From Euprymna scolopes (Eukaryota), in assembly GCA_053919585.1 (NCBI GenBank), contig CM132785.1: 64,000 nt of DNA; one strand, 5' to 3'. The position numbers and the translations under genes are program-made. Every line of letters begins with the position of its first letter. The first letter of the stretch is position 1. This document shows, one piece after another, positions 1 through 64,000 of the stretch. The notes under the pieces are model-generated. The model was not told the DNA's origin and did not search any database. It saw nothing but the letters and a program-made list of their open reading frames with translations.

Positions 1-918
1 TGTATGACTAGAACCAGAACCTTGTTCATTGTGTAGTAATTTTTTATTCTCAATGCGGATATTTACATTATCGTTACCTCTACTGCGGAAAGCTGTGAAA
101 ACATCGGAAGGTAAAATTAGAAAGACCAGCACACAAGAAACAGTGTACTTTTTCTCCACAAAATAAATTATGAGTAACCCTGGTGACATTCTCTGGTAGG
201 GCCACCTTGGACGATTATCAATAAAGACCCTTTCTCAAGCGAAAGTGTGATAATGGACTTCTTAGGACTGCACAGAAAATTATCGGTATGTTTTGTTGAA
301 ATTCAATCAATAGTTTCGAATTTTATACCGAACTAAAGACATGAAAACGTACAGACTTGTACTTTATTTTAGATCAAGATATCTCCATTTATCGGTCAGG
401 GTTTCCATTAATGCGGTGTTCACTCTTTTGAATAGCTTAACTACAAGCTACAATCTGTTAATTCACCATAATCACACGCCATGATTAACCAGATCGTTTC
501 AACGGCATTAATTGTCTTGTGTATTCTGTTATCAAGGAAAGTTTCTGCTGTGTTTCTCTTATAATCTAATTCTAAATAGTTACATCTTTCTGAACCTTAG
601 ATTAGCAATGTTAATTACCGATTGCGTAACTTAATTGTTGCCACGATTAGGCCGGATTCGTTCATGAGGTCAGATCAAAGTATTTAAAATATAAGCTATC
701 AAATGTTATTTGGAAAACGATGTAGAAATTATCGCTTATGCCAATGCTAAAGTGATGCGGTGAAATAGAATTATGCTACACGGATTCGTAAGAAATTAAC
801 AAGTAATATAAGCGCAACTTAACAAGACATATTTCGATGTTTGAAATTATGAGTAATTCAAAATTTTTATATTTTGAAATCAAGTAGTCTTGCCAATTTC
901 TGTTCGAAAATTAAAGGA

Positions 919-1805
919 TTTTTTTTACAAGGAGGTCACCACTTATCAAGGCCCGGAAGCCACTCAGAGATAAGGGTTATTGCATGTACAGTACGTTGTA
1001 CGTTAGTGTTGAGATTTCATAAAGTGTCTACTTAAGCGGGCGGTTCATCACGAATTTGTTTACGTTGTAGTCAGGCGGGAAACAGGCAGATGGAACAGAG
1101 TTCCACTGGCGTGCTGTTCTAAGAAAGAAGCTGTGTTCATGGAATTTACGTTTTGATTTAGGCACAGATAAAGAGTGGAGAAAATTTTTGACTGTGGCTT
1201 CATCTAGACGGGTGTTTTTCGTAAAAGATTGGCGAGGGGGAACCAGAGATTGGAGCTCAGACGAGCACTTGCCATGGAAATAACGGTAAAACAAAGACAG
1301 GCTCGCAACGTCTCTTCTGTGGGAGAGAGGTTGCAGGGAAGAGAAAAGGGCATCCTCCACTAAGCCACGAAGTCTATTTTGTATTCTATCAAGGCAGGAT
1401 AGGCTGTTTTTTTCAGCTCCTGCCCAGATATGGCAGCAGTATTCCATCCTTGGACGTACTTGGCTTTTATATAGATAGAGAATTGCATCAGTAGTGAGAT
1501 ATCTTCTGGAGCGGTAGAAGGAACCCACCATCTTTCCAGCGACCCTGGCAACAGACTTGATGTACGTGTTCCATTTCATATCAGGAGTAAAGGTCAAGCT
1601 CAGAAGCTTGTCAAAACATTGAGCTTCTCCTAGGCGAGAGCCATCCATTACAATTGATGCCAGATGGGGATCAGATCGTTGATGGTGTAAAGATAGGAGC
1701 TTGGTTTTAGATGCATTAAAGGTAACCAGCCACGTCTTCCCCCACTGAACTACCCGCTCGAGATGTGTTGCCGTAGATGGTCGTGTCATCAGCATAGATG
1801 TCAAT
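919..1805 (-). mobile_element. 5'-truncated CR1/Jockey-group LINE (family A): RT C-terminus, 3' UTR and poly(A)
   Basis: ORF 1028-1804 has the motifs WGKTWLVTFNASKT, LYKSQVRPRMEYCCHIWAGA and LQPLSHRRDVASLSLFYRYFHGKCS. An alternative frame at ~1775-1803 reads DIYADDTTIY. The T-run at 919-926 is the poly(A) tail. Confidence 0.93.
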
Positions 1806-2279
1806 GAATGATTTAAGTATGTGTTTAAATTATAAAAGCAGATTGGGGTCCTTAGATTTAACTACTTTATCATGGATTGAAATGAAGGATGACATAATTC
1901 GGATCTTCAAAATTATTAAAGTGATTTCTAAATGTAGAACAGACGTTTTAATATCTTTATTGGCATTAGTTTTTTTTATTTACAAGAAAGCCTTAATCAA
2001 GCATATAATTTTATAACAGAATAAAATAACTTAAAAATAAATTGCTAAATGCGGGATTCATGATAATATAAAATGTATGTACATGAATATTTTATATAAT
2101 GAAGTATTTAGGTGAATTTAACATATGCGTATGTTATATTCTGTGATTATATTTTGATTAATTTTACGTTTACGTGAAATTATTGATTAAACAACGGAAT
2201 TTTGTATTTTGAATTTTTTTAGTGAATATTAATAATTTGAATTCTTTGGATCATTCGAAATACTATTCTAATTTTAGTT

Positions 2280-2600
2280 GCTATTTCTAAAAATTAGGTG
2301 CCGTGGTTAAAAGTGTTGATTAGCAGCAAGTTCTGGGTTTTCTGGAACCTGATGATTCAATCTAAACTATGGGTGATAATAAATAAGAATAACATAATAA
2401 TTAACATTACTACGTGGCCATGGCCGATGGAACGATGACAATCTATCCTGGTTGCTTAATTAAAAATTGTAATTTTCATAGTTCAATATAAAGATTTACG
2501 TTCGAAAAAATACATCTGGAAACGGTCTGAGTTTACATCGGCCGAAACGTTGTGAAAATAACAACCAAAATGAGAAAAGTACTAATAATTCAAATAATAG
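2280..2600 (+). mobile_element. Short dispersed element (family H) ending in a hammerhead-like motif
   Basis: CTGGAAAC-GGTC..GGCC-GAAACGTTGTG-AAAATAACAACCAAAATGAG at 2516-2575; related copies at ~29660-29730(-), 30060-30150, 48895-49020, 49200-49260 and 53590-53720. Confidence 0.6.
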
Positions 2601-4169
2601 AAAACAAGTGATGCTCAAAGAAGGATAATAATTAAATTGAATAAATAAACTGAACTCAAATTTGAGCAGTATGTGTAAGTACAGGTAGAAATATAATTAG
2701 TGTATTATGTTTTTTTTTCTTTTATAGTATGGAAATGACATTTAATTGAATGAAAAATGCGTTTCTGACGCAATCAATGTACCCGTTCACTTGTAAAGGA
2801 TTTCGGTAAAAGAACACTAAATTCAAAAGTATATTTTTGCCATGGTAAAAAGTTGAAAGAAGAATGCTGCTTATATAAAGAATAGGATATGAACAACTGT
2901 TAGACTTCATCTTGAAACTGCTTTAGACAAGGTGTGAAGCCACTTGATGTAAGGATCTAGCAAGGACGAAACAGATTATCGAAAAGAAAGGATATGCCTA
3001 TTAGTCTTAGTCTTGAGAAAACCAAGGCTATAAGTAGAGGGAAAATAGTCACCAAGAAGAAACTTCTACAATCCTGCAGTTCTTGAAAATAAGATACTGG
3101 AAGAGAAAACTGTATTACAATGAAAACAGTTAATTAATGAAAACCACTAAACCACTGAAACAAAATGATAGATCAAACAATTCTGAAGAATACAAATCAT
3201 AATAGTGTGGTTGAAAGCAAACCCTTTTGGGAGAGTTGGATTTTTTCACATAAACCGATCTTGTGTTTAACTCGGTCCTTGCGAGGAAGCAAGTAAATAG
3301 GGATCACTAGCTTTAATTTATTTGGTACTGTATCTCAAACAGCAAGCATATTGAAGATTATTTAAATCGCTATACATTAAAAAGCGAAAATAAGAAGTCG
3401 GTTGTCAAACGAGCTCAAAAGTTAAATTTAACACCTATGAGAATAGCGTAGGCGGAAGACATGAATGGGCATACGGAGACCACATGATAATTAGCAAATG
3501 GGCGCATTTAATTTATTATCGGGTTAAAAATGAATTGGGAAGGCCTTTTAAAATTAACTTTAAAACATTAATTAGAGTAAAGCTAACGCTCCGTCTTCCT
3601 TTTCCATTCCTAATCTGCTATGTCAAAATGAATAAAGGAATGTAATATCTCCGTTAAAATCGGCGGAGTTAATTAATTATAATAATCAACGATCCAGCAA
3701 AACAAGGTACTCTCTAAAAATTCACAAGTTCTGTGCAGATGAATAAATAGATATATATATATAGATAGATACTTTGTGCGTTCAAATAATAGTGTGCATA
3801 TATTATGTTTCTAGTCACGAAAATAAATCTGTAGACATTTCTGAATCGTTTTTCTTGTTCAGTCAATGTTTTTCAATGGATAAACCCTAATATTCTTTCC
3901 CTGTCATTCAAGTGATGAGCTGAACTAAACAGGTGTTGTTTTGCATCAATCTATCTGAAGTATTTTCCATTCTGTATTCAAGCATTTTTAATAAACACAG
4001 TGATTGTCAAGGAGTATGTTCATGCGCTTAATTAACTGACATAAAAAAGTGTCAGTGTATTTAGAGTCAATGAACATAACATCCGTATTATACAAGCATA
4101 AACATACATGAATGTATAGTTATATATATGCACTGACAGATAAATATAAATTTAGATGAATAATTAGAT

Positions 4170-4680
4170 ACAGGGTAACCCAAATTAAATACCACTTAAT
4201 CATAAAATCGTTAATAAAATTCGTAATCCTTTCTTCAATCCAACAGTGTTTGGTACAACTAAACTCTAGTCTATGCATGACTGGTCCGCTAAGTTTCTGT
4301 CATGTATGACCAACAGTCTTTTTTATACCATCATTTAATCATATGCCCTGAATGTGCATCTTTGCGTTGCAGGATCAACGAGATACAATGGACTGAAGCC
4401 ATGATGATACTTTTCAATTCATATGTAGTCTGGAGATGACTTTAATAGGAATTTTGAGAAAAATACATGAATAAAGATAGGGGGGTTCCAGTCTAGTGAG
4501 TATTCAACCAATGCAGGATCACACCTATTACTGAATGAAATAGCAAAGTGTCCTGCATATTATTGAATGGCGATATAAAAAAATGTTGTTAAACATTCAT
4601 GAGTGAAACTTGCTGGACGTCAAGCTTAGATTGAAGTTTATTTGAACTTGTAAGTTTTATTAATGATATCATGGGTAACA
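4170..4680. mobile_element. Decayed non-autonomous Tc1/mariner-like element with long imperfect inverted repeats
   Basis: Begins TA-CAGGGTAACCC; 4250-4325 is the imperfect reverse complement of 4578-4650. Confidence 0.5.
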
Positions 4681-4705
4681 TTATTGGGAGATTAAGGGAT
4701 AATCT

Positions 4706-4766
<61 letters not shown>

Positions 4767-4783
4767 GTAGATAGATAGGTAGA
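4706..4783. repeat. (GATA)n microsatellite; second tract at ~4978-5022
   Basis: Direct reading. Confidence 0.95.
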
Positions 4784-4978
4784 TGTCGACTCCTTCGGTG
4801 AAAATGACCACCGCTTGCAGAATTTATAGTTTGGTATTGTAAGAGAAAAATAGAGATAGATACAGATTTTTCTCTAAATAAATTGAAAGAGTTACACATG
4901 TAGACTGAGAAAGAAAAAGGTTTAATGATTGATTGACTTTTAACCGACTGAAATAAATAGACAGACGGACAGGGATTG

Positions 4979-5022
<44 letters not shown>

Positions 5023-5169
5023 GGCTGAAATGGACAGACAAGCGACGTATAAAGTGAGAACTTTAGATGTGTTATGGTTCTAAAACAAGATGAACAAAGA
5101 TGACAGATAAATATGCAATATGTATATATTTTGGACTTTATAAACACTTCTTTTAATTAAACCTAACAC

Positions 5170-5410
5170 AAAGTATTACAAGATATTACGACCATAAAAG
5201 CACATTCGATAACCAAAACAGCATAAGCGACTCATCACTAGACATTCCCAAAAGTGCACGCTCGTTAATAATTCTGTGGAAAATAGTACGAAAGGTTAGT
5301 ACATATAAACTTTCAGACGACCCGTGTAAGTTATGTCTGAATGACAAATTTGCAAGTCCAAACTTTAAAGACCTAACGAAACCTATTTAACCGTAAAAAC
5401 GAAGTAGCAA
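5170..5410 (+). mobile_element. Penelope-like element fragment (C-terminal part of the GIY-YIG region)
   Basis: Translates RYYDHKSTF...ILWKIVRKVSTYKLSDDPCKLCLNDK, matching the PLE pattern R..NHK.SF/WKI/C.LCL.EK. Confidence 0.65.
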
Positions 5411-5893
5411 AAAAACTTATAAACTTTACTTCAAGATAACTATATATAAGAAAAATAAAATTAAATAAAATAATTAAATAAAAAACGAAACTAACCCAAC
5501 ACGTAATATAGAAACAAATAAAGTACTCCAAGTATGCACGTGCACATTCAGAAAAACGGGTGCGTCATTCCTATGTAAAACAGAACAAAAGAAAAAGTAA
5601 AAGTCAGCTGACCCTTTCTTTAAAGAAACTACCATTGCTTAATGGAAACATTCATCTGGTGGAGGGAATAACAATAAATCTTATAAAACACTTTGTAGCA
5701 TGAATGTCATGCATTTTAACTTAACAATTTCTTACAAAAAGAAACACGAAAGGATCTTTATAGTTTAATTGCCATACACATATCGCCATAACTTATTACC
5801 TACTTACATATTAAGCACAGTTGAAGTAAAAATTTAAATGGATACATAAAATATTATAACTCTTAATTACATGAAATAATAAATGTGTATATA

Positions 5894-6422
5894 CGAGGAA
5901 TGTTCCAAAAGTAATTCCTCCTGTATTTTATTCCATCCGAATGGATCACAGGGGATTGCAAATTCCACTGTTATGATGACTGAACTTATGCATTTATGAC
6001 CTGAAAATTGATAGCTGTTGCAAATATTGACAGTGTAATATTCTAAGAAAGCGACCTATGTTATAGATTTGCTTCAGAAGCAGAGATGCGTAATTAAATT
6101 TCTTCATGCAGAAAAATTGAACGGATTAATATTGAACGTTTACCAAGTCGATTCAATTGATGTTAGAACAGTAAGGAGATGGTTTCGTCGATTTCAGAGT
6201 GGCGACAAATATATGAGTGGTAAAGCGTTTCCAGATTTTTACGACCGAGGCATTAAAAGAGAATGGCAAAATTGAATTGAGAACGGTGGTGACTATGTAG
6301 AAAAATAGATTCTGGATCACAAAAGGTTGCTTGTTTTAATAGTATCACTTCTGTAGTCCTTGCTCTTCAATGTTTTAGTTTTGGGTAAAAGTTAGAATGC
6401 CTTAGTTTTAGAACAACCCTCG
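5894..6422 (+). mobile_element. Internally deleted mariner transposon
   Basis: TIRs TA-CGAGGAATGTTCCAAAAGTAA and TTAGTTTTAGAACAACCCTCG. The N-terminal HTH (QRCVIKFLHAE..VRTVRRWFRRFQSG) is joined to the C-terminus (FYDRGIK..WQN.IENGGDYVEK); the catalytic domain is missing. Confidence 0.88.
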
Positions 6423-6758
6423 TGTAAAAATAAGTATTGTCAATAATTATAGCTATTAACACCCTTTTTAAGAATATTTAAAATTGAATACTGTCTGGAA
6501 AATAAATACTAAAAGGCAGACAACTAGCGTTTATGCAACGTTCACGAATTTGCTAGTTTGAATACTCTAGGCTGTCTACTGTTACCGAATTTGACATTTA
6601 TTCTCTTCATTCCTATGGCAATTGTTAGCAGCCCGGGGGTAAAGTCTTAGCAAATGGAGTACAATGGCTACGTCTAAATCTCCAGACCGGTAGGAATTGT
6701 CACCCCTTACATTGATGATTGCGAAAGCATGAAACACTAATGCATGTAGGTATAAAAA

Positions 6759-6762
<4 letters not shown>

Positions 6763-6828
<66 letters not shown>
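6763..6828. repeat. (TA)n microsatellite, one of many (also ~13521, 14615, 16891, 42032, 45886, 50487, 51041, 57122, 58381, 58922, 60941)
   Basis: Direct reading. Confidence 0.95.
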
Positions 6829-6829
<1 letters not shown>

Positions 6830-8819
6830 TGTAAGTTCAGGTGAGTTAATCCTATATAACCACTGTGTTTATATAATTGTGCTCAGTAGTAAGTACAACT
6901 TTATTTTAATGTAGATTCTATTCATACAAATATTTGAGTTACATATGTGCTGATATGTTTCGGCTGATGCCTTTTTCAAACCAGAAGTTTATTTAGATCG
7001 AATTGATAGTGAAAAGAACCTAAACCTTCTGTATTAAAAGGGGCATTAAGCAAAACATTTCTGCACATATGGCCAAGATTACTGTATAAATATAATCTAT
7101 ATTATATGTGCGTGCGTGTTTTCTTCCTCATCAGTATTACTTTTCTCATATATTTTCCAGTATATTCCCACAGCTTCATGTAAATATTTTAAACATGAAT
7201 TGCTTCTATTGAAAAAGTATTTTTATCAGGATGTTTTTTATTATAAGGTTAAATAATGCGTGAGAACTGCATAAAAACTTTGATTTATATCGGAGGACTT
7301 TTGCGAATACTCAAATATTCAAATAAGCTTCTAAACTAAAATGCCAGCCTTTAAAGATGTATTAATAGATGATTGATCTAAGAAGAAACAAACGGTTACT
7401 AAATTAAACGTTATTCTCAACATCCAGCTGTAAAAAAGATCTTGCACTATATTCGTATAACGGTTTGTTATGTGAGCTTAAAAAAAGTATTACTATTGTT
7501 GAAATCAAAAACCGTAATTTAACACGACATTTTGACAACGACACGCGTTTTCTTTAATTTAGTCCAAGTACTAGGCTTGCAAATAGAAAACAGAATTTTT
7601 GTGTACGGCTTTTTTCTTCTTCATCAGAAAACAAAAGTGGTTTTCATACGCTGTGGAGACAGTATTGAAATGGAGCATAGGGCACTTTTGCGGATCTTAA
7701 AAAATATTTAAAATTTCTCTATAAGTGCAATCAAGACTTATTAATAGACGAGCGATCTAAAAGGAAAATGCCGGTTACTACTTTCTTCCTAATTTTGTTT
7801 TTCTTGATAAAATGTTTTCTTTTCATTAATTAATATTGTCTTATTTATTGACGTTTTATTGTCTCATATCAATTTTACATTAATTCAACTTTTCGCTTTC
7901 TTTACTTTCTCTCGTGGGACAAACAGATATATTATCACTTAATACAGATTATGGAGGGGCGCCTTTCCTCAAAATTAATCTTTCGAAATGAAACAAAAAA
8001 TAACAATGAATTATTTAGGAAAGAGCTTACAGTTTTAATTAGTCCGCGATACTAATTTCTGAAATATTCATTTAAAGTTAGATTTGAGAAATATGCTAAC
8101 CATAAATATGTTCGTTAAGTTCTCAATTAGGGATGTCGATATAGGCATAATGATAGAATTTGGAAATGACTTAACTCAAGACTTAAGGCAAATGAATTGT
8201 TCTTCAAGAAAAATCGTTACACTAAACAAAAGCAACGGCAATCTCAATTTGTATAACGTTAGACAATTTATATTTATGGATTTTATGTGTAGTATTCACT
8301 CATAATCTATCTTTATGAATTTTTTAACAGTTTCTATGCGTAAGGAGACATAATGCGGAGAATATTTAGTTCAATTTACTTTCATGCAAAGGAGTAAAAA
8401 TAGAATGAGACTCAAGATTTCAAATATATCAAAAACATTCAAATACATAAGATTTGCCATCACTTTGATTCAAAATTCCCTAAATTTATATTTATTCCTT
8501 AGAATTCTTTAGCTTAAGCTTTACATTTTATTTCAAGAATGATAATCATATAATGGATGTGGATTGAAATAAAGATACAAGAATTAGGTTTAATACTGTT
8601 ATATTTTGACTTTAATTTTCATACAAGGGAAATATAAGTCGTGCAAAAATGTTCTGTCCAAGGAATTAATTTTACCCGTTACGGACTGGTTCTTTTCTAG
8701 TAATGTATTCTTTGCATAAAATTACGTAAACACAAAACAGTAAAAGAATCTAATACAAATATATGACAAACACTATAATCCTAAATGAGATAGAAAATTC
8801 AGCATTTAGAAGCCCATTT

Positions 8820-9072
8820 GGCATAATAATAAGAGCGTTCGCTAATGAACCGGGAGACTAGTCCAATCCTTGGTTAAGTTATATCAGACATAAAAAATGA
8901 TACTTGATTTCTTTTCTTGCTAAACACTCAGCATTAGTAGGGGAAGATTAAAGGAAATGGACTAATCTTGGGGAAAAATGGCACTCTCTCTTACAACTTA
9001 TTATGGTAGCCAATATGGTAGCCAATGAAAAGAGAATCTTCGCGTCACTCAAGACTATGGCCAGTCACTTTA
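8820..9072 (+). mobile_element. Decayed tRNA-derived SINE
   Basis: tRNA-like head AGAGCGTTCGCTAATGAACCGGGAGAC..TCCAATCCTTGGT followed by a ~200 bp body. Confidence 0.55.
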
Positions 9073-9859
9073 GTACATCATGTGAACTTCCTTGACAGTA
9101 AGAAATGTTTTAAATATAGTTGCAAACCTTTGAGGAAGGGCAGTGCTACTTTTCTCTTCATAGCAACACGAATATTTCACCTCAAAATATATGTTAGTAC
9201 CCATTACATTGGCCACCCCTGGTATATTCGCATCTGAATCTACGTCATAAACGATTAGGTGGAATTTTTGGGGTGCAAAATAAAAAAAGAAATTCAAATG
9301 ATGTCAACAGTTGCAGATTACAAAATTCATTCAGAAAATATGCCAAACACTGAGTCAACCTAAAGATCAAAAAGGTTGGTCCATTTGGAAGCTCAAAAAC
9401 CACACATAACATTTTAATGATCGGTCATAATCATTAGTTCATAAAAAAAAGAGTTCATTAACATGTTAATGTTTATTATCACGTTATTAACAACTAAAGT
9501 TGAATATTTTTAATTAACTCTCCTTAGGAAGTTAAATTTCAAATTGATTACTGAATATGCTTCATAAAATGCACACTAATAAAAAAAAACGGTTAACGTT
9601 CTTAATAAAGAGTACAATAGAAGTAGGAGAATTAGAAGTAAAGAGTGCGTATAAATGTCATGAATAGCGATGTAAATGGCTTTCAATGCAAATATAATAT
9701 AGTGAGTAAATGTCAAACAGATTTCAATTTACTTAATTTACAGTCGGATTAATGCCTTTTTTTTTCGATTGTTACTACCAAAACATCAGAACATTCAAAT
9801 GTTTTTCTTAGAAAGTTTGAGAATATTAAATACTATATATTAAATACTAAGAGAACAAT

Positions 9860-10207
9860 CTGACGTGGCCCAGAATAGTAATAGTAGTGAATAATTTATA
9901 TTTTGGGGTTTTACCTCGACACAAAAACAACAGTCTAGACAATTCTTGCAATGACCTTTTCCCTGTTGATTGTGGTATGACGATAGTCCTGTGCATTTCT
10001 AGGAAATCCAACCTCCCAGATTTCTCTCTTTGAGAAGAAATTAATTTATTTCTAATTGCCTGAGGCGCCGCTGCCGGGGGATACCAACAGGGGCTACCCA
10101 GGGATTTTTGCAGGTGAGAATGCTCCTTCTGGAGGGGAGAAGAGGCTGACTTTACAGTCACACTTTATGACCCTTGTGTCAGACTTCTCGCAGTGAGAGA
10201 GAAATAA
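9860..10207 (+). mobile_element. SINE-like family F (~340 bp, probably tRNA-headed), representative copy
   Basis: Core TTTATTGCTAATYGCCTGAGG..CCGGGGAATRCC and tail GACCTTGTGTCA..GGAGG..TAAATA recur at ~130-400(-), 12060-12280, 26150-26480, 28400-28545, 33720-33995, 35990-36300, 39780-40075, 53262-53585(-) and 56030-56300(-). Degenerate A-box (GTGGCCCAGAATAGT) and B-box (GGTTTTACCTC) at the 5' end. Confidence 0.75.
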
Positions 10208-13009
10208 AGGCCCAGTAACAATTGATTTCGTACTATTACCAAATGCGAAATAAATCTTACTGTAAAATTCAAAACGACTAATTGAGATAAAATGTTAAAA
10301 AATTAAATCTTACTTAAAGAACAAATATGTATATAAAGTTTTACAAAAATATAAAAGTATCCCTCTTCCCCTCTTCTCGCCCTTTTCTGAATCTGTAAAT
10401 TAATCAACTAATTGCATGTATATTAATGCTATTTTAGTCCCACAAATATTAAGAACAATAAATTATATTTTGTGTCTATTAAAAATAAAATATAATTATT
10501 CCAATTATTAATGAAATAATAATACTTATTATTTACCATCAGTTATTAAGATTAAGCGTCCTCTTCTTTGTTCATAAAAACTAAATTTGCATACGTTATT
10601 ATTATTATTAGTAGTAGTAGTATTATTGTTTCTTTTATTGCTAGTTATTAATAAGATTAAGCGTTCTTTATTTGTTGATAAAAATTAATTTACATATGTA
10701 ATTATTAAAACGAGTCGGACACAATCGCGTTCATTTGTATTATGTAGACATTGGGTTTTAGTGTTCCTGTATGCAGTTTATCCATGAAAACTATTATTTT
10801 GTAGAAATAGTTTGAAACAAAAGATTCTTAGTCTTTAGGCTACAAAAGACAGCCAAAGAATGCATTTTGTTATGTACAGAAAAAAGTTTGAAAACATGAC
10901 GAAACGAATATTAAAAAAACAACGATTTTATATACTTCTAGAACACAGGGTGGAATTTTACACTAACGCTCAAGTCAAAAATATAATCTTACATTTAATT
11001 CATTTAAATTTTCATGTATGTTATTGGTATTGGATATGACAAGATGACAATGTCCATATTTGGGAATATGAAATAATCCCTTACTCAGTCTTACTCTCGA
11101 GTCTATTCTAATGATTCTATTTAAACTCTGTTTTAAACAGAACTCGTCCCAGACACGACTCTTAATTGCTTCAGTTAAACTTTGACAAGGCGTTTACCTC
11201 CACATACACCACACCACTCCTAAATATATTTTTTCAAACCCTCTCTTCTTGTTTGCTACTTATCCCCATTTTTCAACATTATCATCCAGTCAATCTCTTC
11301 TCNNNNNNNNNNNNNNNNNNNNNNNNNNNNNNNNNNNNNNNNNNNNNNNNNNNNNNNNNNNNNNNNNNNNNNNNNNNNNNNNNNNNNNNNNNNNNNNNNN
11401 NNNNNNNNNNNNNNNNNNNNNNNNNNNNNNNCATAGTAGACAACTGATGATTCTGAAATAACATTTAGGACTATAGTGAATTGAAGAAAGTAAGTTGATG
11501 CAGCAATTGCAGGTGATTAAATGACTTGCTGACTAAATAGTTTTCCAACTATTTATTTTTGAAAAATAGAAAAAGTAAATAAGTTTTTTACATACTTATA
11601 AATGTTAAAAAAACTTCCAAGATTATATCTATATATATATATATATAGAGAGAGAGAAAGAGAGGGAGAGAGAGGAAGAGAGAGAGATAAAGAGAGACAG
11701 GAGCGTATATAGCAAGCTTGAAAGAAACTAATATGGGATTTTGCCTTCATATATTTTATATATAATTAGTTTTTCAAACTCAACTTTTTTTTTCCTTAAA
11801 CCATCTAATCCTATCTCAATGGGTAACACAGTTATTAGGCCACAATTATTCAGCTTGAGTAGAGAAATATCTAAGTTGCAATTTCTCCCAGATACACTGA
11901 GCCGGAAAGATAGTAACTGCCAGAGCTCCATCAGAGTTAACTAGTAACTGTTGTCTACAAACGATCTGTTTACAAAACAAATAAATTTACAAACTTGACA
12001 CGGCTCTGAGTATATTTTGTTTTCGTGCCATTCAAGGATACGTCCCCTACGTATCAGTCATTTGTGAGTAGGTGATTATTTTTATCTGTCAGGCCGAGGG
12101 ATGATTTTGCGCAGTTCCAGGATGTCCACTCTCTCAGATTTTATCCTCGTATATTACTAATCGCCTGAGGCACCCTCTACGAAAGAATACCAGTGAGGTA
12201 GCTCAGGCATTTTTACGACACGAATGCACACAATTTTCGAGCCTGTGTCACATTTTCCGGTTGTTGGAGGGATTTAAATTTGTACAAACTAATCGTATAC
12301 TAACATATGTACGGGTTCAGCATAACGAGAGTTCACATGCTGTAAAACACCAAAAGAACAAATCAATCAGCTATATTATTTATTTCTGAATTTTCAGTTA
12401 ATATAAGTTCTATAAATGTACAAGATAAGAAAATATATTGAATGATCAAACTGCTGGAATTAATGAAACTGTTATAACACTTGAAAAATCCATAATTGTA
12501 TCCCTCCTATGTAGTATATTGCTGCCATACATTGCACGCGAACGCATACTCCATAATATTATTGTATCACCTTTGTTCAAAGTGAAACCAACTTACTAAG
12601 TACTTTAATCAATGTAGTTGAAGAATATATCCAGTTTCAGAATATATCCGAAGGTTTATCTCCAAAACTTTTTAGAAGTTTATATCATATTTCCGTTATA
12701 TGTATGTTCAACGTGAAGGCAGACCCCGCGATATTGTACAGTCGTTGGATAGAAAATATATTACACAAGGCCAAGGAAGTGTGTTTTAGTTAGTTTTACG
12801 TTCGATACAATAATGTAATAAAATCAAATTTTTAAAAAATATTTATTATGATATTGCATATTCGATGATTGGGTGATTCTATATTTTGAAAAAGAGCTGG
12901 AGAATAAAAACGTACATATGAACTTGAAACTACCTTAGCGTATTACGATTATAAAAATGAGACAACACTGAAGACTATTGGCACGGTGTGAGGAAGTTCA
13001 AGGCCGTCT

Positions 13010-13280
13010 CCGCTCTTGGGGGAAGAGTTTTTTTAAGTCCTTTGTTGAACCCTCTTTGCTCTGAAAATTCTTAAGAGACTTAGCAGCCTCTTAAAAAATT
13101 GATAGTCATAATAATACATTCGAAATAACTTCATTTTGTGCCAACTTTATTCGAAAAGCTGCTGGATCTATGCCGAATCTTATAATCAAGGGACGAGTTT
13201 ATCATAGGATACGATCATCTTATCCCCTTTTAAGTGAAGAATTGCATTCTTGCAATATTATTCTATAGACGATTCGGAAT
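13010..13280 (+). mobile_element. Helitron Rep-helicase N-terminal fragment (pseudogenised)
   Basis: 13107-13250 translates HNNTFEITSFCANFIRKAAGSMPNLIIKGRVYHRIRS, matching the Helitron motif YNS.FQMTSFGA..MPTFK.QGQVYHRIGS. Confidence 0.8.
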
Positions 13281-13514
13281 TAACTCTGGGAACACCATCA
13301 CAGACGATGTTTTCGTTATAACGGGTTCAAATCCCACCAGATTTATAGTGTACAAATATCGTTAAAAAGTTATAACAATTTTTTTTTTATCTAGTTACGA
13401 TAAAAACAATAATTTTTATATGCAATTAGTCTTACAGAATATATTGTTTAGAATAAGTAATGTTTTAAAAAACAAGAGTTAATGTCATAAAATGTTTACA
13501 ACGTCAACATAAAT

Positions 13515-13585
<71 letters not shown>

Positions 13586-13737
13586 GGGTTAAGAAATTCC
13601 AACGAAAGAAAGATGTATATTTAAATAAGGGAGTAGTCACCAACAATGTGTATTTTTTTAACATTATTTTATTATTCCGTGTCTTGGTTTTTCATTGAGA
13701 ATTATGTTTGGATCATTGTAATAATGTTTTTAAGTCA

Positions 13738-13800
13738 TTGAAATCGTTTTACGCGCGTTTCAGACAGTCTGTGATGCGTCCTCGTCAAAAATTATTTTCA
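13738..13800 (-). ncRNA. Minimal type I hammerhead ribozyme motif (Penelope-type), C3 mutated
   Basis: Minus strand: TGAAAATAATTT-TTGACGA-GGAC(12 nt)GTCT-GAAA-C-GCGC-G-TA-AAACGATTTCA. Confidence 0.65.
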
Positions 13801-14610
13801 AATGTGTTGGAGATGTAAAAATGGCGATTTTCGTAGTTAAATTGAAGTTTTTCCAAGGGGTGGAGGCTTGTAAGTGTTTATTATTGATTGGTATGCTCAA
13901 TTTTTATTGCTCTTTTATTGGGCTTGTCCAGGGAGACGCTGACCTGGCTGTAGTCGCTATCTCTTTCTGCTAATATTTTTTTTGTTNNNNNNNNNNNNNN
14001 NNNNNNNNNNNNNNNNNNNNNNNNNNNNNNNNNNNNNNNNNNNNNNNNNNNNNNNNNNNNNNNNNNNNNNNNNNNNNNNNNNNNNNNNNNNNNNNNNNNN
14101 NNNNNNNNNNNNNNNNNNNNNNNNNNNGGAATGTGTATATTGTTTTATAGTATTTGGGGGTTATTTGCTTCCTTAGGAAGGCGGCTGTGGTCCGAGGTCG
14201 TTACTAATGTGTATGTGTGGGGAGGGGGGACTGGCTCTTCTGAAATAAGGGTAGGGGTGCTTTCATTCTATTTTGATATTTATTTTTTGGATTCTTGGAT
14301 TTTAGTATTGTGATTTTTCGTTTTAGTCTTTTCGGGTATTCCTTATATTATGTTTGTTTAGAAAGAGGGGTGTATTTAAAATAGGGGATTTTTTAATTTT
14401 TCTATTTATTTGTCTCCCCATGTGGGTATGGCTAGACCCAGGATCGGTTCCTAGTGTGGGGAAGATTTATATATATAGTTTAATAGACAGGGTCTAAATG
14501 AGCAAAGTCTCAGTAAAATATATTGAAAGGTGATGTGCTCTATTGCAGTTATGATAAGTTCAGTAGGTGTAATTCATTTGACACACTTTCAATATATATA
14601 TATTTTTTTT

Positions 14611-14650
<40 letters not shown>

Positions 14651-14974
14651 GTGTGTATACATTTAGCTATGTAGTAAAACTAAAGTGTAGAGCTCAATAG
14701 TATTATATTTTATTTCTGGAACGGTTATAAAGATGTTTTCCGACAGAAAAAAACACAAAATCTATAATCAAAAGCCAAACTAGTTTTTTTATCTAAAAAA
14801 AAATACGGTCGTTTCATTATAATTACTACAAATCAGACATTCATGAAGAAAAACTCAATCTTTTTTCTTTTTAATCTTTAACTACGAGTTAGATGTGATT
14901 ATTGTTATGTTGATATTCCCTTTCGTTTATAATGGTTATTCTAATCGTATTATTATTTCCTCATTTATGATCTT

Positions 14975-16750
14975 CCGTTATAAATATGCAGACCAAACAA
15001 GGCACTGTGCACTTAGATGTAAGAGGCAACTATTTGGGACAAAATTTTTAGATATACCATGAAGGGGGTTAAGCAGTAAGATGTTTGTTCACATTACACT
15101 TGAACTCCTGGATATCAGTGTAGTCAAGGAAGCAAGGACCCCAAAGGAAATGCCTAAGTCTTGCAGGTCGCGGGAAGAAACTATTTCAGTAGAAGGCTCT
15201 CAAGCATCTAATGATCTCTACAGTGTAAGGGTGGAATTTTGCTGTTTGTCAGCTTAGATGGGGATATTTACATCGAGGTGATACAATGGCATGGATTCTG
15301 TCAGAGTACTTTTCATTAAAATACTTGTAAAAACTTATTTATAGGGATGCGAGATTTTGTCGATGAGACAGAGATTGAAGTTTGGTTGACATTGCAGGAT
15401 CTATTTGGTTGGCAATTCTTTTTGGAAGCCTGTCTAAGAGTGAAAAACTAGTTGCAGATGCACCAGCCAAAATGTGGTAACAACACTCCATGCATGGGCG
15501 AATGGTGACTTTGTAGATGTATATGATACTCTCAGGCGTAAATAATTTTCTAGCACAATAGAAAGAACCCACCTTCTTTGCAGCAGCCTTGGCAATGCTC
15601 TCGATGTAAGCTGAGTTTAAACGAAGAGGTTTCAGGTAGAGTATCATTAGCCATGGCTATGCGTGGTTGAGAAAGTATCTTGTAATTATTAAAGGAAAGA
15701 TTAGTCTTGGCATCATTGAATGTTACCATCTATTTATGCCCTCCCCCGTTCCACTACAGACTGGAGGTCTTTCTTTAAAGTTTTAGCAATTTCCTTAGAT
15801 ATGCGTGGTCATTCGTTTTCCCCTTGGGTCTAGTATAAAGTGTGGTGCCATTCGCAAATATACTTTTTTTTTACAAGGAAGTCACCACTTATCAAGGTCC
15901 GGAAGCCACTCGGGGATAAGGGTTATTGCGTGTACAGTAATCTCTTAGATTATCTCTTATCTCGGAGACAATCTTACCAAGGGAGTCATGAATAAGAAGA
16001 ATGATAAAGGTCCAAGAATCGATCCCTGAGGCATTTATCCATGTTGTTTTGGCGTACAAACATTAAAGACAACTTGGATTTTTCTCTTATTTAAGAAAGT
16101 TTTAATTGTGTTAAGTATTCGTCCAATAATACCATATGACTAAATCTTAACGAGAAGACCATCATCTCATACCCTGCGAAAGGCCTTAGATATATCATGG
16201 GCTTCTGCCCTAGTCTCCTCTGCCTGATTCAGGACATGGTATATTCGTTCAGAGATTACAGTTAGGATATCTGCAGTAGAAGGGGCTTGCTTAAATTTAT
16301 ACTGCTAGTCAGAAAGAAGTTTAGTATCTAATAGGTGGTGGACTAGTGCTTGATTAATTAAGGATTCGGATATTTTGGTGAAGAGAGTGAGGATGCTAAT
16401 GGAGCGACAATTTAGTAGGTCAGTTTTTGCACCAAAATTCTTGTAAACAGGTACAATAGAACCAATTTTCCAGCATTCAGGAAAGCAAGATTTTAAAGGA
16501 CTTGGTCAACCTCAGTGGGACATTCTTTGAATAGTATAGCCGGGATGAGATCAAATCCACGTGTTTGAGGTGTCTAGTTTTTAATAACATCACGAACTTT
16601 GGAAAAGTTGATTTCTGATCACTGAGTGTGGTTTTCTGAGTCCAAAGTAGAGTTGGGGGTAAGCTGTCGGACAAACAGGTTAACCTCGGTTGCCGTGCAA
16701 AAAACTTCAAGGTTATTAGATAGTAGGGATAATTGCTGATTGGCCATTAC
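14975..16750 (-). mobile_element. Decayed CR1/Jockey-group LINE (family B), RT domain to 3' end
   Basis: Frameshifted RT motifs WKIGSIVPVYK, RSISILTLFTKISE, DISKAF, PQGSILGP, IFANGTTLY (degenerate FADD) and YKVTIRPCMECCYHILAGA. Confidence 0.92.
15864..15939 (-). mobile_element. 76-bp 3'-end-only copy of LINE family A nested in the family B element
   Basis: Near-identical to 919-993 (poly(T)-ACAAGGARGTCACCACTTATCAAGG..GATAAGGGTTATTGCRTGTACAGTA). Confidence 0.9.
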
Positions 16751-16886
16751 ATAAAATTTATAAATTTCATAAGAAAAAGAAAATTATGTGCGTATAAATT
16801 CTCGTTTATTATTTCTTTAATACTTTTCCTATTTTAATCATTTTGTTAAACGATCACTGCATAATATATCACTGTCAACATTAGCT

Positions 16887-16935
<49 letters not shown>

Positions 16936-17869
16936 CTACCCTACTGTCGTAAAGGTTTGTCGTATGTTTATTGCTATTGTCGGTGAGCTATGAATATGTA
17001 TTTGATATAAGACATGACATCAAAATTTAAATTTTTAGTACAGAAATTTAAGCTAATACGTTATAAGATTACTATGTCAAAACAGGAAGTAATATAAACC
17101 TTCAGTTCAATTTGGAATTTATGTGAACGTAAAAAAACGGACATGGTTTACGTGACAAGCAATAAAAACAACTTTATGTTTAGAGTTGTTTTACATCAGA
17201 GTATTAGAGACAGCTTTCAGTGGGTATCCTAAGCAGAGAAGTCCGCCGGTAAACTATTTGTACAAGAAAATTTATTTAGGAACCTTTATATAAAGGTATA
17301 ATGGAGGTCGATTGTTGGTTGATGATATTTACGTTGATAGGTTACAACAATGACAAATTCGTTAGAGAACATTCCGTTAAAATATCTGTAAAACAAGGAG
17401 AGGTGTGAAACGTTATGGTGATAGAGCAGGGGGCTAATGCTTGGTAGACAGTATGGGATTTATTAGGTTGGAAACTAAAACAATGTGCATATGAAAACGT
17501 ATGTATGAATATGCGTATTTTATTATATAATTGTATACCTTAGAGACATTAGATTAATCACCGATCACTTTATTTGCTGATCGAATGATCTTATTTTTTT
17601 AAATGTGTATTAAAAGGTGATAACATACGTACGAAAATAATGTCTTAGCATATTATTTACAGCATTTTTGTTTTTACTGAATGTCAAATTAGTGTATTAA
17701 TACATCTATAATAACATATTTGTTTTTATTACATTATACCTTACTAAGAACATTTTATCCTCGAGCATAATCCCTTTCTTTCGTCGTCTTAATCACTTTT
17801 AAAGTCCAGACAAAACTATAGATTCTTCATATTAAACCCACCTTGTGACTAACTTTGTGCTTATGACAA

Positions 17870-18088
17870 GTTCTCAATTGAGCGTCAATTTCTCTCCCTA
17901 AAAACATTCACAGTAATAATTTGTCAAGCTACAATCACGGTAAAGAATTCCTCTCTGTACCTAAAATTAGACAAAACTTCCATGAGCAAAGTTTATTTTC
18001 AAGAGATTTGTGAAACACATTGCTATGAGATTGCTTTCATGCAGACTACAACGAGTTCATTATCAATAAATACTTGTCGACCCGCCCT
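17870..18088 (+). mobile_element. Old 3' fragment of LINE family A
   Basis: LSVPKIRQNFHEQSLF compared with LSVPKSKRKFHEHSFF in ORF 1028-1804. Confidence 0.7.
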
Positions 18089-18282
18089 GTTAAAAGAAAC
18101 GATTGGGTCTCAATCTCAGCTTTCTTCTCTAGCCACACTGAAGAGCTGTAATACGAAGAAACACTGTAAATTAGGTAATACTATCCGTTGAAAGAAACGA
18201 TCGGGTCTTAATCTCAGCTTGCTTCTCTAGCCACAATGAAGAGTGTGATACGGAGACACACTAGTTTCGGTAATACTATCCG
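18089..18282 (+). repeat. Tandem dimer of a ~98-bp unit
   Basis: GTTRAAAGAAACGATYGGGTCT..GGTAATACTATCCG present twice (starts 18089 and 18187). Confidence 0.9.
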
Positions 18283-20132
18283 ACCGCATCTCTAGGTATA
18301 TATCTAATTGACCTCAAATCAAATCAATGGCTACTGATATATATGATAGTAAAATTAATTCTCTGAGGATCTTAAATAAATTTTATAATCACCATATTTT
18401 AAATAAAAATACACATGATGGTCCGCTTAAATCAGAGTCGATGAAGGTATCCTATGTGATAGGTTCAGTGAGGCAGGTAGTAAGAAAGGCAAGGCATGGG
18501 AGGACTGATAGTATATGTAAGGCAGGCCTCGTAATGAAACACAGAGCTGCTGACCATGGCTGAAATCCAGTGCACTCTATGCGAACCTCCCTCTCCCGAC
18601 TGACATTGTGTCTTCAGCTATTTCAGTTATGATTTTATACATATATAAAGAACAAAGAGATTAAGGAAGAGAGCAATAGAGGAGGTGAGAGAGGGCGAAA
18701 TATAGATAGATAGAGATGAAGATAAGCAGAAAGATACGTGTCATTTAAACGATATCTTTGTTGAACCATACTTCTCATCACGAACATAAACTTTGTGTCA
18801 TTATTAAAAAACCAATGTAGACTCTGATCCCACCTGGTCACTTATTTTTAGAGTGGCTACACATTCTCCGTGAGCGACAATTTCGTTTATTTGCTTATTG
18901 TTTCATTTTCATTTCAATCTGACATCCCCGGACGTATAGCATATTTGCTGCTAAGTTTGGTTAAAATTAGTTTCTAAGTTTATAATAAACAAACAGACGC
19001 ACAGACAAGGTATGAACCTTTAATTTCTCTCCTCAGTTATGCATAAGCATAAAGTAATGACGACTGATATGCATTAAAACTCAAAGTCATCTATTTAATT
19101 TTATTAACTATTTTAAATCTCCAGTTAAATAGGTTTTATGAAAAAGATTAGAGGATCAGAAAAGTAATGAAATGATCAACTTGCTGAAATTCGATGAAAT
19201 GGTGATAATAAGCAGGACACTTTTGGGAGATGATTTATACAGAGTGGTGGCAGGCTACTTTTTTATTTATTAGATATTGTGCAAAAAGAGCCAAGCTTGA
19301 AGATGCCTTAATTTCAGACTCATTTCGTTTTATTGTGCCAAGAGACGCACCATTAAGCTATTTCTAAAAGGGAAATATTAAGGTATCTTAGGAGAACCTT
19401 TTCTTAATTCACTAAAAATGGATAGTAAGTCGTAGTTTATTCCTGGTTCATGAAGTACACGCACTGGTGTAGAAGTTACAATTTAGGTTGGCGTGTTTTT
19501 TGGCCTTGATCCAGGTTTTTCACCTTGCTGAGAATTCCTTAATAAACAGACCTTATGTCAATTCTGTGCTCACACGGAGGCGGTTAAATGCTTACGTTTG
19601 CATAGATATATCTATAACTCCACCCTAAATTTAACCTACATTTTCATATTTCGGTAAATAACTGTAGATAGAAGATGTTGAATTTCGAGGAGTTATCACC
19701 AAATATCTAATAAATATTTTGTGTGCACTTTTACAGAGTTAATTCGTGTTGACTTTATTACTCAAACCAAGAAAAACGTTTCTGAACCTGTCGTTTCCTG
19801 ATTGATAAACGTTTCTCTAATCTCAAGATGAGAAAAAATGTGGTCTCAATGCATACGGAAATTATCGGGTCAAATATTGTTCATGTTGTTATTGGCTTTC
19901 ATGTAGGAAGACAAACTATCAAACTGTTTTTTTATTACCTTAGAAATACACCTTTACGAATCATGACAAACAAACAAAAACATAGAATTTGCTTATATAA
20001 GGTGAATTAAGGGCACCCTATTTCACCGGAAAAGATTAACACAGATAGGATTTTCTGCTTTTTTGTTTAGCAAATATTATTATAATTATATTTGCCTCTC
20101 ATTTTCCACGCTTTATATATATATATATATAT

Positions 20133-22260
20133 AAAGGCAGAAAATCCTATCTGTGTTAATCTTTTCCGCTGAAATAGACCAGCAAACGTGATGAACCTGA
20201 ACAAAAACTCAAGACCTGTGTCACTGAAGAACAAAACACAGAACGCCAGCACCGACTTAACGATAACTTCGAACACCCCCATCGAATCAAAATTCATAAA
20301 AAATTTAAACTAGTTATACAAAGGAACAATCGTACTCCCAAACCACACACAACACTAAATCAACCTATCGGACAACGACCTCACCGAGCACTAATTTCTA
20401 AACCTCGGACCAAACTGCCACCTAACTCGTTCAAACACCAAAACAAAAAAGCGGAAATCGAATAATTATATAAAAACATTACCCAACTCGAAGCGGACAA
20501 CAAAATCACCACCCACTCCGGTTTACGCGATCTTCTAAAATCTGCATCCATTAACAACCGACACAACAAACAAAATTCCAACTCAACATAAACCCTCTCA
20601 GCCTAAAAAAAGGCCTTCTTTGAACTCCACATCACCCCAAAATCATGATTCAAAAAAGCCGAAAAAACAAATATATTGGCAGTATTAAATAAATCCGACT
20701 ACCATAAAAAAAAACTTCAAACTATCCTCGACGACTGCCCAAATTAAAAAGAATTCAACAACAACCCAACGAATGTAATAAAAACGCAAATCAACAGACT
20801 CATTGCCGTCAATAATGCCCAAATCGGGAATCACCAACTTCTGAAAATCATCGGTGACTACAAACCCGTATATCTATATGGAACCATCAAAATCCATAAA
20901 CCCAAATCTCTTTTCCGATCTATCATTTCACAAGTCACAATTCCAATCTATTCACTAACGAAAGTCCTACATTACATCATCAGTCCATACCTACCTTGCA
21001 AAATAGTGTAAAATCCACACAAGAACTCGTACAAATCCTTAAATCTAAACAACCCGACAACAAAATAATCGCCTCTTTTAATGTGGAAAGCGTATTTACA
21101 AACGTTTCCGTAAAAAAAAAACATTGACATAATCCTTGATAACAAATAGAAAACCTCATCCCTCCCTTCACTTAAAATTAACCAAAAATTACTTCTAGTC
21201 TGCACCACTGGAGTACTCTTCTATGACCACAAGGAGAATATTTCCACTCAAATAGATGGCATATCCACGGGTTCCATCCTTGGACACATCTTCAGTGAGT
21301 CTTACATGAGTCACTTCGAAAACCTGATACTCAATAAACCCTCTATTTATGTACGGTATGTAGACGATATCCTCCTTCTTGCAACAACCAACAAATCCTT
21401 ACACTTAAGGACCGTCTTCAAGACAACTCTGTACTCAAATTTACTGTAGAATTAAATGTTAATAGCAAAATTCATTTCCCCGACGTCCTTACTGACACTT
21501 CCAATAACACTTTTAGCACTTCCAACTACAAAAAACCTACCGGCTATAATTCTTGCCTTCTAAATTTCAAGAGCGAGTGCCTCCACTGTTACAAAATAGC
21601 TATCATCAAAAACATCCTCAACCGAGCAAAACTTATCTCTTCCAACAAAAAAATATTACTCAACGAACAAAAAACTATTAAACAAATCCTTATCTACAAC
21701 GGATTTCCAAATTATATTGTTGACCAACACATAAACTCAACGCTCTAGAAGTTAAACAACACCCCACTAACAGTAATACGCTACAACATCATAACTCTAA
21801 TACAATCAACCTATTCGACTGCAATCAAATAAATTCGGGCTTTAAGTTAGAAGAAATCGCTATAAAAACATCATCCATATATACATCTCCCCCGTTGTGA
21901 ACAATAACATTAGATTCATCATTTACTATAAAAAAAATTTAAACCCAAAACTTAGTTATTAAAAACAATCCCTCTCTTCCTCTAAAACCGATTGAACGCA
22001 CCGACGTCATCTATTAGTTTAAATGCCTCTTTGGAGAATGTAACTCTTATAACAACAATGCACCTAATAGTTACGTCGGCATACTACTACCTCATAATCC
22101 CGTCGCATCACCCGTCATAATGTTGAATCTAGTGCCATATTCCAACACTTACATAAAATACATCACTGCTCCCCCTGAAATTTCAGATAAATTTTTATCA
22201 ACAACACAAAAATTCCACACCACGAAACAAATTTTAAGACTATTTAAATAAATCTACCCA
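20133..22260 (+). mobile_element. Near full-length decayed Penelope-like retroelement (RT + GIY-YIG endonuclease)
   Basis: Frameshifted motifs INLSD..FLNLGPN, YLYGTIKIHKP..RSIIS, ASFNVESVFTNV, QIDGISTGSILG, YVRYVDDI (21348-21371), YKKPT, NGFPNYIVD, VIY*FKC..SYVG (22006-22080); preceded by (TA)n. Confidence 0.93.
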
Positions 22261-22701
22261 TAATTCCCAGCGAGCCTCTCGCACAAATTCATGAAAATGT
22301 ATAAATAAGTAAACGAAAAATTAACAGTTAAAAAACCGCGGACACGTTGAGAAGAAAGAATGCTTGAACCATAAATCCATACCTTCGACGTATATACAAA
22401 ATGATGTTACGAAAAATTTAAAAAATAAAAAAGGTATTACAAAATAGAAGCTTTCTCTTGNNNNNNNNNNNNNNNNNNNNNNNNNNNNNNNNNNNNNNNN
22501 NNNNNNNNNNNNNNNNNNNNNNNNNNNNNNNNNNNNNNNNNNNNNNNNNNNNNNNNNNNNNNNNNNNNNNNNNNNNNNNNNNNNNNNNNNNNNNNNNNNN
22601 NNNNNNNNNNNNNNNNNNAATATTGTTCCTTAGATTTTAAGCAAGAGTGTGGACCCAGTTTAAAAGTACTGGGTTTTCTTAAGTTTTAATAAAAATGCCT
22701 A

Positions 22702-23300
22702 TACAAGCTGCCTTCTATAAGTTTCCAAACTTTTTTCGTATGAGCACTTTTATTGATAGTACACACACGAAACTCTACTCTATTCGAAGTAATCTCCTGC
22801 TGAAATGTACTTTACCGTTCAAACAACTTCTGGAATGTCAACGACCCTTGTCCTAGCTTCTTTCATCTCATTAATTGTCTCTAAGGTTATTTTTTGAGCT
22901 TAGAGAATAAGCAAAAGTCATGGGGGCAAGGTCTGAACTACAGGGAGGGTGAGGAACTATCTTGATGCCCATCTTAATCAAATAGTCTGTATCAAGGCTA
23001 GAGTTGTGGGCTTGTGCATTGTCCTGGTGAAAGTTCCACTGACCCGATTTGAAGAGTGCTGGCCTCTTCTGAGGAATTTTTTTCCTGAACTCCCTTGAAA
23101 CGTCAACATAGTATTCCTTTTTGACTGTCTGCCCAGTAGAACCCAGTGCGCGTAAATCATGCTCGTGTTGTCACGAAAAAAAGAATCGTCATAAGTTTCT
23201 GGGTGGAGTTACTCTGTCTGACCAAGAAGGCCAGACAGAGCAACTCCACCTAGAAGCATACTGTTTGAATGTTTGTGTAAAGCGACTTCAAACTTGGATA
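22702..23300 (-). mobile_element. Mariner transposase fragment (catalytic region and right end)
   Basis: GQTVKKEYYVDV..KRPALFKSGQWNFHQDNAQAHNS..KMGIKIVPHPPCSSDLAP; TIR-like TA-CAAGCTGCCTTCTATAAGTTTCC at 22702. Confidence 0.9.
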
Positions 23301-23597
23301 TGATAGACATCATCACTACCCTTGGTAGGCTGTTTCTTTTTCACAGAATTGAAACATGAATAGAGTATATTGTCTTTCTTCTTGAGAGACGAAAGCGACT
23401 ATGGTATATCTTTTGTTGGGACTCATGAAGGGAATGGAAATGTATTATTACAATTACTTATTATTTATTACTTATAATATTACTTATAATATATTATTAC
23501 ATTACTTATTACAATTTTATCGTTTTTAAATCCAATGTTAGTAAAATATTGCTATCATAAGAATGAATGAAATTTTATTAGGTTTTAGAATCCATAC

Positions 23598-24550
23598 TTA
23601 TATTTCAAATGGTGAAAGTGCACTGTGGGAACTTCTTTTAAGAAGTTGATTTTGATTGCTATTCAACTGTTTACAGGTGTATTCGGGTCTGCTGCGAACA
23701 AATATAATAGTTTATTTTGTCGCTGACAAGAATTATTTGCAAAAGTAAAACATTCACTAGTCCGTGGTTATTAGTATAGTTATTTATCTGGCCGCCATTT
23801 TTTTAAACTTTCGTGTACGGCTGTGAAGTGAGTGCGCATGCGCAGAAAATTGCAGTTATTGCAGTAGACGGAATAGACAACCCCAACCTCCCTATGTTAA
23901 GAACGGGTTTCAGAATAGACTCACCCAACCTCCTCATGTTAAGAACGGCTTTCGGAAGACGCCCCAACCTCCTCATGTTAAGAACGGCTTTCGAAACAGA
24001 CACCTCCAACCTTCCCATATTTAGAACAGCTTTCAGAATAAACACCCTGACCTCCCCATGTTAAGAACGGCTTTCGGAATAAACATCCCCAACCTCGTCA
24101 GCATACTCTTAAACCTAGAAAAGTTGATATGTCGAATGTGAACGGCGAGTTGGACGTAAAACGCAACGAACGTTAATTTTCGGTCCACTTTTAAAACAAC
24201 CGTAAAACAGAGCGTTCTCTGCAAATTTTACCCCCCAAAACGTCCTTAACCCTTTTCTTTTTTGGTTGTTTAGAAAAAATATGTACCATAACCCTTTTTC
24301 TTTGTTTAAAAAAATGAATAAATAAAAAATATGGCGGCCATTGCACAAAAGCTATTGTAGAAAGCATTGGATTTTTACGGTGTTACTATTTACATTATTC
24401 TTTTCAGCGAGAATTTAAAATGTTATATATTTGTTCGCAGCAGACCCGAATACACCTGTAAACAGTTGAATAGCAAAAAATAAATAAATAAACTTCTTAA
24501 AGGTAAATCTTCGGGTGGTCCCCCCATGTGAATTTCACACTTCAAATATT
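23598..24550. mobile_element. Foldback/MITE-like DNA element with long inverted arms and an internal minisatellite
   Basis: 51-bp perfect inverted repeat 23656-23706 / 24426-24476; inner inverted GGCCGCCATTTTT / AAAAATATGGCGGCC; imperfect outer extensions. Confidence 0.85.
23881..24110. repeat. ~39-42 bp tandem repeat, about 6 units
   Basis: Unit CCCAACCTCCYCATGTTAAGAACGGCTTTCRGAATARACAC. Confidence 0.92.
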
Positions 24551-25739
24551 ATTGACATCAGAGCATAGTCGTGGAATAAAAACTATATGACTCTTCTAGC
24601 CCTCCTCTATCTAAAGGGGCGAAAAGCCAGAACCTAAAATACTTACATGCAATCAAACATATACAACTACGGTGAAAACTGTGAGAAAATAGAGTTCTTA
24701 TTTACTTGCTTCCCAACAGGAGCTGAGTTAGACAGAAGGGTTGTTGTTAATGCAGAGAAAATTTGTCTACCCCTAAAAGGGGCATCTCGGAGTAGGACAA
24801 AAGTTAAAATTTCCTCAATCTAGAACGACCAAAAAAGATTGACCAAAAGCGGAAAATACTAATTGTAGCATCAAGTCAGAATTTACACTTTGAATTATTT
24901 ATTTGCTATAAGGTACAAAAATACAATGTAATAAATTAAACCTCATCAAAAGTGTGAGGAAATTCTCTAACCTATAATCATTGCTTAATATTGGCATTTC
25001 TGATTTTTAGATTAAGTATTTTTGCTATTAGTATGGCATGCTTTAATTTATGCGTTGCTTTTCTAACCACATGCTGTGTTGATTCAAAAGGAACCAGAAT
25101 AGCATCAGAAATAACATGAAAGAGCGTCTCCCGTAGAGAGTTTTGTGAAATTATGTGTTCTAAAGAAGCTAATTGGAATTTCAAAATGATGCCGCTTACA
25201 TATACACCAAGTATATAATGATTCAAAATAATAAGAAGATCGAGTTTTGTGAAACTGCGTTTCAATCTATGCCCCTCCTCTATAAACAATTCAAAAGAAA
25301 AACTCGTATATCTACAATCACCTTCAACAGTTTTCTTTTTTAATGGGAATATTGTTTTCTTTTTCGCATAGAATATTATGTTGAACACCAGGTCGAGACG
25401 AAGTTAAAATTTGTTGAAAAGTTTCTAAAACTTTAGACCGCTGAAAAGTATGACACACACTTCTTTTGTATATGAATAAAAGAAAAGTTAAGCTTTATTT
25501 TTTCTTTGACATAAGTGTAACATGAAAGCGGTTTTGTTGGCAGCGCAACGAACCATGACCAAATAATATTATGTCAGCTTAATCTGTCTTTTTCAACCTC
25601 TATCTCTGTATGTATGTATGTATCTAACTTTAGCCATGTTAATTCTTTGCGAGCTATTATTTATTATACATGTAAGCACACATTCTACGTTTCTGTCTCT
25701 CTCTCTCACTTACTCTCTCTCTCTCTCTCTCTCTACCTA

Positions 25740-26015
25740 CCTACCTAAAACTAAACAAAACTTCCATGAGCAAAGTTTCTTTTCCTATAAAACACAATAG
25801 CACGAGACTACTTCTCAGATTAATACAGCATGGTAATTATGAAGGTCAATGTAAATAAATTCTTATTGAACCGCGCTCTTAAATAATCAAATCGTGGTTA
25901 ATCACCTCCATCATTGCCAATCATCTACAGTGTTATCTCATCGTCAATGTGACATTCATAAACTTTATCCTCGGGTTACTTTTCGACCTTAATAAGTGAT
26001 GACTCATTAGCAGAA
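25740..26015 (+). mobile_element. Old 3' fragment of LINE family A with its 3' UTR
   Basis: LPKTKQNFHEQSFF and degenerate tail AACTTTATCCTCGGGTTAC..GACCTTAATAAGTGATGACT..AAAAAA. Confidence 0.7.
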
Positions 26016-26839
26016 AAAAGGCTAATTGGAATTTCGCATTTGTTTTACCTCTTATTAGTTGGAAAGGAATGGATAGAATATGTAGAAGATTACTTGATTA
26101 TCCAAGAAGACGGCGCAACTAGTGTTTTGTTTCATTAGACGTGAAGACAACCATGTTGAAGTCTGTCGGGAAATAACTTCGGGGATGTTGCTGGTAAGAT
26201 GTATACCAATTATACAATGATTCAAAACAAGCTGGAGTTGAGGCAGCTTGTTCTCTGTTAATTGAGCTATGGTACTGTGCAGTTTTAGGAGCTCTACCAT
26301 CCCAGGCTTTGCCTTCTCACACTTTGTGAAGATATTAGTTTATTATTAATCGCCTGAGCATCTCCTACCGGTGAATATCGATGGTGTTGCGGGCCAGAGT
26401 GTTCTTCCTCTAGAGTGCTAGATTTTAACACTCACTTTCTCAATCTTGTATCACATCTTTCTGCCATGGGAGGGACATAAAAATTAATAAGATGAAGTAA
26501 AGAGAATAGCGGGTTTGAGAGATGAACTTACCGACTTTACTTTACAGTAACATGTCTAGTGGTATTTTGTTAGCTTTAATTAAACTAGTTTAGGGAGTCA
26601 AAGTTTATGAACAATCTATCTACGGTATCTATTCTGTAAATATTTACTGAGATTCTGACGTAAAATCGTACTACTTTAGCACTCAGCATTGTTTAAGCTG
26701 GCTCGCGAACAATTGTTTTATGACGAACGCCCTGGATATATTTGCTTAGTTTAATTAAACGTCACATTAAGTGAAGATCAAATTAACTATATTGACGAAG
26801 ATAATTTAGTTTATTTTTCATTTTATTATTTATTTTTTT

Positions 26840-27770
26840 TACATGTTTCCACTGGGGTTTAATAAATACCAGATTTGAGCAAGGCAACCTAAGTAGTGAG
26901 ATGTGTAGTAACATGTTTTATTACATTACAGTTAAATTCCTGCAAGTTGGTACAGTTGGGAAAACAGGGAGCAGAAATGTAATTTTTAAGAATAGCTGTT
27001 TTAGGAAAGACAACAGAAAAGTTTCCGGTATTAGAGACATATCGAGTAAGGGAGTAGGATTTTGTTGCTAATCGAATGCATCGGAAGTATTTTTGTTGAG
27101 TGTGTATAAGCGTAGGAATTTAACCAGAGTTTATTCTATGAAAGTACTTTTAAAACAAGTAGAGCGATGCCGCACTGCAGTGATGTGACAAGGACTTGAA
27201 CTTGGCAGACAGTGCAGAAACTGTTAGATTACAGACTCATTTTGCATTCTCTCCAAGAGAAAGACGCAATTTGTGCAGCATCCTAGATGTGGCAACAATA
27301 CTTCCTGCATGCGTGAATCGTGGATTTATAATGATATAGAATACTCAAAGATCTGAGACGTTTTCTAGCCCGGTAGAAGGAGCATACCTTCTCTTATAGC
27401 AGACTTTTAAAAGATGACTCAGTTTGAGAAAAGGCTACACAATGTGAACATTAAGTCATTTTAAATCAGTCGATGGAACAAAGGCACTGCTCCACTTCTG
27501 ATTGCAACATGGTCGTCTTTAAGTTCGGTGTTAATAAATACATGTCGAACTGTCCTCTAAAGGGATCAAATTATGTCATTTCCTCCAGCCGTTTTCAATC
27601 CGGTAATAATATTGTTCATCATCCAACTGGCAGTCTCATTCAGTTTTATTCTTGGCTTCGTTCTTGTATATTTTATCCTCGAATATATTTTGCCCTTGAT
27701 AAGTGGAGATTCATTAGTATTAGAAAACAAAAATGGGTTGTCAGAAAGGTACCAACTGTGTGAAAGATTT
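26840..27770 (-). mobile_element. Heavily decayed CR1/Jockey-group LINE (family B-like) 3' part
   Basis: Minus strand gives SFYRARKRL..ILYHYKSTIHACRKYCCHI and SLSHHCSAASL..KYFH. Confidence 0.75.
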
Positions 27771-27771
27771 C

Positions 27772-28096
27772 ATTTTTTTTATTAAAGGTCATCGCTTAGC
27801 AAGGCTCAAAGGTTATTCAAGGATAAGGACTAATGAGGTCAGGTGGGTGGTGAGATTGTGATGATTAGTAATGACGGTGGAATTTTGGTAGAATCCGATC
27901 ATGTAAAAGGACGTCTTACAAAGATTTGTTCATATTGGCCTTGAAAACGATAATGTTTTAGTCAGCTGTAAAATAGCCCCGCAGTATTTTGTTCCACAGA
28001 CGAGTAGTTAAAGGAAGAAAACTTAGTTCATGAAAGTTTCGTTTAGATTTTAGGGACAAAGAGGGAGAAAATTATTGACAGTGTTTGTAGCTAGAC
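27772..28096 (-). mobile_element. 3' fragment of LINE family A
   Basis: KSKRNFHELSFLPLTTRLWNK and a 3' UTR similar to 919-990, with T-run at ~27773. Confidence 0.75.
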
Positions 28097-28146
28097 AATT
28101 TTTTTTTTTTTTTTTTGTGAACGCGGTTTGCGGGTATACAGAACAC

Positions 28147-28212
28147 ATACATTGAATAACATAACAATATCATTAAAATAATACATTGAATAACATAACA
28201 ATATCATTAAAA
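28147..28212. repeat. 34-bp perfect tandem duplication
   Basis: ATACATTGAATAACATAACAATATCATTAAAA present twice. Confidence 0.9.
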
Positions 28213-31200
28213 AGGATGTAATTAGATATAGATAGACATATTTACTTTTGAAGAATGTATATCACATGGTGACTAGCAGTTTCTCGCTTTGTGCTTACGA
28301 GCACAGATGGCTTCCATGTGGCAGCCATTTGGTCTGATTAACGTAACGCAATAAACTGTCAACATGCGCCATTAATTCTATGTTCACGCTCTTTAAACGT
28401 TTATTGCCTGAGGTGACCTTACCGGGGAATGACGATAAGGCTGCTCAAACAAACCAGTGCACTACTCCTTATTCGCTAGTCTAGTCTAGCACTTTTCGGT
28501 ATTATACTACATGTCACCACTATGGCAGGGAAATAAATACACTTTTTTTTAAATGGAGATCTACTTATGCCTTATTGGTGATATTCGCTCATAAATATGA
28601 TTTTCTATGGTGATTGGCAATTTCTCGCTTTGCGTTCGTCAGGCGAAATGGTTTCCAAATGGCAGCTATATATAACTATAGTCCCCACTTATTTAGTCTG
28701 TTGAACGTAAGGCAATAAGCTGCCAACATATAATATTAATTCTTTGTTCACGCTTTTTAAACATATTTTTATGCTTTACCAGTGATATTGAGAATAATCT
28801 GATCATAAATATGGCAAGTAATTCTACTACATTAATTTACGTATTAACTTATGGTCGATGTTTTAAATAATTTTATGATTGTTCATTAAAATACTACTAT
28901 GTACTGATCTAAAAAAAGTAAACTAAATTGTAAAGTATTTCGAATTGACTACCAACTTTTCATCTAGGGCAGGTACCCGGTACTTTTCGTAACGATCAAA
29001 GAGCAACATTTGTTCCTGCTTGGCCCATTTTTATGGTACTGTTCAGGTTTAGGAAACCATTTTCGTCATTAAGAAATATTGCTTTATTCCCGGGCGCCTT
29101 AGGCCTCACCTATTAGTCACAGCAAATTTTGCACCTATACAGAGTTCTGTCTATGTAAAGGAAGTGAGACTTCCTCAACACACACGTGAAATTGAATATC
29201 TGATCTGTTACGTTGCGGAACCTGCACTTGCGCTTCATATGCATTCCTTCCTCCCTTTCTTTATGACCAGTCCGACTAACTCCACTATTAAAGAAATGAA
29301 CCTTTTGAGCTTGTCAGCTTAAAATTCTATTTTATAAGAATCAACAACATAAAGTAGAAGCTATATACTTGTGCTTGTTAATATATAATTTGATGTGATT
29401 ATTGCTATAAAAATAGTAAACAAATGAATAATGAAAAATGATTCATTAAAAATCGCTCAAACAATTTAAAACTAGTTTCTACTAAAACTCAAACAATACA
29501 TAATAGAAAACAGAAAATTTGATATCAATAAGAAACAAAGGTTAAATAGAAGATTAATCATTTAATCAACTGAATAAAAAGTGTTATTACTCGAACAATA
29601 CAGTAGATTAATTATCGGAAATTATTAGATAGGCATTGATAATTTGTATTAATTGGAGTATTTGAACTACTGTTCTCTTCTTAGATCTTATTCTCACAAC
29701 GTTTCAGCAGATAATGTGCTAGGAAATAATCAGTTGTAAATAACAATCTTCTAGAGGTTGAAGATTCAATTCTCAGTTCAGACGATACCAAGAATAGAAT
29801 TGCAAATTGCTGTACTTTTGCTGTTTACGGACCATGCTATTTTTTAGATAGAATTTTCAAGTTATATCCAATTTTTACATTATCTTTTGCTTATTAAATT
29901 GCTTGGTAAAAGTACAGAATAGTAAAAAAAGATGTTAAGAATGGGTTTCGAAATCATATTGTAAACTGCAGAAGTACCCAAATTACTTAAGAATACGACC
30001 CGATCATAGCTGACGAAACGAAAATTTATGTTCGACAGAAAGATACCCGAGTTCGACAAGATACACCTTAAGAATGTTAGAGGTTACATAGATCGGAGGA
30101 GCTGTGAGAATAACATCCAAGATGAGAATAATAGTTTGAATAATCTAAAAAATACAAAATAGGTAGATTACCGTTTACTATATTAGATACAAGGTCAGTT
30201 TATAATGACCATCCGACAGAATTCAAAAATAACTTTATCGGTCCTTTCGACAATTCTTAAGAATTAGTACATCTCAGGTGACAAACAATAGACCCATCAC
30301 TCTCTGGAGCTAGAAATGGAAAACAATAACTTATTTGTCTCAAAATTAATGGGTAATTTTGAAGTTATTTGTTTATCTGCATCAAACGACAGCGAGGTGG
30401 AGGTTAGTCAGTTTATTATTTATAAGTCCACTACACAAAGAAGGACCGCTGTGGTCTTGTCTAAAATTAGCATGTGTGTCTGGGATGCATTTTCTTTTTT
30501 TATTTCGAGGATGAGGATGCTTCAGATGAGCAATAACACACGCACACAATTACTTACACTTAGTGTCTTTAATGATGATTGGCTTAAACTGAACTGAGCG
30601 GAGGAAGAGTGCAAAATACAAAGGTCTTATGTACGACATGAAAAGAAACTGAAATTTTAGGAAAATATCTATCATTCGAATAATCATAGGAGTAACCGAG
30701 CTCGTGAAAAAAAATGTCAAAAACTACACGGCAATTTTTTTTAACTCTTAATCGCCCCAAATAAAGTAGATTGCCACTTAGACATAAGGGACCATGTTTA
30801 TGGGGATCGTACATAGGGATTTGAGCAGAAAGATGTTTATTCGCATTACATTTAAATTGCTGCATGTTGGTATAAAACATAAAGAAAGCAGAAAACAAGG
30901 AGGGAATACCAAAGTCTAGCAGTTAAAACGAAAAAAACTAATAAAATAAAAGGCTTTCCGGTGTACCAAGTGCAAGAGAGATACAAAAAATTGCGCTTAA
31001 AGGAACGATAAAAGTCTTAAAAAGATCTTCCGGTTGAAGTCTCTGAAATAGTGAATGAATATGTGCCATCCTGTAGGATGTCCTATACACAGAAAAAACA
31101 AAACGAAAAGAAAACTGAAAAAAAAAAATAGAAGACAAATGATAATAAAACCCTTCGCCGCATCCGAGGGGAGGAGGTCATTCGTGAGAGGATGGGTTTT

Positions 31201-31491
31201 TCAACCAGAACGGATAATACACTGATACAAATAAAAATATGATAATCGCACATCTGTATAATCTTTATCACGTTAACCCCATTTATGCGACCAAAATCAT
31301 GTCAAAAATGTATATTACGTCGAGGAGAGATTCACTTTCGCTGGAGAATTTCATTATTAGGTCGGTTGATTGAGAATGCGAGTGGATGATGAAAAAGGTG
31401 GAAACTCTATATGATGTCTCACGCTCGACAGCACATCACATGACTTAAATGTCTAAACGTTTTGGGGTGGGGGTCAGCTTTGTTTGTACCT

Positions 31492-31681
31492 ATTTATAAT
31501 GCCTCCCCACGGGACAGAGTAAGACACCAGGGTCGTTTTTTAACGTGGAGAAAAGGTACAAAAATAAAAAAAATTGTCTCAGTCGTGAAGGACCGCTCCT
31601 CCACCGAAAGAGAACACGAAATGGAAGCGCAGCACCTGAAGAACAGATATCACACTTTAATCTTGGCCAAAAGGCCAAGTA
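31492..31681 (-). mobile_element. U2 snRNA-headed SINE-like retroposon, copy 1, with TSD
   Basis: Minus strand begins TACTTGGCCTTTTGGCCAAGATTAAAGTGTGATATCTGTTCTT (U2 nt ~6-48), then a non-U2 body and tail GACCCTGGTGTCTTACTCTGTCCCGTGGGGAGGCATTATAAAT; flanked by TTGTTTGTACCT (31480-31491) and TTGTTTGTAGCT (31682-31693). Confidence 0.8.
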
Positions 31682-34199
31682 TTGTTTGTAGCTTTATAGC
31701 AATTCACACATAATTCTACATTTTAAACTCAATAATTTTAGCCGATATTTACGTACTTAGAAAAGGATAATCAATCTGATACTTATGTGCATATTTTTGT
31801 ACGCATACATGTGTCTATATGAGTATGTAGCTGTGTTTATGAGTATTTGCATTTTCGCGTTAGTATGTGCGACCATGGGTATATGGGTGCGCGTGCATGT
31901 ATGCATGTATGTGTTTGTTGGGATGAAGATGTAAAAATAATTAGAAATTAACCAGAATTCTAAGATATAGCATTATCCAACTTTTCTCTATATAATGCGA
32001 ATTTCTTTATAAGACTAATAGTACGTATGGCGTGAAAATCTCAGAATTTCGAAGCTGTGTTTATCTAGCGGCGTGTATAGAAAAAACACACACATGATTA
32101 GGTATGCGTGATATTGTGGTTGTCAAATTATCCATAGACCCAACAACTCACTGAGCATGTCTCAAAGCCCATATAATTACATACGCAGATAAGCAGAACG
32201 AATATATATATATATATATATATATATAAACATATATGTGTGTGTGTCACATGAGGAAATATTTATAAGAACAAACACATATAGAGATAATGTGTGTATT
32301 TTAATGTGTTCAACTTTTTTCAAAGTTTCTTATGATCCTTTGTCCGCTGAACAACATCTGTGTGTGTGTGTGTCTGTCTGTCTGTCTGTGTTTGTATGTA
32401 TGTGTGAAACTTGTTAAGAGTATATTACCGCCGAATTACTTTAATTCTTGTCAGTTTGGATCTGAATGTTCAAAACAACACATTACACCAGAAATATTAA
32501 TTTATTTATCAACAAGAAAAAATGTATTTTAAAATATGCTGCATGTTTGAAAAATAACTCTTTTTAATACTTTTTTAACGGAATCTACTTACTACGTAGA
32601 ATAAGAGGATTTTTTCTAAAATCTAAAATAAAATGTATCTTTCTGAAATCATAGTGTAAAAATGTCGAATGTACGCTGATATAAGATATTGGTGGAAGGT
32701 GCAAATACATACGTATGTGAAATAATCAGAAACCAGTGGTATAAAAACTCAGCCTATTGACCGGGTACTGGTACGGGTTGTAAAGTAAGTTTGAAAAAAA
32801 ATCACAAAGTAAAAATTGGGACCTGCATACATTTCAGATTTTTCTAACCATTCGACTCATTTGTTAAGTACTTAAACCGAGACACACGTTAGGTAACCCT
32901 TCTTCTGAGATAAAAATTCAAATTCTGTAAGAGTCTCATTTTTTGCTTTATCTTTTTCTTGTTTATTCACAGTCACGTGGATTTAATCCATTGTTTATTT
33001 GATATTATCCGCAGACATTATCATCGACAAAAGATGGGAGTGTAATATATAAGAACCTGCTTAACATTTGTCTGATTCACTTTCCTGGGCTAGTCAGTTC
33101 GAAAGAAAGTAGGGCTTAATGAAGAAAAAAGCAGAAAAAAAACTGATAACCAGCAAGAATTTGCAAGTTCAAATTCTCAAGAGCAAAATAGAAAAGCAAC
33201 TTCAACTATTTTTTCTCATAGTTCACTCATGTGACATCTCTGTAAAGATCATTATGGTCGTCTTTTTTAGGGTAGAATGAAGGCACCACTCACATTGAGT
33301 ATTAAGTAAATAAACTGAATTTTTTTTTTTTTTGGATCGAGTGTGCGTAAGTGTATGTCCGAGGTAAGGCGAAATCGGATAACACTGATTTTGAAGTCTG
33401 CTCTGACTGGTGTTGGAGAGAAAAGAGACAGAAACGAATTATATTCCCTTTCAGTATTCCATGCATGCGGACTCTCTGTGATTAGTGAACTTTTATATCA
33501 ATTTGTTTAGCTTGTTCCTTATGTAACTTGTACATTAGTATATTATTTTAAAGGCAAATCTGAATATTTCATTTTTCGTTTCCACTTGCACCAATCTGCA
33601 AAAGTGTTATACCCAATGCATGTATTACATAAAATAATGACTGTATAATAGCACCAACGCATATTATAGCTTTATAGAATAAAAATATTTTTGTTTTGGT
33701 CATTACTAATACAAACTGAGGTTCATTTTGGCAACATTCTGGTAATTTAGAAGCTGCGCTGAACCATCAGTGCCTTCGTTGTTGAGATAAAGTATGGTTC
33801 GGCTCAGTTCTCGGAAATTAACTTTCTCAGGCATTATGCTTTCCTTCTAGAGAAATGTTAGTTTTTCATCAGTCGCCTGGTGCGCTTCTGTCGGGAATGC
33901 CGTCAAGTAGGTTCTCATATATTTGGGGAGGAAGAAAGACTCATCCTCCCAATGTTTACATGTCTAAGATTGCAGCAGTGGAAAGCGGATAAATATTGAT
34001 AATAATATTGAACTTGGTGTAGATGTACATGCTAAATTACATTATGTTCTATAATTTATGCATAAATTTTAGTGTATGTTATTTTTAAACAGTTACAGAT
34101 ATACAAATATTCGTTAAACAATAAGCAACGAATTGGTTTATAAGCATTGTCAGTAAATGTGCATTTATCAAAAGTAGGTTGCAGCAGACATAAGATAAC

Positions 34200-34400
34200 C
34201 ATTCAAGAGTAAGACACAAAATCGTTCTTTTATGTGAGAAAAATCCAGCTCACCAAAAAGTATACTGTGCATTGGGACGAAAGTAAAAGTTGTCGAAGTT
34301 TAGAAGGGTTTCTTCTTCACTGAACGAGAACAGAAAAGGTGAAGTGTAGTAACAGAACAGATACTACACTTTGCTCCTTGCCAAAAGGTCAAGGACACAT
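34200..34400 (-). mobile_element. U2 snRNA-headed SINE-like retroposon, copy 2
   Basis: Minus strand from 34400: ATGTGTCCTTGACCTTTTGGCAAGGAGCAAAGTGTAGTATCTGTTCT, an ungapped match to U2 nt 1-47; body and tail align with copy 1. Confidence 0.78.
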
Positions 34401-35098
34401 GAAAAAAACATAGCACAGATATTTATAAATGTTTCTTTATTAGTTGGTTTTGCATATTCAGGAAACAAAGCTATTTTGTATATTTTTGGCCATTTCATAA
34501 CCGCACATCTTTAGCTGAAGGCCGGATGAAAAGGCGGGAATAGAGACCAAACATATTTGATCGTTGGCACATAAAATGCATCCTCTAATTTTTTTTTACA
34601 TTCTGCAGTTGCCTGGTTGGTCTGCTTTTATTTTTTCCATTTTTACAAACAAGATCCATCCACTCATATAGTGACTCCGAATAGTATTGAGTAAGGATGT
34701 CGCCTCATTCTTAGAATTAGCTGTTGATTTCTCAACTCGACAAAGTCACGTTTTCTTCATCTAATTTTCTAACACTACGAAAACCAAATATTCGCGGCTT
34801 GGTAAAATAAGAAATATCTCAAATTATTCACTATGTCTCTGTTTCTTCCTGTCTGACACAATATCGCAACACGTTGCTCTAACCCAAACTTTTCACTTCT
34901 AATGGAATTTTCCACTTATGGTTAAATACGGGTTTCCTTATATGGTGAAATACAGGTTTTAACATTATTTTTACACCCTCGCGTCTAAAAGTTACTACAC
35001 TACAACTGGCATTCAGATGAGCCTAGTTTTATAGAAAACCATTTATCACAAAAATCTCATAACAAGAAAATTATTTGTAAAAGTGTTTAAAAACTCAC

Positions 35099-35338
35099 CC
35101 GAAGAGCATGATCGTCAATTTCCTTGTATTGTTCCAAATTGAAAATATCGGCCTTGGATTTGACCGAAGGGTAAGGTAAAACATCTCCTTTTTCATCCCG
35201 AGGGATTGGGAGTCTGAGTTCTCCGCACTTCACCTGGGCCTCCCTCAGCAATTCTGGGGTTGGAGCCTCATCAAAAAATTTGTATCTGGCAATGCCGGCA
35301 CGGCAACGGGCCAGATAGTCGTGCTTTGTGGATACCAT
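35099..35338 (-). CDS. First coding exon (80 codons) of a host gene, probably kyphoscoliosis peptidase/Hillarin/LTD-1-like (transglutaminase-like family)
   Basis: GC-rich open frame. Acceptor (pyrimidine tract)AG at 35395-35394 gives exon 35099-35393. In-frame upstream TAA, then ATCATGG Kozak start; phase-0 donor CGG|GTGAGT at 35098. PYPSVKSKADIFNLEQYKEIDDHALR resembles the segment preceding the TGc domain in KY/Hillarin proteins (recalled, not searched). Confidence 0.72.
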
Positions 35339-35520
35339 GATGAATGTCCGATTTTAAAGTTTCGTCACGGGACAAATTGGCGACGATAGCTTCCTAAAAA
35401 ATAGAACAAAAAATATAAAATTATTTAATTATTCATCAACGCTTGCAGTTAATTTTACTCAATAAATACATTTCAACATTTAACAAAATATAATTATTAG
35501 ACTTAAATTTAATAATTTAC

Positions 35521-35760
35521 GTTGCTACAATATTCTAAAAACTCCCTGACTGAAATCCTTTTTTGGACACATTCGAAACATATGGAAGTTTCATCAGCCT
35601 AATTGCAAACTCACTATCGTTTTGATCTCTTCCGGTCCTTCAAGGACGCTGCTACGTGTCCAAGATTTGTCAACGATCACATTATTGACAAGGACGAGAA
35701 GGTGTCGAAACAGGTCTAATCCCAAACAGCGACATCATGATTGAAAAGAAAAACACCGTT
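35521..35760 (-). other. Candidate 5' UTR exon of the same gene (5' boundary uncertain)
   Basis: Donor-like AC|GTAAAT at 35520; 127-bp AT-rich intron to the acceptor at 35394; higher GC than flanks. Confidence 0.35.
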
Positions 35761-37827
35761 AGGCCATAATAAATAAACTATTCCGTCAAATAATAATTAA
35801 GATATTCCTTAATTATTATTTTTCTAGATGACCTATTTATCTCACTAACAATAAAACCCAAGTATATTTCGTATATTTTTTACACATAAAAAGAACAAAC
35901 GGTACACACTTGTTTTTCTTTGTTACAACCATGTAATATACATTTATCTATACATGTTTTATTAAAATCGTTTAATACTGAAATATAAGTAAACAAGCAT
36001 TGAGGATTTTTCTTGACACCAAAGCCAACAGACTCTGGACCAGTGTTGAAATGTTTTTTCACTGTTGGTTGAAGCATAATTGGCTTTGCTTCTGTGCAAT
36101 TCTATAAGATTCAGTCTTCCAGGCTTCGCCTCTCGTATTTTTACTAGAGTAAATGTATTCCCTGTTGCCTGATTCGCATTGATCAGGGAATTCCAACGGG
36201 GCTGCACAGGCAATTTTAATAGGCCAGAGTACTCCTCCTTTAGAGGTACTGAGGACTGTGCCCACCTTCCGACCTTGTGTCACAGAAGGAAGTAAATACC
36301 AGCATCATAATAGTTCGAGAATTCAATCAAATTGAAAAAAGATCCCACAAGTAAGTGAAATCTCAATAATCATTTAGATACTATCAGCGACAGTAAATTG
36401 GCGTTTATACTAGGACCTTTACGATAATGGTAGTTGGCTATTTCACTTATCACAGTGTTCCTATTTACTTGTTTCCCCATGACAGTAAACATTTTAATAT
36501 GGAGAAAATTCCTTAAAAAGAGGCACTGGGTTTGAAAAAAGTAACAATTGTACCTCTATCTAGCGGGACTTTTTCTTCACTGACTAAGGATAGATAGACT
36601 TAGTGTAGTACTAAGTCTATTCGAATTATAACTAAAAAACTTGTGTAAAACTGATATACACTATTGTAATTCAGCTTCTTTTCCATTGTGCCATGTTTTT
36701 GTACGCATATTGTAAAACACTGATGTCCATGTGTGCATGTGCATTTGTCTGTGTACGCTATGTTTGTGCATGGGTATATACGCGTGCATGTATGCATATG
36801 CGCACGTCAATCTGTATGCCTATTGAAATTAATATTAGTGACATCTTTTCTCCATTTAACAACGAATGTATAAGCCTTTTCAAATAGCGCACATTTTGGA
36901 ACGTTATTAACGAAGTTCTGTAATTAAAAAGTATCTAAAAAGAATGTCTTTGTAATTCCCTCTTACTTGACTTGGCATATTCCTCATATACAAACAACCG
37001 CCTATTGAAGCCATTGGGTCTATGTTATTGCTCTTTCTTTTTGTGTTACAATCTGATGTTGATTTAACCATAAGCGATTACTCGAGAAGCATTGAAGTTA
37101 GAAATACGATTCCCCTCAGATGGGATGGGCTAAGGGTGTTTCTATCACCTTTAAACTCGGGTAGTATTTGACGCACAGAATAAGCACAGTCGACATGCAG
37201 CAATAGACAAAAATAATCGCCTCACTATATAAACATGTCAAAGTGCACTATTGTTAGTTACATAAAAATGAAATACTTATATTAATAAATAAGTATATAA
37301 CTTTATGTTAATTTATTCTAAACATTGAACCAACATTGGCACATTAGACATTACTGTATGCATTACTCACTTAGAAATATAAGTGTCCTTTTCCTTTTAT
37401 TCTTCATTTAAGTCATTTATTTATTTACTTTATCCTCTTAATCTTCTTCTCTTTGCTGCAACTACTAGTGCTACTGCTTTAGTATATTATTTTCTTCTTT
37501 ATTTTCGTCATTTATTTATTTACGTTAGTTTTCTACTTTCCCCTTATGCTTCTGTGACTATTACCTCAATTTCTCTCCTTCAATCACTTCTCGCCTCATT
37601 TGCTTTTACTACGTAAGTACGTAAAACTTACTCTCTCTGGAGAGCTTTATTACACGACTGAGGACTGGAGCGGTTGTTTCGTTGCATCAACACATTCGTG
37701 GATTACCATGTTACACTGTAGTAGTTGCTAAAAGTGTTTTAAGGGCTGTATTCGTTTTCTGATACCGTAAAAATGGCAGCATCCTGTTTTGATTTGATCT
37801 TCTGTAAAACAATTCATATATATATAA

Positions 37828-37836
<9 letters not shown>

Positions 37837-37887
<51 letters not shown>
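37837..37887. repeat. (TG)n microsatellite; another at 52882-52922
   Basis: Direct reading. Confidence 0.95.
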
Positions 37888-37889
<2 letters not shown>

Positions 37890-40800
37890 AATGCTGGGCA
37901 TTAATTTTCCTCTCCCCAAATGATGAGATGCTATAGTTTATCTTTCTTTTGGTCTCTGAGTCTCACTGTATACAAGGACAAGAAATCACCTGGTCTGGTA
38001 TCCAGTGCTGTTACTTGAGGTGACATCACAAGGAGAAGGTGCACCATTCCTCGTATAAGCCAATATATAGCAGTGTCGAGGGGGATCTTATTTTGGGTTT
38101 CGAATAATATACTATTTTGAATATTTAGCCAGAGTCTGTTTGCTTTTAGGATGAAGTATCCCCATGTCAGGTTGTCCTGACAAACCCTAGTACATGGATG
38201 CTAAAGGCACTTGAAGATGATGTCGCTGTGTGATAAAAACTCTGATAGCTAACAAAAAAATTAACGTGGTTAAAGATAGATACATAGACTGAAGAAGAGG
38301 GGTAGACTATGAAGTGTGTGATTTAAATAAAGAGAGACAAAAACAGAGAAACAGAACGAGATATAGGATGTGTGTATATATGTGTAATAAAGAGAGGCGT
38401 AGCTCGCAAGAAATGAACACGAGTAAAGATAGATACATGCATATGTATATAGATAGAGGTTGAAAGAGACTGATTAAGCTGACATAATATCACTGTCATG
38501 GTCCGTTGCGTTACCAACGAAACCGGTTTCACGTTTTATGTATGTAAAAAGAAAAGGTCAAAACTAAACTTTTCTTTTATTCATAAACAAAAGACGTGTC
38601 ATACTTTTCAACAGTCCAAATTCTTGGATAATACGTCAATGTATTTGACTTCGTCTCGACTTGGTACGTAACATAATATTCTGTGCGAAAAGGAAAATAA
38701 TATTCCCATTGACTTTGAGAAACACTCAAGAAAATTTGGTATCCGTAATAAAGAGAAGTTTTAATTTTCACAAGAAAAGATTTACCAGCGATTGTCATCT
38801 CGAGTTAAATTGTTCTGAATTTAGTTGAACCGAGTCTGGCCACATAGTAAATATTATGTCTAAACACAGACATATCCGTTTTGCTTGAAAAGTAACATGT
38901 AAAATACTGGTCAGATTATTTAGTTTATCCTTGGCCATAATGAAATACTGTTAAGTGCGAAGGTGGTTATCTTTACTAGTAGTTATAGGTGCGTATTTGC
39001 TGAGACATATAAGTTGCTGTGTAAGAAAATAAAAAGCCTCTTCGACAGGAGTCAATGATGAGTAAAACTGTGATACAGCAAGAATTGTGAAGAAATGAAA
39101 ATCGGTTATTATAAGCGGAAAGTAGATCCGATGAACGACGGAGAAAATTGTTTGTGAAGGCTCTCGCCCAGTCTAGATGAAAGCGTCATATTACAAGACA
39201 AGTTGATCATTTTCTAACTAAAATTGTATTATGTTAAGCAATCGCTTACTACAATTGTCTTTTTAGAAGCGAATAAGCGAGCAAACGTATAAAAAAATAT
39301 TCCAATGAAAAGATAATCTAAGTCGTGTTGTAGCATATAAGAAACTCAATTTTTCTCTCCGTTTGGATTTTTTAGCCTCGATGAGATTTAATTGTAACTT
39401 AATAATCGGCACGCAGTTGAAAAAAATCTTTAGTTCTATCAAGGTTTAATTTAATTATATAATATTGGAAGATATTCTTCTAGTTATACTGATTAGTTAC
39501 TTGTATATAACAATCAGTAAATATAAATAACCACTTAAATATATGTATATTTTCAAGATACGCACTAAATGGGTGAGGACATTTTGGAGGCTACGAAGTA
39601 TATGAATGATTTAGTATCTATTACCAATGGAGATTTGGTATCTGTCTGCCCAAAACCGATACTATACTATTACTTATATTAATTGTACTATCTTTTAATG
39701 TTTAGTTCATGGGAAATAATGTAGCATATATTCTGCTGTCATGAGATCATCCTGCCAAGAATTATTTCCTCCTTTGAGTGTTGGTATTGTAGTACATGTT
39801 CTGTTGTCACGAGAAGTATGATACAAATTAGCCTGAAAGCGACTTTGTTGCTGTTGGTTGAGGTATGGTTCTGTTGAGTTATAAAAGTTCCATCTTCTCA
39901 GGCGTTATCTTTTCTCTGATAAGGGATTACTTTATTGCTAATCGCCTGAGAGCCCCTACAATAAAATGTCAGAGTCGCTCAGGTATTTTTGTAGATCGGA
40001 ATACGTTTATTCTAGTGCACTGGCTTCTCAAAACCAAACATGACCTTATCCCTTATCTCCAAGCAAAAAGGTAAATAATATGTTCTCCCAGACATTACCC
40101 TCATTTTCGGAGGAGGATGGTATAGTATATTATTATATATTGTTGATTTAGTGTAGGGGCTTGTCTAGCCAAGCAAAGGAATTGTGACNNNNNNNNNNNN
40201 NNNNNNNNNNNNNNNNNNNNNNNNNNNNNNNNNNNNNNNNNNNNNNNNNNNNNNNNNNNNNNNNNNNNNNNNNNNNNNNNNNNNNNNNNNNNNNNNNNNN
40301 NNNNNNNNNNNNNNNNNNNNNNNNNNNNNNNNAGTGGATAGATTTAGCACTTGTATATACAAGGTGTTGTTATCATTCCAGACTAAATAGTTTACGTAGC
40401 ACAGCGAAAATAGTTTCGAATCAACCACTAGTTGAATAATTCAAAGGACAATTACACGATGTCTAGAAATCAGTCAACCGGGTCCCATTATAATCTTTAT
40501 AAGTGGTAAAGACCAGAGTTTCACAAAGCCAAGGAGAAACTAATTGCGTCGTCATTTACTTCAAATATCTTAAACACCCCTCAATCTCACATCTGCCTAA
40601 TTGTCGGTGGAAACACATACATATGCTGAATTAGTTACGATGCACATTACATATGAACTCTCGTACAACACTGCCCCATGCACCCACATACATGTATAAA
40701 AATACTTGACCAACCATGAATAGTATTTTGTATGCATATCATTAAATATGTCTTCATACCCCTTCCTCTCTCTCTCTCTCTCTCTCTCTCTTCCTCCATC

Positions 40801-42027
40801 TTTCTTTTTCCTCCATCTATTTTTCTTTTCTCTCTCTCTTTCTTTCGCTTCACAATTAATATTATATATATATATGTATGCATGTATATATATTCGAAAC
40901 TAGCTGATTTAATTAATAGTTTAATCGTAGCTTTATGACGTTATTCCGGTAAAAACATGCAAAGTTTCTCTATTGCACATTCTCTTTCACACCCGTCTTT
41001 ATGATAAATAGCATCAGAAAGTTTAACCTCGATCACACAGTCTGAGGATTGTGTGACTGATCCCACTAGCCCACTCGGAAATGCTAATAATCTTATGATA
41101 ATGATAGATACAACCATAAACTTCCGACTCCAATCTTAAGAGCCGTTTGTCTACTTAGGCTCCTTTCTTTTCTTATATCAGTTAAATTTTCTTAAGTTCT
41201 GGGACCAGAGATTGAACTCACAACCTCGAGACATAGACATAGTCTAGTAGATAATGGCGTTACTGGAAGACATTTTCAATATTTACGGTGCAGGGGTGCA
41301 AATGAAAGCAACACATTATCCGACCAGCAAAACGAGACTGTGCCCTGTTCAAGGCAATTCATTTCTCTTTCAAAGAGCCGACATACAAATAAAACACGTG
41401 ACACAACAGTTTATGTTACGCACTCCCTCTCTTTCTCTCATTTGCCTCTCTATTGCTTTTCTTCTCTTTTTCTTTTTCCAAGAACATGGACACACCTATG
41501 ATCTGTGTAAAATACACTTCTAACTACGCATATACACCTACAGATAGACATATATAAACAGAAAAATATCGGTGAATATATGCAAAGTATATCTATCTCG
41601 ATATGCTCATAATTTATCTATCAAAGAAGTTCATCTTTTTCTATGATTAACTACGTGTGTATCCATGAATAAAGAGGCTAGGCGGAAATTTCTATACGAA
41701 CGTCTTTTATTCCGAGAACCTCATGAGAAAAATAACATGTGTTTTGAAAGTAAACATTATATATAGAAAAAGAGGCAAATACGCTAATATGTAACAAGAT
41801 TAAACAAACAAAAAATGACAAAAGTTATTTAAATTCAAAGCATAAAACATCAAATGACAACTTATTTTATTCAACTCATTTTTGCAGTATATATTTTTGT
41901 CTATTTGTACACACTCTGCAGGTGCATATTTTTGCTGAGAAAGCAAAATTTTGTAAAAGCTTATCCGACATTTTGAAATCAAAGTAACTCTAACTAACAC
42001 CCCTCTCCCTTTCTCTCTCCCTCTCTC

Positions 42028-42089
<62 letters not shown>

Positions 42090-44701
42090 GGAATAATACC
42101 CTGTAACTATCGTTGTTTGTTTATTTAGTTTTCTTATCGCACTCACCCTGTCTATTATTACCAAGGTATCTACCTGAAAATAAACCTCTTTTTAATAATG
42201 TATTCAAATATATGTGTGGGCAAAAATTATTTTCTTTCAATAGAATCTAAAATTAAATTGCACTGCTCCATGTTGAATCTATATATAAAAAGATGAACGT
42301 GTCTCCGGCTTGCTTCAATAATCTCGTACACAAATATTTTATGAACCAAAGGGAGAGGGCAAATCTTAATCTTAATAATCACTGATAATGATAAAGAAAG
42401 GAAGGAATAGTCAAGTCTGCAAACTTAATTTATGAGCAAAAGAAATGTGTAATCTTAACAATTGGTATGAAAAATGAAATAATTCTTTCACTTTTAATAG
42501 ACACTAAAATATTTTCTTGTGTTTGTGTGACTAATATAGGAATTAATCTACGGGCGCACAGATGCTTTATTTATAGAGTCAAGAGAGAAAACAGAATAGT
42601 TAATTTATTAACGTAAAACTGATCTTATTTATTATATACATTTATTTTTTATACAAATTTGCTCGCGTATTTGTTCATTAAGTAAGAATTAAGTCGTATA
42701 TGTTTTTGTTTGGTGTTTATAATAGTTGTTTTTTTGGGGGGGGGCATTAAACAAGTAAAATAGTTGATATGGCGTTTAAAAAACAAACGAAATCAAACGT
42801 GATTGAAAAATAATATAAATCTAAGTTCAAAGATTGTTTATATATTTAAACAAAGAATAGAGTCATCATTTTCTTAAAAATAACTCTTCTTTTTTAAAGT
42901 CCATTTCACAATTGTAGGCTAGCAAGCATGACTCGTCCAGCAATTAGATACTTCCCATTTACTTTTTTACTAGGAGAAAAATGTTAGACACAAGCCGATT
43001 TCTTTTGTGTGGAAATACCCTGGCACAAACAAAAGGCAAAAAATAAAAATGTCTTTACGTGATATGATCGTGACTTGGGAGTCACTCTCCGCAGTATCTT
43101 GAGTGATCCTGCACCGAATATAGTCAGCTGTTGATGATCGCATGATGTAATTATTAGCTAATGCTGCTAATTCATTACATTAGCCTTAAACGATGTTTCA
43201 ATTCTTTCAATTTGTTCGTTTAATGTGAACCCCACAACGACTGATTTTCTTCAACTTAGAGAAAACTATCACTTAAAAAATTACTCCCACTCCGCCGTCA
43301 CTATTAAAATCCGCCACCTAAAAGGAAGTTGGGGTTGACTTCTACTTTACCTTTGAAAGTTTTAATAGTAAAGCTTTAGCAACTGTTACAAGCCAGCTAG
43401 ATGTGAACATCTGAGAGAATTCGAATAGGTCATACAGAGTCCATAGTTTGCGTCAGTAATCACTTCATCACCTTGTTTGTTTATTGTAGGCAATCAGATA
43501 AAGGTTAGCAGAGGTCAAAAAACATTTAGAGACACCTATAGAAGACGTAGCATACAACAATTTAAGCGGTAATTCTCTGTGTCAACATTTTGTAAGTTTT
43601 ATTAAATCACCAGCCCTTGGTCATATTTTACATTTCCGATAGGACCACTCCTTCACTCCATTATTTAAATGGATTCTACTTTCTTGTTTAAGCATCGTTT
43701 GTTATTTATTTGCAAGGCCCTATTGGGAAAACGGTCAAAAGGTCACGGGCCTCATGTATCCGGTAAGGTTTATCTTTCTAGAACAATCATGACATTTAAA
43801 AAGGCTGTTTGTCATGAACTGAGTGAGCTCAATAAAAAGGAAAAAAAAGTAATATATTTTTTCACGATTTTTTATGTTAGGTGGTTGCTTTCTATTTTCT
43901 TTAATGTTAATTAAATAAATGACCATTAGTTGTAGGGTGGAGGTTATCCATGACGCATTTAGTTTATAATAACATAGCCTGTAGAAAATAAAACGTATTT
44001 ACTAAAGACAATTATGTAGTTATCTCAAATCTAAATGAAAATATTCTCGATTCATCGCAGAAGTAACATCCACAGAGGTCCCGAGATGAAAGAAATGTTG
44101 TACTCTAATAGCTTCTTTATTTAGTCGTTGGCTTTTAGAATTTCCTCCATGCTCCCTGTTTCCGCGACTGTGCGAGCAAGCAAAAATTTAAATGCAATGC
44201 GAACAAACATCTTGCTGTGAAAGTCCCGACTTACGTTCCCATAACTATATGGATGCTATCACATTAGCCTCTTAAGTTTCAGTAGCTATATGCATTGTTT
44301 ACTGGCGAATAAATGTAAAAAATAACATTAAATTATATATAATGTAAGTTATATAAAGAAAAATAATGTAGAATTGTAAAGGACGAAAAAGAATTGAAGT
44401 AAATTGAGCCATATAACGACAGAATGAGTCAATACTGTCGTAAATGGTTTTGCCTTCTACTTGCGCAAGTGTTGAAATCGTTTAGAGTAAGAATATTTTA
44501 GGTGACTTCCCTTGAAATAAAACGACATTTCTACACGAAATCATTAACGATTTTTTTCTGATTTTTGGATATTATTTGTCCGAGAGATCGGCTTTTCTAA
44601 CGATGCCAGGTTGGTGCGTGTGCGATTCGCAGGAGAATAGTTTTTAGCAGACATACAAATACACACGCACTAACATACAGACAGTTCCCTTTTATGTGGT
44701 T

Positions 44702-44739
<38 letters not shown>

Positions 44740-44804
44740 TGTATACAGGTTCTAATATTTTTATAAGGTTTGCTTTGTTAAATATATTTTATCGTGTTCA
44801 TTTA

Positions 44805-44847
<43 letters not shown>

Positions 44848-44966
44848 CAATCTTACTTGCATCAGTACACTTTGATTGTTATACGGAACTTCCATCGAAC
44901 CGCACTGATGCACGCAGGATTGTAATATAGTATAATTATATATATGCATATATATTATTTATAATA

Positions 44967-45883
44967 CTAGCGGGGGCACCCGACATTACCCGGGTGCTTG
45001 TAGGTGTGTGTTTGAAAAAAAGGTAGTGGTAGGTAGGCTCGAACCCGAAGCCCTGACGCGAAGGCGGAAAAGAAAGTGAACGAAAAGCTGAGATCTTACC
45101 GCTATGCTTAGACGTGACAGAAACTGAAAAGCGTTCAAATTTAGCGATGAAAAAGTTGACATGCGGACTGAAAATTAAGTGAATGAGTTCACGGAGGCAC
45201 TGAAATGAAATCACACTGTCAGCCAGTAAAACTTTCAGCTTTCTGCCCGCCGTATTTTTTCCCCACGATGTTGGGAAAACCCAGCTCCCCACAAAAAGAG
45301 AGTGTCCAAATGTATAGCAATTGTCTGATATGAGGGGTTTCCCCCACAGTGATCAAAGCTTATTGCTTCTGGGCGTCCCTGGCACGAGAGCCGGGAAGCT
45401 GTCTTTGTTTTCGATTGGTTTTGCTTTTATACGAAAAACACGAACAAACAAGCAAGAGGACGGAGTAGCAAGAATTTGGCAAAAGTCGCTCAAATAAAAG
45501 ATAGAGGCGACCTCCGTTCGCAAATCTGAGATATTACTATCTAAGGAGTATATAAAAAGTTCTAAATAATATTACCCCCCAGCAGCCCCCGCCCTCCAAC
45601 AGCTAATTGCTTCTGGATGTCCCTGGCAGGAGAACAGGGAAGCTGCCTTCGCTTTTGATTTGTTTCGCTTTTATACAAAAACACGAACAAACACGCGAGA
45701 GGACGGAATCGCGAGAATTTTGTAAAAGTCGCTCAAATAAAAGATAGAGACGACTTCCGTTCGCAAATCTGAGATATTACAATCTAGGAAGTATATAAAA
45801 AGTTCTAAAAAGTATTACCTCTCCCATCCTGGACCCCCTCCCAAGCCTTTGCTGGACATAGAGAAACGCGCGCGGCCGTTTTG

Positions 45884-45890
<7 letters not shown>
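44967..45890 (-). mobile_element. Non-autonomous Helitron
   Basis: Canonical 3' end: hairpin GCACCCG-(8 nt)-CGGGTGC (44976-44997), then CTAG (44967-44970) followed by T on the minus strand; 5' end runs into (TA)n; internal ~244-bp tandem duplication. Confidence 0.85.
45357..45840. repeat. ~244-bp direct tandem duplication inside the Helitron
   Basis: AGCTWATTGCTTCTGG..CCGTTCGCAAATCTGAGATATTAC..TATATAAAAAGTTCTAAA starting at 45357 and 45601. Confidence 0.92.
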
Positions 45891-45936
<46 letters not shown>

Positions 45937-46039
45937 CTGGCACTCTGGAATCGACCGATCGTACAATACTCTTAAGCATTATATTGTACTTTAAATAGAT
46001 TGCTTAGGTATAATTTTAGAATCAATTTTTTTTTATTAT

Positions 46040-46740
46040 AATATATTACGAGGAATAATTTGCCCGGTGAACTAATTCGCAAAAATAACAACAACAAAAA
46101 AAAAAATTGAATATTAATAATAATAATAATGTTGTTCATCAAATTCGGTATGTGTTCGTTTACAATATCACGTCAGCTGATATTTGGGCTTGACGATGAA
46201 TGCCCTGGAAAAGTCACTTCTGATTAATGTTTAGTTTTAAGATATGCAAACGGAGAAATGATTTGCGGCGATTTTACATAGTATTTATTCTTTTATCGTA
46301 AATTGAATACATTAATAATAAAAGAAATTAAAGTAAAATGATGAGGTACACCCGGGCTTGAACAGGGGATTATTTGATCTGTACTCGAATGCTCTACCAC
46401 TAAGCGATATCTACAGATTATAAGAAATCTGTTTTTAAAAAGAAATGATTGGCTGATATTTTATCATCTCCCTTGGCCAGTGTAACCTAAAATATTCCCC
46501 TGTAAAACTTCTTTTTTATTTATAAGAGCGAAAAGCTATTTTTAAGATCGGAATTTTCAATTTTCGGTACTTATCGGATGAATTTTTGTACAAAACATAT
46601 CTAAGAACACTGCCAAACATATAAATTAGCTTTGTTTGAAATTTGAAAAAAGTCGACTCATCAGTTTTTGGAATCTATGAGAAAGGAACTCACACACACG
46701 CACACACACAAAGTGACTTTTATATAATAGTAGAGATATA
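46040..46740 (-). mobile_element. Decayed Helitron-like element carrying a tRNA-Cys relic
   Basis: 5'-like end TCTCTACTATTATATAAAAG followed by (TG)n on the minus strand at ~46738; 3' end degenerate. Confidence 0.55.
46343..46414 (-). pseudogene. tRNA-Cys pseudogene
   Basis: GTAGATATCGCTTAGTGGTAGAGCATTCGAGTACAGATCAAATAATCCCCTGTTCAAGCCCGGGTGTACCTC is colinear with metazoan tRNA-Cys(GCA); anticodon and stems are mutated. Confidence 0.8.
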
Positions 46741-49700
46741 TAAAAAGGTCGAAATTGTAGAACTCGTTCCACCGTCATATATCTTAATTTGCTTCAGTTC
46801 GTGTTTATCTATTTTACCTCTACATTGTATTACCTTCTATAAATTGCCTTTGTATACACGCAATAAACAATGCTTCAAGCAAATTACATTAAACTATTAA
46901 AACAATAATATCGAGATGAAATAGTAGATAATGAAGGGATGTTCTTTCTCGGATATTGGTATGTTCAGATTAAGATATTTTGAAATGGAAAAATTCTATG
47001 AGCACGAATTGACAATTAAGACAGAACTTTTAAATGTAATAGTCTGTCTGCATTGCTTATTATTTATACTCAAGAATTATGACTCTCTTTTATAATAGTC
47101 CTAATGAAAAATATTTTAAATTTTGTATTTGTTATTTGGTAACATACTACGATTTATTTTTCTCTGTTCTCACTAATTTTATTAGTTCTCTTTATTTTCT
47201 GAATTTCTCTTGTATTTTTTTAAATTTTTTTTATCTTCCTTAAATCAGCAACATTGCCATTGAAGTGTAAGTGGCTACTGCAATATCTGCCAAATGTATA
47301 GAATACCACACAAGGTGGAGAGTTGTGGTTCGAAGTACTTTTTTCACATGACATTTAAATTTCTGCGTTTTGGTACTGTCGAGGAACCAGGGAGCAGCAA
47401 GGCAATTCCAAAGTTTTAAGGCAGTCTGAAAAAGAATATTCTAGCATATAAGAACCCCTTTTTATTATTATCAGATATTATCAAGATTAAGAGTACCCTG
47501 CCTTTCTCATGATAAGTAAATTTGCATAAGTGATTATTGAAGCGAACGTTAGTTCGCTTATATTATATAGAAAGGAGGAGAAAGTGTTAGAAAACAGAAG
47601 AAACGAGAACGGGCAGCAAAGTAGGAAGAAGAGGAAGCGTATAATTATAATTAGTGTAATACTAATCAAAGAATGGCAATCAGAAGATTTGGTCAGAATG
47701 ACATAAATGTACTCAATTATCTTTACCGCTGTAACACCTACGCTTAATAGAAAAAAAATAATTTTGCGTTATTCACTCTGCCAGGTACATTCTCATGCGA
47801 TTCTGGTTAAACAGCTGTGACTCATAGATGAAGGTTTTATTTTTTTACTTTAATTGAGAAAATATTAAGAATTTCGTTCATGAAACGCCATGAATCATTT
47901 TTTTACTGAATATTTTTCAGCCAAAGTTTAATTGATTACACCTCCCTTTTTATCATAGCAATCCGGTATTTATTCAGCCCGTTTGATGGCGGGGGGGCCT
48001 TGCTATTCGTTTAAAGTCTAAAATAAGACGCTTTATCTTCAGTAAGTGCCCCCACCATCATTCAAGTAGCATCTCTCCCATTTCATCAACAGGGAATTGT
48101 CACTGTACGCATTTCAAGAAAATCTGTTTTCTTTTTTTACTTAACTTATATTTGTATAATCTTAAAACTATGCAGATCTTGCTTGTTATATTATTATCTT
48201 GCTTCCTTGTCATCGTGCATCGTGGATAATGTCATCAAACGCAGTGGACGACGACACAAAATGTGAATTAAGTGAATAAAGGACGATTGAAAGAAGAAAT
48301 AGCAGCAGAAGGCTAATTACATACGCTTATAATAAAAAAGAGAGTGCGACAGAGAGAGGTTAGATATGGAGCGGCACAGGACGGGGAGGAGGGGAGAGAC
48401 AGGAGATAAAGTGGAAATAAATCAAAAACTGAGAAAAAGCGAGTAGTCGTAGGAGAAGGAGGAAGAGTAGGGAGAGGGACAGAGAGAGAAGCGAATAAAA
48501 AACGAAAATATAATGTCAAAAACATATTTAATAGTATACGTAACAAGTTCTGATTCAACGAGTCACAGATGGTCTTGTATACTATTGAAGACTTATCTTG
48601 CTTGTCATCGTAAACATTGGATGACGTCACAAAAAGGCGAATGATAAGAGCAGAGGGAGCGGTCGAATTATGTAATTAATTCAAAGCCGAGTAGGAGTCT
48701 TAAGTAATTTTTATACTGCAGTGACAGTTGGACCTTCAAAAGAATATCATTTAGAATTGATTATTACTTAACATTTTATCTGTTAGGCTATGGCTGATGG
48801 AACAAAAACAATTTATTCCCTTGGCTTAAAGAAATGGTCTGGTTCAAAATTACAAAAATACAGAGTTCGATATAAAGGTTCTCGAGTTTGACAAGACGTA
48901 CGTGAAGAAGGTCGTGGGTTAAATCAACCTAGTGTTGTGAAACTCACATCCAACATGAGAATAGTAGTCTGAATAAATCAATTAATCCAAATTACTAATC
49001 CTCATCTAAAAAATTCCGAAACTGTGTATTAACTTGTTTTGTTTCATCATTGTACTCTTTAATGTTACTCTGAGAATGCTAACCACAACCATTATTTTCA
49101 TACTAATTAAGATTTCACTACTTGCTTACATAAGAATCACTTCGGCATGTAGGTATAATACGGTATAAAGCGTTTGTGAGTAGGAAACATAATATACAGG
49201 CAATATCGGCCGAAAGGTTGTGAGTATAACATCCAAGATGCTAACACTAGTTCGAATAGTACAGATAATAAATAGCTGGGTTTTATGAATAATCTTATGA
49301 ATGTTTGTTTTGTTGGGTCAGTGTCCAATCGGCAAAGAAACAAAGTAACAATCTAGTTAGACTCAACTGGATGGTTAAGGTTGTCAGGCAAAATAGGCGA
49401 CAACACAAGAGTAGAAACATGTGTGCGCATAACTCAACGTAAATTATTTCTTTAAAAGTGGATTTGACTAGAAGTAGGCTATATATTATATAAATGCCTT
49501 ACAATGAAAAACTGCAACGCACACTTATTCTAAGTGTGAAGCATTTCTCTCATTTTAATAGGACACTTAAAGTAAAAATCTGTTTATAAGAAACAAAAAC
49601 GGTCCAGATACGGCGTGATTTGCAACAAATATTATATTTTTCGTAGAACTATTTTATGACGCGTTACATAATTAACGATTTTGTCAAATAATTTAATATA

Positions 49701-49954
49701 CATTAAACATGGTTAATTTAATAGATTATTTCAACTGTTTACTAGGTTTTATTTTATATCTTCTATACACCTATAAATCTGAGGTTTTTGTTGCACTGAC
49801 ATTAATATTAGAAGTCTACGTTTTCTATATAAGAATTATTACAACGAATTTTTTAATATACTCAGTCATAGATGTATAAACGACTTGATGAAGATTAACT
49901 AATTTGCATATTTATTTGAAAAACGTACCTTAATTAATTATTTATTTTTATGGT

Positions 49955-50437
49955 TTCTTATAAGATGATTGATTTCTTAGCTTGTCTGTGTATGTAACGG
50001 TCTCTTCAAACTCCTCTCTGAGTTTTTGGTCTACAGGTAGATATGTAAGGGGGGACCAGTGAAACAATTTTAAGTTAGGTTTAGTCGGTAAAAATAGCTG
50101 CTATAAGGTCAAAGTTAAAAACAAATAGCCTTGGCAAGTGTAAGTCGAATAAAGCTGTTATTACTTCTGCGTCTGTGCAAATAGATTTATAAAATGAGGT
50201 CGCTTACTTTTTTTAATCTTTTATTATCCATTTTTTTGAGAGGTCAAACGGTATCGACTAAGGCTGGAGGGCTAAAAGTTTTAATTTCGGTTCTAGTTGA
50301 TGACACCCAAGTCATATTTTTTAACTTTTGAAATTTTTTTCTTTTATATATTAGGTAAAATCTAATAATGAAATTTGCATAAATTAAAATATATTTAAAC
50401 GTATTTTACGACCGGACAACGATGGGTAGCCTGCTAG
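49955..50437 (+). mobile_element. Non-autonomous Helitron-like element
   Basis: 3' end CCGGACAACGATGGGTAGCCTG-CTAG-T (degenerate hairpin plus CTAG at 50434-50437). Confidence 0.55.
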
Positions 50438-50481
50438 TGAATAAATACATTTTAAAAGGATCAGTGCGCAAGTGTTATCGT

Positions 50482-50544
<63 letters not shown>

Positions 50545-51039
50545 TGGGTAAAATATTACACCATTGGTACTGTTATCGTGAATTATGGAATATGTATTCT
50601 AGACAACAAGATTCGTAACGTGGGCGCATATTGTATTCTTGCAAACTTTACTATTTAAGAAAGGGGGTACCAAAACTACCATATCTTCCAAAGAATAAAA
50701 CTGTAAGAAAATTTAAAACTAATGCAATATTTAGTTCGCGAGGAAGAATATAAACAAAGAATACATTAAAGTCAATATTGACATTTGTACTGGACGTATA
50801 GATCGTTAGCTAAGCAGTCCAATATGACGCCCATGTTAGGCAGTCCCTCTTTTGAAGCACAAGTCTCATCTTTCACTTTGCTGTATTCATTACTTATATT
50901 CACCCGTGCTGACTTAATAATCGCTTGTTTAGTAATATTATCTGTGCAAACAACAGCATCAACAACAAAGCAGATTAATTCGTAACATAATCAATATAGC
51001 CGGAAATAACATGTGCGGCGCACATGCACACACACAAAC

Positions 51040-51107
<68 letters not shown>

Positions 51108-51222
51108 GGGTACAATAATCCAAACAAAAGAAAAATGATTCGAAGGAATGGTGAAGCCAACATTTGTTTTTTTATATACTTAGTTTATTATTTGATATTT
51201 TCATTTTTTTTTTTCAATTTTA

Positions 51223-51316
51223 AGTTTGAATGTTTATGACGTCAGATCTCTACGCCCTCAAGCTAAGCTAATGAGGGCGTAAAAATCGCTCGAAACGTGT
51301 CGCAAACATTCAAACT
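51223..51316 (+). ncRNA. Hammerhead-like motif embedded in an imperfect 94-bp palindrome
   Basis: CTAATGA-GGGCG-TAAAAAT-CGCTC-GAAAC-GT-GTC at 51268-51301; left arm is a deleted reverse complement. Confidence 0.6.
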
Positions 51317-52877
51317 CATAATAAACTACTGTTAATTTTATGAAATTATTGTTATATTTTTACTTTAAATAAAGTTTATGACAATGTCAAGTATCAAGGT
51401 TCGTTTGTGCTCTAAACAGAACATTCATTTCTTACGCTCCCCTGTCTTATTAAAAAGTCCACTGTTTGTTTTATACACCGACCCTTCTGCTTGTACGGTT
51501 ATAAAACTTTTCAAATTCACTTGCATGTTAGGCTGTATGAAAGTATTAATTTGGGTCAAAATCGGTGTTTCTGCTTTAATCGGATTTTTTCGATTATCAA
51601 TTTTCGCTGCTTATTGGGTGTATTTCAATGCAACACCGATTTAAAAACACTCACAGCCATATAAAGTATATTTTTGTGGAATTTTATAAAAATCGTCCCG
51701 GTCCTTTTGGAGTCCATGGGAAACTCTCTCTGTTTCTCTTTCNNNNNNNNNNNNNNNNNNNNNNNNNNNNNNNNNNNNNNNNNNNNNNNNNNNNNNNNNN
51801 NNNNNNNNNNNNNNNNNNNNNNNNNNNNNNNNNNNNNNNNNNNNNNNNNNNNNNNNNNNNNNNNNNNNNNNNNNNNNNNNNNNNNNNNNNNNNNNNNNNN
51901 NNNNNNNNTGTTTTACCTTCATCTCACAATCTTTTTTCAGGAAAATGAAAAAAAAAACATGTTAAACAGAAAAGTAAATTGTATGAAACCAATCACAAAA
52001 TTCGGGGACACTCTAAGAAAATAAGACCACATATGCCCTCCCCAACCCTTCAAACCGACAAGTGAAGCAGCCACGTGAGGTGAGAGAAGGCGGTTGGAAA
52101 ACGAAGCAATAACTGTTGAGAGACGGTCTACTGAAAAAGAACTGTAGATTATTCTAAAAAAGGAAAAGTAAAACCCTATTTTTAGAGACATTTTGGGGTC
52201 TTCTCTTATCCTGACCAGCAAGTGTTATCAGGAAACCACCCAGTAGATAAGGAGAAAACATTCTGAGACGATGACGACTCGTGCTTTACTGATAGGCAAA
52301 GTCATACATATGTGTGTAACTAAGTTAATCAGAATTGCACGAAGGTGGGTCTTTCATTACGTTGGGTGAAAGCGATTTACTCACCCGTTTATCACACGTT
52401 GACCAATTTTTTGATATTACTTTTATATGTACAAATATATAGTGNNNNNNNNNNNNNNNNNNNNNNNNNNNNNNNNNNNNNNNNNNNNNNNNNNNNNNNN
52501 NNNNNNNNNNNNNNNNNNNNNNNNNNNNNNNNNNNNNNNNNNNNNNNNNNNNNNNNNNNNNNNNNNNNNNNNNNNNNNNNNNNNNNNNNNNNNNNNNNTT
52601 TTTATGTATAGTACAAGCCCCTAAATTAATTGAGTGAACATTATGGCCATCTATTCATTTGCCCAGGTTCTGCAAAATCAAAGATCTAAAAATAGATACT
52701 GTTTTCTTAGTGTAAATTGTTGTCAAACTTTTGTTCTTGTTAAATTACGATGCACAATTTTGTCACATGAAAATATGGAGATAAAAGAAAAAGTAAATAT
52801 ATTTTTCTAATTTGATAAATGTAGTTATTCATTAAAGTAAAGAGGTAAACAAATAGTCATCCTAGAGGACATATATA

Positions 52878-52926
<49 letters not shown>

Positions 52927-53261
52927 ATTTAATTATTGTCTAGATACGTATATGTTTCATGCTTGCAGAATTATTGTTCTAAACGTGCACTCAACTCGAA
53001 TCCTGGAACAAATCATGTCTAACTCCAATGCCGAAAGCTCTAATCAATGTGACTAATTTCAACCATTACACGTCGTAAAGATCCAATCTTTAGTGCAGGT
53101 GATACTAAGAATACTATTACGAATTACTTAATATTTCTGCCCGGTTATGGTTGACGAAACGACAGTAAGCATCCGCGGATTAATTAAAAGGGTCGGTTCG
53201 AAATACTATACTGATTTCCATGCAAAGACTCTGGAGTTTGATAAGATACATGTGACAGGGG

Positions 53262-53585
53262 GTATTTAGTTCTCTCCTATCGCTAGAACAGACACCAGGG
53301 TTGGAAAGTGGGATTGAAAAGTCAGCACCCCAAGGGAAGAGCACTCTGACCTACAAAAATTGCTGGGCAGCCCCGTCGGCATTCCCCGGTGAGAAAGCCT
53401 CAGGCAATTAGCAATAAACTAGGCTCTAACCTTGGAGGGTGAATTAACCAACCGACTAGCCAGGGAGAGTGATCCTCCTAGAATTGCACAGAACTTAACT
53501 CTCACCATAAAATCAATAGGGACCGGATCATTACAAGAATGGTCTAATCTCTGTTGATTTGTGGGTCAGGATCAAAATCTCCAGC
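53262..53585 (-). mobile_element. Family F SINE-like copy nested in a family H element
   Basis: Reverse complement of 9900-10207; interrupts GAGTTTGATAAGATACA / ATCTGAAGGAAGCC, which are contiguous in the copy at ~48885-48912. Confidence 0.75.
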
Positions 53586-54033
53586 CGTATCTGAAGGAAG
53601 CCAAATGTTACATTGATCGAAACGTTGTGCTAATAACATCTAAGATAAGAATAGTAATTTGAATAATCTAAAGAATGCAAATTACAAATCTCTATCTAAA
53701 AAAATTACTAAACAGAATATTAACGTGTTTGATTTCGTTATTGCACCCTTGAAAAAAGTTACTCTGAGAATGCTAACTCTTATTCGTCCTTATTTTTATA
53801 CTAATTAAGATTTAACTACTTTTTTACATATGAATCACTTCAGTATGTAGGCTTCCTACAGTAGAAAGGGTTTACTGCTATGAAACATACTATACTGGCA
53901 CTGACATGAATCCAATGTCGCTTATGTTAATTCTAATTACCAGTTTATTACTTATAGTCTGCTTATTATTGGCTCTGGTGTTGAAAGACAGAATGTGCAT
54001 ACTGAATGTTCACACCTCAATAATTAGTGCATC

Positions 54034-54545
54034 GCTTTACAGCTATAAACCATCAGTTGTTGACGGTTCACTGAAGTTAAGCAATGTTGGGATTGTTAGT
54101 ATTTAGATGCGCAACAATTTTTTTAATACCAAGTGAAGTTGGAAACGCCTTCCTGCGTCGTTTCGTAAAAGACGACTAAATGGGGGAGGGGGTAACGCAA
54201 AAGAATTAATTTTACTAATGCGCTAAATGTTGGGCAAGAACGCTATATTTACTCATTCAAAAGCGGTTCTTGGTGGGTCTGTTATTATATAAGCGGTAGT
54301 AGTGTGAAAACTTAATGACTGTCTTGAACCAGCAGTCCCTTCTTTTCCAAGATAAGGTATGTTCCGGTTGGTCCAAGAAAGGCTAACATTCATGTATTTA
54401 CATCCTATTTAGGAAGGTAGTGCTGTCTGTTGTTTAAGGTGCCTCTATCCGGGAATGTGGATGGATCCAACGCTGGCCATTTTTATACCCTTCTAGAGCG
54501 CCCCATTCGGAGGAGCAGGATCGCTCCACACACGTTAAACTGACT
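54034..54545 (+). mobile_element. 5S rRNA-headed element (SINE3-like); head 54034-54142, 3' end approximate
   Basis: GCTTTACAGCTATA..GGTTCACTGAAGTTAAGCAATGTTGGGATTGTTAGTATTTAGATG..AATACCAAGTG matches 5S (TCACCGAAGTTAAGCAACG..GTTAGTACTTGGATG). Confidence 0.7.
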
Positions 54546-55269
54546 TCATGTAGCTATTTATTTTCCTCAGCATGAGGATATATTATGATACAGAATAATT
54601 TTTTTTAAAAACCCAAAAAAACAACAACAACAAAAATCAGGACACTATTGGTTGCGGCAAAAAATAAAAATTGTCTAACTCTAGAAGGATTGTTCATTTG
54701 CTGACCGAGAATCCAAAAATTAAGTGTAGTATCAAAATGGATTGGCCCACTTTGACCCAGTAACGTGTGTTGGTCAGTTGATGCTCTGATAATGCCTGGA
54801 AAACTTCTTGATTGTAAGCTCATAAGGTTCAAGTATAAATCCTAGTACTAAGAAATATGAAAACGAAAGCTAGCTTAAATATGATTGGGTACTTCCAAAT
54901 TCGGATACACGTGGCCGGCTGCTCTGCGCCACTCCACCCCTTGAATGAATCCTACAGTCTTGATTTCATGTCAATCTTGCTGCAGTGGAAAACGGGTTAA
55001 TAGCAGTTCTTGATGATTCTCCATTTATTGTCAACTTGTCCGAGGTCAACTTGAGCTATTTTTAATAATAAACAGTGTTTGCTTAATTTATGAAGAGAAA
55101 AACGACAGGATATTTATTTGCGTGTGGGTGACAGAGAGGCGAGAAGTAAAACTAAAAATATAAATGCAAAATGAAGGGAAAGGCGAAAGTATAAATACTT
55201 GTCTGTGCATGAGAGATGTAGAGTCACAAGAGAAAAAGATTTAGCAAATGCAAAGTGAAGAAGAAAGAA

Positions 55270-55560
55270 GAGCTGCGAAATGAGAAAGGAAAGAGAAAGA
55301 CAGAAAAGCTGTGAAAATGAGAAGGTTAATAGAAAAGTCGAAAGACTGTGAAATGAAAAAGAAAAAAGAGGACAGCTGGAAATGAGAAAGGGAAAAGAGA
55401 GAAAGACTGTGAAAATAAGAAAGAATAAAGAAAAATATTGAAACGATAAAGGAAAATGAGAGAAAGGCCATCAAAATGAAAAAGGAAAAGAAAGGGAAAA
55501 CAAAGATGAAAATGAAAAAGGCGGGAGAAAGAAATACTGAAAATGGGAAAGAAAAAAAGC
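55270..55560. repeat. Purine-rich degenerate minisatellite (~30-36 bp period)
   Basis: Recurring AGCTGTGAAAATGAGAAAGG-like unit. Confidence 0.75.
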
Positions 55561-57118
55561 ACAGACAAAGAGAAAGGAAGAGGAAAGAAAAACTATGAAA
55601 AGGAGAAAGGAAAGAAGAAAACAAGGGAGAGGGACATAGTTAATATGAGCACACGTCTGTACAGACATATCGTGGGTATGCATTCTTTATACATTTGAAA
55701 CGACTGATTGACTTAAACCAACTCCAACATCAGGGAGGGGCTTTTAAAACCTGTCTTTTTTTGTATTTATTTTGATTTTGCTTTATTATTACTGTAAGTA
55801 TATGCTGATTTATATTCAGACCGGATTGGAAAGATATACGTTGGTGTTGATGGTAATAGTCGTTTGAAATGATAGATATTGCATGGGGTGGTAGAAAGTG
55901 TTCACGAAAAAAGAAAACGATGACATTTTTTTCTAAATGAACTAACCTGTCAGACACACTATAGAGGGCTGGGACTTGTTGAGAGATTGGTCTGGTTATG
56001 AGTCTCCTATCGGCACCAGATCAATATTTTACTGTCTTACACTGGTTATTTCTTTGTTTCTCACTGTAGTAAACTCAGGACTGGCATCATATTATAATAG
56101 GAACTTCAGCTCCTACAAGTAGGGGTCACTCTGGATGAGTGCAAAATCTGTCTTGATCGGATTCGTTGAAATTTTCTAGGTTACCGGCGATTTATAAACT
56201 AATCAGTTCTTCAGAAAAACAGAGATAATGTCTGGGAGGATGGCATTCTAGGACTGAAGAGAACCACACTTTACTTTGATCTAAGAGTTTCCATTTATTA
56301 TACGCTTACTTCCAGACGATACAAATGCATCTTCTCGTTAGTGTTCGACTGAGTCCCAAATTCCCCACCTCTACCGTAAAAAAAATCCACAGCAAATACT
56401 TGTCTAACTTTTCTTTATTTATCTTGTAATCTAAAAGCAAAGAAAATAGTAACAGAGTTTATTTCTAAAATCTTGGTATTTCTATGGAATTTGAACTGAA
56501 CTGCTCTTTATTTTTACCACAATCCAAGTCTAACACTAGCATAAATTTTGGGTTTAGTTAAGAAAAATCGTTTTAAATCGGTTCAAATTCTGAAGAATCA
56601 ACAATACCTTTCCATTTGAAGAATATAACACCGCAAAACTGTTTTCTAGTTGAATACATATTCAAGTAAAATGTCAAAAATGCATGCCGAGTCATCTTCT
56701 TATATGATCAAATTCTTCTAATTCTGCCCATCTTTTCCAATCCTCTCATTGTATTATTCATCACTCGACTGTCAGTGTCATCAAAACTTATCCCCAAATG
56801 ACATTTGGTTTTGTTAAATAGTGACTAATTAGTAGTTACGAAAAAATGTCGGGTACAGCCTCTAACACCTTAGTACATCTATGTATTTTGCCATTTCTGT
56901 TTAAATTGTGAAATTAAAAATCTAAAAATAGATGTTTTCTTCTCAGTGTTTATTGTCTAACCTTTGTTCTTATTAAATTACGACACTCAACGTTGTTACA
57001 TGAATATATGGAGATAAAAGTCAAAGCAAAAAAGGTTATTTTTTTTATAATTTAATGTAGTTATTCATCAAAATAAAGAGATTAACAAATAGTAGTTCTA
57101 GAGAACACACACACACAC

Positions 57119-57176
<58 letters not shown>

Positions 57177-58377
57177 CATATTTGTGGAATCAGTGTAGAG
57201 ATAACTGCACGATTCGATGTTTCATATTTGTGGAATCAGTGTAGAGATAACTGCACGATTCGAACCCCGGAAACATTCATCTTTAGTTCCAATTCTGTAC
57301 ACTACAAGCAAGGAGGCCATCAAAAATTTTCAGGACTTATTGAGAAATTAATCCAATTAATATCTAACAGATGGACAACAATAGTATGCTGTCTTAACAG
57401 TATTCACCACATCTGCAAAGGTAAAAAGTAAAACATGAACCAATAGCTATGATGTTACGCATGCATATTGATAATGCCGTCATTCGTCCTTCCTCTGGCA
57501 AATTCCATTTTTATTAATTTTCACATATTTGCACCGATTTTTCCCGGATAAAATCCAAATATAGTTTTGCATGAGTTCGAATACCGTGTATATTAAGTTC
57601 CATATCTGTAGACCAAAAACTGACAGAGGAGTTTGATAGGCAAAAATTTGTAAACAAATGTATATACGCATACATAAATATGTATAGAAAGATGTTTGTG
57701 TTAACTATAAATATTACGCAAGTATAAATGATGTAGAATATCTGCATGAATATAATTACACGTAATACGTATACATAAAAGTTAACTAAAGATGATAATC
57801 CAATAAGAAAACTGAAAAAATAATAGGGTATTAATTAAAATGAATGTTTAAGAACATGCAAAGTAGCTAGGTCTTTTGCAGATGAATGCAATTCCACGAT
57901 CCTTATTTAAACAAAGTTGTATTTCCTTTTTAAATAAATAGAAAAAAAGTGTTTTTAATATCAATACATAAACAATCAAAATTTATAGGAGTATAGATAT
58001 TATTAAATAGCATGGAGTGTTTTTGCTTAATGATCTTTTTTGTAATTTTTTTTTTTTCATTTTCATGTCTCAGTTCAATTTGTGTAGGAAAGTTCCGTAG
58101 TCGTTTTCGTCCATCTGTTTTTTTTTGTTTGTTTTTTTGTTTTTTGTTAGTACTTTTAACTGATTTTGTTCAGTCGCTTCAATTCAAATTACATTTAAAT
58201 TACTTGAAATAGTAAAGTGTCTCGTGTGTAAAAAATACGTTTTTAACGTCTTAAGAACGTGGCTTCAATAAGTTTACAATGGTTTAAAAGTGTGATTTAT
58301 CAAATTGTATAGAATTTACGGTTTTTTTATTAATTTATATATAGATATACATATGTAACTATATATGCACATATACA

Positions 58378-58442
<65 letters not shown>

Positions 58443-58464
58443 GTTGTTGTTGAAATATAATTTG

Positions 58465-58919
58465 TTTTTAATGGTTACGTACCCAGGCACTTTAAAATGT
58501 TATTATTGTTTTCAAAATTTATATTGTTAACTTTTGGCTATTTATCTTTTATATACAGTGCTTCAAATATTTTTAGTCTTTTTACGTTTGGATCCATATG
58601 AATGATTTTGTGTTTCAACTAGGATTTTTCTAAATTGGGAATGTCGGTAGCCATGTTCTTTTAGGTGTTGGCAAATCGAACTTGTATCTGAAAGGTGTAG
58701 GGCTAATCGTCTTGACAATGCGAGGTCGTTTGTCTAATGTAGCTATTGGCGTTTCTGTTGTTGGAGATGCATTCTTCCAAGGAATATTTGAATTGGTAGA
58801 CTACATTGATTTCGTCGACTGATTTTGTTGTCCGGGAAGTGTTGTTTTTAAAATTAAGGTTAACAGTTGTTAATTTTTTGGAGTAGATGATAAATCTGAT
58901 TTTAGTATTATTAACTGAG

Positions 58920-58920
<1 letters not shown>
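58465..58920 (-). mobile_element. Penelope-like GIY-YIG fragment related to 20133-22260, flanked by (TA)n
   Basis: NVVYQFKYSLEECISNNRNANSYI..LSRRLALHLSDTSSICQHL..RLKIFEALYIK. Confidence 0.85.
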
Positions 58921-58988
<68 letters not shown>

Positions 58989-59589
58989 ATTTATAAAATA
59001 TATATGGCGATTAAGCTACACTGAATATTCGGCGTTTCATCCACTCTAGGATGCGTCAGGCTACTAATTTTATAAATTACTAACTAGCTCTACCTACGTA
59101 TTGAGCACTTTTGAAGTAAATACTTAAAGTTTACGCATAAATCTATACTTTCGTATATTATTTTTATGTGAGTAAATGAAGTAGTTATATATATATATAT
59201 ATATATATAGTCACTTTCGAAGACAATAATTAGGTTAATTGCTCTACAAATTCTACGCGTGTATTGAGCACTGTTGAAATAAATACTCCAAGTACGTAGA
59301 GGTACTATATTATACGAGTGTACCACCCCCGTAAAAAATGCTGGGAAAAATATGTTGCGCTCGTGTTTGTATTGATATAAATATACTTTTTTTTTTAAAT
59401 TAACTCTCCATGTTTAGATTTTTTTTCTTTTCTTTTTTTTTCTTTAGCGATTGTGGCATTATTTCATAGGAATATTGGTGCGAACACTGGCGCAGACTAA
59501 TGTTTTTCGGCATTTTTTATGAGGGTTGTGGACTACTAATACTACTACTAGTAGTAGTAGTGGTACTTCCAAGATGTCACACTCATTTT

Positions 59590-59730
59590 GAGAATGCATA
59601 TTACTGACTGACAGCAAGTCTCATTATTAACCTGGAACGCTTTCTTGAAATTCTAGCAGGCTTTGACGTCTGGATGGTTCTTCTCGAGTTTCAACTTACT
59701 CAAGACACTTTGGGATTGTTTCACGGGCTT
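59590..59730 (-). mobile_element. Possible 3' fragment of an RLE-type (R4/NeSL-like) LINE between simple repeats
   Basis: Weak resemblance to the C-terminal GT..K.L/TIQT..LL..SRKRSR region; flanked by (TAG)n and (AAT)n. Confidence 0.35.
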
Positions 59731-59732
59731 AT

Positions 59733-59733
<1 letters not shown>

Positions 59734-59788
<55 letters not shown>
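59734..59788. repeat. (AAT)n microsatellite
   Basis: Direct reading. Confidence 0.95.
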
Positions 59789-60938
59789 GCATTTACTAAT
59801 AGAGATTTTATTTATATCTGTCTGAAACTGAAACTACACTATTTTTTCGAGTAGTTGTAAACTTGTAGTATCTTTTAATGCTCAATTGATTTTATTATAT
59901 TTTAATATTCTTAAATGTTCAATGCATTTTACTATATAATTTCAGATTAATGCACTATCTTTAAATGCTCAGTTCAGAGTGAGTAGTGTAGTATCTGTTC
60001 GCTTGTCATCCTCGGGTATTCTTTCCTACTTTGTCGTGGACAATATAATATTTGTTCGTTCGTCATGATACAACTCTCCCAGGCAAGGTGTGGCAGTGTA
60101 GTATATGCCAGAAAATGCCAAAGGGAAATTGTCGTAGATTAGGTTATAAACTGGATAAGTACTGTAAATCCATTTTAAAGATTTTTATATCTGGTAGGTT
60201 TCTAGAACGTTATAAAGCACACATTGCAATCACCAAATATTGTCATACTATTATTATAAAAATTGAATTTCATTTTTTTGTTAAAAGTAGCTGCTCATAC
60301 TACTCAGTGGAAAGCAATGTGCCTGCAGGAGATCACAATGTCAAGTATCTCTTAGCCCCCGCCTTTTCGACAAGTCGTCATGTTTTTATCCGGTAAAGAT
60401 TTTCGTTATCAGCTTGAAAACTTAAAGGGCTATGGGAATGTTTGTTTTTGATATATGAAAACATTTTATAAGATTCAAGGGAAAGTTAGAGGTCCCCTTT
60501 GAACCCCTGGCCCGAGTACGATCAACCTTTTCATGCTCCTAGCACGCACTTAGGCCATTAGTTTGTTTTTGTTATGAGAAAAGTACTAGACTCTCGTGTT
60601 ATGTAAATAGACGCTAGGCTCATGAGCACGACTACAAGTAAGAAAAGTATTTACTAAAAAAAATTAAATTATCTCAACCTCTGCAAATTACATTTTATCT
60701 ATATAGTAATGCAGACAAAAATAGAGATCAATCAAGAGAAAGAGAGTGAAGATATATAACGAGCAGAAGGAGATTAATCACTTTTTCCGATCCAAATAGT
60801 ATAACCTGAGGTAAATGGTTGACCCAACGATACACATTTTCTTCTAGCAAATTATTAAAAGCTTTCTTTAAAAGTTTGTGGTAGAATTTAGGACATTGTG
60901 GATGAGATGACACAGCATTTTATTTTATTTCAGCGAAA

Positions 60939-60999
<61 letters not shown>

Positions 61000-61112
61000 C
61001 TTGCTTATTTCAGTGAAACGGCGTCCCTTCTTCTTCTTTATCCTACTCTCCTGCATTTTCTTCTTTTTATCCGCTTCACAATTTCTAGTCCTCCCACAAG
61101 ATTTCGTTTACG

Positions 61113-61364
61113 AAAAAAAAAAAGGCACCGATAATACCCCGTGTGGTATTAACCTTGAGCAAGCTATGCCGGCTTCTTCTGAAGGAGGGCGTTTATAGAG
61201 AGTAGCAGGTTCACAAGCAGCTCCCAGCCGCATGTATTTACTGATCATGGAAAGATGAATTACTAGCATCCCCAAATGGTAAGTTATCTGGTATTGGCCA
61301 GGCTGCACGTCGTTTAACTTCGGTTATCTAACGAGAATTTGCATGTCAACGCAATTATGCCGTA
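61113..61364 (-). mobile_element. 5S rRNA-headed element (SINE3-like); head 61265-61364
   Basis: Minus strand TACGGCATAATTGCGTTGACATGCAAATTCTCGTTAGATAACCGAAGTTAAACGACGTGCAGCCTGGCCAATAC matches the 5S 5' region; ~150 bp body ends in a T-run. Confidence 0.75.
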
Positions 61365-62109
61365 TTTGTTAACATTGGACCTGAATGTTCATCAGATGAG
61401 AAGTTCTTTGGGCAGAAACTTTGATCATTGAATTTTAGTTTTAGATACACACAAGAAGCAAGGAAAATGCTTTATGGTGGTTGAAGCTAGTTGAATTTTT
61501 ACTGGATATAGAATAGATGTGCTACTTCTTGACCCAGAGTAGTAACGAAATAAATTGTTGGCAATATTTTTTAAAGGTTATTTCTTTCTTTTTCGTGCCA
61601 GTAAAGATCTCGTACATCTTACTCATCATTAATATTTGTATGCATCAAAGTTTGGTTTGTTGTCGACCAATTAGCTGTGAGTATTCGCAATACTCCAACA
61701 ACAACCCGTATATCAACATTCAAGCTGCTATTTGCATAGCTTTGATAGTTTATTCTTTCATTTATTCTTGCAATTTATTCTTTCATTTTTTAAGGTAGGG
61801 GTTTTCTATCGCGCAAATAATACGGCGACACTTTTTTCATTTCTATCGCAAAGTTTAATTAATTTTTTACATCTCTGTGATCACCAGAAACGTGGGAGTC
61901 CAATGTGTGACAATCCGTTTCTTCTTCTTCTTCCTTGCTGTCCTGATATTTTGTTTTAGACTCACGACTCGTTTTCATAGTAATAATCCAAAAACGTGTC
62001 GAAAACGGAATTTGATTTTCACGTTAATCTTTGCACGGCAAAGACAAATCACTTTTCAAAATTTGTCATGTTAATTTTACATATGTTCTCGCATTTATAA
62101 AAGAGGCTC

Positions 62110-63920
62110 TTCCGTCATTTGACCTGTCACGTTTTAAATCATCTAAACGTGTAGATTGAATGGACGCATCTTAGTTTATGTGCGTACAATCATCTTTATA
62201 AGAGACATAAATTTGTCTGTCACGCTTACATTTTAAATAGATTTAATGGACGCGAATTATTTTAGATGCGTTCAATTATCCCCATAAGCATTTACTCCCG
62301 CGATCTTAAAATAGCACTTTTTTTGGTCTGTCACGTTTGAGACTGAAGTTTGGTTTAGTTCACTTAATTTTCTGATAACACATTTATTATTCTGTCATGT
62401 TTAAATTCTAAGTAACATTTTCATCTTTCTGTAACACTTAAGTGTAAAGTAGCATCTTCGTCGGTCTGTCACGCTTGAGTTTAAAGTAGTATACTTGGTC
62501 TGCCATGCTTAAATTTAAAATAGCATTGTTACATACGCATACGAATCTCTATAAGATGCTTTGCGCGCCCGTCAGTCTGTTACGCTTTAATTAAAAGTAA
62601 TGTTTCCATCTCTAAACACATAGATTGAATAGACGTATCTTAAGAATATCCGCTTTGGTTATAATTTAAAGATTCATATGTGACAAAAAATTGACACACC
62701 AACGGTGACTGGTGGTGTTTTAGTGCAATTTAACTGACTAGTCGAAGAAACGTTTTCAGTCCGAAAAAGTCTAGAGTATTTTTATGTTGGTGACCTTGCT
62801 TTTGTGCAGACCTCTGAAGCTCCCCTCCTCTGCACTATCTTTTCTCGATGAATGATCGCGATACTATTCAGTCATTTTTGTGAACCAGAAGGCATATCTT
62901 CTTATATGCCAGCTTACAATCTCCATCTACCAACTTTGTGTCATATCTTCCCGAGTCTTCTTTATTGTCCATGATGCTCTTTAATACTATAGTAGACTTA
63001 TTATAGGATTCGTGTAGAGTTTCAATTGCTTAACTTTATTTTCCATTTTCACCGGAAATGTATCCTGTGCTCTCATTACAAACGGCACACCTGTTATATA
63101 AAAATGTCCATATTCTTACTTCTCTAACAATTTAATTCGTATATTGTTTTATATTTTTGCCTTTTAGTTCCACTATATATTCAGCATGAATTGAATCACT
63201 ATTAATGATATTAGTAGTCTTAAAAACGTTTGATGTTCATTGTTACAGCTTGTTGGATAAAAAGACTGCTTTAAAAGTTTTCTAGTATTCTCGCATACAC
63301 AAGCAACGCCCATGTTTGGTCGATCGCTTTTCTGGCAGGCAATTTTTTTTATTCATTCTCGAATAAGGTCATTCGCGGATAACTAAGGTTATTCACGTAA
63401 AAATCATCACAATCACAATTTGAAACATCTGTACGGGAAAATCAATACAGTATAACATAATTACATATTAATGTTATTTTTATTTTGGGGATTTCTTTTT
63501 TGTTTGCTATAATCTCGTCCTAGCATTGCAGAATTGTCAACCATTGGGATGTGGAAAGTCTAATTAGTGCAATATATGTTTTTTGAAGAGAATACTTATA
63601 TTGTTATTATATGGTTTTAAACCAGCCTTAATATATTAATAGGAGAATTCGTTTGACAAACACTGTCAGGCTTAAGATTAACATAGAAGTTTTGTAAATC
63701 TGCAATGCTTTAGTTTAAAATAGAGTTTTTGCCGGTCTGTCACGCTTAAGTTTGAAATAAAATTTGTGTTGGTCATTCAATAGTATATTCTTCGCTCTGT
63801 CAAACTTAAAGTTAAAATAGTATTTTTGTCGGTCTGTCATGCTTAAGTTTGAAATAGCATTTTTGTCGGTCTGTCAAACTAAAGACTGAAATTCACACTT
63901 AAGTTACAAATAGCATTTTC
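62110..63920. repeat. Degenerate ~35-40 bp minisatellite in two blocks (62110-62600, 63660-63920)
   Basis: Unit GGTCTGTCACGCTTAAGTTTAAAATAGCATTTTTGTC. Confidence 0.8.
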
Positions 63921-64000
63921 ATTAGTTAATGCATATATTGAATTAACATATCTTACGAATATTTGAACATATAAATGTGTCCAGGCATCTCGGTCGGTCC

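What the first reader, a model, noticed from the sequence alone, without database searches (positions are those of the whole stretch)
31480..34400. A U2 snRNA-headed SINE-like retroposon family (two copies, one with TSD)
Seen: two ~190-200 bp elements (31492-31681 and ~34200-34400, both minus strand) start with U2 snRNA. Copy 2 matches U2 nt 1-47 without gaps from the first nucleotide (38/47 by eye against a remembered invertebrate U2). Both leave U2 at TCTGTTCT and continue with the same non-U2 body (TGTTCTCKTTCRGTGRAGRAG..CCTTC) and tail (GAYYYTG(G)TGTCTTACTCT). Copy 1 is flanked by a 12-bp direct repeat with one mismatch. Established: U2 uses an external Pol II promoter; snRNA-headed SINEs (SINEU) were described from crocodilians; Keno and Utopia non-LTR elements target U2 genes near this position. 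Inference: this is a transposing chimeric family rather than simple U2 pseudogenes, and possibly an independent invertebrate origin of SINEU born from an insertion into a U2 gene.
Basis: partly seen in the sequence, partly recalled or inferred. Interest (0 to 1): 0.9.

Follow-up and report, generated by a model that had tools for sequence, protein, structure and literature searches.

The report
U2 snRNA-headed SINE family in mollusc
The two elements are real members of a very abundant family of short retroposed repeats whose front end was copied from the spliceosomal U2 RNA gene, a SINE type described so far only from crocodilians and here found in a mollusc genome in tens of thousands of copies.

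Summary
Observation confirmed. Copy 1 (31484-31682, minus) and copy 2 (34206-34395, minus) are independent insertions: 76% identical to each other, with unrelated flanks. They belong to two related families of one superfamily. fam1 is 199 bp and its copies are 94-98% identical to their consensus. fam2 is 222 bp and its copies are 85-93% identical. Head/body junction motifs occur 28,388 times (fam1) and 9,280 times (fam2) in the 5.9-Gb genome, with 0 hits for the reversed controls. The head matches the genome's own U2 at 36/38 positions (U2 nt 11-48). After TCTGTTCT, a new segment pairs back on the U2 branch-point-recognition sequence to form a 12-14 bp hairpin. The rest of the body is not demonstrably U2. 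It contains a T-run that resembles an Sm site and would terminate Pol III. The roughly 62-nt tail has no poly(A). Target-site duplications of 10-23 bp begin with TACAA (fam1) or AACA (fam2).

This is a LINE-type, SINEU-like retroposon, probably of independent origin. The partner LINE, the source locus and the promoter were not found. The idea that it was born from an insertion in a U2 gene is neither shown nor excluded.

I found no description of it in the searchable literature, and I could not check Repbase or Dfam. The giant-squid genome paper mentions about 1,300 U2-like loci that are "likely SINEs". First readers of this scan noted the same family on many other pieces of this genome.

The parts
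31484..31682 (-). Copy 1: full-length member of the young family fam1 (199 bp), 95% identical to the fam1 consensus
   Evidence: BLAST to the consensus built from 30 genomic copies. The 3' boundary is confirmed by heterogeneous loose read ends at 31484-31489.
31639..31680 (-). U2 snRNA-derived head of copy 1, equivalent to about U2 nt 7-48, including a stem-loop I equivalent
   Evidence: Rfam alignment and alignment to the genome's own U2 genes L063/L065.
31625..31657 (-). Hairpin 2. The 5' arm is the U2 branch-point-recognition region (31644-31657), the loop is 31639-31643, and the new complementary 3' arm is 31625-31638
   Evidence: Read directly from the sequence. The consensus fold gives a 14-bp stem with z -7.3 for the 5' 109 nt.
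31559..31573 (-). T8-A-T5-G run: resembles an Sm site (ATTTTTG) and would act as a Pol III terminator
   Evidence: Rfam aligns it to the U2 Sm site, but the similarity of the body to U2 is not significant.
31484..31547 (-). 3' tail module shared by all families (CACGTTAAAAAAC ... GGGGAGGCA..TAAATAGGTACAA), with no poly(A)
   Evidence: Alignments of fam1, fam2 and fam3.
31682..31690 (-). Upstream copy of the target-site duplication TACAAACAA of copy 1
31480..31488 (-). Downstream copy of the target-site duplication TACAAACAA. Its first 5 nt coincide with the conserved element terminus
34206..34395 (-). Copy 2: member of the older family fam2, 84% identical to the consensus. It covers family positions 1-191 of 222, and the terminal part of the tail is missing or unrecognisable
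34354..34395 (-). U2-derived head of copy 2
   Evidence: The 47 nt ending at 34354 match the genome's own U2 at 38/47 ungapped.
34342..34371 (-). Hairpin 2 of copy 2: the U2 branch-point-recognition arm plus its reverse complement
   Evidence: The fam2 consensus has a perfect 12-bp stem.
24694..24828 (-). 5'-truncated fam2-type copy (family positions 88-221)
3222..3301 (+). 5'-truncated fam2-type copy (positions 135-218)
14399..14466 (-). 5'-truncated fam2-type copy (positions 153-220)
36456..36584 (-). Old, diverged 5'-truncated copy (positions 72-222, 69% identical)
54660..54737 (-). Internal fragment of a fam2-type copy (positions 39-117)

Best explanation
Both elements are copies of a high-copy, non-autonomous retroposon superfamily: SINE-like, of the 'SINEU' kind.

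Shown:
- The 5' ~42 nt were copied from this lineage's own U2 snRNA (about nt 5-48).
- The element then leaves U2 and continues with a family-specific structured body and a ~62-nt tail without poly(A).
- Copies are dispersed on all chromosomes in both orientations, flanked by variable-length TSDs and often 5'-truncated.

Inferred mechanism:
- An RNA of about 200 nt is reverse-transcribed at a nicked target by the enzyme of a LINE (or another target-primed RT) that recognises the tail. That LINE is not yet identified.
- Priming is helped by pairing of the RNA's last bases (UACAA in fam1, AACA in fam2) with the target, so every TSD starts with those bases.
- The template RNA must read through an internal T8/T5 run. 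Pol III transcription from the head is therefore unlikely. Pol II transcription is more likely, either from a few master loci or from flanking promoters.
- At the master-gene level the head has been reshaped into stable hairpins. Stem-loop I has been repaired, and the branch-point-recognition sequence is sequestered in a 12-15 bp stem. This probably stabilises the RNA and prevents it from acting as a U2 decoy.
For: Copy number and dispersal:
- The fam1 junction 33-mer (<=3 mismatches) has 28,388 hits, 14,299 on + and 14,089 on -. The fam2 32-mer has 9,280 hits. Reversed controls give 0.

Family structure:
- Thirty copies of each family align end to end with unrelated flanks.
- fam1 copies are 94-98.5% identical to their consensus and fam2 copies 85-93%.
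- fam1 equals fam2 minus about 32 nt.
- A third family with the same architecture lies in L007.

U2 origin of the head:
- 36/38 and 35/37 identity to the genome's own U2, including the lineage-specific inserted A seen in the Rfam alignments.

Retroposition:
- 29 of 59 copies have direct repeats of >=10 nt at their ends, against 12.8% in mispaired controls. Clear TSDs are 12-23 bp and begin with TACAA or AACA.
- The window contains 5'-truncated copies.
- RNA-seq depth is about 4-fold higher over the 3' part than over the 5' part.

Structure:
- The 5' ~105 nt of all three families fold into the same three hairpins, with z -6.9 to -8.8.
- The C.A mismatch of U2 stem I is repaired in a different way in each family, and hairpin 3 shows two double compensatory changes between family consensuses.

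Not a tRNA-type SINE: ARAGORN finds nothing.

Not an assembly artefact: 31-mers of a fam1 copy are held by DNA runs under six further organism labels.
Against: - No autonomous element sharing the tail was found. Genome-wide, the tail preceded by non-SINE sequence occurs only 37 and 44 times, and nearly all of these are SINE copies with small deletions.
- No discrete transcript is seen. In poly(A) RNA-seq, reads cover the elements in both orientations about equally, 91-93% run on into other flanks, and there is no pile-up of read starts or ends. Those libraries would not capture a small non-polyadenylated RNA in any case.
- Half of the sampled copies have no clear TSD. These are mostly the older copies.
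- Part of the copy number comes from DNA-level amplification. One fam1 insertion sits in a 7.0-kb tandem unit present 652 times.
- No source locus or promoter has been identified.
Confidence: 0.88

Rival explanations
1. The copies are independently generated U2 retropseudogenes or chimeric retrocopies, made by RT template switching from some RNA onto U2 snRNA (as in U6-L1 chimeras). They would not be one amplifying family.
For: Such events do occur in this genome. L061 is a truncated U2 pseudogene. L062 is a U2 nt 3-66 retrocopy with a different 3' part and a 17-bp TSD.
Against: More than 37,000 copies share the identical U2/body junction, the same hairpin, body and tail, and they fall into discrete subfamilies with diagnostic changes. 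Independent switches would give varied junctions.
Confidence: 0.02
2. The element is a conventional Pol III SINE with an unrecognised internal promoter in its body. fam2 has TCGGTCAGTGG, which matches a tRNA A box at 9/11. On this view the U2 piece is only a 5' add-on.
For: There is an A-box-like motif in the fam2 body. Kojima 2015 (PMC4494074) documents recurrent 5' addition of snRNA pieces onto existing SINEs. PMC4758252 notes that Pol III termination at T-runs depends on context.
Against: There is no B box and no tRNA-like fold. The A-box-like motif is disrupted in the younger and more successful fam1. The T8-A-T5 run lies upstream of the tail that every full-length copy carries. The motif lies about 70 nt from the 5' end, whereas copies begin at the U2 head.
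Confidence: 0.1
3. The free-standing copies are by-products of a U2-site-specific retroelement system of the Keno or Utopia kind. On this view the 'head' is co-transcribed target sequence, and the units normally insert into U2-like heads to build head-to-tail arrays.
For: Units in the L007 array join as ...AAATACC|ATCTGTTCC. That is within 1 nt of the Keno/Utopia site, where the U2 sequence downstream of insertions starts at nt 39 (PMC4640811). The head of fam1 and fam2 ends 8-9 nt after that site, as a TSD would. First-reader notes s1-247296 and s1-254967 propose this.
Against: The two window copies and all 58 sampled relatives lie in non-U2 DNA with TACAA/AACA-type TSDs. Searches for the fam3 tail joined to real U2 nt 39 onward, and for any non-U2 8-mer joined to U2 nt 39-65, each gave 0 hits. 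No RT or endonuclease ORF is associated. Array junctions can equally come from RT template jumping at the hairpin.
Confidence: 0.12
4. The two copies result from a local segmental duplication, or they are variant functional U2 genes.
For: Two copies lie 2.7 kb apart in the same orientation.
Against: The flanks show no similarity, the copies are only 76% identical, and they belong to different subfamilies. Rfam scores are below the gathering threshold, and stem-loops IIa, III and IV are missing.
Confidence: 0.01

Closest known systems
SINEU (SINEU-1, -2, -3) of crocodilians (Kojima 2015, PMC4494074)
   Same: Short non-coding retroposons. The 5' region derives from U2 (or U1) snRNA. The head does not always reach snRNA nt 1. 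Internal oligo-T runs argue against Pol III. No recognisable promoter. For SINEU-1, no LINE sharing the 3' terminus is known. 5' extensions and composite or dimeric forms occur.
   Different: All SINEU have poly(A) tails, are thought to be mobilised by Tx1-Mar, and prefer a Mariner target. Here there is no poly(A), the tail is a conserved ~62-nt module ending ...AAATAGG(T/A)ACA, and targets start with TACAA or AACA. The host is a mollusc. The head carries that lineage's own U2 signature, so common descent with the crocodilian families is unlikely. The branch-point-recognition sequence is locked in a built-in hairpin, which is not described for SINEU.
Keno (Tx1 clade) and Utopia (NeSL clade) U2-targeting non-LTR retrotransposons (PMC4640811)
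   Same: They involve the same short stretch of U2. The U2 sequence downstream of their insertions starts at nt 39 (TCTGTTCTT). The head here ends just after that octamer, and related array junctions fall at the same site within 1 nt.
   Different: Keno and Utopia are autonomous (RT plus APE or RLE) and sit inside U2 genes. The elements here are ~200-bp non-coding units dispersed in non-U2 DNA. No insertion in a true U2 gene was found.
Stringent-type tRNA SINEs that share a 3' tail with a non-poly(A) LINE (for example Ceph-SINEs with RTE-like tails; PMC5786205)
   Same: A conserved 3' module without poly(A), variable TSDs, 5' truncation, and modular exchange of bodies among families that share one tail.
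   Different: The head is from U2, not tRNA. There are no A or B boxes. The Ceph-domain motif CCTTGGGAAAG quoted in PMC5786205 is absent. No partner LINE has been identified.
U2 snRNA retropseudogenes and snRNA-LINE chimeras (Van Arsdell 1981, Buzdin 2002, as cited in PMC4494074)
   Same: U2-derived sequence moved by a LINE enzyme, flanked by TSDs. Examples exist in this genome (L061, L062).
   Different: Those are one-off events with varied junctions. Here a single chimeric structure has amplified to tens of thousands of copies and diversified into subfamilies.

Membership tests
SINEU (snRNA-headed SINEs, Kojima 2015) | 5' region derived from a U1 or U2 snRNA gene | tested here: met
   36/38 (fam1) and 35/37 (fam2) identity to the genome's own U2 nt 11-48. 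Rfam U2 aligns both copies at 32-33 bits.
SINEU (snRNA-headed SINEs, Kojima 2015) | Short (<500 bp), non-coding, repetitive unit with a constant structure, not a sum of one-off chimeras | tested here: met
   199-bp and 222-bp units. 28,388 and 9,280 junction matches. Discrete subfamilies.
SINEU (snRNA-headed SINEs, Kojima 2015) | 3' poly(A) tail (stated for all SINEU groups) | tested here: not met
   All 58 aligned copies end ...AAATAGG(T/A)ACA(A) followed directly by flank or TSD.
SINEU (snRNA-headed SINEs, Kojima 2015) | Sequence relationship to the crocodilian families; Tx1-Mar partner; Mariner-N4 target preference | not testable with these tools
   No SINEU, Tx1-Mar, Repbase or Dfam sequences were available. 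The targets here are TACAA/AACA sites in unrelated DNA, and the head has the host's own U2 signature, which argues for independent origin (inference).
Canonical Pol III SINE (tRNA, 7SL or 5S head) | Head with an internal Pol III promoter (A and B boxes) and no internal terminator before the tail | tested here: not met
   ARAGORN finds no tRNA-like structure. No Rfam tRNA, 5S or 7SL hit at E<=10. A T8-A-T5 run lies upstream of the tail.
U2 spliceosomal snRNA gene (RF00004) | Score at or above the Rfam gathering threshold, with stem-loops I, IIa/IIb, III, IV and an Sm site | tested here: not met
   32.7 and 32.0 bits against a threshold of 46. True genes in this genome score 161-179. Similarity of the body to U2 nt 49 onward is not significant, p 0.25-0.74.
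Keno / Utopia U2-targeting LINEs | RT and endonuclease ORFs, with insertion at nt 38/39 of U2 genes so that U2 flanks both sides | tested here: not met
   No ORF lies in the elements. Flanks are not U2. There are 0 genome hits for non-U2 sequence joined to U2 nt 39-65.
LINE-mobilised retroposon (target-primed reverse transcription) | Variable-length TSDs, 5' truncation, and a 3' end conserved to the last base | tested here: met
   TSDs of 10-23 bp in 29 of 59 copies, against 12.8% in controls. Truncated copies occur. The 3' boundary is sharp.
LINE-mobilised retroposon (target-primed reverse transcription) | An identified autonomous partner sharing the 3' tail | tested here: inconclusive
   Four pattern searches found no such element at near-identity. 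A partner with a diverged tail would have been missed.

The most novel reading that the evidence does not exclude
This is a young, possibly still active, Pol II-transcribed SINE that hijacks the snRNP pathway. It would have arisen when a tail-bearing retroelement inserted at the Keno/Utopia site (nt 38/39) of a U2 gene and was transcribed from the U2 promoter. The retained U2 5' end and repaired stem-loop I, together with an Sm-site-like AUUUUUG between hairpins, would give the RNA snRNA-type capping, Sm-ring assembly and nuclear re-import. The built-in hairpin would hide the GUAGUA branch-point-recognition sequence, so that tens of thousands of copies do not poison splicing.
Probability: 0.15. 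Interest if true: 0.85.

Novelty: new variant of a known kind. Interest (0 to 1): 0.55.

Why it matters
snRNA-headed SINEs have been described from one vertebrate order only, and how a SINE can amplify without an internal Pol III promoter remains open (Kojima 2015).

This mollusc genome offers a second, apparently independent case. It is much more abundant, with at least 37,000 head-bearing copies. Its young subfamily is only about 4% diverged. It has a different kind of tail and an RNA design that masks the U2 branch-point-recognition sequence.

That makes the transcription question experimentally approachable through small-RNA, cap and Sm immunoprecipitation experiments on tissue. It also matters for annotation: thousands of 'U2' hits in cephalopod-type genomes are repeats, not genes.

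Tried and rejected
**Rfam and U2 pattern searches**
- An Rfam family search of the whole genome failed twice.
- A vertebrate-type U2 46-mer gave 0 hits. The protostome-type 31-mer with the extra A found the genes.

**Genome sampling**
Copy numbers therefore rest on exact pattern counts.

**Body similarity to U2**
- Testing whether the body is diverged U2: local alignment to U2 nt 49 onward scores no better than shuffles (p 0.25-0.74).

**Search for the partner LINE**
- No tail-only hit next to an RT was found in the 264 kb held.
- The LINE ORF2 fragment at window 1031-1861 has a different 3' end.
- IUPAC 'not-SINE' patterns upstream of the tail returned only SINE variants.
- The recurrent context TAAATGCTTCTC is a non-coding repeat of at least 1.4 kb in which the tail module is internal.

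**'LINE with a U2 head' lead**
- The recurrent 5' context ATTGTTCGCATT (652 copies in 7.0-kb arrays) is a single fam1 insertion with TSD ACAATTGTTCGC inside a tandemly amplified unit.

**Insertion into real U2 genes**
- Searches for such insertions gave 0 hits.

**RNA evidence**
- Poly(A) libraries show only passenger reads in both orientations. This says nothing about a small non-polyadenylated RNA.

**tRNA-like head**
- None was found.
Full report
**What is in the window**

Read on the minus strand, 31682-31484 and 34395-34206 both begin with a sequence that Rfam's U2 model aligns at 32.0 and 32.7 bits. These are E-values of about 5e-4, below the gathering score of 46, so nothing is reported at the curated threshold. 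The two elements are 76% identical over 161 aligned positions. Their 1-kb flanks share nothing, which excludes a local duplication.

**A genome-wide family**

The window is G000:C3:155,000,001-155,064,000 of a 5.9-Gb assembly with 46 chromosome-scale contigs. RNA runs that hold the locus are labelled mollusc. That it is a decapodiform cephalopod is my inference from genome size and contig number only.

- Copy 1 finds copies on all chromosomes at 90-94% identity.
- Copy 2 finds a second set at 78-82% identity.
- Alignments of 30 copies of each set, with flanks, show sharp common ends and unrelated flanks.
- I call the sets fam1 and fam2. fam1 is 199 bp and its copies are 94-98.5% identical to their consensus. 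fam2 is 222 bp and its copies are 85-93% identical.
- fam1 is fam2 with an internal deletion of about 32 nt.
- A third family with the same plan, plus composite tandem arrays of its units, lies in L007.

Exact counting of the head/body junction motif with up to 3 mismatches gives 28,388 places for fam1 and 9,280 for fam2. Both strands are hit about equally, and the reversed control patterns give none. These are lower bounds for fam2 and ignore 5'-truncated copies. The window alone holds five further truncated pieces. About 650 of the fam1 matches are one insertion carried along in a 7.0-kb tandemly amplified unit.

**The head is U2**

The genome's true U2 genes were located. One is a 764-bp tandem array on C9. 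Others are dispersed genes. They score 161-179 bits against Rfam U2.

- The consensus heads match U2 nt 11-48 at 36/38 (fam1) and 35/37 (fam2).
- Both the heads and the genes share an extra A (GATCAAAGTGTAG) that the Rfam consensus lacks. The head was therefore copied from this lineage's own U2.
Positions 1-7 contribute only 3 matches.
- In the family alignments the conserved sequence starts at ATACTTGGCC or TCCTTGGCC, about U2 nt 5-9.
- In 74 non-redundant 5' junctions printed by a pattern search, roughly 30% carry a GCTTT- or TCTTT-type extension corresponding to U2 nt 4-9. A small recurrent variant reaches AAGCTTTT. The rest are ragged (counted by eye).

So 'starts at U2 nt 1' is at most true of the longest forms.

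**After U2**

Both families leave U2 after TCTGTTCT.

- The next 12-14 nt are the reverse complement of the U2 branch-point-recognition region. This gives a perfect 12-bp stem in fam2 and a 14-bp stem with two G.U pairs in fam1. fam3 has 15 bp.
- With a stem-loop I equivalent and a third hairpin, the first ~105 nt of each family fold far better than shuffles (z -6.9 to -8.8).
- Stem I's C.A mismatch in real U2 is repaired differently in each family.
- Hairpin 3 differs between family consensuses by two double, pair-preserving changes.
- These are differences between master sequences, not between neutral copies, so they suggest selection on RNA structure.
- The rest of the body is not significantly similar to U2 nt 49 onward (p 0.25-0.74). 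The ATTTTTG that Rfam aligns to the Sm site may be retained or may be chance.
- That motif sits in a T8-A-T5 run, a strong Pol III terminator upstream of the tail.

**3' end and integration**

All families share a ~62-nt tail that ends ...AAATAGG followed by TACAA (fam1) or AACA (fam2). There is no poly(A).

- Of 59 copies, 29 have terminal direct repeats of at least 10 nt with at most 1 mismatch, against 12.8% for mispaired flanks.
- Clear cases are 12-23 bp and start exactly with those terminal bases.
- For copy 1 the TSD is TACAAACAA.
- Copy 2 lacks the last ~31 nt, and I see no TSD for it.

Variable TSD length, 5' truncation and a 3' end fixed to the base are the signature of target-primed reverse transcription. 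The systematic T/A difference between the families suggests that the terminal bases are templated by the RNA and pair with the target. That last step is inference.

**What I could not find**

- No autonomous element shares the tail. The tail preceded by non-SINE sequence occurs only 37 and 44 times in the genome, and almost all of these are SINE copies with small deletions. Other recurrent contexts were SINE variants or a non-coding repeat with the module inside it.
- No insertion into a real U2 gene exists at the Keno/Utopia site.
- Poly(A) RNA-seq shows reads on the elements in both orientations about equally. Of these, 91-93% continue into other flanks, and there is no pile-up of ends. The elements are therefore mostly passengers in longer transcripts. 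These libraries cannot show or exclude a small non-polyadenylated RNA.

**Origin**

PMC4640811 states that U2 sequence downstream of Utopia and Keno insertions begins at nt 39 (TCTGTTCTT...). The head here ends 8-9 nt after that point, as a TSD would. Units in the L007 arrays join as AAATACC|ATCTGTTCC, within 1 nt of it. It is also what RT template jumping at the hairpin could produce, and there is no direct support.

**Comparison with the known**

The closest described kind is SINEU of crocodilians (PMC4494074).

- Shared: a U1- or U2-derived head, internal oligo-T, no promoter, and for SINEU-1 no partner sharing the tail.
- SINEU only: all have poly(A) tails, use Tx1-Mar and prefer a Mariner target. 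That paper found none outside crocodilians.
- Different here: the tail type, the targets, the host phylum and the masked branch-point sequence. The head is of host type.

I therefore file this as working like SINEU, but not as a member of those families.

Six literature searches found no description in molluscs. The giant-squid genome paper reports about 1,300 U2 loci and remarks that many such loci are likely SINEs (PMC6962438). Repbase and Dfam could not be consulted.

Words of a fam1 copy are held by DNA runs under six further organism labels, so the family is not private to this assembly. First readers of this scan flagged the same family on many other pieces of this genome: 56 notes mention U2.

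**Verdict**

The finding is real and well supported as a retroposon family of the snRNA-headed kind. It is a new variant rather than a new category. The mechanism of transcription, the partner enzyme and the birth event remain open.

Noticed in passing
G000:C9:168,865,794-168,969,000 (L065-L075): Tandem array of true U2 genes with a 764-bp period (Rfam 161 bits). The array is interrupted several times by gaps of about 7.9-8.4 kb between matched units. The content of the gaps was not read.
   Followed up: partly
L007:1700-3195 (minus strand): Head-to-tail array of units of a third U2-headed family, together with units carrying a different body. All end ...GGGGGAGCAAATAAATACC and restart at ATCTGTTCC, within 1 nt of the Keno/Utopia U2 site.
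   Followed up: partly
L077:1490-1712, and G000:C4:31,511,919-31,539,915 among other places: One fam1 insertion (TSD ACAATTGTTCGC) sits in a ~7.0-kb unit that is tandemly repeated. An identical 51-mer junction occurs 652 times in the genome.
   Followed up: partly
L062:1416-1553 (minus strand): A separate U2 nt 3-66 retrocopy with a different AT-rich 3' part and a 17-bp TSD (TACCCCATCATATATAT). L061 holds a U2 pseudogene truncated at both the 5' and 3' ends.
   Followed up: no
L080-L087, about positions 1100-2500 of each (oriented): Non-coding AT-rich repeat of at least 1.4 kb (342 genome matches to its junction) that contains the SINE tail module internally, with homology continuing past the point where SINE copies end.
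   Followed up: partly
window 1031-1861 (minus strand); also L040:120-560 (minus strand): Open frame resembling, by eye, the C-terminal part of a LINE ORF2 (...FNASKTK...VRPRMEYCCHIWAG...). Pfam gives no hit. Its 3' UTR ends near 930 in CTCCTTGTAAAAAAAA, which is unlike the SINE tail.
   Followed up: partly
L030:1306-1695: Two fam1 copies lie in direct tandem, with the same 11-bp TSD (TACAAACAGAA) before, between and after them.
   Followed up: no
window 31780-32400: Dense microsatellites and low-complexity runs (CA, TA, ACAG, ACATAC) lie between the two copies. They account for the weak miRNA-family hits at E 0.04-7.
   Followed up: no
(runs X27-X43): Near-identical 31-mers of a fam1 copy are held at shares of 0.68-0.74 by DNA runs filed under five other coded organism labels and at 0.21 under a sixth. 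Two 'microbial mat metagenome' runs also hold them (0.47 and 0.26).
   Followed up: no
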